The notes under the pieces: model-generated
Told to the model about the DNA's origin: nothing
Databases searched by the model: none
The model's input: the letters and a program-made list of their open reading frames with translations, nothing else
Shown here: positions 1 through 64,000 of the stretch, in pieces
Layout of the letters: the number at the start of each line of letters is the position of its first letter
How positions within the stretch are numbered: position 1 is the stretch's first letter
Assembly: GCA_965153285.1 (NCBI GenBank)
Contig: OZ229111.1
Source of the DNA: Podarcis tiliguerta
Taxonomy: Eukaryota
Direction: 5' to 3' (one strand)
DNA length: 64,000 nucleotides
Made by a program: the position numbers and the translations under genes

Positions 1-1984
1 CAGTTGCAGAGTGGTGGGGTTTTTTTAGTGTTGGTTTTTTTTAATGAGAGCTCTAGAGATAATATTCGTTTGCTCACAGCATTGTTAAATTATCATAGCT
101 AATTATTGGAGCTCTTTATAAGTGGACTTTTTCCATTCATCTGTTAGGCTGAAAGGTTGGAAGGGCCAACCTAAAATTCATTTGTGATTGTAAAAAACTC
201 ACCCTTGATCAAAAGCGTAACAAGGGGTTAGAAGAGGAAAAAGACCCACCCTCCATGTATTAAAAGGGTGAGAAAAATCAGTGTGGACAAAAATAGCTGA
301 CTATTTAAGGGTGGGTTTGTTAGCAATTATAATCGTATCATTGGGAAATTATTTTTATTCTGGATGAATTATCTGAGCTGAGTGTATGATGCTGAGAATG
401 CTTACTGAAAAGCAGGAGGCTACAGGGGGTCCGAATGTGATATCTGGCCTCACTGTTTGCTGCCAGCACTGGGGGCCCTGAACCATGAGATTCTCACACA
501 ACTGTGAACTGTGGAGAAGGGGGGGAGACATCATACAGTTGCTGGAAGGTGTACCCCATTGAGTAGGGCAGACTGGGAAAAAACTGTAGGGTTGCCAAAT
601 AGACAACAAAATATATTCAGAGCTTTTGCCTCTCACACACAGTGCCTAGATTATGATAATACAATATACTGCATGGGACACCACCAGACATCTTTTCTTT
701 TGTGGCTTCGATGGCATCATGGTGGTTATATGTGATCCCATTTTCAATAAGTTTTGCACCTGCTTTATTTCCAGTTGGTGGATGTCTTGTAACTTCCTGC
801 AGAAATCCTGCAACTTTTTGTACCACATGCATTCTGGGGCATTTTTTATTTGTCCTCCTTTTGTTGCAAGAGGGGCCTCCCAGACAGCAGTAATGCAGTA
901 ACATGGGGGAAGCCTCACAGAACAAGAAATAAAGGTGAATGATGTGTGGAAGGTCCAGGAAAAACCCAACACTAACACACTATTGTTGCATCAATGACAT
1001 GTTGCAGCACGCACCTGGAAAAAAACAAACCACCAATCTGGAAGGACTCTGTATTCTGTGGCTATCTAGTTACGGCTTTCTCCTGGAGTGCAAACTTTCA
1101 TTTCAGAACTATAAATTTCAGGCCCCTCCAATTCTTGAGCACAGGGGCAGTTCTATTGTTGGGAACCTGGCCATGTCTTGTTGCTTGTCTTAAAACAATA
1201 CCTGCTTTTTAAGGCTTACATATTTGTCCCGAGAAACTGACTGCTCTTTCTTTCCTGGCATTTTTCTCAGAACTGCAGAAGGCACTGTGAGACTTGAGCA
1301 GGTTCAGAAGTGAGAGCAGAAGTCTGAACATTAGGAGGGTACCTGCCAGTCCCCATAGCCAAGTCCTACAGGCTCTAAGATGGGGCAGTTGCCACAACCT
1401 GGTTTCATTCTTAATGCTGCTCATCACTTGAGGAAGTTTGGTGTTTACTCTTGTCTGCTAGTTGAAGTATTTCTCCAAGTTGCCTGCCATTAGTGGATAC
1501 TTCTGGACCAATTTGACACTGGGTAGTCATTTTTATGACTTCCCATGTAGAAGCTGAGGTAGTACATTCAAGTGAGTGGGCTGTACATCCTTAATAGCTG
1601 AACATTTGAATTGGCCCTTGGGGGATCCTGGTTAATGACAAGTTAGGGACAGACCAGCGACTCCGTGGAAGGATTGCATTGGGCTCGACAGAGCAGTGAA
1701 CTGTAGCCTGTTGATCTGATAAGAAACTGGTGTTGACCACTTTTATAATACAAAAGCAGCTTTTGACCCACTGGAAGAATTGAGATAGAAAAAATAGCTA
1801 TTCTTGCCCTCTTCACCTTTAATTTTCTACCTCCTTCCATCCATGTAATAGAATAGGTCCCTTTTTTGTCGAGGGAGAGGTAACTGCAGCGGCAGAGATG
1901 AAGTTTGTTTTCAGGCTGGTAGGATGGTTTTAAGTCTGTTTGGATTTCTTGCCATTTGTGAGCTGCCTTTAAGTCAGGTGTGAT

Positions 1985-2108
1985 ACACCTTTGGCCCTTC
2001 AGATGTTGCTGAACTGCAATTCCCATCATCTGAGGCCCATGCTTGCTGGGTCTGATGGGAGTCGTAGCACAGTGACATCTGGAGGGCCAAAGGTGTTCCC
2101 CACACCTG
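1985..2108. mobile_element. Palindromic hAT-type MITE (related degraded copies near 4108-4212, 6335-6450, 11610-11720, 17897-18005, 24290-24400, 53925-54040)
   Basis: Inverted ends acacctttggccct / agggccaaaggtgt; recurring cccatcatc...gatgggagttgtag core. Confidence 0.7.
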
Positions 2109-2327
2109 CTGTAAGTGCTCTCAGGGCCTGGTGTGATAGGCTGTGGAGCTTGCTGGCCTGATCTCGGGGCCTTCAAGAGGATTGTGATCTTGTGTAAATA
2201 TGTCAAGACCTTTGTCTCCATTCACTGGGGCTTGGTCTCAGTAGTAGCCTTTCTCTTGACTGCAAAGATCATCTGGCACTCCCAGATACACTTATTGTAC
2301 TAGGTACAACAGGGCTTTGATTCCTTG

Positions 2328-2336
2328 TCAAGGTCA
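2328..2336 (+). promoter_or_regulatory. ERR response element TCAAGGTCA in intron 1
   Basis: Exact match to the ERRE consensus TNAAGGTCA. Confidence 0.35.
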
Positions 2337-3165
2337 TGCTTAATGCTCAAGGAGGACACAGGATACTAATAGCTTTCTTGTGCCTTCTTAACCTGAGCTT
2401 GAACTTTTCTGTCACCTTGCTAGTCTTTGAGTTAGTACTAAGGTTCTTCATACTTCCATGGTGCCATGGTTTGAACCATGCTTACTGTTTGTTAAGTGAC
2501 TACCTGCACACTTAAGTACTTGGGAGCTTGCATTGCATTCACACTCACCCAATACCTGCCGTTTTCTGCAACTCCCTGCCATGCATCTACAGGAGACATG
2601 TTTCTTGCTTTACGTGTTTACCTCATCAAATGCTGGGCAAATAACTGAACTACAGTGCAAAGTCTGATTCTATAATTGCATCTGTCAAAAGCTGCTGGGG
2701 TTAGAAATGGGAGCCTTTGGGTTTGTTTGCAGGTGTCCATGGAGTAAGCTGCTGAATTGCAAGTTGCAATCTCTGCATAAGCAGTTTACTACCTTCTGGC
2801 TCTGAACAGACCCTGCCCACACAGACAAGCTGTGAAATCCCCTTGGGTAGGAAGGACTATAAGAGGGCTTCCTCCTGCAGCTAAGCTTGCTCAAACAACA
2901 AGGTCCTCTTGAGATCTTCTGGGCCTCTGTATCTTTTGGTTGTCCTGCCGTGTTCACCAATCCTGACTCCTGTTACGTCCTTTATTCCTGATTCGTTTTT
3001 TAGTATTACGGATAGTGAAAATTTGCATTAGCCAGTGGTTGGCAACCTTTGTAAATGTGAGTAGGCTAGATTTCATTTGATTTGGAGGGCACAGAAGACA
3101 GTTCCGCTCCTTATTTGAAAGCAATGGAATAAATCCCCCACCTCTAAATTCAACCCATATACATT

Positions 3166-3166
<1 letters not shown>

Positions 3167-3210
<44 letters not shown>
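3167..3210. repeat. (AG)22 microsatellite
   Basis: Directly visible. Confidence 0.98.
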
Positions 3211-3217
<7 letters not shown>

Positions 3218-6200
3218 AGTTGGAAGCATTGACCATCTTCTTTGAATTTGGGAATAAGCTATAATAGATATGCACCACCATGATATTTGAGCACATATTT
3301 CCCAAGCCTATGTAGACACTCCATGTGAAATCACAGCCACATACAGTTCTGTCTCCCAACTCTCTAGACTAAAGATGGAAAGCCCAAGCATCATACATGC
3401 TGTTTTTAGAATTTGTTTCCCCTCCTTGGAGTGAGAAAACTAGACAGGATATGAAATTGTTGGGCTTTCAGACACAGTTTTCCCAGCCTTTCTTTGGAAT
3501 GGGATTTCAGGGGACTGGGAAGAGATCACACGGCAGGATAAAAATAATCTGGACGTTGAGCAAAGGCCCTTGAGCTCAGTACATGCTTGGGAGCCTGACC
3601 TTGCTGCTAGCTTTACTTCCTGACTTTTCACCCTATATGTTCAAGATGTTCCTTCAAATCACAAGCATTTCACATGGTTTTGCTGAGATCTGAAAAGCAA
3701 ATACACCTGAGAAGGCCCAGAATGATCACTGGATTTCAGCTAGTGGATTGGGACTCACTTCCAGGTACCTGCAGCTTGACCTAAAATGGGTTTCAGCAAC
3801 GGCACTACCACCAGACAAGCATATGGTAAAAAAATAAAAAGGAGAAGTGGGTCCCCCAGCACATGTTTGGACTAAAGGCGAGTCTGCTTACAGGTCTTGA
3901 AAAGTTGAAGATAGCTGGCTAGATCCATAGCAACATTCCCACAGATTCTTGTCCTGACTGCACCCGCACTGGAATACCACTTTAAGAGTCATAGCTTTCC
4001 CCAAAGAATCCTGGGAACTGTCATTTGTTAAGGGTTCTTAGGGTTGTTAGGAGTCCCCTATTTTCGTCACAAAGCTACAGTTTCCAGAAGGGGTTAATAG
4101 TCCGTATTCCCAGGGGACTCCAGATGTTTTGGACTCCCATCATCCTTGTCTTGGCCATCCTACCTAGGGCTGATGGGACTTGGTTGTCTAAAACACCAGG
4201 CTGGGGAAACCTATGTTATGGGCAGGCGTATCATATAATAGGTGGTGTTAGAGATAGCATGAAATCAGCAGAACTGGACTGGTGTTTTTCCCCCGGTGCT
4301 AACTATGCTTTTTTGTTTTAGTGTATTTCCTTACTGGCTTTCTGATGAATGCTCCTGCCATTTCTCAAGTCGCATGCAATTTTTAAAAACTGCTAATTTA
4401 TTTCATAAGAAAAACAAATCACAACCATACAAATTACACAGAAGCTTGCGTGCAGTTCAGGGTAAGAATAGCAGGCATTCCAGTTTTGCAGGGAAGTGTG
4501 CATTCTCTCAACAGGCTTCTGAAAAACAGAAGTGTGTGCTATCTTTTTAAAAGGCTCCTAGATCTGAAGAGAGGAAAGACCAGAGGCCACCCCAGGTCAT
4601 AGCACAGGGGAAAGTGTTTCCCCAAGAAAGTAATGCAATGAGGAGTGTGGGCAAAAAAATCAAAGAGGTTTCTTCCTCTGCAGGTTAGCTATACCCTTAA
4701 AGCATCCCTTATAGTATCTCTGAAAGCTCATATCTGTTGTTTTGCCGTGCATCCTGAGAATAATCATTGGAATGACATTTTTAACAAATATTTGCCCAAA
4801 CGCTTGTTCCATTTGACACGGCAGATTTGCCATCCCAAGGAGTTTTGTGACCAACAAATGAGCTAGGAGTCATCCTGACAATTGAGGAAGCATCTTTGCT
4901 CCATCCCTCCCCACCCATATTCTCAGCTTCTGAGAGCCAGTTCCTTTCTCACAGCTTGGGAGTTGTGGTTGTGGAGAGGGGGGCGTGGAGAGCAGGCGTA
5001 GGTTGCTTAGTTATTTTGCTTATTTGATTCATCACCTGCTTAATCTAAAATCTCTCCGCAAGCTTCCTTGCTTTTATTTCTTTCTAGTCTGCTGCAAGTG
5101 CTCCAGTTGGAGCCCTCCCTGCAGCTTCCCCAGCGTGTTGGCTAGACCTGCAAATGGGGACAGAGCCATCCATCATTCATGCAGGTGCAAGGAAAAGAGG
5201 GAGGGAAAGAGGGGAGAGGAGGGAGGGGCTGGGAAACCAGAGGAGAAATGTCCTTGTGAAATGTGAGAGCTGCCTTCTCTGTGCCTTAGAGCAGCTAAGC
5301 CATTTTCAGACACCCGTTTCCTCCCCATGACTTCTCTTCTTCTGTGGGTGACCAGTACACTGACATGTCAGTAGGTTTCGCCTCTCAGGTGACAGGTGTG
5401 CTTATCTTTAGGCTGATCACTTCTTGCTATGTCACAATGTGCTAGTGGTGTTGGCACAGGACTTAAATCTAGCAATTTCCTCTTTGGTTATTTATTGATG
5501 TGGAAGCGTGGCCTTTATCTTACTATGTTTTCTAGAGACCCATGGGTTAGTTATGTTTATTTTTTTTCTAATTGTTTTAATAAACCATTGTTACTTTTAG
5601 TTAGCCTCTGCATTCTGTGTAGTGAGCTCAGATTGTGTTTCATAGAGGGTTCATTTGGGGAAGGGCAAGTTATAAAGTGCAAGAAACTTTTAAAAATCGG
5701 ATCGTTATTATTTTTAATCTGCCTTAGATATTACCCAGTGATTTCCCTGTCTGCCCACACAGCTGCTATTTTCAAAGAGGGGCAGCCTGGGAGAGTTCCT
5801 TACACCTGGATCCTATTTCCCACTCACATTTTTGTGCCATGCCCAACACATACTTCGTCTTATTGCTATTCATTTATCCTAGTCTTTGTTCCTGTGTGGC
5901 AGGAGATAACACCAAGTTTATTAGAAAATATTGCTAGGGCTTAGAGGCGCCTCTGGGATCTCAGCTGTGTGATCTTAAACCACCCTCTTCCTTTGCATTC
6001 GCTTGCTTGTTTTCCCTCCATAGACTCTCTGCACAATAAAGCTGCAATGGTAGGATATGGAGCTTGCTATTAGTTGCTGCCTTCTGCAGGGGCACAAGCC
6101 CAGCTGCAGGTCATATGGGTAGTTCAAAATTGCATAACAACATGTCATCACACTAATATTCCACGCATTTGTATGGGAAAGGATCTCATCCTCGCTTATG

Positions 6201-6714
6201 GTAGCACCATGCCTGAAAAGCAGCTCAATACAATGTGCTTGCTCATGTGTTCTACTAGTGGAGTTGTGTGGCAAGCATATTTTGTCAGTGCTTGTGTGTG
6301 GAACACATGAAAAGCATTGCTTGACTGAGATGAGTGTGGGGAGTCTGTGAACCTCCAGTTGTTGTTGGGCTCCAACTCAGCCCCAGCCAGCATGGCCAGT
6401 GGTCAGGGATGCTGGGAGTCCTAGTTCAACAGTGCTGGTTCTCCACCCCTAATTTGGACCGAACTCAACATTGTGAAACTTCATTGACTATAATGCTTGT
6501 AGCATCTTCTTAGATGCTGCAGTTGTCCATGTTGTTGGATGGATGACTCTCATGGCTAGAAACATGATTGCATTTAAGCCAGGAGCACGATCCAGCTTCT
6601 GTGTCATTGAACTCCAAATTTTGCACCAATAAAGAACAAATGCTGCAATCAAAATTATAACCCCCCCCCCCGTAAAATGTTTATAAAAAAATATGTACTG
6701 TGCATACACAACTA

Positions 6715-6845
6715 TGGGATTTCCCAAACTTGGGTCTCTTGCTGGTTTTGGACTACAACTCCCATCATCCCTAGCTAGCAGGACCAGTGGGATGATGGGA
6801 ATTATATTCCAAAAGCAGCTAGAGACCAAAATTTGTGAAACCCTG
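6715..6845. mobile_element. Palindromic hAT-type MITE (same family as 42640-42774)
   Basis: TTTCCCAAACTTGGGTCTC ... GAGACCAAAATTTGTGAAACCCTG with the shared ggactacaactcccatcatcc core. Confidence 0.75.
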
Positions 6846-6865
6846 CACTACAGCAATGTGCATTA

Positions 6866-7076
6866 CAGTGGTACCTCGGGTTAAGAACTTAATTCGTTCC
6901 GGAGGTCCGTTCTTAACCTGAAACTGTTCTTAACCTGAGTTACCACTTTAGCTAATGGGGCCTCCTGCCGCCGCCACACGATTTCTGTTCTCATCCTGAA
7001 GCAAAGTTCTTAACCCGAGGTATTATTTCTGGGTTAGCGGAGTCTGTAACCTGAAGCGTATGTAACCTGAGGTACC
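6866..7076. mobile_element. Tc1/mariner-pogo (Tigger-like) MITE
   Basis: TA|CAGTGGTACCTCGGGTTA left end; TAACCTGAGGTACC right end (terminal bases lost). Confidence 0.8.
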
Positions 7077-9184
7077 CATGGATTGTTTCCATAAAAGACC
7101 TGGGATTATTTCCAGGGAATAACTGGGACAAGATAATTGGAGAGGGTTATTTAGCAGCACAGGTATTCGAAACCCTGTATCTACCCCAGAACCTTTTTCA
7201 GGTTTGGCCTGTGTAAGTTTTCAGTTACCCTTGCATTTAAGCACTCACTTGGTCACCATAGGTGTCAAGGAATTGTGCACAGGCAAGTGAACAGTCTGGT
7301 CAACGATTGACAGGATCTTCCCCTATGCCTGTTGAAGAACCCAAGTGGGCTGACTGAGAAGGGAAGCCCCATCTTCTGCACCCGGGATGCAAATGCCACA
7401 AGATGCTGTGGGAAAGACAGCACTTTCCTTCCCTCCTCTGCCTTCCTAATCCTCCACATGCTTGTCTATAACACTCTTGCTTAATTCTGTTTACTCTGCA
7501 CATCACTAGCAGCAGCCATATCTAATGCCATTCCTTTTTCTGTCCAGGTAACGTATGGAAAATGTGTGACATACAGGAGCTCCCCCCACCCCCTGCTGCC
7601 TTAAACATGCCTTGGCAAGTCCTTAAAGTGCCCAGCTAATTCTTTTAGCTTTTCTTATTTCTTGTACCCCATTTATATTATTATTACATTTTATATTATT
7701 ATTACATTTATACATTGCATTTCCTCCAAGGAGCTCAAAGTGGCTTACATTGTTATCCCTTCTCTCCATTTTATCCTCACCACAACTTTGTGTGATAGGT
7801 TAGGCTGAGAGATGGTTGATTGCCCCAAAGTCATCCAGCAACCTCCTTGGGTGAATGAGGATTTTTACCTGGAAGAATCCAAGAGCACCACATACATTTG
7901 TTGGGGCTAAACCAGCGGTCTAGTCTGGCTCCCATTCACACAAATCCCACTTGCACATTGTAGTCCCAGGAAGGCTCTACCATGGGACACATTGTCTAAG
8001 TTTCCCATCATTAAGTCAAGGCTTATTCCCACACTCTGGATATAATTGCTGGCTACCTTGGTTGGTCTTCTTAGAGACAGGCATTTTTAAAAGCACAAAA
8101 CACTATGATTATGTTCCATTTTATGAAAGGCCAAACATAGTGATGGTCTGCTTCTAGAATGAATCATGATAAGCAGTTACTCAATTGTTATGCAATTATC
8201 TTAATCGCCTCTCAATTCTAATGGCTTTGTGATAAATGTATAGGCAGGTATAGGGTTGCATGCAACACAGCACTCCATGAACATTTTGTAAGCCCAGAAA
8301 CATCTGCTTGAGCAACAGAACATTCTCCTACCCTCCATGCACTTCCTGAATTTGTTCCGGAGCAGATTTGTGCAAGGTGTATGGTGAGTGCAAGTGGAGG
8401 AGGGGGGGGGAGTCCAATTGCACTGATGGGACATGGTTTTATAAACCTCATGGCCATAGGTCAGCTGTCACATCAGTTTCCTATCTGTGAAATGGGACAC
8501 ATCGTGATCTACTGCATGGGATTGTTATGAGGTCAAGTGAATAAAAGATTGTAAGCTCTTTGAAAATTAAGTGCACTATTATGTTACAATATGGGGAAGG
8601 AGACAGAAGCCTTGCCTGTAGAAAGGTGGGGGGAGAGGTCACATCACTTTTGTCCCCACTGTACTTCCTCAGTACTAGCTTCGTTATCGATCATTTCTGT
8701 GGCCAAAAGCTAAGCTCAGTGAAGGACTTAATGAGAGCTCTGAGTGCAACAACCTGTTTTTTAAATTCCTGACCCCCCACCCTTTATGGAGGGCTTCTTG
8801 GCACAGACTCTAGGTGGAACGTCCGCATTCTGCAAGGACAAACAAAGAGTGGGGAGGTCCCATGCAGGGGGCTCAGCTTGGCACCCTGAGAACCCTTGCC
8901 TTTCCTTAGCTCAGCGGGACATCGTTCCTCTTCTCTCCTTCCACCATGTCAAATATTTATGTTTGCCAGTGCAAGCTGGTCCGCCTCCCCGTTCGTAACT
9001 CCCTGGGAGTACCAGTCATCTCTTCCGAGGCCTCAGCTATAAATATCACACTGTCAAGAGGAGCAGCCTGACAAAAGACACGAGTCAGCACTACACTTAC
9101 CCATTTAAAATGACATTTTGTCAAATGCCATCGCAGGGGTTGGCATATCTCCTGGCAGCACCGGCCTTCATGCTGACTGCCAGA

Positions 9185-9199
9185 TGCCTGCCTGCCTGC

Positions 9200-9254
<55 letters not shown>

Positions 9255-9256
9255 TC
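9185..9256. repeat. (TGCC)n(CTTT)n compound microsatellite
   Basis: Directly visible. Confidence 0.97.
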
Positions 9257-10832
9257 ACTGTGTTTGTTTATACAATCCCTTCATGGGGCTTGCATCCCAT
9301 TTGCTGGTGAGATCCAGCCTCAGTGCGAAAGGAAAGCTTCCACTTTTTGTTTTTCTGATTTCATTCAACCTAGGCCAAGTAAGGATGGTTACCTGGGAAG
9401 AACTGCAGAAGAAAGGGAAACATACACCAGAGCCGTAGCTACAAGGGGGACTAGCCAGGTTTTTTGCCTCAGGTGAAGCCTACAGAGGGGCACCATTGAG
9501 GCTCCTTTCATGTGTGTGTGCATGCAAATGACCCGAGTAAAATAAAGCCAGTGTTCAGAAAGCAGGAAGTCCCTATCTTTCCCTGGAACCCCAGCAGACT
9601 CCATTGGATTTTGGGCCTGAAGGTAGTGAAAAGTAGCTATAGCCTGGAATGCAGGAGATTATCAATCCTGGAGGGCTGCTACCAAGAATGCAGGAAACAA
9701 AACAAAAAATAATGGAAGGATTTGCCCTCCCTTCGAACCCCCACCTCCCTGAACTGCATCTTAAGAGTGTGGCCTTTCTCTTGATATCAGGTAGCTTTTA
9801 TGCAAAGAGGTTTGTTCTCAGAGGTGGAAAAGCTTATCAAGGAGGAAGGCCGATGCCTATATAGATAGCACAGCGATGCTACTTCCCAGCAAGCAGCTGC
9901 ATTCCCAGCAACCAGCTCCTTTCCTCGTTAAGGCTCTTAGGACATAGGTGCAAACATACATAAAAGCCTATTAGCTCTTCAGCTTGGACTGCCTTAAAGC
10001 ACCAAAACCAGAGCAAGCCAGATTCCTTCAGTCCTCTTTGCTATGTTGTAAGTAGAGGCTCTTGAGCCCTGTGCTGCAGTGAGAGTTAATGTTTGACTGG
10101 GAACGATCATGTTAATTACTCTGCTGCGACAAATGTTACCTATTCAGCCAAAAGCATGTGATACAGCCTGCCGCGGACCATGCCACTTCAGAATGCAGGT
10201 GGGGTGATCTCTCACCTCAGTACCTCACAAAAACGTAACACACACGCAAACACACACATTCAGCATACTGCACATATAAAATTAAAAAGAACACAATTTT
10301 GGAGGAAAGGGTTTGAAGAAGGAAATCTTGTTTTCTCACACAGTACCAGATCAGGGTCAGGCCATATAACTGACTGCTAGCTTGATCAATACCCAAATAA
10401 GGACATGGTTCTGTATATTAACTTACAAAATGTGGCAATTGCCACTCATTTGGTTGGATATTTAGGGCAAATTAATAGTACAGATAGTTAAATGGAAATT
10501 CCATGTTGTAAGGAAGGATACTTGAGTACCAGTACTTGGACCCAATCAACATGGGATGCGTCTAACCATTATAACCTGTTTGTGATGTTGCAGAGGTATT
10601 TGGTTGGCTATTGTTGAAGATGATGCAGGAATAGATGGAACTTTGCTCCAATCCAGGAGAGAAAAACTCACTACTTTTTATGTTCTTCCTCTGCAGAGCT
10701 CTTACTGCTTAATGGAAGTTGGATCTCAGAACACTTTCTTTCTTTCTTTCAAATATATATATGCTGCCTTTTTGCCAAGGGACCCAAGGTGGTTTACGGT
10801 TTACAATATTAACACAAAAAGGTACAAAATAT

Positions 10833-11229
10833 TCTTAGGCTGGCTTCAGGAGCTTCTGGCAGTGGTGGGATGTTGATCAGAGGGAGAAGAGGGGGTCAGA
10901 CTGGGAGGAGCTGAGTCAGAGGCTGGAGAGGAAGGGGTCCAGGAGACAGCGAGGCAGGCTGCTGAAGAAGCCAGGGAGTCTCCTCCTCCTGCTGCTGCAA
11001 CCAGTTCTTCTCTCCCCCCCCTCCCAGAACATGCAGAGGAATGAAAAAGCAGTGGGGAGACTGGTTGCAAGCAGACACAGTCTCTGCTTGGGGGAAAACC
11101 CTGGAGAGGAGGGGACTTAGGCGTTTGTGGGAAGGCAGGGACCTTCAGTCCTCATAACTGCTTCACGGGAGCAAAACCTACTGGGAAGAGCTGCTGGTTT
11201 CTTTTGATAAAGAGTTAACTTTGCTGACA
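10833..11229 (+). mobile_element. Probable solo LTR-like repeat
   Basis: Purine-rich ~400-bp block ending in a degenerate poly(A) signal (gataaagagttaac) and TGACA; no TSD recognised. Confidence 0.4.
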
Positions 11230-13669
11230 CCTGTGGGGGTTGTTGTGGGTTTTTGTTTTGTTTTTTAAAAAAGAAGTAGTAGTAAGTAGCCCCTGGAAAG
11301 CTGGGGCTGCCCCTACTTCTTGCCAGGTCCCTTCAGGTGCTGGTAGTTATGTGGTCTCTGGCCTGGGCTTGCTTGCTTCTACCTTTCCTCAGGGCTTGTC
11401 TAGTTGCATATAATCTGGTTCAGTGCCAAGAAAATTGTAAATTAAAGGGGAACACTGAGAGAGGTATCCCTAGGGGGAACCCCAAGGTTCCAAGAAGTAG
11501 AAAAAGAATAAGCCAATGAGGACTGAGCATAGTCATTGGCACAGAATATAAAGTGCTTGTTGTGGGTGGGGCATAGAAAACAGGGAGGGGGTATAGAATG
11601 GAGCCGTGTGTGGTGCCCTCCAAGTAATGTTGGATTCCACCAGCCCCAGCCAGTATGGTCAGTATGGCTGACGGGAGTTGTAGTTCAGTAGCATTGCAAT
11701 GGCTACACATTGGCCTCTCCTGGGATGGAATATCCTAAAAGGGTAGGTGGCTGTTACCTTGGACAGGAGCTGCTCCACTCTGCCACGTTATATAATATAT
11801 TAACTTGCATTGTTGACTTATGCTTCATCTATTGACTGTGCTCTTTTGAATATGGCAGACACAATAAAAGGGTCCATTCACAATTTCAGGTGCAGTCTGT
11901 TTGTTAACTTCCTTTCCACCAGCTTCCTTCCACTTTTGTATAGCTGGGCAATAACATTAAATGAGTTCCAGTTTTTGTTTTCTCTTTTGTAATAACGTTA
12001 GCTCTAACAAGCCATTCTGGTTCAAAAGGGAACTCTTGGCTACACGTCTGGGCACCCTATAATCCCACTGGTTATCTCCACTGGATGTAAATAATGTGTC
12101 CCTCAAGTGGTTGAAATATCCCTAATTGCGCTGATGCAGTCTCCAAAGAGAATGTCCCGTCTGAGAGGTCAACAGTTCATGGTAATAAAAAATCTCTCTC
12201 TCCTCCCAGCTTGTCCATAATCCACATTGCCTGCAGTATGTAATTACGGATTTCCGTGATAAGTCCAGACGGCTCTCACAAAATCTCCTTGCATGAGGAT
12301 TTTCTTTCATTTTTAAAGGGTGGGTGGGAGGAGAGGCAGAATCAGGGAACCAAACAATTTCCCCCTATCTTTCGGAAGATTTGTGGACACTTTCATTTGC
12401 CTGTCCAGTTGCCTTCTGTCACCAATGTCTGAAGTTCTTCCCTGCATTAGAAACGCTGCTATCTTCCTCGCCGAAGCCTGTTTGTAAATTATCTCACCTT
12501 GTGCTGCTTTGCGACCCATCTACCTAAATGCTACGCGCTAATTTGGATGCTGGTGCTGAAGTTATATTTATCTCTTAATGCCATGCGTAGGGACTTACTC
12601 ATGAGTGGGAGGCTCTGAATCAAACTGAATGAGTCACTGGCAGAAGCCACAGCTTCTTTTGTGAGGAGCCTAGCTGGTCTTTTTGTTGCAGATGCTCCTT
12701 CTGGGGCCATTGCCCCCTTAGACTCCCAAGTGGAACCGTCGTGACTCCACCTTCGCAAACGGAGAGCAGGGGAAGAAGACGCTTGAATGACAAGGCTCTT
12801 GCAAAGCGTCCCGCCGGCGTTTATGCAAATGACAACATAAATCTGGCCTTCCAGGCTTAAAACGGGATTAGGTTATTGAGAAGCCGCTGCAGCCTGTCCA
12901 TCCGGCGGCATTTTTAGCTGTTGCTGCAGCAGCTGTTAGGTAGAAGCTTACCGCTTCGCAAACCAGCATGTGATGTCTTATGCTGTATTTTCTGCTGCAC
13001 TGCTAAAAAAAAGGGAGGGGGAAGGGGAAAAAGTTAGTCATCCTTTTAAGATGCTTTAATAACTAAGGGCCATTTTTTGCACAACTGCAAACTGAGCTTA
13101 CTCCTCCCCCCACCCCCATCAGCACAGTCTTCTTTTTGAGATCCACACAGGTCACTTGCTTGCACTTTGTGTTTCTGGGAATCCACCTATCCTGTGATAA
13201 GGACCATCAGGTATGCATTCAGTACCATTTAGTGTGGTTTGTCTGCGATGTTGGAAAAGCAAACCCAATTTATACCAATGGGAATCATTCTTCATACTCA
13301 AGTGTGTGTGTTTATATGAAAAATAATATTTTTTTGCAAGTGTAATTTGTACCCATTTTAATGTATTCAGCTCTGTGCTAAAAACAACAGCAACCCAGTT
13401 AGCTCTAACTCCTAAGTTCATACTGCATCAAGAAAAACTATCTGACTTGGATACATTGTGCAAACAAAATAATTTCATAATGCCTCATATTTTTATGAAG
13501 TTAATCTGCAATTGTAACTTTTCTGGACAATTTGCTCCTCTCCCCACCGAAGTTTTGCTTGTCATCAGTTGTGGCAATGTTGAAAAAGGGCAGTGAAGCT
13601 TCATCCTTAGGCAATAGAACTCCTAGCCCATTGGCTTCTCAGGACCAAAAGGAATGTTCCTTTAATAGC

Positions 13670-13810
13670 ATAGTTAGAATAACAGAATTACAGAATTGTA
13701 GAACTGGAAGGGACCACAAGGCAATGCAGATTTTCTTTTTTTTTAACCAAACGTGGGGCTTGAACCCACAACCCTGAGATTAAGAGTCTCATGCACCACT
13801 GACTGAACCA
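13670..13810 (-). mobile_element. tRNA-derived SINE with CR1-like tail (Squam2-like); similar copy near 46855-46955
   Basis: ggggcttgaacccacaaccctgagattaagagtctcatgc (tRNA-Lys-like, minus strand) joined to a tagaa...ggaagggacc tail. Confidence 0.55.
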
Positions 13811-15430
13811 CCATGGCTGTGTTTGGGCACAGATGAGGGGGTGCAGGTTTTCATTGGGATCCTATCACACAGGTAGGAACATAGAAAACTGCCTTATGCT
13901 GAGTCCGACCATTGGCTCATCTTGTGCAGTCGTGTCTGTCCTGACTGGAGTGGCTCTCTAGGGTGTCAGGCAGTTTTTACCACCTGCCCCTGAAGACACC
14001 AGAGGTTGGACCTGGGCCTTCTGCATGCAGGGCAGATCCCATGCACTGGGCTGCACTCGCTGGGGACATTTAACCCCAGCTGCACATCTCAGCTGCAAAC
14101 TCTCCTCCATCTCCAACACAGCAGTGTGAGAGTGAGAAAGAAGTTCCTATAAGAAACCGCAGCATATGGAGTCAGGCCAGTGGCCCATCCAGTCTAGTCC
14201 TGTCAACACTGTCTAGCAATGCTTCTCCTTCAGGGTTATTTCCCAAAGCCTGCTGTTTCAGCTTTCTTTTAAGCATAGATGTCAGTTCATTGGCGTTCAT
14301 AGAAGCGTGCCTGGGTTTCTCCTTGGCTATCCACCAGGACCATTTTACTGATACACTTTACCCTAGTAGATCTGTGAGAAATGAGATGTGGGGCTTATGT
14401 CACTTTAGTCTTCCCGCCCCATCCAATGCAAGCCAGGAAGGGAAAACACATTATAGAAGCCCATCAAAAGAGAAAGCTAGTTACTACTATGGTAGAAAAA
14501 CAAACCCATTCAGCAAGCACTACTCCTCTGGCTCCTTTAGATTTCGGCAGGCACTGCTTGCAGGTTTTGTGAAATGGCACTTTTGCTACCAGTTGGCAGA
14601 ACCTTCTGTTTCCCCCCTCAGCAGACCTGCCAACTCAGGCTGTGCCTCACGTTGAAGTTCATGGAGAAGGAAACGGCAAACATCCCACTTGGGGTCTGTC
14701 ATCTCCGCACGTGGCTCAGGGGTGTTGTTCAGAGAAGGCTGCAATGATTTAGCTTCTTCAGTCTGACTCCATTCAGCCTCTGGACCTCTTGGCAGGCCCA
14801 GCCGTCCGGCTGAATAAGGTCTGCTTTAAAGCAGGAGGGAAGGACGTAGATTGTCCCAGGATCTTGAGTAGTAGAGCTGGATCTTGAGAAAAAGGTCTGG
14901 AATGGCCATACAGTCAAATGCGCCAGCACAAACTTAATTCAGAAAAGAAAGCAAATGCTGATAAGTTTTTAGTGAGTTTGTTTTATGTTTTGTGTATTGA
15001 TTCATTCCATGTTGATGACTGCTTTTAACCATTCTGTATGTTTTAAAACTTTACTGTAGGCCACCTAGAGATGCTCTCCGTGTGGCACATCAGATTAAAT
15101 AAATAATGATAATAAAACTTCTCAGTTTCTCGTTTCCATTTACCCAGTGCATGCGTTCCTGAGATGCATGTTCTGAAAGGGCCAGAGGATAATAGAGTGG
15201 ATTCAACAAAGTTGTTGCGCCAGTAGAAGCCAGTGCAAAAAGTCTCGCTAGCACTGTGGTACTTCCCGCCCACCTGTTCCATCTGGTAAAGAAAAATTCT
15301 GTTGCAGATAGAATGATCTCCTTGGAGCAACCCATTGCTTTCCTACAGAAACAAAGCAAGCCTGCAAGAGAGCAGAGCAAAAAGTAGGGTAGACTCTTCC
15401 TATCCTGTTTTTGTATGCTATGGGATATTG

Positions 15431-15525
15431 TATATCTATATCATCATCTATATCATCTATATCATCTATATCTATATCTATATATCTATATCTATATCAT
15501 CTATATCTATATCTATATATCTATA
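15431..15525. repeat. (ATATCT)/(ATC) compound low-complexity repeat
   Basis: Directly visible. Confidence 0.9.
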
Positions 15526-18500
15526 TGGCAAGCATTTGAATACTTGAACCCCATCAACAATACAGCCCGGCAACAGATGGTTTTATTTTATTTGCAGCTG
15601 TATAACTTGTTTCACAACCAAAAGATACTGAAGCAGTGTAAAATAAGACAAAATACAAAGGTTTATAAATCTGATAAATTAAAATCAACCAATCAATTTA
15701 CACATTTATACATTTCATCTTCCATAAAATGACTGGGTCACCCTTCAGGGAAAGTCTTCCTAAATTAAAAAAAATGTCTTCAACAGCTGCCTAAATATCA
15801 AGACACTCAATACCATCTGAGTCCCCGGACTTGTGTCTCTTAGACCAGTTGTCTAGGATGTATGGCAATCATCTAACTGTTCTTAAGACTCTTAACCAAA
15901 CCAGAGTAGAGTTCAAGGAGACAGTTCTATTGCTGGTGCCAGATGACTGTATGTCTTTCACCCATGTGCTTGAATGCTGCGTGCTGGCTCAGAATTTGGT
16001 CTTCTCTCCCAAGCTGATGAGAGAGAAGGACAGGCTAAAATTCCGCTTCTGCAATTATCTAGCTGTCCGTCTATCATTGTGGAGGCCTGGATGCCAGTGC
16101 CTTAGCACACTGTGTTAGTTATCCTTTGAAGGTAACTCTGCGCGAGTTGTGAGTGACCAATTTAGAGCAAGTATCATCACAGCTCTTTATGTCGCACATG
16201 CAAGCCTCATCGTGTTGGGCAAGCTCCTGTTTTTCAGATCTTATCCCAGGGCTCCTAATTGCCATCCTACATCTGTTAATAAGGTGTCACCCATCGGTTT
16301 GTAATGAAGACATCAAAAAAGAAAAAGCTCCCAAGAAGGAGGCCTTCCCGACAGCCTGACGGTTCATTCTGCACTTTCTGTTTAGATTACGGATTTCCCA
16401 TGGCAGGGAACTCATGTCAATACTTTAAAAATAATAATAGAATAAAATAGTGGTTTCAGTGCTGCATCCAGCCAGTCATTGTCTGTCTCTCGATTTGCAT
16501 CACACACAAATCTATCTGTTGGCTGCTCTCTTTTGGTTTTGTTTTCATCAAGGATTGCAATGTCTCTTTGCCGGTTTGTACATTTACAGGAAATTCACAT
16601 TTTTAAAAGAATACTCGGGGGCTATGTGGAAATAGGCACCTCCAAGATGGATTGCCTGACTGTTCTGCAAATCTAGGTGTCTGTGTGACCTAATTAACAA
16701 ATCACAGTTTGAGACCCAAAATGCTTCCATCATGCATCTGACAAGGGCAAATCCAACCTTTCTGCTTTCAAAACAACATCTTTCAGGAGCACCATGTATC
16801 CCCATAATAGTATGTGAAATCCCATTCCTCTCTTAGAAGCTCAGAGCCCATCTTCTTGGCAGAGCTCCCGGGCAGCCTGCCGGGGCACACTTTTCCATTT
16901 GCTGTCCCTGTAAGGATGAAAACATGAAGCTCCCGACAAGTTAGATCATTGGTCCATCTAGACCTGAATTGTTTACTGTTACTGGCAGGAACTCTCCAAA
17001 GATTCAGAGGTTTTTCTAGCACATCTACTTGAGATGGAGATAAGGGGAATCAAACAGGGAAAGCGACGACTCTGCTACTCACCCATGGCGCTTCCCCATT
17101 TTCTGGGTTTCCTGAAATGTATATTCTTAGGGCCTACCTTATTTTTGTGATTCTAAGTTGTTTTGAATTGTTTTTAAACATTGTGTTTTAATTGGGACAT
17201 TAGAGTAAAGGGTGAGCAATTAATAATATTAATCCTATTTTGAAATCAAAGTAACATGAGGGCTCACTGTTGGACCAGTTAGGCTCCCCTGGTAGATTAA
17301 AAGCGGGCAGGGAATGGGCTTATTCCACAGAGCTCCTGGGCTAGTTTTTATGTTTTGCTCTGCTCCACCGCACTTGAATGAGGTGTCTGGAATGAAAGAT
17401 GGTTCAGAATTCCCAGCCATTTTGCTGGCTGCCTTCCAAGGTCCAATGGCTGCTTCCCTTACAATCTCCTGGGTAAAATTAGAACAAAGTTCACTTCTTT
17501 CACAAGCACAAAAAGGAAATGCAGAAAAGGAGAACACTGCAACAGCCAAGATCCATTACCCACTCGTAAGTGCTGGGCCTATCAAAGAAGAGCCCTGTAC
17601 CATCCACCTGCCCACCACTGTGGGTGGAAAGAAGACTCGGAAATATCATCAGATGTTCTGCCTTCTGTTAAGTGCTTCAGTTCTTCTTCTTCCAAGGCAT
17701 GCAGCCAAAGATGTGTATTTCTTCTTGTTTCCAAAGCAATGGAGGAAGGAAACTGGTATTTAGATATCCTTCCAGTGACTGAAACATACCTCATTGACAG
17801 AACTAACCAGTCCAGTTCTTGGCTATGCTGCCCCAGCTGAATGGCACTAACTATTAGCTTGGAGAGAATCCCTTTATTTAACTCTGAAGGTCTAGGCTAG
17901 GGGTGCAGAAACTGAGGACCTCAAGGCATTGCTAGCATTCTGCTCTTATCATCCCCAACTAGCATGGTAAATGGTCGGGGATAATGGGAGTTGTAGTTCA
18001 GCCCACTGGGGATGAGGACTCTCAAGTAGGCCTTGCCTTTACCTCAAGTGATCCCATCAGTGGTGCCAACACCATTTAATTTTACCCCCCCCCCCCCATG
18101 TTCAAATTATATTAAGAGGAAAGAGGGAAGGACAGAGACGTTGAGACAAAATGGCAAATAGAAGAGAAAAACAGAAGGAGATGAACAGATGCATACAGTA
18201 GTAGCAGTAGGAACAACAACAAGATAGAAAAGTGGGTTGTGTATCACAGGACATGGTTAAAGTGGGGTCTGGTTCTCAAGAGAGCTATTGTGATATTAAC
18301 AGATTTAGGTGGCTGTTTCCTGTGATGATTTATGTCACTTATCCACTCATAACCGAAACATTAATCTTTCCTCCAGAGTCAGTCAGTCAGACAGTTGTTT
18401 GGAAGATTTGGGATGGATTCATACATGCACTGAGGAGTATGCTGCCCTATTGCTTGTCTCCCAGGTGACCCTTGAGTTGGACTTGAACAACATGGCATTG

Positions 18501-19551
18501 CCAGGGCACCATCTGAATCTTGCTGCTGAACTCAGCATGCCATGTAGGCAGCCCAAAGAGGCATTGGATTGCAGGAGTTTATTTATACCCAATTCTGTTG
18601 GCAGTGGGGAGGTGTCACGTCTGTAGAGATTATCAAAAGACATCCCAAGTGCTAGCGTCAGCTGCACCTTGTGATTGCAGAGCTGGGATCTCTTCCCTAG
18701 TGACATATCAAAGACAACTGAGGAATCTGAGTGTTTTGCAGAAGTTCGTGTATGAATTGCAAATGCATATTCAAAGTTTTTCTAAAAATAAATATGTCTA
18801 CCTCTACTCCCTGAGAAAGATTTGAGGGAAAACACAGCATTTGATGAAAACATACATTTGCTGGGGGCCTGGACAATCAGATATATTGATGGAAATCGGA
18901 ATCTAACTGGTGGCTGGATTAACCATTAAGCCAGGCAAATTACTGAACAGTTTCTCATAGCCAAAATGGGGCCATGGTGGTATTGTTCCTGGGTGAGAGG
19001 TCCCCAATAGGAAATAGGTGGGTAACCCAATTTGTACTAGAGGATTGTGGACAAATGGAGCAAGGGAGAGCAACAAAGGGTTCGGAATAAAGCTACAAGA
19101 TACCAATCTATCAGCATGCATCTCCTGCAAATCCCTTGGGGTTTATATGAGAGTTTCGTCATGAGCAAATTGTGTTAGACTGTAAATTGAAACAATATGA
19201 TAACAATTCCATCTCAATCCAAGATGGGTTAAAGGCAATAATTTTTAAGGGCTGCGCATTCTAAACTGCACTTCCTTCAGAAAATAACAGTGCTAAAATG
19301 TGCATTGCATGCACAATGCAGTAAGGGAAGTGTGTTAAAAGGTAGCAGATTAGAAAAAGTCTCTGGATCCACCAGCTTCCCCACACACCCCTCCAGTAGC
19401 CAACTTTTCAAATGGTCACTGAAGTGCTTTTAGCAGCAGCCTTTTATGCAGATGTTAGTTGGCAATAATGTGTGTCTCCATAACGTGAAAAGTCCCTATC
19501 CGCTCATTTTTCCATGTGGCTTGGTAGAAGCTTGCCCTGCCCTGGACAGGT

Positions 19552-19564
19552 TGGGCAGAGGTCA
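19552..19564 (+). promoter_or_regulatory. DR1 (PPAR/RXR-type) element TGGGCA-G-AGGTCA in intron 1
   Basis: Direct repeat with 1-nt spacer and a perfect 3' half-site. Confidence 0.3.
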
Positions 19565-20709
19565 GCTTGCAACCTTCCATTGCGATTTTCTCTTTCTGCC
19601 AGTCTCCAGGCCTCTTCCTTGCCCCAAGACTGACCCTTCCCTACAGCCTTTGCTTCGTAACCTGAGGTCCATTTGCCCTTTCTTTCACCTAGTGTTCATA
19701 CAGAAGGTGCGGGAGGACCCACCATTTAATGTTAGTGGAGACTATGTCCTAAATTAAATTGGAAAACGCGGAGAAGACATAAAGTCCCATTCCTGCGGGA
19801 AACAAGCCCTATAATCTGAGATTATCCAGTTAATAAAGACAGAACGAAGGGGGTGGAGAGGGGGAGATGCTGTCTCTTTCGTTTCTGTAACTTCTTGTGA
19901 AAATTGATTGTTAAGTCCTAGAGAGACTATTTGGAAAACTTCAAAGCAGTGCCTTGGATGTTATTCTCTCATTACGGCTTCTCAAATGCTCAGTTGATCT
20001 TGTGAGTTGAGAGCTAAATGCAAAACAAATATATTTGCTCTCCCCATTGTTAGGAAGCTCCCAAAGATCAGCAGGTCTTCACATAAAAGGGCTTCATGAA
20101 TTTTCATTTATCTGGTGGTTGTTTTGAATGCTAGTCTTGGTCATTATGAGGACAAAGGCTTTTATCATCTACCAGCTCCATGGTGGCTTGCCTGGAATGG
20201 GTTTGTTGGCTCAGAAAGGCAGGACTGAGTGCTGACCCTACTCACTGAATTCAGTGAAGACTGTACTGATGCCAGTAAAATTGAGATCAAAAATTTCCCA
20301 ATCGGTGCTGTACTTTGCTAGATAAAAAGCATTTGTGGAGAAGCAGGAAATCTTGGTGTTCAAGTCTGTCCAATTCAGCTAATGGAGTCTAGTTGGTGAA
20401 CTGAGGAACTGTGGATTCAAATCTCCGCTCAGCCATGAGAGTGTTACTCAGTTTTAACATTCCTCACAAGGTTGACTTGAAGATTGCAAGAGATGATAGT
20501 GCCATGTATGCTGGCCTGAATGTCTTTGAGGAAGAGCAGCATTCAAATATGAGCAATAAAATCACATGTCACTGAAACAAATTGGGAGTAACCATGGAGT
20601 CATAACGTTGGCAAAATTCTTACACATCAGATTTTCTTCCCTACTCTGAGCATGGTATAGATCTCAGTAGTGCCCGATGGCACAATTTTGCAGAAACCTT
20701 TGCTTGAGC

Positions 20710-21154
20710 TAGGGATGGGCCCATATGTCAATTTCAGGTTTCTCATTTTTCCAATCTTATGTTTTGTTCCCCACATTTGTACATCAGTTTGTGATGATGG
20801 TGATTTTAAAAAGGGTTTTGTGAAGATTCACCAGCATTTCTGTGCAAATTTCAACTAGTAGACACATTTTTGTAAGTGGTTTTGCCTAAGAGACAGTTTT
20901 TTTGCAAAGGAATTTTCCTAATACAATGGATCCCCCCTACACACACACCTGCCATCATCACCTATGTTAGTTCTACTAATATATACATTTTTGTACATGT
21001 TACTTGGCTGCAGAACTGCACTGGAAAATTCGGAGAGTGCAGATTTTCGAGGATAACTGTGCTTCTGTCTTGTGTACTGCTTTGAGGAAGTGCAAAGTAG
21101 GGAGGTTCACCTTTCAGCCCAGACAGAGCCTACTTTCTCCCTTATCCATCCCTA
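20710..21154. mobile_element. Old hAT-like non-autonomous element
   Basis: TIRs TAGGGATGG / CCATCCCTA; degenerate 8-bp flanks gcttgagc / atctgagc. Confidence 0.55.
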
Positions 21155-23485
21155 ATCTGAGCAAGCCTTGTCTTCTGTATCACAGTCCTCCCCTCCCCCG
21201 CCTTTGTGCATCGTGGACCTTCGAAAGCCGCATCCCCCAGCATATCTGTGACCTTTGGTAGGCTTAGCAGTAATGGTGCAGTGCAGCATTACTGTGTCCT
21301 TCTCGGTCACTCGCTTTCGCCGACCGTGTTGGGAGTTTAATGCAATTGCGTATGCCTTGAGAATGTGGTGGAAATGGGGCCGGGTCTCAGCTGCTCTGTG
21401 TGATTGACTGGATATTTTTAGCTCAGTTCTTAGAGCTTAGATTGCCTTACATGCGCCAGCCATTGATTCTGCTCTATTATACTCTCGTTTTGGCTGGGCT
21501 TGAGGAGCAGGGGAAGAATACAATGGATTGTTAGAGCTGTTATTGAATTGGTGTCTGGAGAAACTTGTTTCTATAAGGAGAGATTGCCACGGGTATGAGG
21601 AAATATTGAAGCTCCAAGGCCTGCTTGCCACTGCCAAGAGCGTGGCGGAGCTAAGTTTAGCTGATGAATGGAGCTGGGGCTGGAAGGCCTGAGAAAGAAA
21701 GGGGAGGTTAGGGGTGGTCAGGACCCAGAATGCCCAGCAGGCCAAAAGTGCCACCTTCAGATGCACACAGGCCTCTGTTGCAGAGCCTTACCTGATTCGT
21801 GACTGTCTGGTGTACCCTATAAGCCTCTTCCTTTCCTTCCTAATTGCTGGCTATCAGGGCACTAGTATAAGCCCTGGATGTCCGCATTACGTCACTAAAG
21901 GCTGGAGTAGCTTAAGTGTCCCTTAAGAAGCCATGCAGCTGCTCTGGTGGTGTACGGGGGCATCTCTGTGTGTCTGTCTGTCTGACTGTCTGTCTTGCCT
22001 GAGGAGATCACCAGTGGTTGAGCTGGTCTTCTGCTATTTTTATAACTCTCCTTAGCTGTTTTTATTATAATTTGTACACCACCTTGAGATGGACGTGGAA
22101 GGCTAGCAATGGATCATGGTGATGATCCATGAGCAAGGGAACTGTCCCAAGAAAAGTTGAAAACGTCTGTTTCCTCTGAACTTGAAAAACAAAACAAAAC
22201 AAACCACCACAAGCACATCTTTGTAATTATACAGGAAACGGGCATTATTCATTTTGAAAGATTGTCCCTCGAAATGCAGCCATTTAATCTGAGTGATCTG
22301 CTGGTAGGTGGGTGGGTGTTTTCCTGTTCCTTTGAACAGAGACAGACTTGAAAGATGCATATTGTCAGTCACCCACCAGTAACCTCCTCCTCCTTTTTTG
22401 CCACGGGGAAACAAAGCATCTGGGCTGTCCTCCAGGGGGCTTGGCCTCTCGCACACTAGAAGGTAGTGGGAGTGCTATTTCCAAGAGCACAGAAATGTTA
22501 ATCTTAGAATCTGCATAATAGGATATTATCATGTTGATACTAGAAATACAAAACCCAAGCATTTCTTGCGAAAGCTGGCCAAGGTTGCAGCATCATTCCC
22601 AAATGGAAATACTAGATGTTGAGCGTGGAGAAAGTGCTCTGTTTTGCTTTATCCTTCAGTTTCTTTTGAATGGCATTGATGCACATATTCAAAGTCGGCA
22701 AAAATAATAATAATCACAATCAGGTACAAGTTGTCACTTCTAATTTAAGAAGGGGAATGAGAAGAATAGACCTAAATTCTGATCTTGCAGACAAGCCAGT
22801 AAGACATAATTATAATTCACCAGCAGGTAATAATGCGGAAAAGAAAAATAATCTCGGGATTTTTAGTTTTAATACATTGGAGGAGGGGCAGGAAATGCCT
22901 CATTTTACATCATTCATGTCCTTCAGTACATGCTTGCTTTAGAGGCACAACTCTTACTACACACTGCTCAGTTGTATTTTCCCAGTCATTTTATGTATTT
23001 ATTTAAAACATTTCTGTATCCCCTTTCATCAGTAATACCAGGTCAAGTCAGAAAAAGAGCCACTGGGAGTCATTTAGAACTATATCTGCCATCTTTAATT
23101 TGCTTTTTTTAGTTTCAATGTGGTTATTTTATAAAATTTTGTTTTGTTGTAAAAGGAATTCTTTTGAAGAACAGGCTAAAAATACCTCGGTAAATAAACA
23201 AATGTGGAACTGTTGCCTTTTTGGAGTTTGAAGGCTTTCTACAGGTGGCAGCCTGCCTTCAAGTGGTTTTAAATCCTCTTTGTTTTAGGAAGGTTTGGAC
23301 TTTGGTTTCTTAGCTCCATGTTAGTGTGGCTTTTTATTGTGTACCATTTGGACACCCCTTAAAGACACCAGTGATCTGATCTACACCTTGTGAAGGCCTG
23401 TGTGATTATATTTGACCTCATTTGGTTTCCCCGAGGATTGGCAAGCCAGCCAAGCTCACCATCCTTTTCTCTTTTACATCCACAG

Positions 23486-23659
23486 TATGAAGTGTCTGGT
23501 GAGGAACACCTCTACTCTGATTTCCCAGAGATAGATTTGTCCCAGTTGGATGCCGGTGACTTTGACTCAGCCAGTTGCTTCAATGAGCTGCAGTGGTGTT
23601 GCGAGCACTCTGAAACAGAGTCCAGCCAGTACAGTACAGATGACTCCGAGCTTTTTCAG
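23486..23659 (+). CDS. PPARGC1B: PGC-1beta exon 2 (acidic activation region, [28 protein letters not shown]...DDSELFQ)
   Basis: cacag|TAT acceptor, CAG|gtacac donor, 174 nt, phase 0/0; DFPE(I/L)DLSQLD is a PGC-1 family signature. Confidence 0.96.
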
Positions 23660-26600
23660 GTACACTTCACCATGGGATTCTCTGTGTCACTATGGGAAAT
23701 TTACTCTGGGTCACAACTTCCAAATTGTGCGTGTGTCTTTCCCCAACTATAATACTGTCATTGGCAATATGTTGGTTCTGGGAGCCCACTGCAGAGAAAA
23801 AACACATTTCTAGAGGAAATAAGTGTATTCTATGGCCATTATTCTTCATGAGAAGAAGAACAGTGAAGGAATCCATGTAGCACATGTGGATTGTGCTGGA
23901 ATGATCCATAGGTAGGAGGGAAGAATGTAGTTTTCTGTTTACAGGTCTTCTGACAAAACATTTCTAGTCAGCAGCAGACAGTGTGGTGGGATGGAGCCCT
24001 TACCTGACCTCTTGGCAGGTGAGTCGCTGCTGCTTACTTGGAGAGGGAGGGACAAGGAAGGGCGATACCATGCAAATGCACTGGGAAGAGTTTCAAATTG
24101 AACTCCACTGGTGTTTTTGCAGCTCACCACCACTGTGCCCCTCCCAATAAGTAGCAGTGACTCACTAGCCAAGTCCCACCACAACATCAGTTTGTTTTCT
24201 TCATGATTGTGTGAAGGAAGAACACATAGAAATCTGGCCTTCATTTGTCCAAGGAAAGGTAAAGGGTGGTCTCTTGTTATTCTAAGGTGGCCTTCTTCAT
24301 CCTTGGGTCCCCAAATATTGTTGGACCACATCTCCCATCATTTGTGACCATTGGATAAACTGGCTGGGGATAATGGGATTTGTAGCCCAGCAACATCTAG
24401 GGATGCATGTCTGAACAGTTCAGATCTAAATTACTAATATATGGCCTGCTACCTGCAAGAGCAGTTGTTTTGGGCTACACTTGGGATTTGGGGCTTCTTC
24501 CTTTGGCTTCCTGTGCAAAGTGCAGCCAGGAACATATGAAGCCACCTTATGCTGAAGGCCAAATTAGATAATACGTTAGGGCTGCACTCTTATATCCACT
24601 TACCTGAGAGTAAGCTCCGTTGAATTACACAAAATTTAATTCAGGCAAAGTAGAAATGTGTAGGACCACAAAGTAAATGTGTGGTCACAATTGCACATCT
24701 TTCAACTTTTTTAAAATAAAAAAAAATAGCACCTGTGGTACTCTGGTACAGTGGAGGGGAACTAATCCTTCTCCCACCTCAGCACAGTTTTGCTGATAAA
24801 ATAATTCATCCCAAACTGTGATTTGCCTCAAGAAGTGATTTGGGGGCCACTCCCTATATAATAAATAGGTTTCTTGTTGTTGTTATTTGTTATTTTGCAC
24901 CCCCTTCGCATGGCACCCATGGAACCACCCTAAATCCAGCGCTGATAATAGCGAGAGGGGTGGGATGGAGAAAAATTGCAAGAGTTAACACCCTCATGCC
25001 TTTCAGTTCTAATTGGGATTGGGAGCTCCTGTAGTTGTTTCTTTCTTTTTCACATTTTTCTTCTTAAAATGAAAGATATGTAAATGGCAGCCACACACTG
25101 AAGGCTTCAAGTTTGGCCCTCCATCCTATCAGTGGCTGAATAGTATCTCCCCTGACTAACAGCCACTCTCCTGAATTTCAGCTGATGCTCTTTTTCAGCC
25201 TCAGCCCTTAGAGTCTCTAACTAGAGATACTGAAAATTGAACGTGGGACTGTGTTCTTCTGCACAGGAAACATGTGGTCTGCCACAGAACGTACAAAACT
25301 AATATAAGCAACTATCTCAAAGTGAAGAAGCTACACTACATCAATAATTCTTGCAGACAATCACACGCACACCAATAATCTCCTTTGCCTGCCCCTGCCT
25401 ACCTGGTGCTTTGCCCCTTACGGCAGATGCAACACAGGCCCAGGATGTTCCGTATCCTGCCGGCACTCACCTGTTAATTCCTCCACACAGAGGAGGCTCG
25501 TTTCCCCCCCTTTTCTGGAACAGCCTGATGAAAGCTGAGAAAAGGTGTCTGTGGGTGAGGAGGGGGGTCCACACTATTAATATCTCTTCTGCAGATGATT
25601 AGTGCCCCATTAATTTGCGCTTGGTTTCTAAATGGAGCAAGTGTAGTAAAGCTAATGAGGAGGCAGAAGAGCAGGCGAAGGCTGCCGAGCCCATCCTCCT
25701 GTGATCTATTATTAAAAGGAAATTACAGGATGGTGCCTTGTGCCATCCAGCCTGATTTCCAAACCTGACGGATTGTTCAGCAGTGGGTGGGAGGGAGGCA
25801 GCAAGCCAGGGAGGGGGGTGGCGATGGGAGGGGAAAGCTCATAGGAAGCCGCACACAAAGTGACGTGGCCCTGGAATGTTAATTTTCCAGCACACAGAAA
25901 GCTTCCCTTTTATCTGACTCTCCAGCTTCGGCGTCACCTCTGCATCTCTCTGTGCACATGGATATTTTTAGCTGAGGCTCCCTCTCAGTGTGTTGCTCGT
26001 GCTCTCTAAATATATGTGGTCCCATTATACCAATCGGCGAGCTGAGACGCGGTGCAGGTGGATGGAGCCGTGAGCCCGCGAGGAAGATTAAAGGCGCACA
26101 GATTACCTGCGGGTGACACAGCTCCCTTGGCGCACCCCACGCCGCCTCCCCCTCCTTGCTCTTGGCTTTCCACAAAACACACACCATCTCCCAACAGGGC
26201 ACAAGGTATTCATGGTGGTGTTTCCATGATCAGGATATGTTGTGAACAGTTCTTGGCTTCAGTTCTCCCCCTGTTAATTTAGGAAGACAGGAAGCTGCCT
26301 TGTGGCGGATCAGATCATTGCCCTACCTAGTTCAGTATTGCCTACACTGACTGGTAGGTAGCACCTCTTCAACATTTCGGACAGCCTTACCTGGAGATGT
26401 CAGGGGATTGAAGTTGCAACTTTCTGCTTACAAGACAGATGCTCTACCACTGAGCTAGAGCCCTTCTCATTGTGTTCACATGCACACCATATGCCTGCTC
26501 TTCCCTTTTATGTCAAATGCCAGTAGCATTTCCAAGAGTCCAGAGCTAGTTCATATGATGGTGCCTCACCCGCCACCCCTGCTCCCTTCTTAACCCCAGC

Positions 26601-29600
26601 ATAGCCTTCCAGGTAACCTTTGCTTCCTCCAAAGGCTGAGCAACAAAGGAGCTTGGCTCCATTTCCGCATCCTGCCATGCAGATTGGTCTGCCTGCTCCA
26701 GGCTCTGTCGGCTGGCCCAGCACCTTCCCCACTGACTGACTCAGCAGGAACCAGGATGTTGGGAGAGTCCTGCACATTATGCAAAAAGCTAATATTATTG
26801 CTGTTTAGTTCCTGTAATAAAAGAATAGTTCATCATTTTATACACTCGATTCCCGTGATGATCTTTGGAGGGGTGGAGGATGTCTGAAGAGGTTCTTTGA
26901 AGTGCCTCGCCAGAGTAATTGAGAAAGGAAATCAAGGAGGCAGGAGGAGTGGGGAGAGAACAGTGTGGGGTATGAGTTTATACCTGGCCTGATGTAGTAT
27001 CAGCAATTTGGAAGAAAGAAACCATTCTCCTGTTGCCTCTCCTCCATTAAATACCTGCTGCTTCAGGGGGAAAAGATTGTTTGCTGTATATGAAGAGAAG
27101 GTGTTCTTTCTTCTTTTCTTTTCTTTTCCTTTTGTCTTTAGCATAAGGTTGATTTTGGATTCCAGGTTACAACTGCCTGCCAGCTCGCATTTTGTAGTGG
27201 AATTATCCACTCATGATGAACTTTTAAAGAATTCCTTCCCCACAGTGACACCTTCACATGCCAGCTTTACACTGTTCTTGCAAAAGGTCGAGAGTGACTG
27301 ACAGGCCGTCATTGCGGGATGCATATTTTCCACTGAACTTCCTGAGGAAAAGATAAACAGAGCTGAAAAGTAAAAGGCAGGTCTTTTAGGAATGAGCGGA
27401 GCCTGATGAAACGTACCCTGCTGATGTCCTCCTGCCTGCAGAAGTATCTCACCAATGCTGGAAGGAAAATAAATTTGTCGGGAGAACACAGCCCCCTTTG
27501 CTGCCCTTCCTTCTGAGTGCTGCTGTTTCCGCCATAGTTTCTTGTGGTGCTGACATGAATATTCGGGGTTAATGGTGGCTGTAGTCAAATCCAAATAAGC
27601 ACATACACACAGTCAGTGGGGATTCTTCCTTTCTTCAAAGTTAGGCACATCTCTTTGTGTCCGAGAGCCAATTCAAATGTTCATGCAAATGCCTGATGCA
27701 GAACTCCTTCATGAGAATGCAGATGGGGTGGGGGGGTGGGGGGGGGAGAGTTAGGAAACAAGCAGTACCAGCACAAGAGGTAACTGTGCCATGTTACCCC
27801 AGTAAAGCCTGAATTGCCTCCAATTCCCCATGCCTGCTTCTAATCAAGATAGACTGGCATTCCTAGGTGATTGCAGCTGGCTCTGGCTCAGCACCTCCCT
27901 GTTCTGGAATGCCCCCTTTGGGAGCCTTGGTTGACACTGGAGTGTGTAGGGATCCTGCTGGCAGCACCTGCACCCTCCCACATCTTTGGCAGGTAAAACA
28001 GGTGGCTCTCTGGTGTCCCTCCAAAGGTGAAAGCTGGCGGGGCTGGACAAAGGAGCACCTCCATCCAGTTCACACACAAGTACACAGCTCGCGACAAAGG
28101 GGGTTTGCATTGCACCCTTAGCCAAGAAGGCATCAGGGCAAGGTTCTCAATAAGCTGTCAGTAAGAGTCGGACACAACTAAACAACAACAACAAAGTCTA
28201 ATGAAATTCAACAGCCAGGCTTGGGCACCTTACCACCTGCGCCACCAATGCACAGTTTTCGCTGCGAACCTGGCAGAGTGAGCACTGTGCTTCAAAGGTA
28301 GTCTCTAAGCTGCAGCACCAGCTGATTCCAAGGGCCAATCCCTGTCCACCAAGCCCTAGCTTTGGAGCTGGCACCTATGTTTTGAGTAACCCGTCTCTAG
28401 CATGAGGACACTTTCTAAGTGCTGTTAAAATTTCCGAGGGGGGAGGTTGGAAGGAGGGAGCTTTCTCCCACCCCAGCCTCCAAAATTTCTCTCTTCCTTC
28501 AGGCCCTTACAACCCTGCCCTTGCTCCCTCTCCTGTTTTCTGCTGTGGAAATAGACACCTTTTTTATTTGGGCTTCACTTGCTTTGGAGTGACAGGCAGC
28601 TCCTGCAGGTCCCAGGATCCCGTATACTGGAACTTGGACCTTGCCAAGTCCTGACACTTTCAGACTCATAGCATGCATTGTCTTTATCAAGCTGTTGTTC
28701 TAGAAAGGAAGGAAGGAAAGAACTTTGTTTTTGAAACATGTTCCTTCTTTCTTTCTTTTCAGCAACTCTTGATAACCTCAGGTACAGAGAAGCGATACAA
28801 TGCTCCATTATGTTGGAAGGAATGCTAAAGAAAATCATAACATTGAAATTGTCAAGAGCAAAATGCTGCATGACTGTCTTTCAGTTAACATTCGGAGTCC
28901 TGCAGCCTCAGACCTGATTTTTGCAAAGTTTAAACGTATTGGCTGTGACAGGTCAGAATCAAAGAACTGTAAAATAGCTGCATAGCAAATTCAGCTTGGG
29001 AAATTAGGAATAGCAGCAAAACGTTTGTTATTCAAAACATCTGGTTGTTAAAATCCACTGGCTCACCCTCCCCTGAACCATTTAGCTATAATCTGAACTC
29101 AACAGCGTTCTTTTTTATCTACTCTTTGGATTTCCAGGAATGATTCCAGTGTTCATCATACTCAGATATCTGCAACTGTGCAGTTTAGGGAACTGCTTAA
29201 TTTTAGTACATAAAAAGTGGGGTGCAAGATTACATGGCCCTGTGTACTGTCATGTTCCAAATGAATCATCCTGAAATTAACCACTAGGAAAACTGGCACC
29301 CTCAGCCGGTTTTCCTAGCGATTACCATTGATGTCAAATAGCTTTCGGACCACTGCAGCACCTCTGCTTGAGTCGTCAGAGGTGATTTGCTAAACCATGC
29401 CTTAAACTGTACAGGCACTTTGCTGGTTCTACCTCATTGCAGCATAGAGTCAATTCTAGACCTCAAGGATTAATCTGCAAGATGTGGTGGGGTATGGCAA
29501 AGTGCATGGAGAAGCACATTTTAAAACAGAGGGTTAGGTTCCATTATCATCTGCTAACTTCCAGTTCTAAGATTGTAATCGCACCAAGGGTTGTATTCAC

Positions 29601-31102
29601 CATATTGCTAAGGGGATCCTTTCATCAGCGGAAGCATTTCTGCTTGTCCGACAGAGCAGCCTCCCCTCTCCTTCTCCCCACATTCTGTTCTGGCTGTTTC
29701 CCTGACCCTGTGGAGCAAATTTGGGGAGGGCACAGGGGGAAGAAAGAGGGGAAGTCCCGTTGCACTAGGGGTAATCCCTGCACTGGCTTCCACTAGCGCA
29801 GCAAGTTAATTGACTGTGAGCCCAAGCTTTTCACAGATGCAGGATGTATGAGAGTTTTCCCCATAGGCTCTGTCAGCTCATGCTCCACCCTCTATTGAGT
29901 TCTTTCTTCATTGGACACTCAAATTCACCAATTCCATCATTCATTGCTATGGAGCCCAAGCCAAAGTAAGGCCAGTTTCTACTACAACCTTTACAGCGTG
30001 ATTGTGACCGGGAAGGCAAATCACGTGGGAAGCTGCTTCTGTGATAAACCTGTGTGCTTCAGGCTGATTGTAAACATACCAGTAAAACCCAGTAAGATAG
30101 TGTGGACAACCCAGCTGAAGTTAAGCAATTTTAAAGCCCCACTGATTGAAGGGGCAGAGTTTTGAGCATGTGCATATAATTCTTTCATTGAAATCAAGAT
30201 TTTACAATACCTGCCTGTGGTTGGATCGTCTCCACTGATTCCAACTGAGTGCTTCAGTTGCCTGTGATTTTTATTGCTAAAAGATAACTTTGTCACCAAG
30301 TGCAAAATATCTTATAGATATAGATATAAACTGGGAGGAAAAGGTGGATGTAAGTTGTTGGGTTTTTCCATATCAAATTTAGTACAGAGAAGAGGGGAAT
30401 AGCTATGCATGTGCAGTCTGTGTGAAGTTTGTACCCTTCAGCTTCAGACCCAGCAGCTAATGGAGGGGCAAATTTTAATCTGAGATCAAAGCTGTACAGT
30501 ATGGTCCTACGCGTATTTACCGTACTTAGAACTGAATCCCATTGAGTTCAGTGGGGCTTAGCCCTTGCAAGTGTGCTAGTTGATCAATTCTCTCATTAAA
30601 CTTACAGCCTTCCTTTAGTGTGCCATTTGTATTGGTTGAAACATTTCTAAGGCTGCAATCCTAGGCATACCTTCCTGAGAGTAAGTCTTACTGAACTCAA
30701 TGGGACTTGCTTCCAAGGAAACCTCCGTAGAATTGGGATGCAAAGTAGGCCAGAAACAACAAAGATGGGAAATGTCTGCAAGAAAATCAGGGAATCCTCA
30801 CTGACATCTGTTATTTTAAGATAGGGATTTGTAGTTTATTTTTTTCTTTTAAGAACAATGTGCATCAGCTATAAGTCAGACAGCAAAATCCTTCCAACAT
30901 AAACCCTTTTCGGAAGCAGAAATATAGCTAGAGATAAGATCTTCAGCTCTTGCAGAAATAAAGCTCACCTCCAAATCAAATCATATCTCAACAAACCTAG
31001 GTGAATGCTGTTAAAAAATAAAACCTTTAATGGTGGAAATTATATTCATGGCTGGGTTACACTGTTAAAGGCTTCTCAGAACTTTCCTTGCCTGCTTTCA
31101 CA

Positions 31103-31171
31103 GGGAGGGAGGGAGGGAGGGAGGGAGGGAGGGAGGGAGGGAGGGAGGGAAGAAAGAAAGAAAGAAAGAAA
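31103..31171. repeat. (GGGA)12 followed by (AGAA)n
   Basis: Directly visible; polypurine tract able to form G-quadruplex/triplex. Confidence 0.95.
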
Positions 31172-31406
31172 ACCGTAGCAGAGGGATTACATATGGATGC
31201 TATATGATGATGTACAAATGGAAGTGTGTTATTACATTTTGGATTCTAATAAACTCTATGTGGGTTCTGTCCAATTAAAGGATGCTCAGAATAGACAAAT
31301 TCAAGTTGGTGGGTGAAAGTCAGTCATGTCCATGATCTGCTCTGAGTAGGACTAGCGTTGGATACAATCCTATGTATCTTAGGGTTCATAGATTGTTTTT
31401 GCAATA

Positions 31407-31647
31407 CAGTGGTACCTCAGTTTACGAACTTAATCCGTTCCGGAAGTCTGTTCTTAAACGGAAACTGTTCTTAAACCGAGACGCGCTTTCCCTAATGAGG
31501 CCTCCCTCCGCCGCTGCCCTTCCACCGTTTGGATTCTGTTCTTAGACCGAAGTAAAGTTCGCAAACCGGGACCCTACTTCCGATTTTGCAGAGTTTGTAA
31601 ACCAAATAGTTTATAAACAGGGCTGTTCTTAAACCGAGATACCACTG
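31407..31647. mobile_element. Tc1/mariner-pogo (Tigger-like) MITE
   Basis: TIRs CAGTGGTACCTCAGTTTA / TAAACCGAGATACCACTG with TA on both sides. Confidence 0.88.
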
Positions 31648-31753
31648 TATAGCGATATATTCAGCCTCAGTGGTTTCATCTGCATGGTGTTTCCTGTGCT
31701 TTAATGTGATGTGATTTGAGTTGTTCTCCTGTAGGAGGCATTTTGATTGGGTA

Positions 31754-31758
<5 letters not shown>

Positions 31759-31795
<37 letters not shown>
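31759..31795. repeat. (CT)n microsatellite forming the polypyrimidine tract of exon 3
   Basis: Directly visible, ends 23 nt before the exon 3 start. Confidence 0.95.
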
Positions 31796-31798
<3 letters not shown>

Positions 31799-31818
31799 CT
31801 TCTGACTCCTCCCACCAG

Positions 31819-32031
31819 ATTATTGACAGCGAGAATGAAGCGCTGCTGGCGGCTCTCACCGAGACACTGGATGACATCCAGGGAGACGACATGGGCCTGG
31901 CCGCCTTCAGACCTATGGACGAGGGGGACATGCCCAACAGCGGCTGCACGTCACTCACCCCCTCTCCCAAACCTGCCGCCCCTCTCCCGAGGGGGCCTCC
32001 TCTGGCCCCAGAGGTTGATGAGCTGTCTCTA
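31819..32031 (+). CDS. PPARGC1B: PGC-1beta exon 3 ([20 protein letters not shown]...EVDELSL)
   Basis: ccaccag|ATT acceptor after a (CT)n tract, CTA|gtaaga donor, 213 nt. Confidence 0.96.
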
Positions 32032-34812
32032 GTAAGAACCCACTTCCTACTGTTTAAGGTGGATTTGGATGCGCCTCTGATAAGCCGGCTGCATGGGTAT
32101 GATAGGAAGCAAAGGTCTGAATTTTTTCATTATAGGCTTACAATTATAACAATACAAAAAGCATATACCTGTTATTGTATACGTATACATGTGCTGCACC
32201 ATTGCTCTCACTCCATTGCCATCCTCGTGGGGGAAAGGGTGTGACTGTTGTGGGGAGGGGGAGTCGAGTGCGGGTCAGGCGTGTGAATGGCATCAGATGC
32301 ATTCCAGAGCTGCAATCATCTTTAAACAAGCCCCACTCCAGTGGTGCCTCATTGTCTGCTGTTTCTTTCTCTTTTTTGATATATCTCATTTCCCAACATC
32401 CCCCCCCCCCGTTCCTCCTCGCCCACTCCCACCCTCCACTCTCTGTGCCGCCAAGTCTCCAAGTGCCGATCCCTCGCATGATCAGAGGCGTGAGAAAAGC
32501 TCCCTCCCTGCTAGGAGGTTGGCTAGTGTCGCTGATCTGCTGTATCCCCCTATGGTCAGGGCTGAATGTATCTGCACCACCTTGCTGAAGCTTAGGCAGG
32601 TCTGGGTCTTGTCAGGGCCTGGGGGTGGGGACACACACAAAGACAACACTCCATGGCTGGGTCGCCCTGTGTTCCTTAATAGAAGAACACGAGAAAATAA
32701 GCAAATAAATTAGTATTTAAAAAACAAGAAACAGTATTGTGCACCATGGTATCCTGAATAAACTTATGGAAAAGAAATCTCTGCATGTATAGCAAATTGA
32801 AAGCTTAGCCCAGGTTTTCCAAATAAATAACTGAAAATCTGGAGTCTGTGACCACTATGCATTATGCAAATCAACCAGACTGCGTATTTTTCCTTTGGTG
32901 TAATTTTATTCTGCTTTGGCTAGTCTTAGGAACTAGGACTACCACCACCCCTACCCAGCCAACAACCAGAAGTTTAGTTACTTCCCACACTTTTAAGATT
33001 TCATCTGGTATTGCCCACACACTTTCAAGAACCTGAAGCTTGCCTTTACACTGAAGAGGTTCTCTGGAAAGCCAAATTCTGTGCCTAGAACAATATTCCA
33101 GCCCCTGCCCTGCTCTCTGCTCCCTTGAGGATACACAGAAGTGAAGAATGCACAAGGCCCTTTCTGTGACTCCTGGATTTGGGGGGCTTGGTAAAGCTGG
33201 AAGTCCTAGCTATTCTGAGTTCCCTGTGGTTTCTATCAGAGATCCCTTCTTAGCAAACTTGCAAGGAGTGGTGGAAGGAGAAGAGGGCACTGTGGATGGC
33301 GTCTTCACGGAGAACGTCACATTTTCAGAACCTGTTTTCACTTAGCACATGCCCAGAGCTGGAGGCTACAGAGCCTTCGACCCTCCACCCTTCTGTTACT
33401 TGGCCATGCTCTAAATCATCCTACAAGAGTGTTGGTTTTAGAGGACTCCATATGTTCCCACAGGCTCCTGCCTGTCATTCTCTATTCCCCCTCCTCCCCC
33501 TTCCCTTCCTTATCTGTCATTAATTAATGTCATGATTTCTAAAAGTGTTCTGGCGGCATCTAGTGGTGAAATGTATGGCATTTTCACTTCACACAAAAGT
33601 GTGCATGTGTGTGGGTGTATAATATTTATATATTTATAGATATATATATATATATCACACAAATCCATATGTGTATATATAGGATGTATACGTTGCAGGG
33701 GAGAAGGAAATAAACTTTTCATTTATATATATTAGATATATATATTATATCACACAGTTAGCAGAAATTTTCACTTAATATTGTGATGGAGAAAGCAGGC
33801 ATTTGACCGTGGGAACTGACTGATTGAATCTCCATCGTACGCTTAATTGTTAAAGAGCTTTTTTGAGTTTCCAGACTGCCTTTGAAGATTTCCCCCGACT
33901 GCCACGTTCCCACAAGAGTCAAATCTGGCATTAATGTTAACGGATTCCATGTTGCCTTCAGTGTGAGAGTGTGGAATGTGAAACCTCGCCTCCCCACTTT
34001 TTAAAAAAACCAAAACTGAAATATTCTAACCATGTAATCAGGAACATTTGGGTCATGATACCAGATACCCCAAGATAATTTTTCAGTCTGCTTTTTTGCC
34101 CACAACTTCCTTAATGGGATTAAAATAGCACTTGTCCCAAAGTTCATAGTTATATATTTTTTTATTTTTTTAAAAAAAGAACTTTGTAAATACTTGGCAT
34201 TTGGACAGAACGTGCATCTTCAAAAGACTTGGCGAGCTGATGAATCAATCAATCAATCAATCAATCAATTGAAGGCCATGTTGGAATGTTACATCCCACT
34301 GATTGATTTTCAGGCGCTGATGCACTTGCTTCCTTGACACATATTGGATGCCCGTAAAAAATATATCACAAGTTAGGGTTTAAAGGGTGGGTGGGAATTA
34401 ACCTCACTATCTAGAACAACACCCATTATTCTTCAAACTGCAAAGAGCTATCTCTCTCCCCCTCCAACTTTTCACTTAAAGGAGCCTGGGGTGGAGGTGC
34501 CTGAATCTCTGCTGCCAATATTCTTAAAGCACCATGAAGGCAGCATGCTTGCAGAATCCCGGACCTGCCAGTTTTTAAGGTTAGGCAGGATAATTTTCAT
34601 ACACACACACACACACGTCTTCCTCTGTACCTAGGGGGTTTCTGCCATCGAGCGACACTTAACTCCACACATGGTGTCCTACCGTTTAATTATGGCAACA
34701 GAATGTTCATTTTGCACAATCAGACTTGATTTGATTATTCAGTGCCAAGACAGGTCTGGTTCTCCTTAGAGGAGGCGACAGAGGTAGCAGCAGTTGGCAG
34801 AGCAGCACCGCA

Positions 34813-34974
34813 CAACTGACTTCCTGACACTGAGCTAAGATGGAGAGGGGCGGGGCAGGGCAGGGAGAGCTCAGCATGGTGTAGACATGGTGGGTGGAGC
34901 ATCAGATTGGCTCCCTCCACTGCACCCACACCAGACTCAGCTCTCTGTGCCCCCCTCCCTCCCTCATGGTAAGC
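34813..34974 (+). promoter_or_regulatory. Candidate internal promoter and mini first exon (ATG|gtaagc) in PPARGC1B intron 3
   Basis: ETS ACTTCCTG, GC box GGGGCGGGGC (34847-34856), ATTGG (34906-34910), ATG 34966-34968 directly followed by the donor GTAAGC. Confidence 0.4.
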
Positions 34975-35752
34975 AGCAGTGACATTAGGCACTGCCTGTG
35001 CAACCCTGCCAACCACAGCTGATAGTAAGTGGCACACACCTTGGTTTCCCTGGAAGGAACTCCAGAGTTGTTAAGGAGGAGTATCCAGAGAAGGATTGTG
35101 AAATGTTTTGTATAACATGCGATGAGTATTGTTGATAAGCCATTGTCCCTCCCCTGTGCAGTAACTTTTGATACCTGCAGCCAAAGAGCTCTCCAGAAAG
35201 ATGTTTGGTTTTTTGCAAAAATGATTTGTTTTTTGTGCGGCTCTTTCAGGAATTCTTCATATGCTATATAATTGCTACATGAACAGCACCGCCATGTAGG
35301 AAAATGGCACAAAACCTGCAGGCAGATCCTCATGTGGTCATGCGTGCAGGCTTTTTCGCTGCACTTAGCTATGAATGAATTTTTGTCATCCCCTTGATGA
35401 GCTTTAACAACAAGGCAGTGAGCCTCCATGGAGCTGGGTCTTGGTAAGTATCCAATGCTAGCTGGAACTGCAAGCCAGACCCAACTCAGGAGGCAATAAA
35501 TTTGGAAACGGTCTTTTCCAAGCCCCTGTTTGCTTTCAGTTTCAGCGTGTGTTGGAGCCTCCCCATGACCCTGATTCATGTGACTCTTCGGACATCTGTG
35601 GCTGCCAAAACTCATGTTGTGGGGGTGGGAGGGCTGGATCTCCACTCCTGCTTAGAGGAGAGCAGGAGGGTTGACCTGGGATAATTTAAGCAGACGTGGC
35701 TGTTCATTTACGTAGGAATTCCGACTCTTTCTTTCACCGCTTCCCTTTCCAG

Positions 35753-35869
35753 CTGAAGAAGTTGCTCCTTTCTCCATCCAATGTGCCTCCAAGCTATGAG
35801 GTTCAGAGAGAGGGGAGCACATGGCGTCAAGGAACTCCCAAATCCAGACCCCAGCGACCCTGTACAAAG
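35753..35869 (+). CDS. PPARGC1B: PGC-1beta exon 4 (LKKLL nuclear-receptor box ... RPQRPCTK)
   Basis: ttccag|CTG acceptor, AAG|gtattg donor, 117 nt, LxxLL motif. Confidence 0.95.
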
Positions 35870-38614
35870 GTATTGTTTGCCTTAGCAACCCTAACCTTTG
35901 CCCTAAGATAGCACACCGCACTATATTTACCCATGATTAAATCCAAGTTTTACATTACAGCTCACCTCCCATTTTAAACAGAAGAAGTATGGTCAGGAGG
36001 GCCTAGTAAGGACTGGCACACTCCCATCAGTATTGTTAGAAGTGTTTTGTAAATTTTTATTTATTTGTTAAATGACTTCTGTCTTGCCTCTCCTTAAAAC
36101 ACTTGAGGTTGCTTGCAGTAATGGCTTAATTTCACCAATAAAACCAGAAAGTGGGATTTACTTCCAGATGAGTATATATAGGACTGCAGCCTTAAACAGC
36201 TCACAACCTTTCCTGAATAAGCCTGGGGTTTGTTGTGTGCCAGGATGTGAGCAGTGAGGTAGACAAGCACGCCTTTTGTGCAACCACGATGCCACAGTCA
36301 AAAAGGCCCTCTTGTGCATGTTTGGCCACAGTGCTTCAAGCACATCAGAGCCTCCATCGATCACTTAACTGAGATGCATTCAGAAGTTGGGGCTTGAAAG
36401 CCCATGACATGCTGCCCAAAGTGAGGGTGGTATTGATTTCACATTGGATGCATGTGGAACTTAGGCTGAGATGGCCGTGCCCTATGTGTGTCATCTGAGC
36501 AGTTTGAACTAATGGCAGCTGTTGGGGCAGTGGCACCAGAGGGCCAGCAGGTGACTCAGTTGCATCTTGCACTACCTGGAGCATCCAAGTGAGCCATTGG
36601 AGTAGCCCTACTTAGGGTTCATGATGGGACCCTGGCCTAGCTAAGCAAGACCTTTGCTTACTACTTTAAGCAAAAACAATGCATCCTGGTCATGTTGACT
36701 TAAATCTGGTTTTTTAATGTCACTGTTGTCCTTTAAAATTGAGGTGGTACCCTGGATCTTCAAATCTTTATTATTTAGCCAAAGGTCATCCATTGACAGG
36801 CCATCGTGCATTTTTATGCAGTCCCTTGTGAACATACCAAATGTTAATCAAGGGGTGGTTTAAAAAAACTTGCCCTAATCTCACTCATAGAGAGTTTATT
36901 TTTCTTTCTAAATTTATCAGGAGGCAAGGGATTTTTTTAAAAAAACTTTTCGTTATTTATATCTCTCTGTGGGGATTTGAAGAAAGCAGCTAGGGCAGCT
37001 AGATGCAAAAGAAATCTGGGCTCCTGTGCCCTTTAATGGTGGTGTTGGAGAGGGAATTTCATCCAGTGTAGCTTGTCATGCACATTTATGGATGTTGCAG
37101 GAGCCCTGTCCTCTCGCATCGGGCCACTCTAGTAGTCCCCTAGCTACGGTGCCCAGGCAGACATGCTCCATAAATGTGAGACCAATACTGACAGGTGGAA
37201 TCCACTGTATTGTACGGTTTGTCTACCCTTGAGGAATTTGGGTTGCATAGCAGGAATAAAGAGCCATGAATACAGAAGCTGGCCATACCTGGGTTAATGG
37301 AGAGATGAGAGAGAAAAAACAGGACACTGGTAGTGATATCAGAGTGAGGCTTCTCAAAACAAGAAGGCTTTCATCTGTGTGCCCTTTGGAGTGCGGTATA
37401 CAAAGAGCCTCTTTATTTTCCCCAGATTCCCTTCGTCTTTAAATTTTGTCATGATGATCTTTCCCCTCTTCTCTCTCACTCTCATCCTTGACCCCAAATT
37501 AGAATGGAGCTTCCCAGCAGCTGACTGAATTGACTTTAGCTGGGCAAAGAGCTACACGTAAAGTTGCAGAACCAGTCCAGTCATTTAAACTAATCCCCTG
37601 AAATCCACACAAGATGCCATTAAAGATTTTCCACTTGGGTGATGGAAATTGTGCAGTGCATTAGGCAAGTGGATTTAGATTGCATGGGAAAGGCAGGGCT
37701 AAGTGGGGAGGGGGGGTGGAGAAAGAGAGAGACAGTGACCCTTCCATGCCAACTGGAAGAAAGGGGAGGCAAATCAATACTATTTGCCACATACAGCAGC
37801 TAGAAAGAAATTTGATGCAAGGGGTGTGAAGAATCCCTTTGATCTCTCTTGCTCTGTGCAGTTCTTGAAAGGAGCTGTTGAAAGTGTACATACATCCTCC
37901 CCTTTCTCATCTCTCCTGCCCAGTTCTTTAAACCCTGCATTAGCTTCCAGCAGCTTCCCCAAATCTTCATTTGATTTCTCATACCCAGGGCATTCACTAA
38001 GGAACAAGGCTCTGCATCTCAACAGGTTATATCCCTCCTATTCTTCTGTTATATTTACACATACACAAACATAGGAGGATAAGGATGGAATCAGTTTAAA
38101 CTTCCACCCAGCTTTTACTGTTTCTCTTCTAGTTGTGCACAGATGACTCTTATATATGATTCTTAAAGAACGGGCATGTCCTCCCATTACTTAGCTTGTG
38201 TACATATGCCATAGGCTTTGTGCTGAGAGATAGCAGAGCTCCATGCAAAGGTAGATAAGTTTCATCATCCATTTTCTTCTCTGATTCAGGCAGGGCAAGG
38301 GCCTCCTTGACCATGGTGGTAAGGAATGCTCCCCTCATTATTAGTGGTGTCAAAGGCATCATCTGATAAATGCCCACAGTATTTGCTCAGTCAGTGTAAC
38401 AGGAATTGAAACACAGGGCAGAGTGAGGCTTGCATTAAGCAGCAACCTTTACTGGAAAGTAGTATTGCTGCTTGCTACCAAAAAACTGGCTGTTGAGGAA
38501 GAAGAAGAAGAAGAAGATGACAAATACAGTTTAGTGGTTTGGATGCAAGGCCCTTCATTTACTACCTTAGAATATGACACGAAAAAGCCAGATCCTGCAA
38601 GTTCTCTGAAAGTA

Positions 38615-38973
38615 AGGTAAAGGTAAAGGTACCCCTGCCCGTACGGGCCAGTCTTGCCAGACTCTAGGGTTGTGCGCCCATCTCACTCAAAGAGGCCAAG
38701 GGCCAGCGCTGTCCGAAGACACTTCCGGGTCACGTGGCCAGCATGACATCGCTGCTCTGGCGAGCCAGAGCCGCACACGGAAACGCCGTTTACCTTCCCG
38801 CTAGTAAGCGGTCCCTATTTATCTACTTGCACCCAGGGGTGCTTTCGAACTGCTAGGTTGGCAGGCGCTGGGACCAAACAGCGGGAGCGCACCCCGCCGC
38901 GGGGATTCGAACCGCCGACCTTTCAATCGGCAAGCCCTAGGCACTGAGGCTTTAACCCACAGCGCCACCCACG
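38615..38973 (-). mobile_element. Full-length Sauria SINE (Squam1-type) with target-site duplication
   Basis: (ACCTTT)n tail seen as aaggtaaaggtaaaggt; tRNA-like head with B-box (ggattcgaacc); CpG-rich; flanked by TCTCTGAAAGTA at 38603-38614 and 38974-38985. Confidence 0.9.
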
Positions 38974-39310
38974 TCTCTGAAAGTAGATGAGAACAAATAA
39001 GTTACACAAAGGGTACAAGTAGTTGCTTTATAAAATTACATCAGACAGATCCTATAGGCATTAATGAAATGTAACTGATAAATTACCAGGGTAACCACAG
39101 AAGAGGCTGAATAGTTCTTCATATACAGTAGATTATAGATTTCCATAAAATCTTCGGGGGTGTAAACATTTCTACAGAAATCTGCTGCAGTTGCTTACTG
39201 TAACCACCAAACAAGGAATGTGATGAGGGGATGAGGACCCTGTATATGGTGTGGCTGGGAAGAAACTCATTCTTGGTTAGCCTAACTTCCTTTTCCCTCT
39301 GCTCTTGAAG

Positions 39311-40469
39311 GTGGACAGTGTCCGAGACCGAAAGCCGAGTTTTCTCCAGGCTCAGAGCCGGAGCTGCACCGAGCTTCATAAGCACCTCACCTCCATCACT
39401 GCCCACTGCCCACACACAAAGGACAACTGGCCGCCGGACGAGTGCCACAGTGGCGGCACGGAGCCCCAGAGATATTGTGCCCACCATGGAGAGGACAGCG
39501 ACTCCGGTGAAGAGTTGCTGCCCTGCGGCAACATGGCAGCGACTCCGCCTTCTTCCTCCGAAGAAGGCACCGGAGAGAAGGAGCTGCACGCTACTGTGGA
39601 GCTCATCCGCTACATGCACACTTACTGCCTTCCCCCCAGAAAGCTGCCCCCCACAGACCTTGCCGATGTGAGACACCAGCATTTCCACAGCCCCTCCAAG
39701 AGGGCCAAGCCGGATTGCCCCCTGCAGCGGCCTCCGCTCTGCAGCAAGGACAGTTGCCCGCCCAGCTCTTGGCACCTCTCAGCGGGCTGCAAGCAGCCCA
39801 GAGCCCCCACAGCCAGCTTCTCCATCCTGAAGGAGCTGCTTGCCAGGGACCTCCCATGTGATGTGAGCAAGCCATACCGGTTGGCCAAGCCTGCATATGC
39901 CTCCTTGACCAGGTTGCAGCCGCCCAAGGCTCCGGGAGCTTCTCCGCCCGAGGCTGCTGGGGGATCCACGGAGGCGTGCAAGTCCGTGGGCAGAATGCCA
40001 CCAGAGGTGAAAACAGAGTCCAGACAGGGCCCCAAAGCAGACCCCGAGGTGAAGGAAGAGACTGGCGGCCCTGCAGAGGAGGAGGAGGACTGTGCAAAGC
40101 GGCCCCAGCTGGCCTTTGGGAAGGCAGGCCGCAAGCAGGAGAGCTTTATTTATGCCGTGCGGCGCTCCAAAAGACTCAACCCTGAGCTCAGTCTCTGGCT
40201 TTCCTTCCTTGATGACTCTCCCCCTGATCCGGCCACACCCCCTCAAAACAAAGTGGCCTCCCCAGAACTGTCCCTGTGCTCCTCCACTCTGCAGAACTTT
40301 GACAGGGAAGCACCAGCAGCAGAGGTTGAAGTGAGCGGTGCGGGAGAGGCAGAGGACAGGTATCAGAGTCTCCCGATGGAGCTGCAAACCCCCTCACCAG
40401 AGAGCTCCGGGGAGAGTGAAGCATGTGAGATCAGCGAGAGCCAGTGCTGCGCCCTTTTGCATCAGACAG
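39311..40469 (+). CDS. PPARGC1B: PGC-1beta exon 5 (SCTELHKHLTS, ELIRYMHTYCLP, ILKELL, KPYRLAKP, VRRSKRLNPEL)
   Basis: ttgaag|GTG acceptor, ACAG|gtaccc donor, 1159 nt inside ORF 39305-40519; PGC-1beta-type motifs. Confidence 0.95.
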
Positions 40470-40514
40470 GTACCCTAAGTAAGAGTCTGAACGTATGGGG
40501 AACATGGGAAGGGA

Positions 40515-40680
40515 CATAGGAAGCTGCCTTATACTGAGCCAGACCAATGGTCCATGCAGCTCAGGATTGTCCACAGTGTCTGACAGTGGCTCTCCAGGTC
40601 TTTCCCAGGCCTACTTGGAGATACTGTGGGTTGGCTCCTCCTGCAAGCAAGGCACATGCTCTTCGGTTGAGCTCTGTCCC
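40515..40680 (-). mobile_element. tRNA-derived squamate SINE (Squam3-like); related copies near 13874-14060, 25085-25290, 26280-26465, 59775-59835
   Basis: Shared cataggaagctgccttatactgag tail and tgctct...tgagct tRNA-like head across copies. Confidence 0.6.
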
Positions 40681-40786
40681 TTCCTGTAAGGGAAGGCCCG
40701 TGCTTTGAGTCAAACACAGGGAACATATCCTGTAAAAGCTCATTGAGCACAGAGAGGATGGGTTGTGGCAAAGGAGGAATTCAGTA

Positions 40787-40923
40787 CAGTGGACGCTCGG
40801 GTTGCAAACGTGATCCGTGCGGGATGCACGTTTGCAACCCACAGCATTCCGGTATCTGGGTTTCAGCAGGTCCGTAACCTGAAAAAACGCAACCTGAATC
40901 GTCTGTAACCCGAGTTAGGACTG
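40787..40923. mobile_element. Tc1/mariner-pogo MITE (second family, internally deleted)
   Basis: TA|CAGTGGACGCTCGGGTTGC ... GTAACCCGAGTTAGGACTG|TA; homologous to 56936-57166. Confidence 0.8.
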
Positions 40924-41564
40924 TACTGGCAAAGTTTGATGGGAGTATCTTTAGAGGTTACACACACTCTGTGGAGGGACTCTTAGACTGTCAGAGCTGC
41001 AGAGGACATTAGAGCTCTGAGCTTCCAGCTTCTTACAACCCAGGTGACTAAGGAGCAACCCAGGCGTGGTGTGGGAAACCCCGGATCAGACCCTCAGTGT
41101 CTCTCCTTTTACATCTTAAAACAACAGTAGAGAGTCCTGAATTGGATCAGAGCTTCAGTATTGGGGGGGTTAGTCCTTTTCCCTGTGGCAATTCTCTAGT
41201 TTAGCTCTTTCCTCCTCCCCACAACAGCTGCTATTGATTTTTGAGGGCAGGGGTTAAAGGCAAGCATTACAGACCTCTCTCTTTTTCCCAATAGCAGCTT
41301 GTGGGGAGGGCAGATTTAAATCAGGGAAACTGCAGAAGCAGGTAGGACTAATCCCTGCTCTCCCAGCCCTGCAACCCTGATCCAATTATCTCCCTGCTGC
41401 CTTTTAAGTGTTAAAAAGAAAGAAAGAAAGATGTCAGATTCAGGAGATCCAATCTTGCTTTGTTTGGTCTTAATCTGCTTTCTCATGAGCAACCTAGTCC
41501 AGTTCAAAGGCACGGATGTGGCTCACTGAGTCATTCTGCTTTTTCCTGTTTGTTTTTCTTTCAG

Positions 41565-41601
41565 AAGCACCAAGGTGTCTGTCGATGCCCTTGGCAACAA
41601 C
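41565..41601 (+). CDS. PPARGC1B: PGC-1beta exon 6 (EAPRCLSMPLATT)
   Basis: Long pyrimidine tract + tcag| acceptor, AC|gtaagt donor, 37 nt; phase 1/2 joins exons 5 and 7 in frame. Confidence 0.9.
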
Positions 41602-41696
41602 GTAAGTGAAATACCAAAAATACATATTATTAGTGGAGGAGGATAGCCTCAGGTGTCAGGAACTTGGCACAGGGCTGTCTGAGAACTTTGCTGCCC

Positions 41697-41901
41697 TTCT
41701 TCTTCTTTGGCGATCACTCGTAGCCGAGTAAGATGGTCTTCCATAAACATAGTTTTAACAATGAGTCTGTAAGTGACTGTGGAGGCCAATTCTAGATCCA
41801 CATGTCCTTCCACAGTGGGGACATTGGTTTCCGGGCGGGAGTTGATCACGGTGTGGGTTTGCCAAGCATGCCTTCCTCTTAGCACGTTTCTCCCTTGTGC
41901 C
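41697..41901 (-). mobile_element. RTE-clade LINE 3' end
   Basis: Minus strand encodes KRAKRK...CPHCGRTCGSRIGLHSHLQTH (C-terminal zinc finger) and ends in a (GAA)n tail. Confidence 0.8.
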
Positions 41902-42293
41902 CTAATGCATTCATGAAAATATAACATAATTGTGTGCAAATAAGTCCACAAATGGTATTAGCCCATATACACTTTTTACTAGCATATGCTGGCCATTTGT
42001 GACACTGTAGTAGCCTATAAGGGTGGTCATGGAGAGCAGTTTCCTTCTAGTTTGCAAAACTTTCACTGCATAGTTACCTGGAACTATTCCCTGCTCTCTG
42101 GTCCTTACCAGTTGCATGGCCATTTAGAAACCTGTTTGACATGGCAACTGACCCTTGAAGGTTTGGCCAGAGTCACTTTATCTTTACAGCTTCCTTGTTT
42201 CTGGTTTAGTATGTGAATTGTGATGTCTCCATCTTTAACATGCACCTTATCTCTTCCATGACCTCTACACTCTCCTTTTCTCCTCCTCTTTAG

Positions 42294-42358
42294 AGAACCA
42301 ACATTTGGAAAGCGCAATTTCGAGCAAGTTCTGACCGTAGAGCTGTGTGGCACTGCAG
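42294..42358 (+). CDS. PPARGC1B: PGC-1beta exon 7 (EPTFGKRNFEQVLTVELCGTAG)
   Basis: ctttag|A acceptor, GCAG|gtaagg donor, 65 nt; ELCGTAG is a conserved PGC-1 motif. Confidence 0.95.
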
Positions 42359-42639
42359 GTAAGGGTGGAATTCGCTTTACGAGTCTGCCACATCCTGCAA
42401 AATATGAAGAGAAAGTGGGCCAGTGCCAAGGACCTCATGGTCAGCTAGTGACTTCAGGATGTTAATTCTGCATAAAGCCATTGACTTGAAGGAAAGGGAC
42501 CCCCTTCATTTGAAATGGCAGCTATCTAACATAAGTGCCTGTGTCCTCACCAACTCCTTGAGAACTGCTATTACCATTTCCCCAAGACAAGAAGCTAGCT
42601 GTAAACAGAAGTGCAGCTGGCCCAGAATCAATTATGCAG

Positions 42640-42774
42640 CAGGGTTTCCCAAACTTGGGTCTCCAGCTGGTTTTGGATTATAATTCCCATCATCCTGGAC
42701 CACTTGTACTGCTAGCTAGGGTTGATGGGAGTTGTAGTCCAGCAACAGCTGGAGACCCAAGTTTGGGAAACTGG
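42640..42774. mobile_element. Palindromic hAT-type MITE in intron 7
   Basis: CAGGGTTTCCCAAACTTGGGTCTCCAGCTG / CAGCTGGAGACCCAAGTTTGGGAAAC inverted ends; 8-bp TSD-like ttatgcag / ttttgcag. Confidence 0.8.
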
Positions 42775-42908
42775 TTTTGCAGATGTGGCGGTGTACAATG
42801 AGGGAACAAGTCTAACTCCCCTTGTCAAGGCAGCTTTCTTGTTTGTTTTAACTTTCGTGCTTCTGTACTGAAAGGCCTTTATCCTTTTGCTTCCTTGGGG
42901 GAGATAAG

Positions 42909-43680
42909 GTCTCACACCACCAACTACACCACCATACAAGCCTTCAGAGGAGGACCTGTATAAGCCAGACATTCACCAGAGGCCAGCCAAGGAGACTGCC
43001 ATCATCACCAGCTCTGAGCCACAGCCAATGATGGGGGACAGGGCAGCCTCTGGGAAGAAGCAGAAGAAGCACCCAGTGCGGACAGAGCTGTACGCACACC
43101 TGAGTCGGTCCACCCCCCACCTGCCCCACCCCGAGCCACATGGGGTGCTGAAGCGCCCTTTCTCACGCTCTTTTGGCGACCACGACTATTGCCAGGTCTT
43201 GAAGCCCGAGGCCTCGCTCCAGAGGAAGGTGCTGAAATCCTGGGAGCCCCTGAGCCATGTGGAAAACAAACACAAGCGGAGAGCCCCTGATGTGCACTAC
43301 CAGCACGAGAGTCAGGAGGGCGTCAATGGGACCTCAGTGAAGGAGGGAAGCCAGCAGCTGAGGGACCAGGAAATCAGGGCCAGCTTGACAAAACACTTTG
43401 GCCTCTTGGACAGTGCCCTCGATGCCGGGGAGGCGGCCTTCTGCAAGACGCCTGAATATGACACCGTCTTTGAGGACAGCTGCAGTGAGATTGGTTCCCC
43501 GCTGGAGGAAGAGGAGGAGGAGGAGGAAGAGGAGGAGGAGGAAGAGTGCTGCACAAGTCCATTGGAATCCAAGATGTGCCCCTACAAGAACCCTCTTTCC
43601 AGGGCCAGTTTGCACTATTGCTCCCGAAGCAGGTTCGATTCTGAGTCTTCATGCTGCAGGTCCAGGTCTCCAGCAAGCAG
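42909..43680 (+). CDS. PPARGC1B: PGC-1beta exon 8 (LTPPTTPPYKP, SFGDHDYCQ HCF-binding motif, Glu14 tract, RSRS)
   Basis: ataag|GT acceptor, AGCAG|gtgggc donor, 772 nt; DHDY at 43178-43189. Confidence 0.93.
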
Positions 43681-44578
43681 GTGGGCTTCCCTGCACAATT
43701 GTGAGTTCACAGGGTCTTTGGCGAAAGGGCTCAGAGAGACCAGTAGTGAGCAAAATTGTAGTGGGTTGCATTGGCTGGTCTTTACCGGCTCCCTCACAAA
43801 GGTAGCTACTGCTTTACAGGTGGCCCTCTGGCAGAGGTGCTGACTTTTTGCTTATGTTTCTCCAGGAGGTGCCGTGCACATCCATGCTGCTTTATAGATA
43901 ATATGATTACTCTGAAAGAGACTGGGTTGGGTGGGTCCAGAGATCCCTGTGAGCGAAGTTTCGCTCACAGGACCTCTCACTTACAGAAGTAGCAGAAGCA
44001 ATTTTTGCCAGTTCTCCTCTGCATCCCCTGAATATCTGTTTTGGAAAGTTGGAGGACCCTCGGGAACCGCCTGGGCAGTGGCAGAAGAGACTGGAGGGAG
44101 CAATCTCCTTCCCCCTTCCATTAGCAGTTTGCTGCACTAGATTGCCAGCCCCTTGTGTGAATGTCTCAAGCCTTTCCCTTTGCAGAAGAAATACTCTTGA
44201 TAAACGGGGAAAAAGAGGGAAGCAGCATCCAGGTGGGCAGAAATAAGTTTTAAGACCTTTTGCATCAGAAATGGAAGCCAAAGACTCAAATTGGTTGTAC
44301 CTAAGCACGGAGAAGAATTTTGAAGCATATTAGGCTCTGCAAATTTATTTCTGTCCACCCTTTCCCCCCTGTATTTGATGCCTTGCCGTTTCTCCTTTTT
44401 ATGCTGGATGCTGGCGTTTGTCTTTGAAAGCCTGCTGTTGCAGACACGGCATTCTTTGTGCTGTGAGACTGTCCCTGCAAGCAACAAGTGTGCCTCTACT
44501 TCCTTGTGATTTCTAGCGCTCAGACCAGCCAGAGTCCATTCAGGACTAAATTCATGTGCCTTCTTGTTTATCAAACAG

Positions 44579-44648
44579 ATACGAAAATGGCAAGCAATGT
44601 CAAGATGGAACTGTTGGACAGATGGAGAAGAGGAGAGAAAAAGCCATT
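44579..44648 (+). CDS. PPARGC1B: PGC-1beta exon 9 (YENGKQCQDGTVGQMEKRREKAI)
   Basis: aaacag|A acceptor, ATT|gtaagt donor, 70 nt, KRREKAI motif. Confidence 0.92.
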
Positions 44649-45253
44649 GTAAGTGACCTGTTTGCTATGTGGGGGCTTCTGTAATAAATCAAGTGGGAAT
44701 GGTGCGGCTTCCAACCAGATCTGTTGACTCCCTCTTTTGAAAATTCATCTGAATTTAGGGACAAAGCAATTTTGGTTTGACTCCCACTCCAGGTAGGAGT
44801 GGCACAGTACATGTTGCAGTATCTCTTGGCCCAACACCAGTTTAAGATGATGAATTAGAAAGAAGTAAAGTAAACATAACCGGCGACAGATTCAGTTCTT
44901 GACCCAGGAGAAACTTGGTGCCGAATTCATCAACAGGCACTTACAGAGAGCAGTGGGAATTGTGATTCCATGGCAACTTTATAGTGAAGCTGAAATGGGG
45001 TAAAGCTGCAGCTTTTGAAAGGGAGACATAAAATAAGACGATAAAGGGTACACGATAGGCAAGCTAGCCGTGAAGCGCTAGCAGGCAGCTATTCCTCAAA
45101 GAGCTGTTTCAGCAGATAGAATTTGTGCATTTGTTACACAACATCATGCTGCCTTGTTGTTAAAGCAGGTTGGGGATAGGAAGCGTTCAGTCGGAAGAAG
45201 AAGAAAGAGTTGTATCAGGACAGGCCTAAGCAATTATTCTCATCCCTGAACAG

Positions 45254-45375
45254 GGAGAAGGCCGCGTAGTGTACATCAGAAACCTTGCCAGCAGTATGAG
45301 CTCCACTGAACTGAAGAAGCGCTTTGAGGTGTTCGGAGAGATTGTTGAGTGTTGCGTTTTGACCAGGAATAAAAG
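45254..45375 (+). CDS. PPARGC1B: PGC-1beta exon 10 (RRM N-half, [11 protein letters not shown]...RFEVFGEI)
   Basis: aacag|GGA acceptor, AAAG|gtgggt donor, 122 nt; RNP2-like VYIRNL. Confidence 0.95.
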
Positions 45376-46099
45376 GTGGGTCAAAGCTATGCTTCCCCCT
45401 CCCTCGCTGCTAGAATCAGCAGGAACTTTTGGAGATCTAAGCACCGGGAACCTAGCCTGTCTATCCTGCGAGACATGAGATGCAGGACTTCGGTCTTATT
45501 TGGGGATTGAAAGCTGGAGCGTGTTTTTTGTGGGGGGTACTCTGGAGATGTTTGTTCTTTGGGGAAATGTCTGCTGCTGTGGTACAATGGTGATCTGAAG
45601 AGATGCTGCTTCACAGGATTTTAAAGAGACAATGCTTGCTCCAGTGTTATTTCATGGGACTGTTGCCCTCTGAAATCCTTTTTGTTCTAGGGATCTGCTT
45701 GATTATAAAATAACGAGTCTCCCTTTCTCCTAAATAAAGAGAGATGTGGAGGCCTATGTAATATATTTGGACTCGAGGGTTGTTCTAATGACCTACAAAG
45801 TGTGGCATGCAAGGAGAACTAGAGGGTGGTATTCAGCTAAGCCTTACTCAGAGTAAATCTGTTGAAACTATTGGACCTCACTTAGTCATGTCTATTCATT
45901 TCAATGAGACCAGTGTAGGCACCTGGCTTCTAATCCCTTGCTAACCACAAAGGCTCACTGGGATGACTACTACCTTCCAGCTCTATCTACCTTCTTTGGG
46001 GAGAAAACGATGTGTCCTTTGGAGGTTTACAAAAAACGTAACACAAATAAATGGCAATAAATTGTTGCCTGTGCTTAAGTTCTCCATTTTGTTTCTCAG

Positions 46100-46254
46100 G
46101 GGAGATAAATATGGCTTCATCACGTATCGGTGTTCAGAACATGCCGCCTTATCCTTGAAGAATGGTGCCTCGCTAAGGAAAAGAAATGAGCCCTTGTTCC
46201 AGCTGAGCTACGGTGGCTTTGGGCACTTCTTCTGGACCAGATACACCGACTTGG
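46100..46254 (+). CDS. PPARGC1B: PGC-1beta exon 11 (RRM C-half, [19 protein letters not shown]...WTRYTDL)
   Basis: tctcag|G acceptor, TTGG|gtaagc donor, 155 nt; RNP1-like KYGFITY. Confidence 0.95.
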
Positions 46255-47760
46255 GTAAGCCACCCCCATGTCCCTCCAAAGCGGTCCACGTCCTCCTCCA
46301 TCCCTTGTTTGGGTGGTGATGATTTCTTTGCTGCGCTGTCTCCCATTGTGTTTGTTATCATTTGTACATAATGCTCATTGACGGTCCAACAGGTTCACTT
46401 CTATTTATTATCCTTTATAGTTTGTTTAAGCTATTAGAGGGATACCTTGAGTTATTACAGAGTTGATTGGATCAACTACACACAAACATTCGATAGAGCT
46501 TCAGCTTGCTCACTTTCTCTGGCTTATCACTATTTTGTTGTAGTGGTTTATATTCCAATTTATAGGCCTTTTTATTTTACTGGAAGGGCCTCCAAAGCAG
46601 TATACAGCAGCTATATAATACAATAAAAGTATTTTATGGTTGTATGAAAAGGCAAACCAACAAACCAACCCCAAACACATCCCAGATTAATAATATAATG
46701 GGGAAAATAAAAAGTACCACAATATTTAGAACCTACCTTATTTGTATTGACAAACACACAAAAAGCAGCTAGGAGAACTGATGTCTTGCATTATTATAGA
46801 CACTGTAAAATGTTACTCAAAATATTGGAAAAAACATTCAAATCCTAGGAAAAAGAAGGGAAGGGACTGTGAGGGTCATGTAGTTTAACCCCCTGCAATG
46901 CAGGAATCTTTTGCCCATGATCCTGAGATTATGCTCCTGCTCCAACTGAGCTAACAGAATGGGAGGCAAAAATGTATTGAATTTGCAGTAATAACTAAGC
47001 TTACAAGCTATTTAACAATGAAAGAATGTAGGCCAAAACCTAACAGAACTGGAGCTTATTCATTGACTAATGGAATGGTAGAGTGCATTCATCAGGCAAT
47101 CGTAGGTCCTCATACAATGTGTCATTTTAGGATTAGGAAAGACTGTATTTAATACAATAGCACAATTATATACTGAAATATATATCGTGTATGTATTTCT
47201 TATTTATCTTAATATAGGCTATGAAGCTGAACCTTGTATGGCGTTTTACTTTTTTTAAAAAAATACTATTTTTCTAAAAAGAACACAATAAATAAACAAT
47301 GACAAAAACAGTTTCAGCAGCACAAAAATGAATTGCAAAACACAATCAGCAGGAACAAATCAGGAATCTAATCTCCTATTCCTCACTTGTATTTCTAAAA
47401 AGTATTTTTGAAAAGTATTTTTTTTAAATAAACACACATTTTGGTGTTTTGCTAAGCTGGGAATTGTAACCTGTAGGATAATTGAACTACAGTCCACATT
47501 ATTAGTCCAGAAGGCGTGTATTTGACTAACCCTCTTAAAAATGTAGGCCAAAGGGAATTCTCCTTTCTCCTTAGTTCCTGTTGTGTAGTAATTACGTAAT
47601 TCCTCCACACCAAATATCTGAAGGCTAATATTAAAAAAAACAAAAAAACACCAAGAGGGAGAGAATGCATAGTATGGCTCTTCTCTGCCTCTTTTGGGGG
47701 GTGCTTAACAGGTTTTGCTTTTTCCTTTGACCATGTGTACTTCTTCTCTCCTGACACCAG

Positions 47761-47864
47761 ATTCCAACACAGAAGAGTCCTCCCCAGCTCTGATAAAAAG
47801 CAAATACGAGACCATGGATTTCGACAGCCTGCTGCAGGAGGCCCAGGAAAGCCTACATCGGTAA
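47761..47864 (+). CDS. PPARGC1B: PGC-1beta exon 12 coding part (DSNTEE...KYETMDFDSLLQEAQESLHR*)
   Basis: caccag|AT acceptor; TAA at 47862-47864; conserved MDFDSLL C-terminal motif. Confidence 0.96.
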
Positions 47865-48758
47865 CAGCCTTAACCTTTGAGGAATACCTCAATACCTCAG
47901 TCAAGGCACTTCCAATATGTTTACGTTTTCAAAGAAATGATTAAGTATACAACGAGAGAGAGAGAGAGACTGCTGTCCCTTTAAATCGATGTTTACATTG
48001 AACAAGCTGCTTCTGTCTGTGAGTCCCCATGGTGTTGATGTTCCACTGCCACACATTAGTATCTTTGCTTCTGACTGGTTGTGTTAGGATGAGCCTGCAA
48101 AAGCCTCCTGTCCCCTTCTTGTCTGGCCCCTTTCTCTGCCCCCCCCCCATTACCTACTTCCGCCGTGGATTTGCAGCTGTGTTCACCATAACTTTTTTTT
48201 TGTCTGTAGTGTGTGATGATGAAATTGTTAATTGTGAATAGAATCAGGATTGTAAACTAATTTTTAATAGAAGAAAGAAATATATACTTATAATGTATTT
48301 ATGGCTCAGATGTACTGTAATTCAGATTTATTGTACCGCTTCCTTGATTTTTAACTATGCACTGTAATGAGGCACTTGCCTGTCAGCAGATGTGGCCCTC
48401 CCCAAAGGGTGCCCTCCAATTGGCCACTCAGTTGAAATTGGCTTCAGCCCTGTCCATGGCGAACCAAGGGGTGACCGACTGATGTTGTGCTCTTGCTATA
48501 TAAGCCATTTGTTCCGTTTCGTTTGGGCTGAATTCTGGGATCACCACTGCCCTGTTTGTTGATGGCACAAGGCACATTGTGATTCCTCAGTCCAGAGCTG
48601 GCTCTGGGTGGATAGGAATGGCGTTCTCAGATGGTGCATTTTTGAGGAAGGGGAGGGAGGAAAAGGGTGCAAGGGTAGAGTGTGTTTTCCCTCTGTCTGT
48701 GATGGATTGACAGTGGTCACAAGGTAGTGAAGCCCCACCTGCCAGGGAAATGGTACGT

Positions 48759-48836
48759 AAGAAAAGCTCCCTTGGATCAGAACAAAGAAAAGCTCCTCTG
48801 GATCAGAACAAAGAAAAGCTCCTCTGGATCAGAACA
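48759..48836. repeat. 26-bp tandem repeat x3 in the 3' UTR
   Basis: AAGAAAAGCTCC(CT/TC)TGGATCAGAACA repeated three times. Confidence 0.95.
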
Positions 48837-51800
48837 AATGCCTATCTAGTCAAGCATTCTGTTTTGTGCCATGGGCGACTAGATTCCTAAAAGGTAATAG
48901 TCCTCTCCTTTTGATGCTCTCCAGCAATGTATGAAGGCAGTAGCCCTTTTGTTTGCTCTCCAGCAGCTGTTACTCAAGAGGCGTTCTGTCTTTAAACTTG
49001 AAAGCTCCTTATAGCCATCGTGACCAGTAGTGCAGGAGCACAAGTCTACAGCAAGACTGAGAAAGTCTGAGAGCCCATCCCAGAACAATTATGCCCAGAG
49101 GTTTCTTTGCATTACATCTACCATCTAATGATAGCAGCTGCAGTTTCGCCAGGTCCATGTGGGAGTTTGAGGTAGAGGAATGTGGAGCAATTCATTTAAG
49201 GCCATACATGACATCACCAGTAGCCTCAGGAATAGTTTTTTACCCATCTGGTCATCTAACCAAAGCAAAATCTCCTGCCTGGTGGGCGACACCCAACAGA
49301 AAAAAAATTCAAAGGAATTCTCACACCTTGGGCTGAGTGAGTTGACAGTGCTTACAGCTGGCACATAGCACATGGCTCATCAGCTGATTGTCCCTGCTCC
49401 ATTTTGAACACTACTCTCCTTATGAGTGGAATAAGCCATAAAACATAGTGTCATTGCTATGAAGCCTTGTGAAGTGACTTCCCGTCTCTCTCTTTCTCCC
49501 ACTCCCTGTCAAGAAAGGCAAGGATGTCACTGCCTATTTGATGTTCATTTTGACTTCCTCTTGGCGACGATCTTGTGCCCTCCTTTATTTCTTCCCTGGC
49601 TTCTTTCAGATTCAGAAGTTTGAGGAGTCATTACAAAGGAAGTCTTAGAGTGATTTAAGCAACTAGTTTAGGGGCTCTTTGATACGAACCGGGGTGCTGG
49701 GACAGAGGCAGTGTAGAAGCCTCTAGCTCAGAAGACCGAGAAGTGGGAAGGAGTCGCTATCTAACTTCCGCAATTGTTTCACTCAAATATAGCTCGGACT
49801 TGCCACAATATACTGTGCTAATGCCTCATGCAGTATGGCTGTTCTCGTGCTATACTTGGAAGCCATGTCCAGGGACATGAGAGACAGACCAAGAAACCAG
49901 CAGATGCATCAAGAGATAGCATTTTCAAGTGGGGACCAAATAACCTTGCTAATACCTTCATCAGCCACCATGTCTTTGGTTTATTTTTCACAAAGGATCA
50001 AGATCTCTGGCATTTAGCCACCCCATGTATACAGAATGCAACAACCTTAATTTGGCCAGCAGTTATTTAATCTGAATCAAAAGGAACAAATTGCCAAAGA
50101 CCTTGGCAACTGCCTGGCTTAGGTCTAACTCATGCTTGCCTGTCTTGAGTAATTCCATTGACCCAGTAAGGACCACACGCATCAGAAACACCATGAATGA
50201 GGTCAAGGCGTCGGCTCATGTGTTATCCCATACTAATTATGTGATCGTTTCTGTCTTTTAATGTGGAGCTTTAATAACAACAGTGCTTATTTTATATAGT
50301 AACTGATGTCACAATTTCACGTGTTGTTGGCCAATAATAATAATAATAAACCTCACGATATTGGCTGCTTCAATGTTGCTTGCACCACCTCCATTCGAGA
50401 ACTTACTGATGGATTGCAAGATCCTCTCATGATCAGCCCAGAGCAAAGTCTGGCCCAGATAAAGCATCTGCTGTTGACAAGTGCCTCATTGTAGCTCTGC
50501 CTTTTTCTGTCCTAGTATTTCCTCACCACAATGATGTTTACATGTGATTGCTATAGAGCTTACTGTAGAATGTACATAGCGACACATTTAGGGTGGGTAG
50601 GACTGTCCTGTCCTGTCCTGTGCTGTGCTGATGTTTTCAGAGAACAATCGAACAGAAGAAGAAGAAGAAAAATAAGTAACCACCCCTACAACCGTTAAGT
50701 GGAATTCTTCCATCTCCTGGCTTGGTTACAAGGGTAGATCAAAGTTCACCGCTGGCTTTGGTCAGAGAGATGGAAAATGCATCAAATTTCTGAGCATGCT
50801 GAAAGTGTTGAATGCAGCTGCAGAGGGGAAGGAAGAGTCCTTCTGCTCTCCAGAAAGAGCTGCCTTCAGTGCAGATCGCTTGCAAACATGGGTTTGTATT
50901 TAATCAGTTATTATTATTATTATTATTATTATCTCAAGTTACTTTTAAGAGGCTGGACTTACCAATGATGTTAGAGCATGCACACGCATGCTCTTTTGAG
51001 GAGGGAAGAAGGTCCTGTAACGCACATGGCCTCTCAATCCTAGATATAGGGAGAGGTGCAATAAGTGGTCTTTGTGTTGCCTGAAGCCTATAAAAATATT
51101 TATTTTAATTTTTTGTGAGAAATTTCACTAGGACTTTATGCAATATGCACACATGTGCACAAACGCACACATGTATAGGGAAAAGGTAGTGGCGGGGCAT
51201 TGAGCCCCTCTGACTGCTGCTGGGTACAGCAGCAGCAGCTGTAAATCCACCACTGTTGAATGTAGAACCTGAGTGGTATGGTTTGAAAAGCACGGACATC
51301 TAATGCTGGTTGTGGCACACTAGTAACCTGTGGCTTATTTTAATGGCTATTGGAAGCACAGCTAAGTTTGTATCAGCCACAGGGATACAAACACTGCAAA
51401 AACCCTTGGCTATCAGAAGCTTGGAAAGTTGCTCCATATGCGATGGGAGAATTTTAGGCAGCAAGCCTGTATTCAGGGTATATTCCAGGAGGGTCTTCAT
51501 AGAGCAGGAAGCTGCTGTGCTCCACATACACTGCAAGAAGTAGTTTGAGCTGCTGCTGGTGAAAAAAGCAAACCCCAAAACTCAGTTCAGAATGGCACAG
51601 GAATCGGAAGGACCACTTGGAGGTCCTAGTTCATCTCCACGAATCAGAGCAGCTGGGTGGATACCTTTTTAACAGATCTACAGAACTTGTGGCTTGCCTA
51701 ACTACCAGCCTGCCAGAGGCCTGGTCAGGGGTCAAAGTGTCTTGCAGGCCTCCGTAGATGGCTGGCATACTGTGATGGGCTTGGTGGGTTCCACAATCCT

Positions 51801-54800
51801 GGCCTATAATACAGAATAGGCATTTTGCTCATACTGTGAGGACAGTGGTAGGGTGGCAGTCCTCCCCTGACCTCCCGCCAGCTGGGTGGCTTGCTGCTTT
51901 CAGGAGGATTGAGGCAGTAGTGGGGGGTCAGTGTGGTGCACAAGGGAACCAGCAAAGCCATCAGCAGTTGAGTGTCACCACCACTAGTGTGTGAGGAGCT
52001 AGTTCCATGGTGCAGTCCCTCACAAGGCTCACTTCCTCAGCCTGAAGCCCCTCACTTGCTGAGTTCGAAGCACAGGCTGGAGATGAAAAGGGGGAAAGGA
52101 AGTTTATTCCTTATTGAGGTTGGGGGAATTAAAATGAGCTTTACACATTGCTATAGCCATCACTGCCGCCAACATGTTTGGGCAGATTTAAACCTTGGTG
52201 CAGTTCAGCTCATTTTGATTTCCCAAGGTGGCCGCACGTTGAGGCTAAGAAGAGTAGCCGAGGGTTCCCTGCCCCCATTAGCTAAAGAAGGATCTTAATT
52301 ACCTTAATGGTTACTTCCTCCGCCCTGTTTAGAAAGAGCTTGGGCTCCTGTGCTTTCCGTATACTTCTGCGAAGTCTGCCTAACTTTCTCCCATATTCTT
52401 TCTCTTAATAATATGCATAAAGCCAAGGACCCCGTACCCAAGGGGTAGGCCTAGCCATAACAACGATTAGCAGCAGAAACAAACCAAGCCTTTGCAAGAT
52501 CAGGTGAGAAACCAAATAAACAAATTAAAAGAATTCAATTTTCCAGGGTGTTTCGGAATAAGAGGGTGTGTTGAGAAAGGCAATCATGAGGGAGACATTT
52601 ATTTTTTTAAATAAACAGAACTATCTCTATATTATATGTAGGGGTGTGCGTGTGGGTATGTGTGAGTGAAAAAGAAGTCCCTCCTAACTGCTTCTTAATT
52701 AGGAAAAATACCTTAACAATAGGAATAAGTCATAAGCCATTTCCTTGCCCTTGGTCCTTTAAATAACCATGCTTTTATGTGAAACGCAAATGGTTCCTGC
52801 TAAATTCAGCAACCAGACAAAGGAGTGAATGCAGGCATCAGAAAAAGAAGATGCGTGCAGAAGAACTGGGTTCCCAAACGTCACTTTCATTGTCAGTCGA
52901 TGGAAATGTTCATCCCACGTTCCCTCTCAGAGTGACTGTCTTGAGCTTTGCTACCTCCATGAAACTTTCATGTCAGCTTGGTCATGTGTTTCCATGATTA
53001 GCATCCAATTTTCTCAGTAGCCCATGTCAAAAAGCCTTAGAGGAATCAGAGAGCAAGGACACTTCGATTTTCATTTGCCAGATGAAAGTAGCAAGTCCTT
53101 AATCTGTAGCTGAGCATTTCCTCAATTTGTTCTTACAGCAGGGTAGTCTATTTGTGACACACTTTAGCAATATGAGCATTCAAAGCCTTCTGCTTTCCCA
53201 TCAACGTTCTGCAAGTAATTGTTTGTTTAGGCCTCGTTCTCATTTGTGTGCTTTTTGACAATTTCCCCTGGCATCATTTCCCCCACATCACTGATGCCCA
53301 TGCATCATTTTAACGTGACTTTTGGCCCAACCATAACATTTTCATGTACGTATGATTGCAGGTACCTCCTTGCACTTAAGGGGGCATTGCGCCCCCTTAA
53401 CCCCAAAGTAACCTGGGGGCTTATGCATTTTGCATTTTATAGCTGGAAGTCTACCGTTAATAGTGGACAACAGAAATGCACTAGAGGTGAGCACCTATGA
53501 TGCTCTAACAAATTAATGTGTTGTAGGATAGATGCTACAAAAACAAGTACACAAGCATTGCTGCATGTCATGCAACTTAGGGACGGGATCTCTGTGACTG
53601 AGGTTATCACTAACAATCTGCAACTGAGCTTGCCACCTGACTGAAGGTGGGGGGCTCACATGATTGAACGCATCTCCGTACGCTCCCTGCACCTGAAAAA
53701 TGACCATGTCGTGGGAAAAGGTTATGTGCAGAATCTCAGTGAAAACTCGGCTATGCCCTAGTGTTAAGGAGCAAGCTATCCAATCTGGTTTGGGTGAATT
53801 TATCATGGTATCCTGCTGTCACCCTAAACTTTGTGCCAGTGAGGCAGACTAAATCAAATGCATCAGCCTTACTTGGGTTCTCTATCCTTGGAATGCATAG
53901 CACATGTCATTGATGGAGGAGCCTGTGTTGTTAGATGTTATTGGGGTACAGCTCCCATAATCCATGACCATGGTTCATGCTGGCTGGGGCTGATGGGAGT
54001 TGGAGCCCAACAACATTCAAAAGGTCACAGGTTTCCCCAATCCATTACCTAGGCTGTGATCCAATGAGCAAATGGAGCTCAAAAAAAAGAGAAAGAAATA
54101 AGGTTGCTCCATAGTCTTCATTATGGCAGAATTCTGTCTTTCAAAGCTTTACACAACATTGAAGAGAATGGGTAGGCCAGTTTTCACAGAGCTTTATATG
54201 CATAAAAATGCACCTGTATTACTAGATTAGCCTACTGAATTTTTGAAGGGTCAATTTACACTGAAGGTTTTTGTCCCCCCCCCCAAAAAAAAAAGTCAAA
54301 ACGTTTCCCATTTCCTCATGGAGGAAACTATGTCTGATGTGGATAGCAAGGCAAACCCCTGGAGAGTCTGGTTTTAATGCAGCCACTGGTGCTTTAGGTG
54401 GCATTATTTATTGGAAAAGTGAAAAGGAGTGAATTAATACCACTGTTTGCAGCGTGTGTTTATGAGTGTATGTGAGCCAGAGAGAGTGAAGGAGACTAAA
54501 TTGATGCATTTCTTAAGAAAGGTGTAAGAATTTCACCTAAAAGAGGGGCACATTTGCTATGTTATTTATAATAAAAAACTAGATTTTACTTTTTTTGTTT
54601 TTTGAAGAGGACACTGCTAATAATTAGAAGGGGCCAATTCTGCTTCTCTTTTACATGTATTAACTAAGTGATAACTTATTTCTTGGTAAGTAAAAGCAGC
54701 AGGATTGACCCCTTTTGTAATCAATAAAATCAAGTTTTTAGTTCACTGTTTTAAAAAAAATAGTAGAAGATTTTTATATTTCACTTAATTTCCCCCCAGT

Positions 54801-55184
54801 TGTGTTCTGTTGTGTCCTTATTTATGTAATATACTTTAACCTTAATCGGCATAGATTCTTATGCCTTTCCTTTGTTATTGTCATTTTTTAAAAGAAATAT
54901 TTCTTTCTAGTGTGATTTCAATGTCTACCTTCTAAATGAGAGAACGTTTTCTTGTATTTTTACATTGTCAGATTCTATAGTTTCGTAGATGATTTAACCA
55001 AATTGCTCAATGTATTCTCTATATCTATCTGGTAGGTATATAAAAGTTCTATTTTAAATTGTGTAAATACTTCAGAACTGGCTTCTTTTTGAAACTCCCC
55101 TGCCGTGGAGTTACTTGTTTACATCACAAAGACTGTAGAATCTCTACATTCATGTACTGTAAATAGTGAAGTGATCTGCCTATA

Positions 55185-55190
55185 AATAAA
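55185..55190 (+). terminator. Probable distal polyadenylation signal AATAAA of PPARGC1B
   Basis: AATAAA preceded by several TGTA motifs and followed by a GT/T-rich tract (about 55246-55265). Confidence 0.65.
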
Positions 55191-55489
55191 TAAATCATAA
55201 CAAATATACTATGAAGTCCAACACGTCCTGCTTGCTTGCAACTCGGTGTGTGTGTGTACATTTTTGGGAGGCTTTCTGCTCCTAAATTGCACCCATGTCC
55301 TCTCTATGCATCGGCTGGAGTCTGGTGACCCTCACACTTATCGTAGGCCTTGTTTACAGCTATAGAAGACAGAGGTGTCTTCTGAAAGATGCCAGCTTAT
55401 GGAACAGCTGTAGTCTTTGGTTTCTAATAGAGATCCAGATTAAGTGCCCCATGCAGAAGCTCTGACACTGCTTTGAAGAGGTCCACAAT

Positions 55490-55651
55490 AAGTGAGGTTA
55501 CAGGGAACCAGGCAGAGGGCCTTCTCGTTAGTAGTGCCGGCCCTGTGGATCACCCTCCCATCAGATGTCAAAGAAATAACTACATGACTTTTAGAAGACA
55601 TCTGAAGGCAGCCCTGTTTAGGAAAGTTTTTAATGTTTGATGTTTTGTAGC

Positions 55652-55684
<33 letters not shown>

Positions 55685-55774
55685 TTGTTGGGAGCCAACC
55701 AGAGTGGCTGGGGAAACCCAGCCAGATGGGCAGGGTATAAATAATAAATTATTCTTATTCTTATTCTTATTCTT
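55490..55774 (+). mobile_element. L2-like LINE 3' end with (TAT)n and (TTATTC)n tails
   Basis: agggccttctc...ccctgtgga...ttttagaagacatctgaaggcagccctgttt pattern, and gggcagggtataaataataaatt terminus. Confidence 0.65.
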
Positions 55775-56935
55775 AGGATGATTTTACATTATTCACATGC
55801 TTCATTGGCAAAGATAGCACTCTGTGACAAAAGGGGCAATGGATGCAGCATGCAACCCTTGGTTCCCCATAATGCTGTTTGGGGATCTTTCCCTTACCCC
55901 CAAGTATTAACCGATCTCCCAAGTAACACAAGAGGCAGGGCCAGGTGTGTTTAAAACCTATCATTAATGGGGAAAGCAACAGACACCAAACATAGCTCAT
56001 TTTAATTCAAAAGCGCCAAGACAACTGCTCCATCTCCAGTTGGTTCTTCCTCCTACCACCTCAGGGTCATTGCTTCTCCCTGACCCAGCCATAATTCAGC
56101 AGTTTGGGTTTTCTGATTAATTGTTTTCAGGTTTTTGTGGGGAAAGTGCTGATGGGCGGGGAGCGCTTGGACATGGACTTGGAAAGCCGGGACCTGTGTC
56201 CAGAAATGCAGAGCAAAGGTAGGTATAGATGAGCCCAGAGTCAGGTTTCATTCCACAGCAAAAGTGCAAGCATTGCATTTATGCTTCAGTCATGCCACAA
56301 AGCCCCAGGGGGATGGGATTGTCACTGTACGCACACAACCCTAGGAGCACTTTCTCCACTCAGCCTTGGAACTTGGTGTGTTTATTATTCTGCTAACAGG
56401 ACGAAAGAGTACTTTGGAGGTGTGTGGGCATGGGAAGAAAGAGCCAATTGTTATTTGCAGAATAAAAGTGTTTGAACAGCAAGGGAAGGAAAAGGAAAAT
56501 GTAGCAGAAAGCTTAAGGAGACCCCCAGGTGAGTAAGTAACATTGGGTAGAAAGGAAATGAGGTATTCATTCAAATGTGCGAAATTGTATTTTGCAAGTG
56601 TCCCTATTTATCAGGACTCTCTTTATGTTCTGGTCCCTGCCCTTATTTGCGAGTGTAAGAGATGTTTTCAGAAATGTCGTCCATGTGCAAAAATCCTCAT
56701 TTCAGACCCCTCTGCTCTCTAGGCATTAAGGACCAGAATCAAATACTTTGGTGTGCTAGCAGAAGCCAGCAGAAGGACTCTTGCTTGCACAGCAGGGTGC
56801 CCCTGCACACCTCTGCTCCACTTCCAAATCCTCAGGGGCTTGGAGTCTGGCAAATATATTGCAGCGATGTGCAGAAAGGAATAGCCCATTAAGGCTGCTG
56901 GTTATTACCCGTGGCAAACAAAGCCATTCTAAGTA

Positions 56936-57166
56936 CAGTAGACGCTTGGGGTTGCGAACGTGATCTGTGCGGGAGGCACGTTTACAACCCACAGTGTTCA
57001 CAACCCGCAGTGCCGTGTCTGCGCACGCACGGGTTGCGATTCGGCGTTTCTGCGCATGCGCGACCACCGAAACCCAGAAGTAACCTGTTCCAGTACTTCC
57101 AGGTTTCAGCGGGTCCATAACCCGAAAAAGTGCAACCTGAAGCGTCTGTAACCTGAGGTATAACTG
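56936..57166. mobile_element. Tc1/mariner-pogo MITE (second family)
   Basis: TA|CAGTAGACGCTTGGGGTTGC ... GTAACCTGAGGTATAACTG|TA; homologous to 40787-40923. Confidence 0.8.
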
Positions 57167-57821
57167 TACTGTATAGGTTTTGCATGTGGACAAGATGGAG
57201 CCAGCTAACACCCGCTAGCTCATACTCAAAACAAGCTTGAATTGGGAGAAGCAGGAAGGAAGTAAAGCCTGAAAGGAAGGGATCTACTGTGCCAACAAGT
57301 AGTTACTAAAGAGAAGGAATCAGAAAGGGGGAAAATGGGTTACCTTTCTATTTCCCACCCACCCCAGTTCAGGAAGCTTATTGCAAGCAATAAGGAATGA
57401 TTTTCAAATGTATTTTTAATTGTATTTTTACAGACATACTATGGATTACCTGAATGAAGCTTAATGACCATTGGTGGTCCACAGACCACAGTTTGGGAAC
57501 CTCTGCTCTCTCATATAGTGTATGTTTTTAAAAAACAACAAGAGCAAAATAAATGAGGTATGGGGATTGCATATGCACTTCTCATGCTTTACAGGTGTGC
57601 AGACCTCTGCAGTCTCTGGGTGAAATTCCCACTGGCTCTGCTAGGCATGATGCTTCCTAATCAGGATTTCTGGGACAAGGTTATTAGCATTCAGATGAGG
57701 GTGGCTGGTTTCGCCTTACTCTATACGGGCAGACACATTAAAATAAGGGCACCCAGGAAAGCAGCTTGGGCAATGATCCAAAGATAGAGGCAGTCTTCTA
57801 CACTTTTCTTCACACAGAGGG

Positions 57822-58240
57822 AGGGCCCAAGGACTACTCTGTTTTGCCATGTCTGGCTGTTAGAAATTCAGCTCCGGCCCATCGAGCTGATACGGCTCAT
57901 CTTGGATCAAGCCCAGCAGAGTATACATCCACTGTCCGCAACGAAAGGATGAGGCAGATATGGCTACATTGCGAAAGTTTTATTCCTAAGCTATGCAGAG
58001 AGCATACAAATACACATCTTGTCTCTGTGAGAAGCAGAGAGCAACTCCAACAAATAACGGCAGAACAAAGGAAACCGGAAACCAGTAAACGTCACATCCC
58101 GTCTCCCTTTCCCGTGGGAATCCAACAGTATCTGAAATGTGGAAAGAAAACATAGTCTTGTGACTACCAGCTGCTGCTCAGTGAGGGAAACAAAAACCAA
58201 CAGGGCCCAAGGACTACTCTGTTTTGCCATGCCTGGCTGT
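57822..58240. repeat. 39-bp direct repeat pair (57822-57860 and 58202-58240)
   Basis: AGGGCCCAAGGACTACTCTGTTTTGCCATG(T/C)CTGGCTGT, 38/39 identical. Confidence 0.95.
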
Positions 58241-58255
58241 AAGCACTTGACGTCA
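58071..58255 (+). promoter_or_regulatory. Candidate TRIM promoter: IRF/ISRE-like GAAACCGGAAACC, GAAACAAAAACC and a perfect CRE TGACGTCA
   Basis: Motifs at 58071-58083, 58187-58198 and 58248-58255, 0.7-0.9 kb upstream of the TRIM ATG. Confidence 0.4.
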
Positions 58256-58979
58256 CAAAGTGCCAACCCTCAATTTTCTGTTTTGTATAGCAATTTAGTC
58301 ACTTTAGTCACTTTTATTTTGTGATCTGCCTTTGAGCATGCTATTGGAAAAGTGGGATACAAATTTAACAAGCAGATAGATAGATGATAGATAGATTCAG
58401 TAACACACCTCGGGATCTTACAGTGAAGGGAGGGCCACAGTACAATACAATACAATTATAATTAATAATACTTGGTCAAAAATGAGGTGCTGATACTCGT
58501 ATCTTGATAAAAGCACCATAGGTGCCCGCACAAAGTGATATTTTTCAAAACATGCATAGGATTCTCTACTCTGTAGCACCACACAAAGAGAAAACTGGAT
58601 CCTTTAAAATCTACCTCTTCTCTTTGATTTTAATGAAGGATCTTAGATGCAAGGTTTCCTGGATTTGTTTTGTGAATTGTTTGTATGCTGCCTTATTGCT
58701 TGAGTGCCTTATGCTTTCTTTTATTTTCTATTGTAGTTGGTTTTCTTGGAGATTGTAAGTCACTTGTGGAGGAAGTTCCAAAAAAAGCGGAGTATAAATC
58801 TTTAAATTTTTAAAAAAACCACCAAATAAATAAAATAGTAGACATCTTCATTGGAAGAGCTGAGTCTATTGTGCCAAATGTGTTTTTTTAATAAAAATAA
58901 AAATCCTGCAGGTTTCCTTTCATTGAACTGGAGCTTAGCTAGTCTGCAAAGATTTTGGATCCATGGCAGAGAGACAGCA

Positions 58980-59540
58980 ATGGAATTTGAAACAACCACC
59001 TGCTGGAACCTGGTGACACACAGCATACATGGCCATCCTGTGTCCCTGAGCTGGGGCTACAGGAGTTCTCTTAGGACTCTGCCCAGGGCATACCGAACAC
59101 AGTGCAGGAGTCCAAAGCCAGCACCTCCTACCCTGTGTTCAAGGTTCATGCCAGGTTGTCAACAGAGAGCTGCCAGTTCTTCGCTGCCTCTTCAGAAGGA
59201 AAAGCCTCCTTGGAAGCTCAAAGAAAGGAGAATCATGATTCCCTGCGATTTCTGCCTAGGGAAACCTCACTTAGCAGAGAAGAAGTGTCTGACCTGTGAG
59301 GCATCCCTGTGCCGGGACCACCTGAGGAAACACAATTCGAAGGCCACCCAGAAGAACCATGCCTTGGTGGCTCTTGGGACCGCTGGGGCCCAGGAGGAGA
59401 AGAAATGCCCAGAGCATGCCATGCTGCTGGAATGCTACTGTCAAGACGACTTGGTGTGTGTTTGCAAGGCCTGCTCCACCACTGGCTCCCACAGCAGCCA
59501 CAGCGTCGTCGCCCTGAAGGACGAGTACGACAGGCAGATG
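58980..59540 (+). CDS. TRIM-family protein, first coding exon: degenerate RING remnant + intact B-box1 + B-box2 (start codon uncertain: 58980 or 59235)
   Basis: B-box1 CDFC-x10-CLTC-x4-C-x2-H-x3-H-x8-H from 59244; B-box2 C-x2-H-x7-C-x2-D-x4-C-x2-C-x5-H-x2-H; ATG|gtaagg donor; gcaATGG at 58980 is in frame and open. Confidence 0.85.
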
Positions 59541-60646
59541 GTAAGGGGCTTCAACCAGGCATGGAGCGTTCCAAAGAGGTCCTCCAATTAAATGTAACAG
59601 AGAGAGATGTTTTAAATAGAAACGGGTGTCAGAATGTGGAAGTGGGGGGAGAAAACGAAGCAAAAAACATCAAGCATCAAGTAGCATTCAAAGCCTGATA
59701 ACTAAGGAGTAGCAAATTATACTTGTGGGGTGTTTTTCTGATGGTGAGGCATGTATTTATACAAATATGTAGTCAGGGGAAGCGCTGTAGCTCACTGTGG
59801 TAGAGCATGCGCTTTTCACCCAGAAGGTCCCATTGAACTGAGAAATGACACCAAACCAACAGTGGAGACTGCCTATAGACCTTGCTTAGCCTCAGCACTT
59901 TCTGCAGGTATCTTCATTTCCGTGCTTGACAATGTGTTTGTGCATTACAGTTCCTGCCATTGATCACTGACTTTTTCCCCCCTCTGAGCATGGCAGTATG
60001 CCAGCCAAGATTAACAAACACTCCACTGTGTGTTAACAGCCCTTCCCAGGGAACATCTTATCAATGACCCCTGCTAGATTAGAGGACAATTTTGCAAAAA
60101 AGTTAGTGGTAACTAATGCCATTGCTTTTAATTTATGGCTTTCTGTAAGAACCTGCAGCCTGCTTCTAGAAGAACAAGTTTGCTGTTTGCTTGTTGTTTG
60201 CCGCCCTAGGCTCCTTCAGGAGTAAGGGCAGGAGATAAATTACACAAAAAATTACAAAATTACATAAAAAATAAAAGTTCTGCTGAGGCTAGTGGGACTT
60301 TGACCAGGATATGGGGACAGAAGAGCCTTGGAACACTTCTGTGTACTTGATTGCATACTTGATTGTGCTTTAAATCATTAGGAGTCTAGCTACTTGGGAA
60401 GAAGACCCAACATATTATTTGAAAAGACAAATAAAGCAGAAATTCACCATCATGGCAGCCCAAACATACAAATGGAGTTCAATGAGGGTTATTTCCAAGT
60501 CAATGTGCATTCCATTCTCAAACTGCAACCACAAACATCCTTGCCAGGATGCATGGCAGCCACCTGAGAGTTCTCAAGGAACTCAAATGTGAAATTGCTG
60601 GTCTTCAAAACAGAAATATGTCCCTTGGATCATGAAGCAGAGCTAG

Positions 60647-60949
60647 CAAGGCTTCTACAAGGGAAAATCCTGTCTCACAAACCCATGAGGGTGTCAACAA
60701 GCGTGTCAGCAAGCATATAGACAGAGGTGATCTGGTTGACATAGCATACCTGGACTTTCTAAAAATGTTTGACAAAGTATGTCACCAAAGACTCCTGAGT
60801 AAGCTTAGTAGTCAAGAACTAAGAGGAGAAGTCCTCTTGTGGATCAGGAATTAGTTAAGTTGGAAGAAGCAAAGAATAGGAATAAATGAACAGTTCTCCA
60901 AATGGAAAAAGTAGAAAGCAGAGTCCCCCAAGGATCGGTATTGGAACCT
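60647..60949 (+). mobile_element. CR1 LINE ORF2 reverse-transcriptase fragment (degenerate)
   Basis: Broken translation GF.KGKSCLTN ... VDIAYLDF.K.FDKV.HQRLL ... VPQGSVL.P. Confidence 0.88.
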
Positions 60950-61031
60950 CTGCTATAGTTGATTAATCTACCAAATAAACTTACTGAAATGTACAGTTCT
61001 GTGATTTCCCTTCTGATTTTCTCTTAATCAG

Positions 61032-61127
61032 GCAATTCTCTCACGGATTATGAAATCAATGCAGGAATACAAAACTGCCACAAAGAAGACACTCTTACAG
61101 CTTCAGAAAAGTGAGGATCAGATAAAG
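61032..61127 (+). CDS. TRIM coiled-coil exon (96 nt, AILSRIMKSMQEYK...EDQIK)
   Basis: aatcag|GCA acceptor, AAG|gtttgt donor; a 96-nt phase-0 exon is typical after the B-box exon in TRIMs. Confidence 0.88.
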
Positions 61128-61728
61128 GTTTGTGCTGTAACTTCATGATGCCATGCATCACTCTCAGGTCCCAGGTGGAAAATAATGAACGTGTCTCCAA
61201 TATGCTTCTCCATCCAGCATCCCCAATCTTTTCATTTTAACTATGCAGCACTTTTGGCCAGTGACTCTTTTCACCCAAAGGTTTATTGCCTGAACATCTA
61301 CAGTATCTATATCTATCATCTATCTATCACACATGGACACAGATTTAGTTAGTGCACGCTCTATTTACTGTCTGGACAGGCATGTGTTTCTACACCCTCT
61401 TCAGATACTTAACCTCAGAGGAAGGACTGGGTTTTTAAAAAATGGCAACTCTAGTGCAGGTGTATGTGCACTTTCAGTTTTTGTTTAAGGCATCCCTAAA
61501 ATCTACCTAACAGCCAAGTTAGGGACAAAATAAAGACAGTAGTTTACCAGGGACAAGTACCCGAAAACATGGGCTCTCCCTGGTTAAGACTGTGTGACCA
61601 CTAACAGACACTAGGGGGCTTCCAAGGCAGCACTTCATATCACAGACCCACACAGAGCTTGTCTGAGACCTGGGGTGGGAGTCTTGTTAGAATAAAGTTA
61701 AAAACTCAAACAGAAGAGCAGCTGGGCG

Positions 61729-61900
61729 CAGTGGCGGAGCTTCATGCTCTGGCATGGGGGGGCTGGTGTGTGTCCTGGGGGCGTGGCCCGCTGCCTGCGG
61801 TGGTGTGGTGCCCAGCACAGGCGGGGGCAGCCACGATGGCACCCCACCAGGATCGCGCTGCCAGGGGCGCTCCCCCCGCACTCCTCTTCCTCCGCCAATG
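61729..61900. mobile_element. GC-rich hAT MITE in TRIM intron
   Basis: TIRs CAGTGGCGGAG / CTCCGCCAATG; 8-bp TSD gctgggcg / gctgggcc. Confidence 0.8.
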
Positions 61901-62733
61901 GCTGGGCCAGCTTAGCTCTCCAAGGCCCAGGACAAGGGCTACCCCCTGCCTCTGCACAGCCCTGCATATCAGGCAACCTTTTCTGCCACAACAGAAGACT
62001 GGCGAGATGTGAGCCTCTGGTGCTACTTTTGCTGGGAAACCAGCAGGGCATGAGAAAAAGAGCACTCAATGGTAAGGAAGCCAAAGTCAAGCCAGGGAAC
62101 AGGCAAGAAATCCCAGCCAAGGTGCAAGGATTCAGTGAAAGGGCTAGTGGGTGAACCATTACAACTGAACCAGAACTCCCAGCAGCACCAGACAGCAGAG
62201 ATAGGCTAGCTGAGGCTGATGGCAACAGGTTGGGGGAGGTTGTATTAGGATCTGGGAATTAAAAAGCTCTGTTGACATTCAAGCTGCAGTCCTATGCACA
62301 CTTACACGGGACTTACTCTTGAGTATATATGCATAAGTTTGCACTGCACATTACTCAGCCACAGGATAACTGAGGCAAGAATACTTTGGTGTGATCTTCT
62401 GAGGGGCTGATGCCCACAGTGCTTTTCAGAGCGACTGGCAACATACTTGGGAGGTTGCTGACAGCTATAAACTTGATAGCTTGGTGGCCTGTTTTGCGGA
62501 AGCAATATGTAATTTTTCACTATAAAAATGTTATCTGACATATATAGTCACCACACCTTTTAAAATAATGGTTGTTTCCTAAGGGAGTTTTATGAACAGG
62601 GGAGGGACTGTGACCACAGAGCTAACAATCCTTTTTAGCCTAGATAGGGAAGTATTGCTCAAGACACCCCGGGTTTATGCCCTAAGTCCAACAATTCAAC
62701 TGTAATAAAAAGTTGCCATCTTTCTTTCCTTAG

Positions 62734-62967
62734 AACAATAAGAAAACGTTGACAGATCAGCTCTCCAGAATCTTCCAAGAGATCAAGTCTCAGGTAGATC
62801 AGAAGGAGAAGCAGATCCTAGGTGACATCCAGTCCAATGAGAAAAAGCAGCTGGCTGACATGGCGGCTCTGAAGAAGCAAGTGGCAGACAAGAGGGACGT
62901 GGCTGCCCAGGGCCTTCGGGAGCTACAAGCGCTAACGGAGAAAACAGATGCTTGCCTCTTCCTCAAG
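62734..62967 (+). CDS. TRIM coiled-coil exon (234 nt, NNKKTLTDQLSRIFQEIKSQVDQKEKQIL...ACLFLK)
   Basis: ccttag|AAC acceptor, AAG|gtgagc donor; heptad-like pattern; matches the usual 231/234-nt TRIM exon. Confidence 0.9.
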
Positions 62968-63077
62968 GTGAGCAGCTTTTTCTCCCCTTCAAGTTAGCAA
63001 AGTCTCCTTTGCTGGATGCCCCCCTTTCTCTGCGTGCAATAAAAACAATGTCTTGTTTCCTTTTTGTCTTTCTGTAG

Positions 63078-63100
63078 GATTTTCAGCTAGCCCAAGAGAG
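63078..63100 (+). CDS. TRIM 23-nt linker exon (DFQLAQER); gene continues beyond the window
   Basis: tctgtag|GAT acceptor, AG|gtaagt donor; a 23-nt exon is characteristic of the 96/231-234/23 TRIM exon series. Confidence 0.85.
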
Positions 63101-64000
63101 GTAAGTTGCACATCACACATTCCCCTCCGTTTGCCTGTCCCATAGACTACACTGCTCTCCACATGTGCGTGGTTTCATATGGTGGTCCACTGAATGGACT
63201 CATTGCCAGGTAATGAGAAGCTTGACATGATGGGAGTCTTTTCTCTTCCTCCTACATCTTCTGAAAGTATTAGCTTTCCTACCTTCAGGAATGTGCTTTG
63301 CCTCTTCAGTAGCAATAACGGGACCATTTCGGATAATTGTGCTAATGATATGTGGCATCTAGTTCCTGGATTATTGGTATAGGAACTCAAGAGTGGCTGG
63401 TGAGAGCCATGCGGTTGAGCTGGAGCAACCAGTTCAAGCCTCTTCACACTTTGAGCTTCTCATGTAGGGGAGGGGGACAATAGACTTAATTACCTATTTC
63501 CTCCCAAGGTAAGGAAAATGACATAGCTAAGCCTAGCAGGACAGCTTACTCTGTGGTATTAACCCCTTCATGCATTAATTGGACAAGCATGTTGGGTATA
63601 TGAGTCCAGTTAACCCACACCTCACGCTCAGAAGATAGAATGGGGACTGATTCAGATGGTTCCCATTCCCTTTCTGTGGTGTCTGGAAACTATGGGGCAA
63701 AAGCCTCATCCAAGTCAGTGCTTGAGCTTTCCCTACCCCCAATCTCCGCACCCTGTCATCTCTACCCCATCCTGGTTCGCATTAGAGGACCCATGACAGG
63801 GGAAACCAGCAAAAATATCCTCCCCGCTTCTTCCATTAGTGGACAACTCTGCCGAAACAGACCCCTTCCTGTACGTGCAAGGGTTGGAATTTCACACAAA
63901 AGCAACGACATACACAACCTCTTCTATCCGTACACTATCCATAGGTTAACTTAGTATTTACCCTTAGGAGTGGCGGACATTACAAACAGGGGTGGAGTTT

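Follow-up and report, generated by a model that had tools for sequence, protein, structure and literature searches.

The window analysed here is a stretch of 64,000 nucleotides from Podarcis tiliguerta (GenBank assembly GCA_965153285.1, contig OZ229111.1), free of N runs, in which a gene of the tripartite motif (TRIM) family occupies the 3' end. Upstream of this gene, two plus-strand ORFs (39305-40519 and 43028-43843) contain a DHDYCQ motif and a poly-Glu run, which we take to be typical of PGC-1beta, so that the upstream neighbour is presumably PPARGC1B. The exons and intact domains of the TRIM gene in the window are as follows.

58785 to 59540, plus strand: exon 1 as transcribed, delimited by a spliced contig of run X15; the 5' limit is minimal and the donor GT is at 59541
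59244 to 59363, plus strand: B-box1, residues 89-128, with every Cys/His ligand present and a PF22586 score of 25.3 bits, just short of the cut-off of 27
59391 to 59513, plus strand: B-box2, residues 138-178, with a complete set of ligands and a PF00643 score of 34.4 bits (cut-off 24.1)
61032 to 61127, plus strand: exon 2, 96 nt, the start of the coiled coil, flanked by AG and GT, with 32 residues that equal the P. muralis model; spliced in X15
62734 to 62967, plus strand: exon 3, 234 nt, coiled coil, flanked by splice sites and 98.7 % identical to P. muralis; spliced in X15
63078 to 63100, plus strand: exon 4, 23 nt, encoding D-F-Q-L-A-Q-E-R and matching the Podarcis models; later exons lie outside the window

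The main reading frame of exon 1 has no stop between 58842 and the donor at 59541 and comprises 187 codons when counted from the ATG at 58980. A first-pass annotation of this DNA had described a frame from 58980 that stays open into two B-boxes with intact zinc ligands, followed by three stop-free exons with good splice sites, and this description was accurate: all ligands are kept, and exons 2 to 4 are stop-free, bounded by AG/GT sites and, where scored, 99-100 % identical to the Podarcis models. In searches of PDB sequences, B-box1 aligned with the tandem B-boxes of MID1, while B-box2 matched the B-box2 domains of TRIM39, TRIM29 and TRIM41. The TRIM coiled coil was detected in the P. muralis orthologue (PF25600, 30.7 bits against a cut-off of 30), and exons 2 to 4 of the window encode its first part. 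Exon 1 served as the search query, and the other exons were compared singly with orthologous proteins rather than as a joined spliced model. Among the elements of an RBCC protein, B-box1, B-box2 and the coiled coil were thus found, and an N-terminal C3HC4 RING with eight zinc ligands was not. Pfam detected no RING in exon 1, nor did it in the 400-aa model of Podarcis with an N-terminal extension. Nowhere in the 64-kb window is there a RING pattern free of stops, which rules out a hidden RING exon within it. ARAGORN found no tRNA in introns 1 and 2.

The AlphaFold model of the Lacerta protein (mean pLDDT 75) consists of tandem B-boxes, a 110-residue helix, a short helix, a 38-residue return helix and a disordered tail, with the return helix covering a C-terminal region that is conserved in squamates. 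TRIM matches of this model in Foldseek were the B-box/coiled-coil structures of TRIM72, TRIM28 and TRIM5alpha, with TM-scores that were low, as is to be expected of an elongated monomer.

Orthologues were gathered by a full HMMER scan with exon 1 and by two word-index searches. The squamate models comprised lacertids (Podarcis muralis, P. raffonei, P. lilfordi, Lacerta and Zootoca) and representatives of other families (Rhineura, Hemicordylus, Lerista, Sceloporus, Phrynosoma, Anolis, Eublepharis, Paroedura, Gekko and Heteronotia). RefSeq names these squamate proteins 'tripartite motif-containing protein 29-like' and the turtle, bird and crocodile orthologues 'TRIM25-like'. Exon 1 was an exact match to none of the three Podarcis models and was 94.7 % identical to P. 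muralis XP_028573400.2. The earlier version of that record, XP_028573400.1, is entered as TRIM211 in a supplementary table (Campbell et al. 2023, Front Immunol, PMC10445537). Because exon 1 (94.7 %) and exon 3 (98.7 %) are close to identical to the current version, the gene in the window is identified, by sequence identity, as TRIM211. This gene has been placed in the TRIM25 clade and is without a published function; the duck copy, which lies inside the PPARGC1B 3'UTR annotation, is reported to be a probable pseudogene (PMC10445537). The position of the duck gene agrees with that of the TRIM gene in the window, provided that the upstream neighbour is indeed PPARGC1B.

In turtles, birds and crocodiles, the N-terminus of the protein runs continuously from Met through 18 residues, a C3HC4 RING and a linker into B-box1, and a Pfam RING was found in both outgroup orthologues tested, one from a turtle and one from a bird. 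The part of exon 1 at 58992-59233 aligns in order, across frameshifts, to the RING and linker of these orthologues. The first-pass annotation had proposed that an intact RING in orthologues would align upstream of B-box1 across a frameshift, and such a RING was found to do so at 59037-59143. The elements of this fossil are listed below.

58963 to 59016, plus strand: probable ancestral start, ccATGGCAGAG, reading M-A-E as in turtle MAEAEEEF; now a 17-codon upstream ORF that ends at TGA 59014-59016
58992 to 59063, plus strand: first half of the RING fossil, in the main frame, aligned to the orthologue RING
59064 to 59065, plus strand: first frameshift, two additional bases that separate the codon following the His ligand from the conserved Phe
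59066 to 59143, plus strand: second half of the RING fossil, in the shifted frame, to which a gecko ORF aligns with E = 2e-7
59144 to 59233, plus strand: fossil of the linker between RING and B-box1, in the shifted frame, with SSEGK at 59189-59203 and AQRK at 59216-59227
59228 to 59234, plus strand: second frameshift, net +1, returning to the B-box frame just before a Met shared with most other squamate models

Read from the ATG at 58980, the main frame spells HPVSLSWGY, in which PVSLS (59037-59051) equals the orthologue consensus and is followed by W-G-Y where the orthologues carry C-G-H. The codon of ligand 3 is TGG at 59052 and that of the His ligand is TAC at 59058, exactly where the first-pass annotation had read them. 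The same annotation had described a second frame, entered after a 2-nt slip, and this is also present: from 59066 the shifted frame reads F-S-stop-D-S, 16 residues and Y-P-V-F-K, with ligands 5 to 8 replaced by TCT 59069, TCT 59078, TAC 59129 and TTC 59138. The stop, TAG at 59072, is in frame in the ancestral frame. F-S-x-D-S stands for the F-C-x-x-C of the orthologues, Q-E-S-K-A (59105-59119) for Q-Q-S-K-A, and S-Y-P-V-F-K, with P-V after TAC 59129 and K at 59141, for S-C-P-M/V-C-K. The first CxxC had been described as deleted or eroded, of which erosion stands and deletion does not: in a tentative assignment, ligand 1 is now ACA and ligand 2 appears to be kept as TGC 59001, followed by a 15-nt insertion at about 59019-59033. 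In ligand order, the residues are now T, C, W, Y, S, S, Y and F, with the first two assignments tentative. The zinc ligand is thus lost at seven of the eight positions, and the pieces of the remnant lie in three reading frames.

The linker fossil has a deletion of about 10 codons relative to turtles, birds and geckos, and homology to the gecko sequence follows the shifted frame until 59227 and the main frame again from 59235. The frameshift at 59064-59065 is common to P. muralis and P. raffonei, as judged from the protein frame, and to organism B, which has no indel there. The ATG at 58963, today in the third frame, is the probable ancestral start, judging from three residues, its context and its position. 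By hand count, one of eight ligands is kept compared with 16 of 37 other residues, a difference that is not significant; targeted dismantling of the ligands is therefore not claimed, and neutral decay of the ordinary kind suffices to account for what is seen. An RNA element was also considered for this region and was not convincing (hairpin at 59095-59140, z = -2.1; whole leader, z = -1.1). A second HPVSLS at 58092 was rejected as a duplicate since no DNA repeat links 58092 to 59037.

The homology was assessed by frameshift-aware alignment of 58841-59234 against a profile of 25 turtle, bird and crocodile N-termini. The unmasked score was 46.8 compared with 24.9 +/- 3.7 for dinucleotide shuffles, and was reached by none of 400 shuffles and by one of 316 genomic segments, a Cys-rich chance match. 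Because random Cys-rich stretches raise the control scores, the Cys/His ligand columns were masked; the score was then 52.8 against 21.3 +/- 3.3, with a highest control of 36.6, and was reached by none of 630 genomic segments (z = 9.7). Plain tblastn gave weak matches (E = 0.07-10), as did an HMM of the turtle, bird and crocodile N-termini (E = 0.65), and the masked frameshift-aware alignment was preferred for this reason and because the profile is dominated by Cys columns. Further evidence came from a gecko ORF (Logan contig P0028), which runs in frame into its own B-box1 and aligns to the shifted frame at 59081-59227 (E = 2e-7). This indicates that the shifted frame is the ancestral one. With an HMM of the archosaur and turtle RING and linker, the gecko N-terminus was the best match among 2771 targets (E = 0.026). 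The independent assemblies of P. muralis and P. raffonei have the same frames and organism B has no indels in the ORF, which rules out an assembly artefact.

That the RING-like spacing is a chance pattern, or that an assembly error conceals an intact RING, is hardly credible: about a quarter of codons are one step from Cys, the individual tblastn matches are no better than stated and the same peptide weakly matches thioredoxin reductase (E = 0.17), but the masked z-score and the gecko alignment argue against chance, as does the collinearity of fossil pieces placed correctly and directly 5' of B-box1, and the same frames and substitutions recur in other assemblies and runs. The thioredoxin reductase match, the only one in the PDB for the 90-residue N-terminus (SLNWGYRVALR against SLSWGYRSSLR), was taken as chance in view of the RING homology and of the P. 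muralis variant SWGC.

Evidence of transcription was obtained from contigs of a congener, which give neither a transcription start nor an expression level. A 1116-nt contig from run X15 (organism E, about 3 % diverged) matched 58785-59539, 61031-61125 and 62732-62965, corresponding to exons 1, 2 and 3 spliced together, with eight gap letters in exon 1. The entire RING fossil lies inside this spliced contig. Substitution rates were derived from organism B (run X4), the one run with a complete list of differences. The first-pass annotation had proposed to compare dN/dS of the B-box/coiled-coil exons with that of the RING remnant. Within exon 1, the B-box part had four nonsynonymous and four synonymous differences (dN/dS about 0.26, from eight substitutions only), and the extension upstream of it had four and one (dN/dS about 1.2, from five substitutions only). 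Identity in the coiled coil was 67-86 % between lacertids, iguanians and geckos. The C-terminal 77 residues were 78-92 % identical across squamates, gecko against lacertid included, but only 20-33 % identical to, or among, those of turtles, birds and crocodiles.

These data bear on whether the entire locus could be a transcribed pseudogene in P. tiliguerta, with its open frame a leftover. The RING is destroyed, the transcribed duck orthologue is reported to be a likely pseudogene, meaning that the gene can be dispensable, and B-box1 and B-box2 are gone in geckos and iguanians, respectively. However, all four exons in the window have open frames and canonical splice sites, the B-box ligands are intact, exons 2 and 3 are almost the same as in P. 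muralis (99-100 % identity), the C-terminus and coiled coil are conserved in squamates to the extent given above, dN/dS is low in the B-box part and the transcript is spliced in the congener, making a pseudogene very improbable. For the exons in the window, the same open frames, splice sites, low B-box dN/dS, squamate conservation and congener splicing are not the features of a unitary pseudogene. A simple pseudogene had been named as the alternative in the first-pass annotation; since the exons that follow show no damage, are conserved and occur spliced in RNA of the congener, the locus is not one. TRIM211 is not dead in this lizard, and the exons past the RING remnant are under constraint.

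All squamate models, from 11 genera of lacertids, amphisbaenian, cordylid, skink, iguanians and geckos, are RING-less, while the turtle, bird and crocodile orthologues examined have a RING. The first-pass annotation had inferred a lineage-specific RING-less TRIM; the loss of the RING stands, and the lineage concerned is all of the sampled Squamata rather than this lizard alone. In nearly all squamate models, a Met precedes P-C-D-F by two residues (by three in the skink Lerista), corresponding to the ATG at 59235. The residue at this position is Ile, Val, Leu or Thr in turtles, birds and crocodiles; in Anolis carolinensis it is Thr, and the model starts two residues further upstream. Because every squamate model is RING-less and the outgroup orthologues keep the RING, the distribution points to an ancient loss, in or near the squamate stem, about 200 million years ago. 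The retrieved models on which this is based include no snake, anguimorph, acrodont or tuatara, and absence from the word index carries little meaning.

An alternative is that the RING was lost later and independently in several squamate lineages. Shared and independent lesions were judged from the protein models and two Logan ORFs. No ligand substitution is shared between lacertids (W, Y, S, S, Y, F) and geckos (A, S, N, Q, C, V), the gecko sequence remains in the ancestral frame into B-box1 where that of lacertids is frameshifted, and the gecko and lacertid fossils have retained 42 % identity, which is easier to understand if decay began later. A single inactivating event, however, would likewise lead to independent decay of the ligands. 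In addition, all squamate models are RING-less, most share the Met before B-box1 that is missing in turtles, birds and crocodiles, and, over the RING tail, the main frame can be aligned with an older model from Anolis sagrei (E = 0.02). This last alignment hints weakly at a frameshift common to iguanians and lacertids. We regard several independent losses as unlikely, though well worth keeping in view, and favour a single loss in or near the squamate stem. Other zinc modules were lost in particular lineages, B-box1 in geckos and B-box2 in pleurodont iguanians.

The start of the protein in Podarcis is less clear, with two candidates in exon 1.

58980 to 59234, plus strand: N-terminal extension ORF of 85 codons in the B-box frame, whose ATG at 58980 is flanked by G at both -3 and +4
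59235 to 59237, plus strand: ATG shared by most squamate models, the first codon of M-x-P-C-D-F, with A at -3

The Met at 59235 is the annotated start in Lacerta, Rhineura, Hemicordylus, geckos and most iguanians, while the annotated start in Zootoca is the Met at 59148. The RefSeq models of P. muralis and P. raffonei have the same extension as P. tiliguerta. Five ATGs lie upstream of 59235, one of them in a strong context, which under ribosome scanning is a case against 59235 as the main Podarcis start. The main frame has no stops over the 131 codons upstream of 59235, compared with five and six stops in the other two frames; open frames of this length occurred in 9 of 5000 shuffles, and of the 85 codons from 58980 in 216 of 5000.

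The main Podarcis product may accordingly start at 58980 (or at 58878), with the scrambled RING fossil translated as a new N-terminal peptide. The strong context of the ATG at 58980 and its position within the transcribed leader favour this reading, as do the rarity of so long an open frame in shuffles, the use of this start in the two RefSeq models and the presence of in-frame upstream ORFs in a gecko contig (at least 76 codons) and in the older Anolis sagrei model (62 codons). However, Lacerta agilis starts at the Met of 59235 and Zootoca at that of 59148, so the extension is apparently not conserved even inside Lacertidae. The Podarcis species are too closely related to count as independent evidence, and the out-of-frame ATG at 58963 opens an ORF that overlaps 58980. 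The extension differs at seven of 85 residues, compared with three of 102 in the B-boxes, and with its dN/dS of about 1.2 from five substitutions it appears to evolve like neutral sequence. If the extension is translated, its frame would be kept open by selection only because stops would remove the B-box/coiled-coil protein. Taken together, translation from an upstream start as the main route in Podarcis is a substantial possibility that falls somewhat short of an even chance.

The explanation that we hold with high confidence is that exon 1 contains a decayed RING, that the rest of the gene is alive, that the loss is ancient and that the product is most likely a non-catalytic scaffold or regulator. 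Exon 1 retains, in decayed form, the RING that turtle, bird and crocodile orthologues still encode. With its lost ligands, three frames, in-frame stop, 15-nt insertion and deletion of about 10 codons, the remnant cannot fold as a RING. A foldable cross-brace RING, as expected of a RING-type E3, was not found, with seven of eight ligands replaced, an in-frame stop and two frameshifts, and by analogy the lizard protein would be unable to recruit an E2 enzyme. The living remainder encodes the tandem B-boxes and a long TRIM coiled coil that ends in a C-terminal helix highly conserved in squamates; both B-boxes and the first part of the coiled coil are intact within the window, and the later part and the helix are so in the orthologue models. 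Such a protein probably forms the usual antiparallel coiled-coil dimer and, like TRIM14, TRIM16, TRIM29 and TRIM44, probably serves as a scaffold, adaptor or regulator without catalytic activity. The product common to squamates would begin at the ATG at 59235, in which case the Podarcis fossil would lie within the mRNA leader; in Podarcis, the fossil may also be translated from 58980 as an unconstrained extension of 85 residues.

A broader and more doubtful proposal, which we put forward tentatively, is that squamate TRIM211 was converted from an E3 ligase into a ligase-dead scaffold in which the zinc modules became dispensable step by step, with the scrambled RING remnant being translated in Podarcis. 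The modules shed would be the RING in all squamates, B-box1 in geckos and B-box2 in pleurodont iguanians, and the constrained core would be the coiled coil together with the squamate-specific, highly conserved C-terminal helix. The frame of the Podarcis peptide would then be held open by selection on the downstream protein.

Part of this picture is already public, as RefSeq includes RING-less models, among them the Podarcis N-terminal extension, and the name TRIM211 exists. The text of PMC10445537 was found to contain no mention of RING absence in the lizard copy, and in the literature searched we found nothing on the fossil, on RING loss across squamates, on the mosaic pattern of B-box loss or on the strong constraint on the C-terminus. 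The effect on present understanding is modest because gene models and a name already exist; the locus is a clean but modest case of domain loss. It also corrects an annotation, in that the squamate 'TRIM29-like' protein is TRIM211 minus its RING.

RING-less TRIMs are known but, to our knowledge, the route by which TRIMs lose their ligase module is rarely visible. Here, a remnant in a transcribed exon 1, intact orthologues in outgroups and differing decay in geckos, lacertids and probably iguanians form a natural series. This series opens questions about the shedding of a catalytic domain, the takeover by a new start codon, the possible reuse of formerly coding sequence as a peptide and the regions actually under selection in an uncharacterised gene whose clade, that of TRIM25, has links to innate immunity.

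Comparison with known systems places the protein as follows. The published TRIM211 (PMC10445537) is the same gene, with RING, two B-boxes and coiled coil in the turtle, bird and crocodile proteins and without the RING in those of squamates. The protein resembles the TRIM25 clade (TRIM14, TRIM16, TRIM25, TRIM47, TRIM65 and RNF135) in that its best full-length PDB sequence match is 4cfg and the Pfam TRIM_CC domain is shared. Unlike TRIM25, none of the retrieved TRIM211 orthologues had a PRY/SPRY domain, and the squamate protein is expected to be without TRIM25-type E3 activity, given the absence of the RING. The combination of B-box and coiled coil without a RING is shared with mammalian TRIM29, TRIM16, TRIM14 and TRIM44, although the squamate protein is not an orthologue of TRIM29 and the RefSeq name 'TRIM29-like' reflects similarity only. 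Compared with these mammalian RING-less TRIMs, the loss of the RING in squamates is secondary and recent enough for its remnant to be still visible in the exon. Duck TRIM211 is the same gene in a different state, decaying and still transcribed, reportedly with premature stops throughout, whereas in the lizard the RING alone is destroyed and the rest of the gene is constrained.

Exon 1 of TRIM211 was compared with the sequence of organism B, one of the four congeners with contigs matched to the window, over 58500-59829. Differences were found at 13 of the 561 exon sites, with 1 in the 480 nt upstream and 2 over the initial 289 nt of intron 1; divergence in later introns was approximately 1.0-1.3 %. 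From these counts of sequence differences, exon 1 looks to be evolving faster than the introns, and the promoter and leader more slowly. Six of the exon 1 differences from the window were common to all four other species and five of these were amino-acid changes.

The decayed RING remnant in exon 1 is overlapped by a sequence feature:

59095-59140: inverted repeat of 16 nt, with 14 of 16 positions paired and a 14-nt loop, spanning RING ligands 7 and 8.

The predicted hairpin had a folding energy of -19.5 kcal/mol (z = -2.1, a mild value), and no substitution fell within 59095-59140 among the differences listed for the four congeners, a list that is complete for one run. The peptide CWNLVTHSIHGHPVSLSWGYRSSLR, encoded at 59001-59092 in the main frame (the B-box reading frame from ATG 58980), resembled a segment of thioredoxin reductase in a PDB search, with 13 of 31 residues identical and E = 0.17; this likeness was judged to be a coincidence.

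Introns 1 and 2 contain high-copy repeats, located at 60528-60995 and 61620-61931. Contig depth over these intervals reached thousands-fold in all DNA runs, where the contigs had many joints and loose ends, and the sequence was GC-rich with G-runs. Upstream of TRIM211, the window contains a neighbouring gene with large open exons:

39305-40519 and 43028-43843, plus strand: exons encoding the motif DHDYCQ and an extended poly-Glu tract.

These features fit PPARGC1B, the putative upstream gene already proposed in the initial reading of the sequence.

Decay of the zinc modules among squamate orthologues, examined over the region equivalent to window 59244-59513, was mosaic. The gecko orthologues (P0166, P0168, P0169, P0197 and P0028, the last an ORF from a Logan contig) have lost the B-box1 ligands, with a five-residue deletion in this domain, and retain B-box2. 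The pleurodont iguanian orthologues (P0165, P0021, P0167 and P0213) retain B-box1, but their B-box2 carries deletions and its ligands are gone. Both B-boxes were retained in lacertids and Hemicordylus, and also, with small changes, in Rhineura and Lerista.

The most conserved part of squamate TRIM211 is the C-terminal 77 residues (78-92 % identity; 84 % between gecko and lacertid), located as follows:

Residues ~220-297 of the Lacerta protein P0206, outside the window: conserved C-terminus, first residues IKKQNF.

A 38-residue return helix covers this region in the AlphaFold model of P0206. Comparisons of the squamate protein with those of turtles, birds and crocodiles, or of the latter with one another, gave only 20-33 % identity over the same region. 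In turtles, RefSeq contains RING-less 'isoform X2' predictions for Gopherus (P0170) and Chelonoidis (P0174). The Gopherus model, as read from its sequence, starts at the Met within the last C-P-M-C of the RING, and a domain search of the shorter Chelonoidis isoform gave no RING match. These predicted turtle models suggest that a RING-less product may predate the loss of the RING in squamates.
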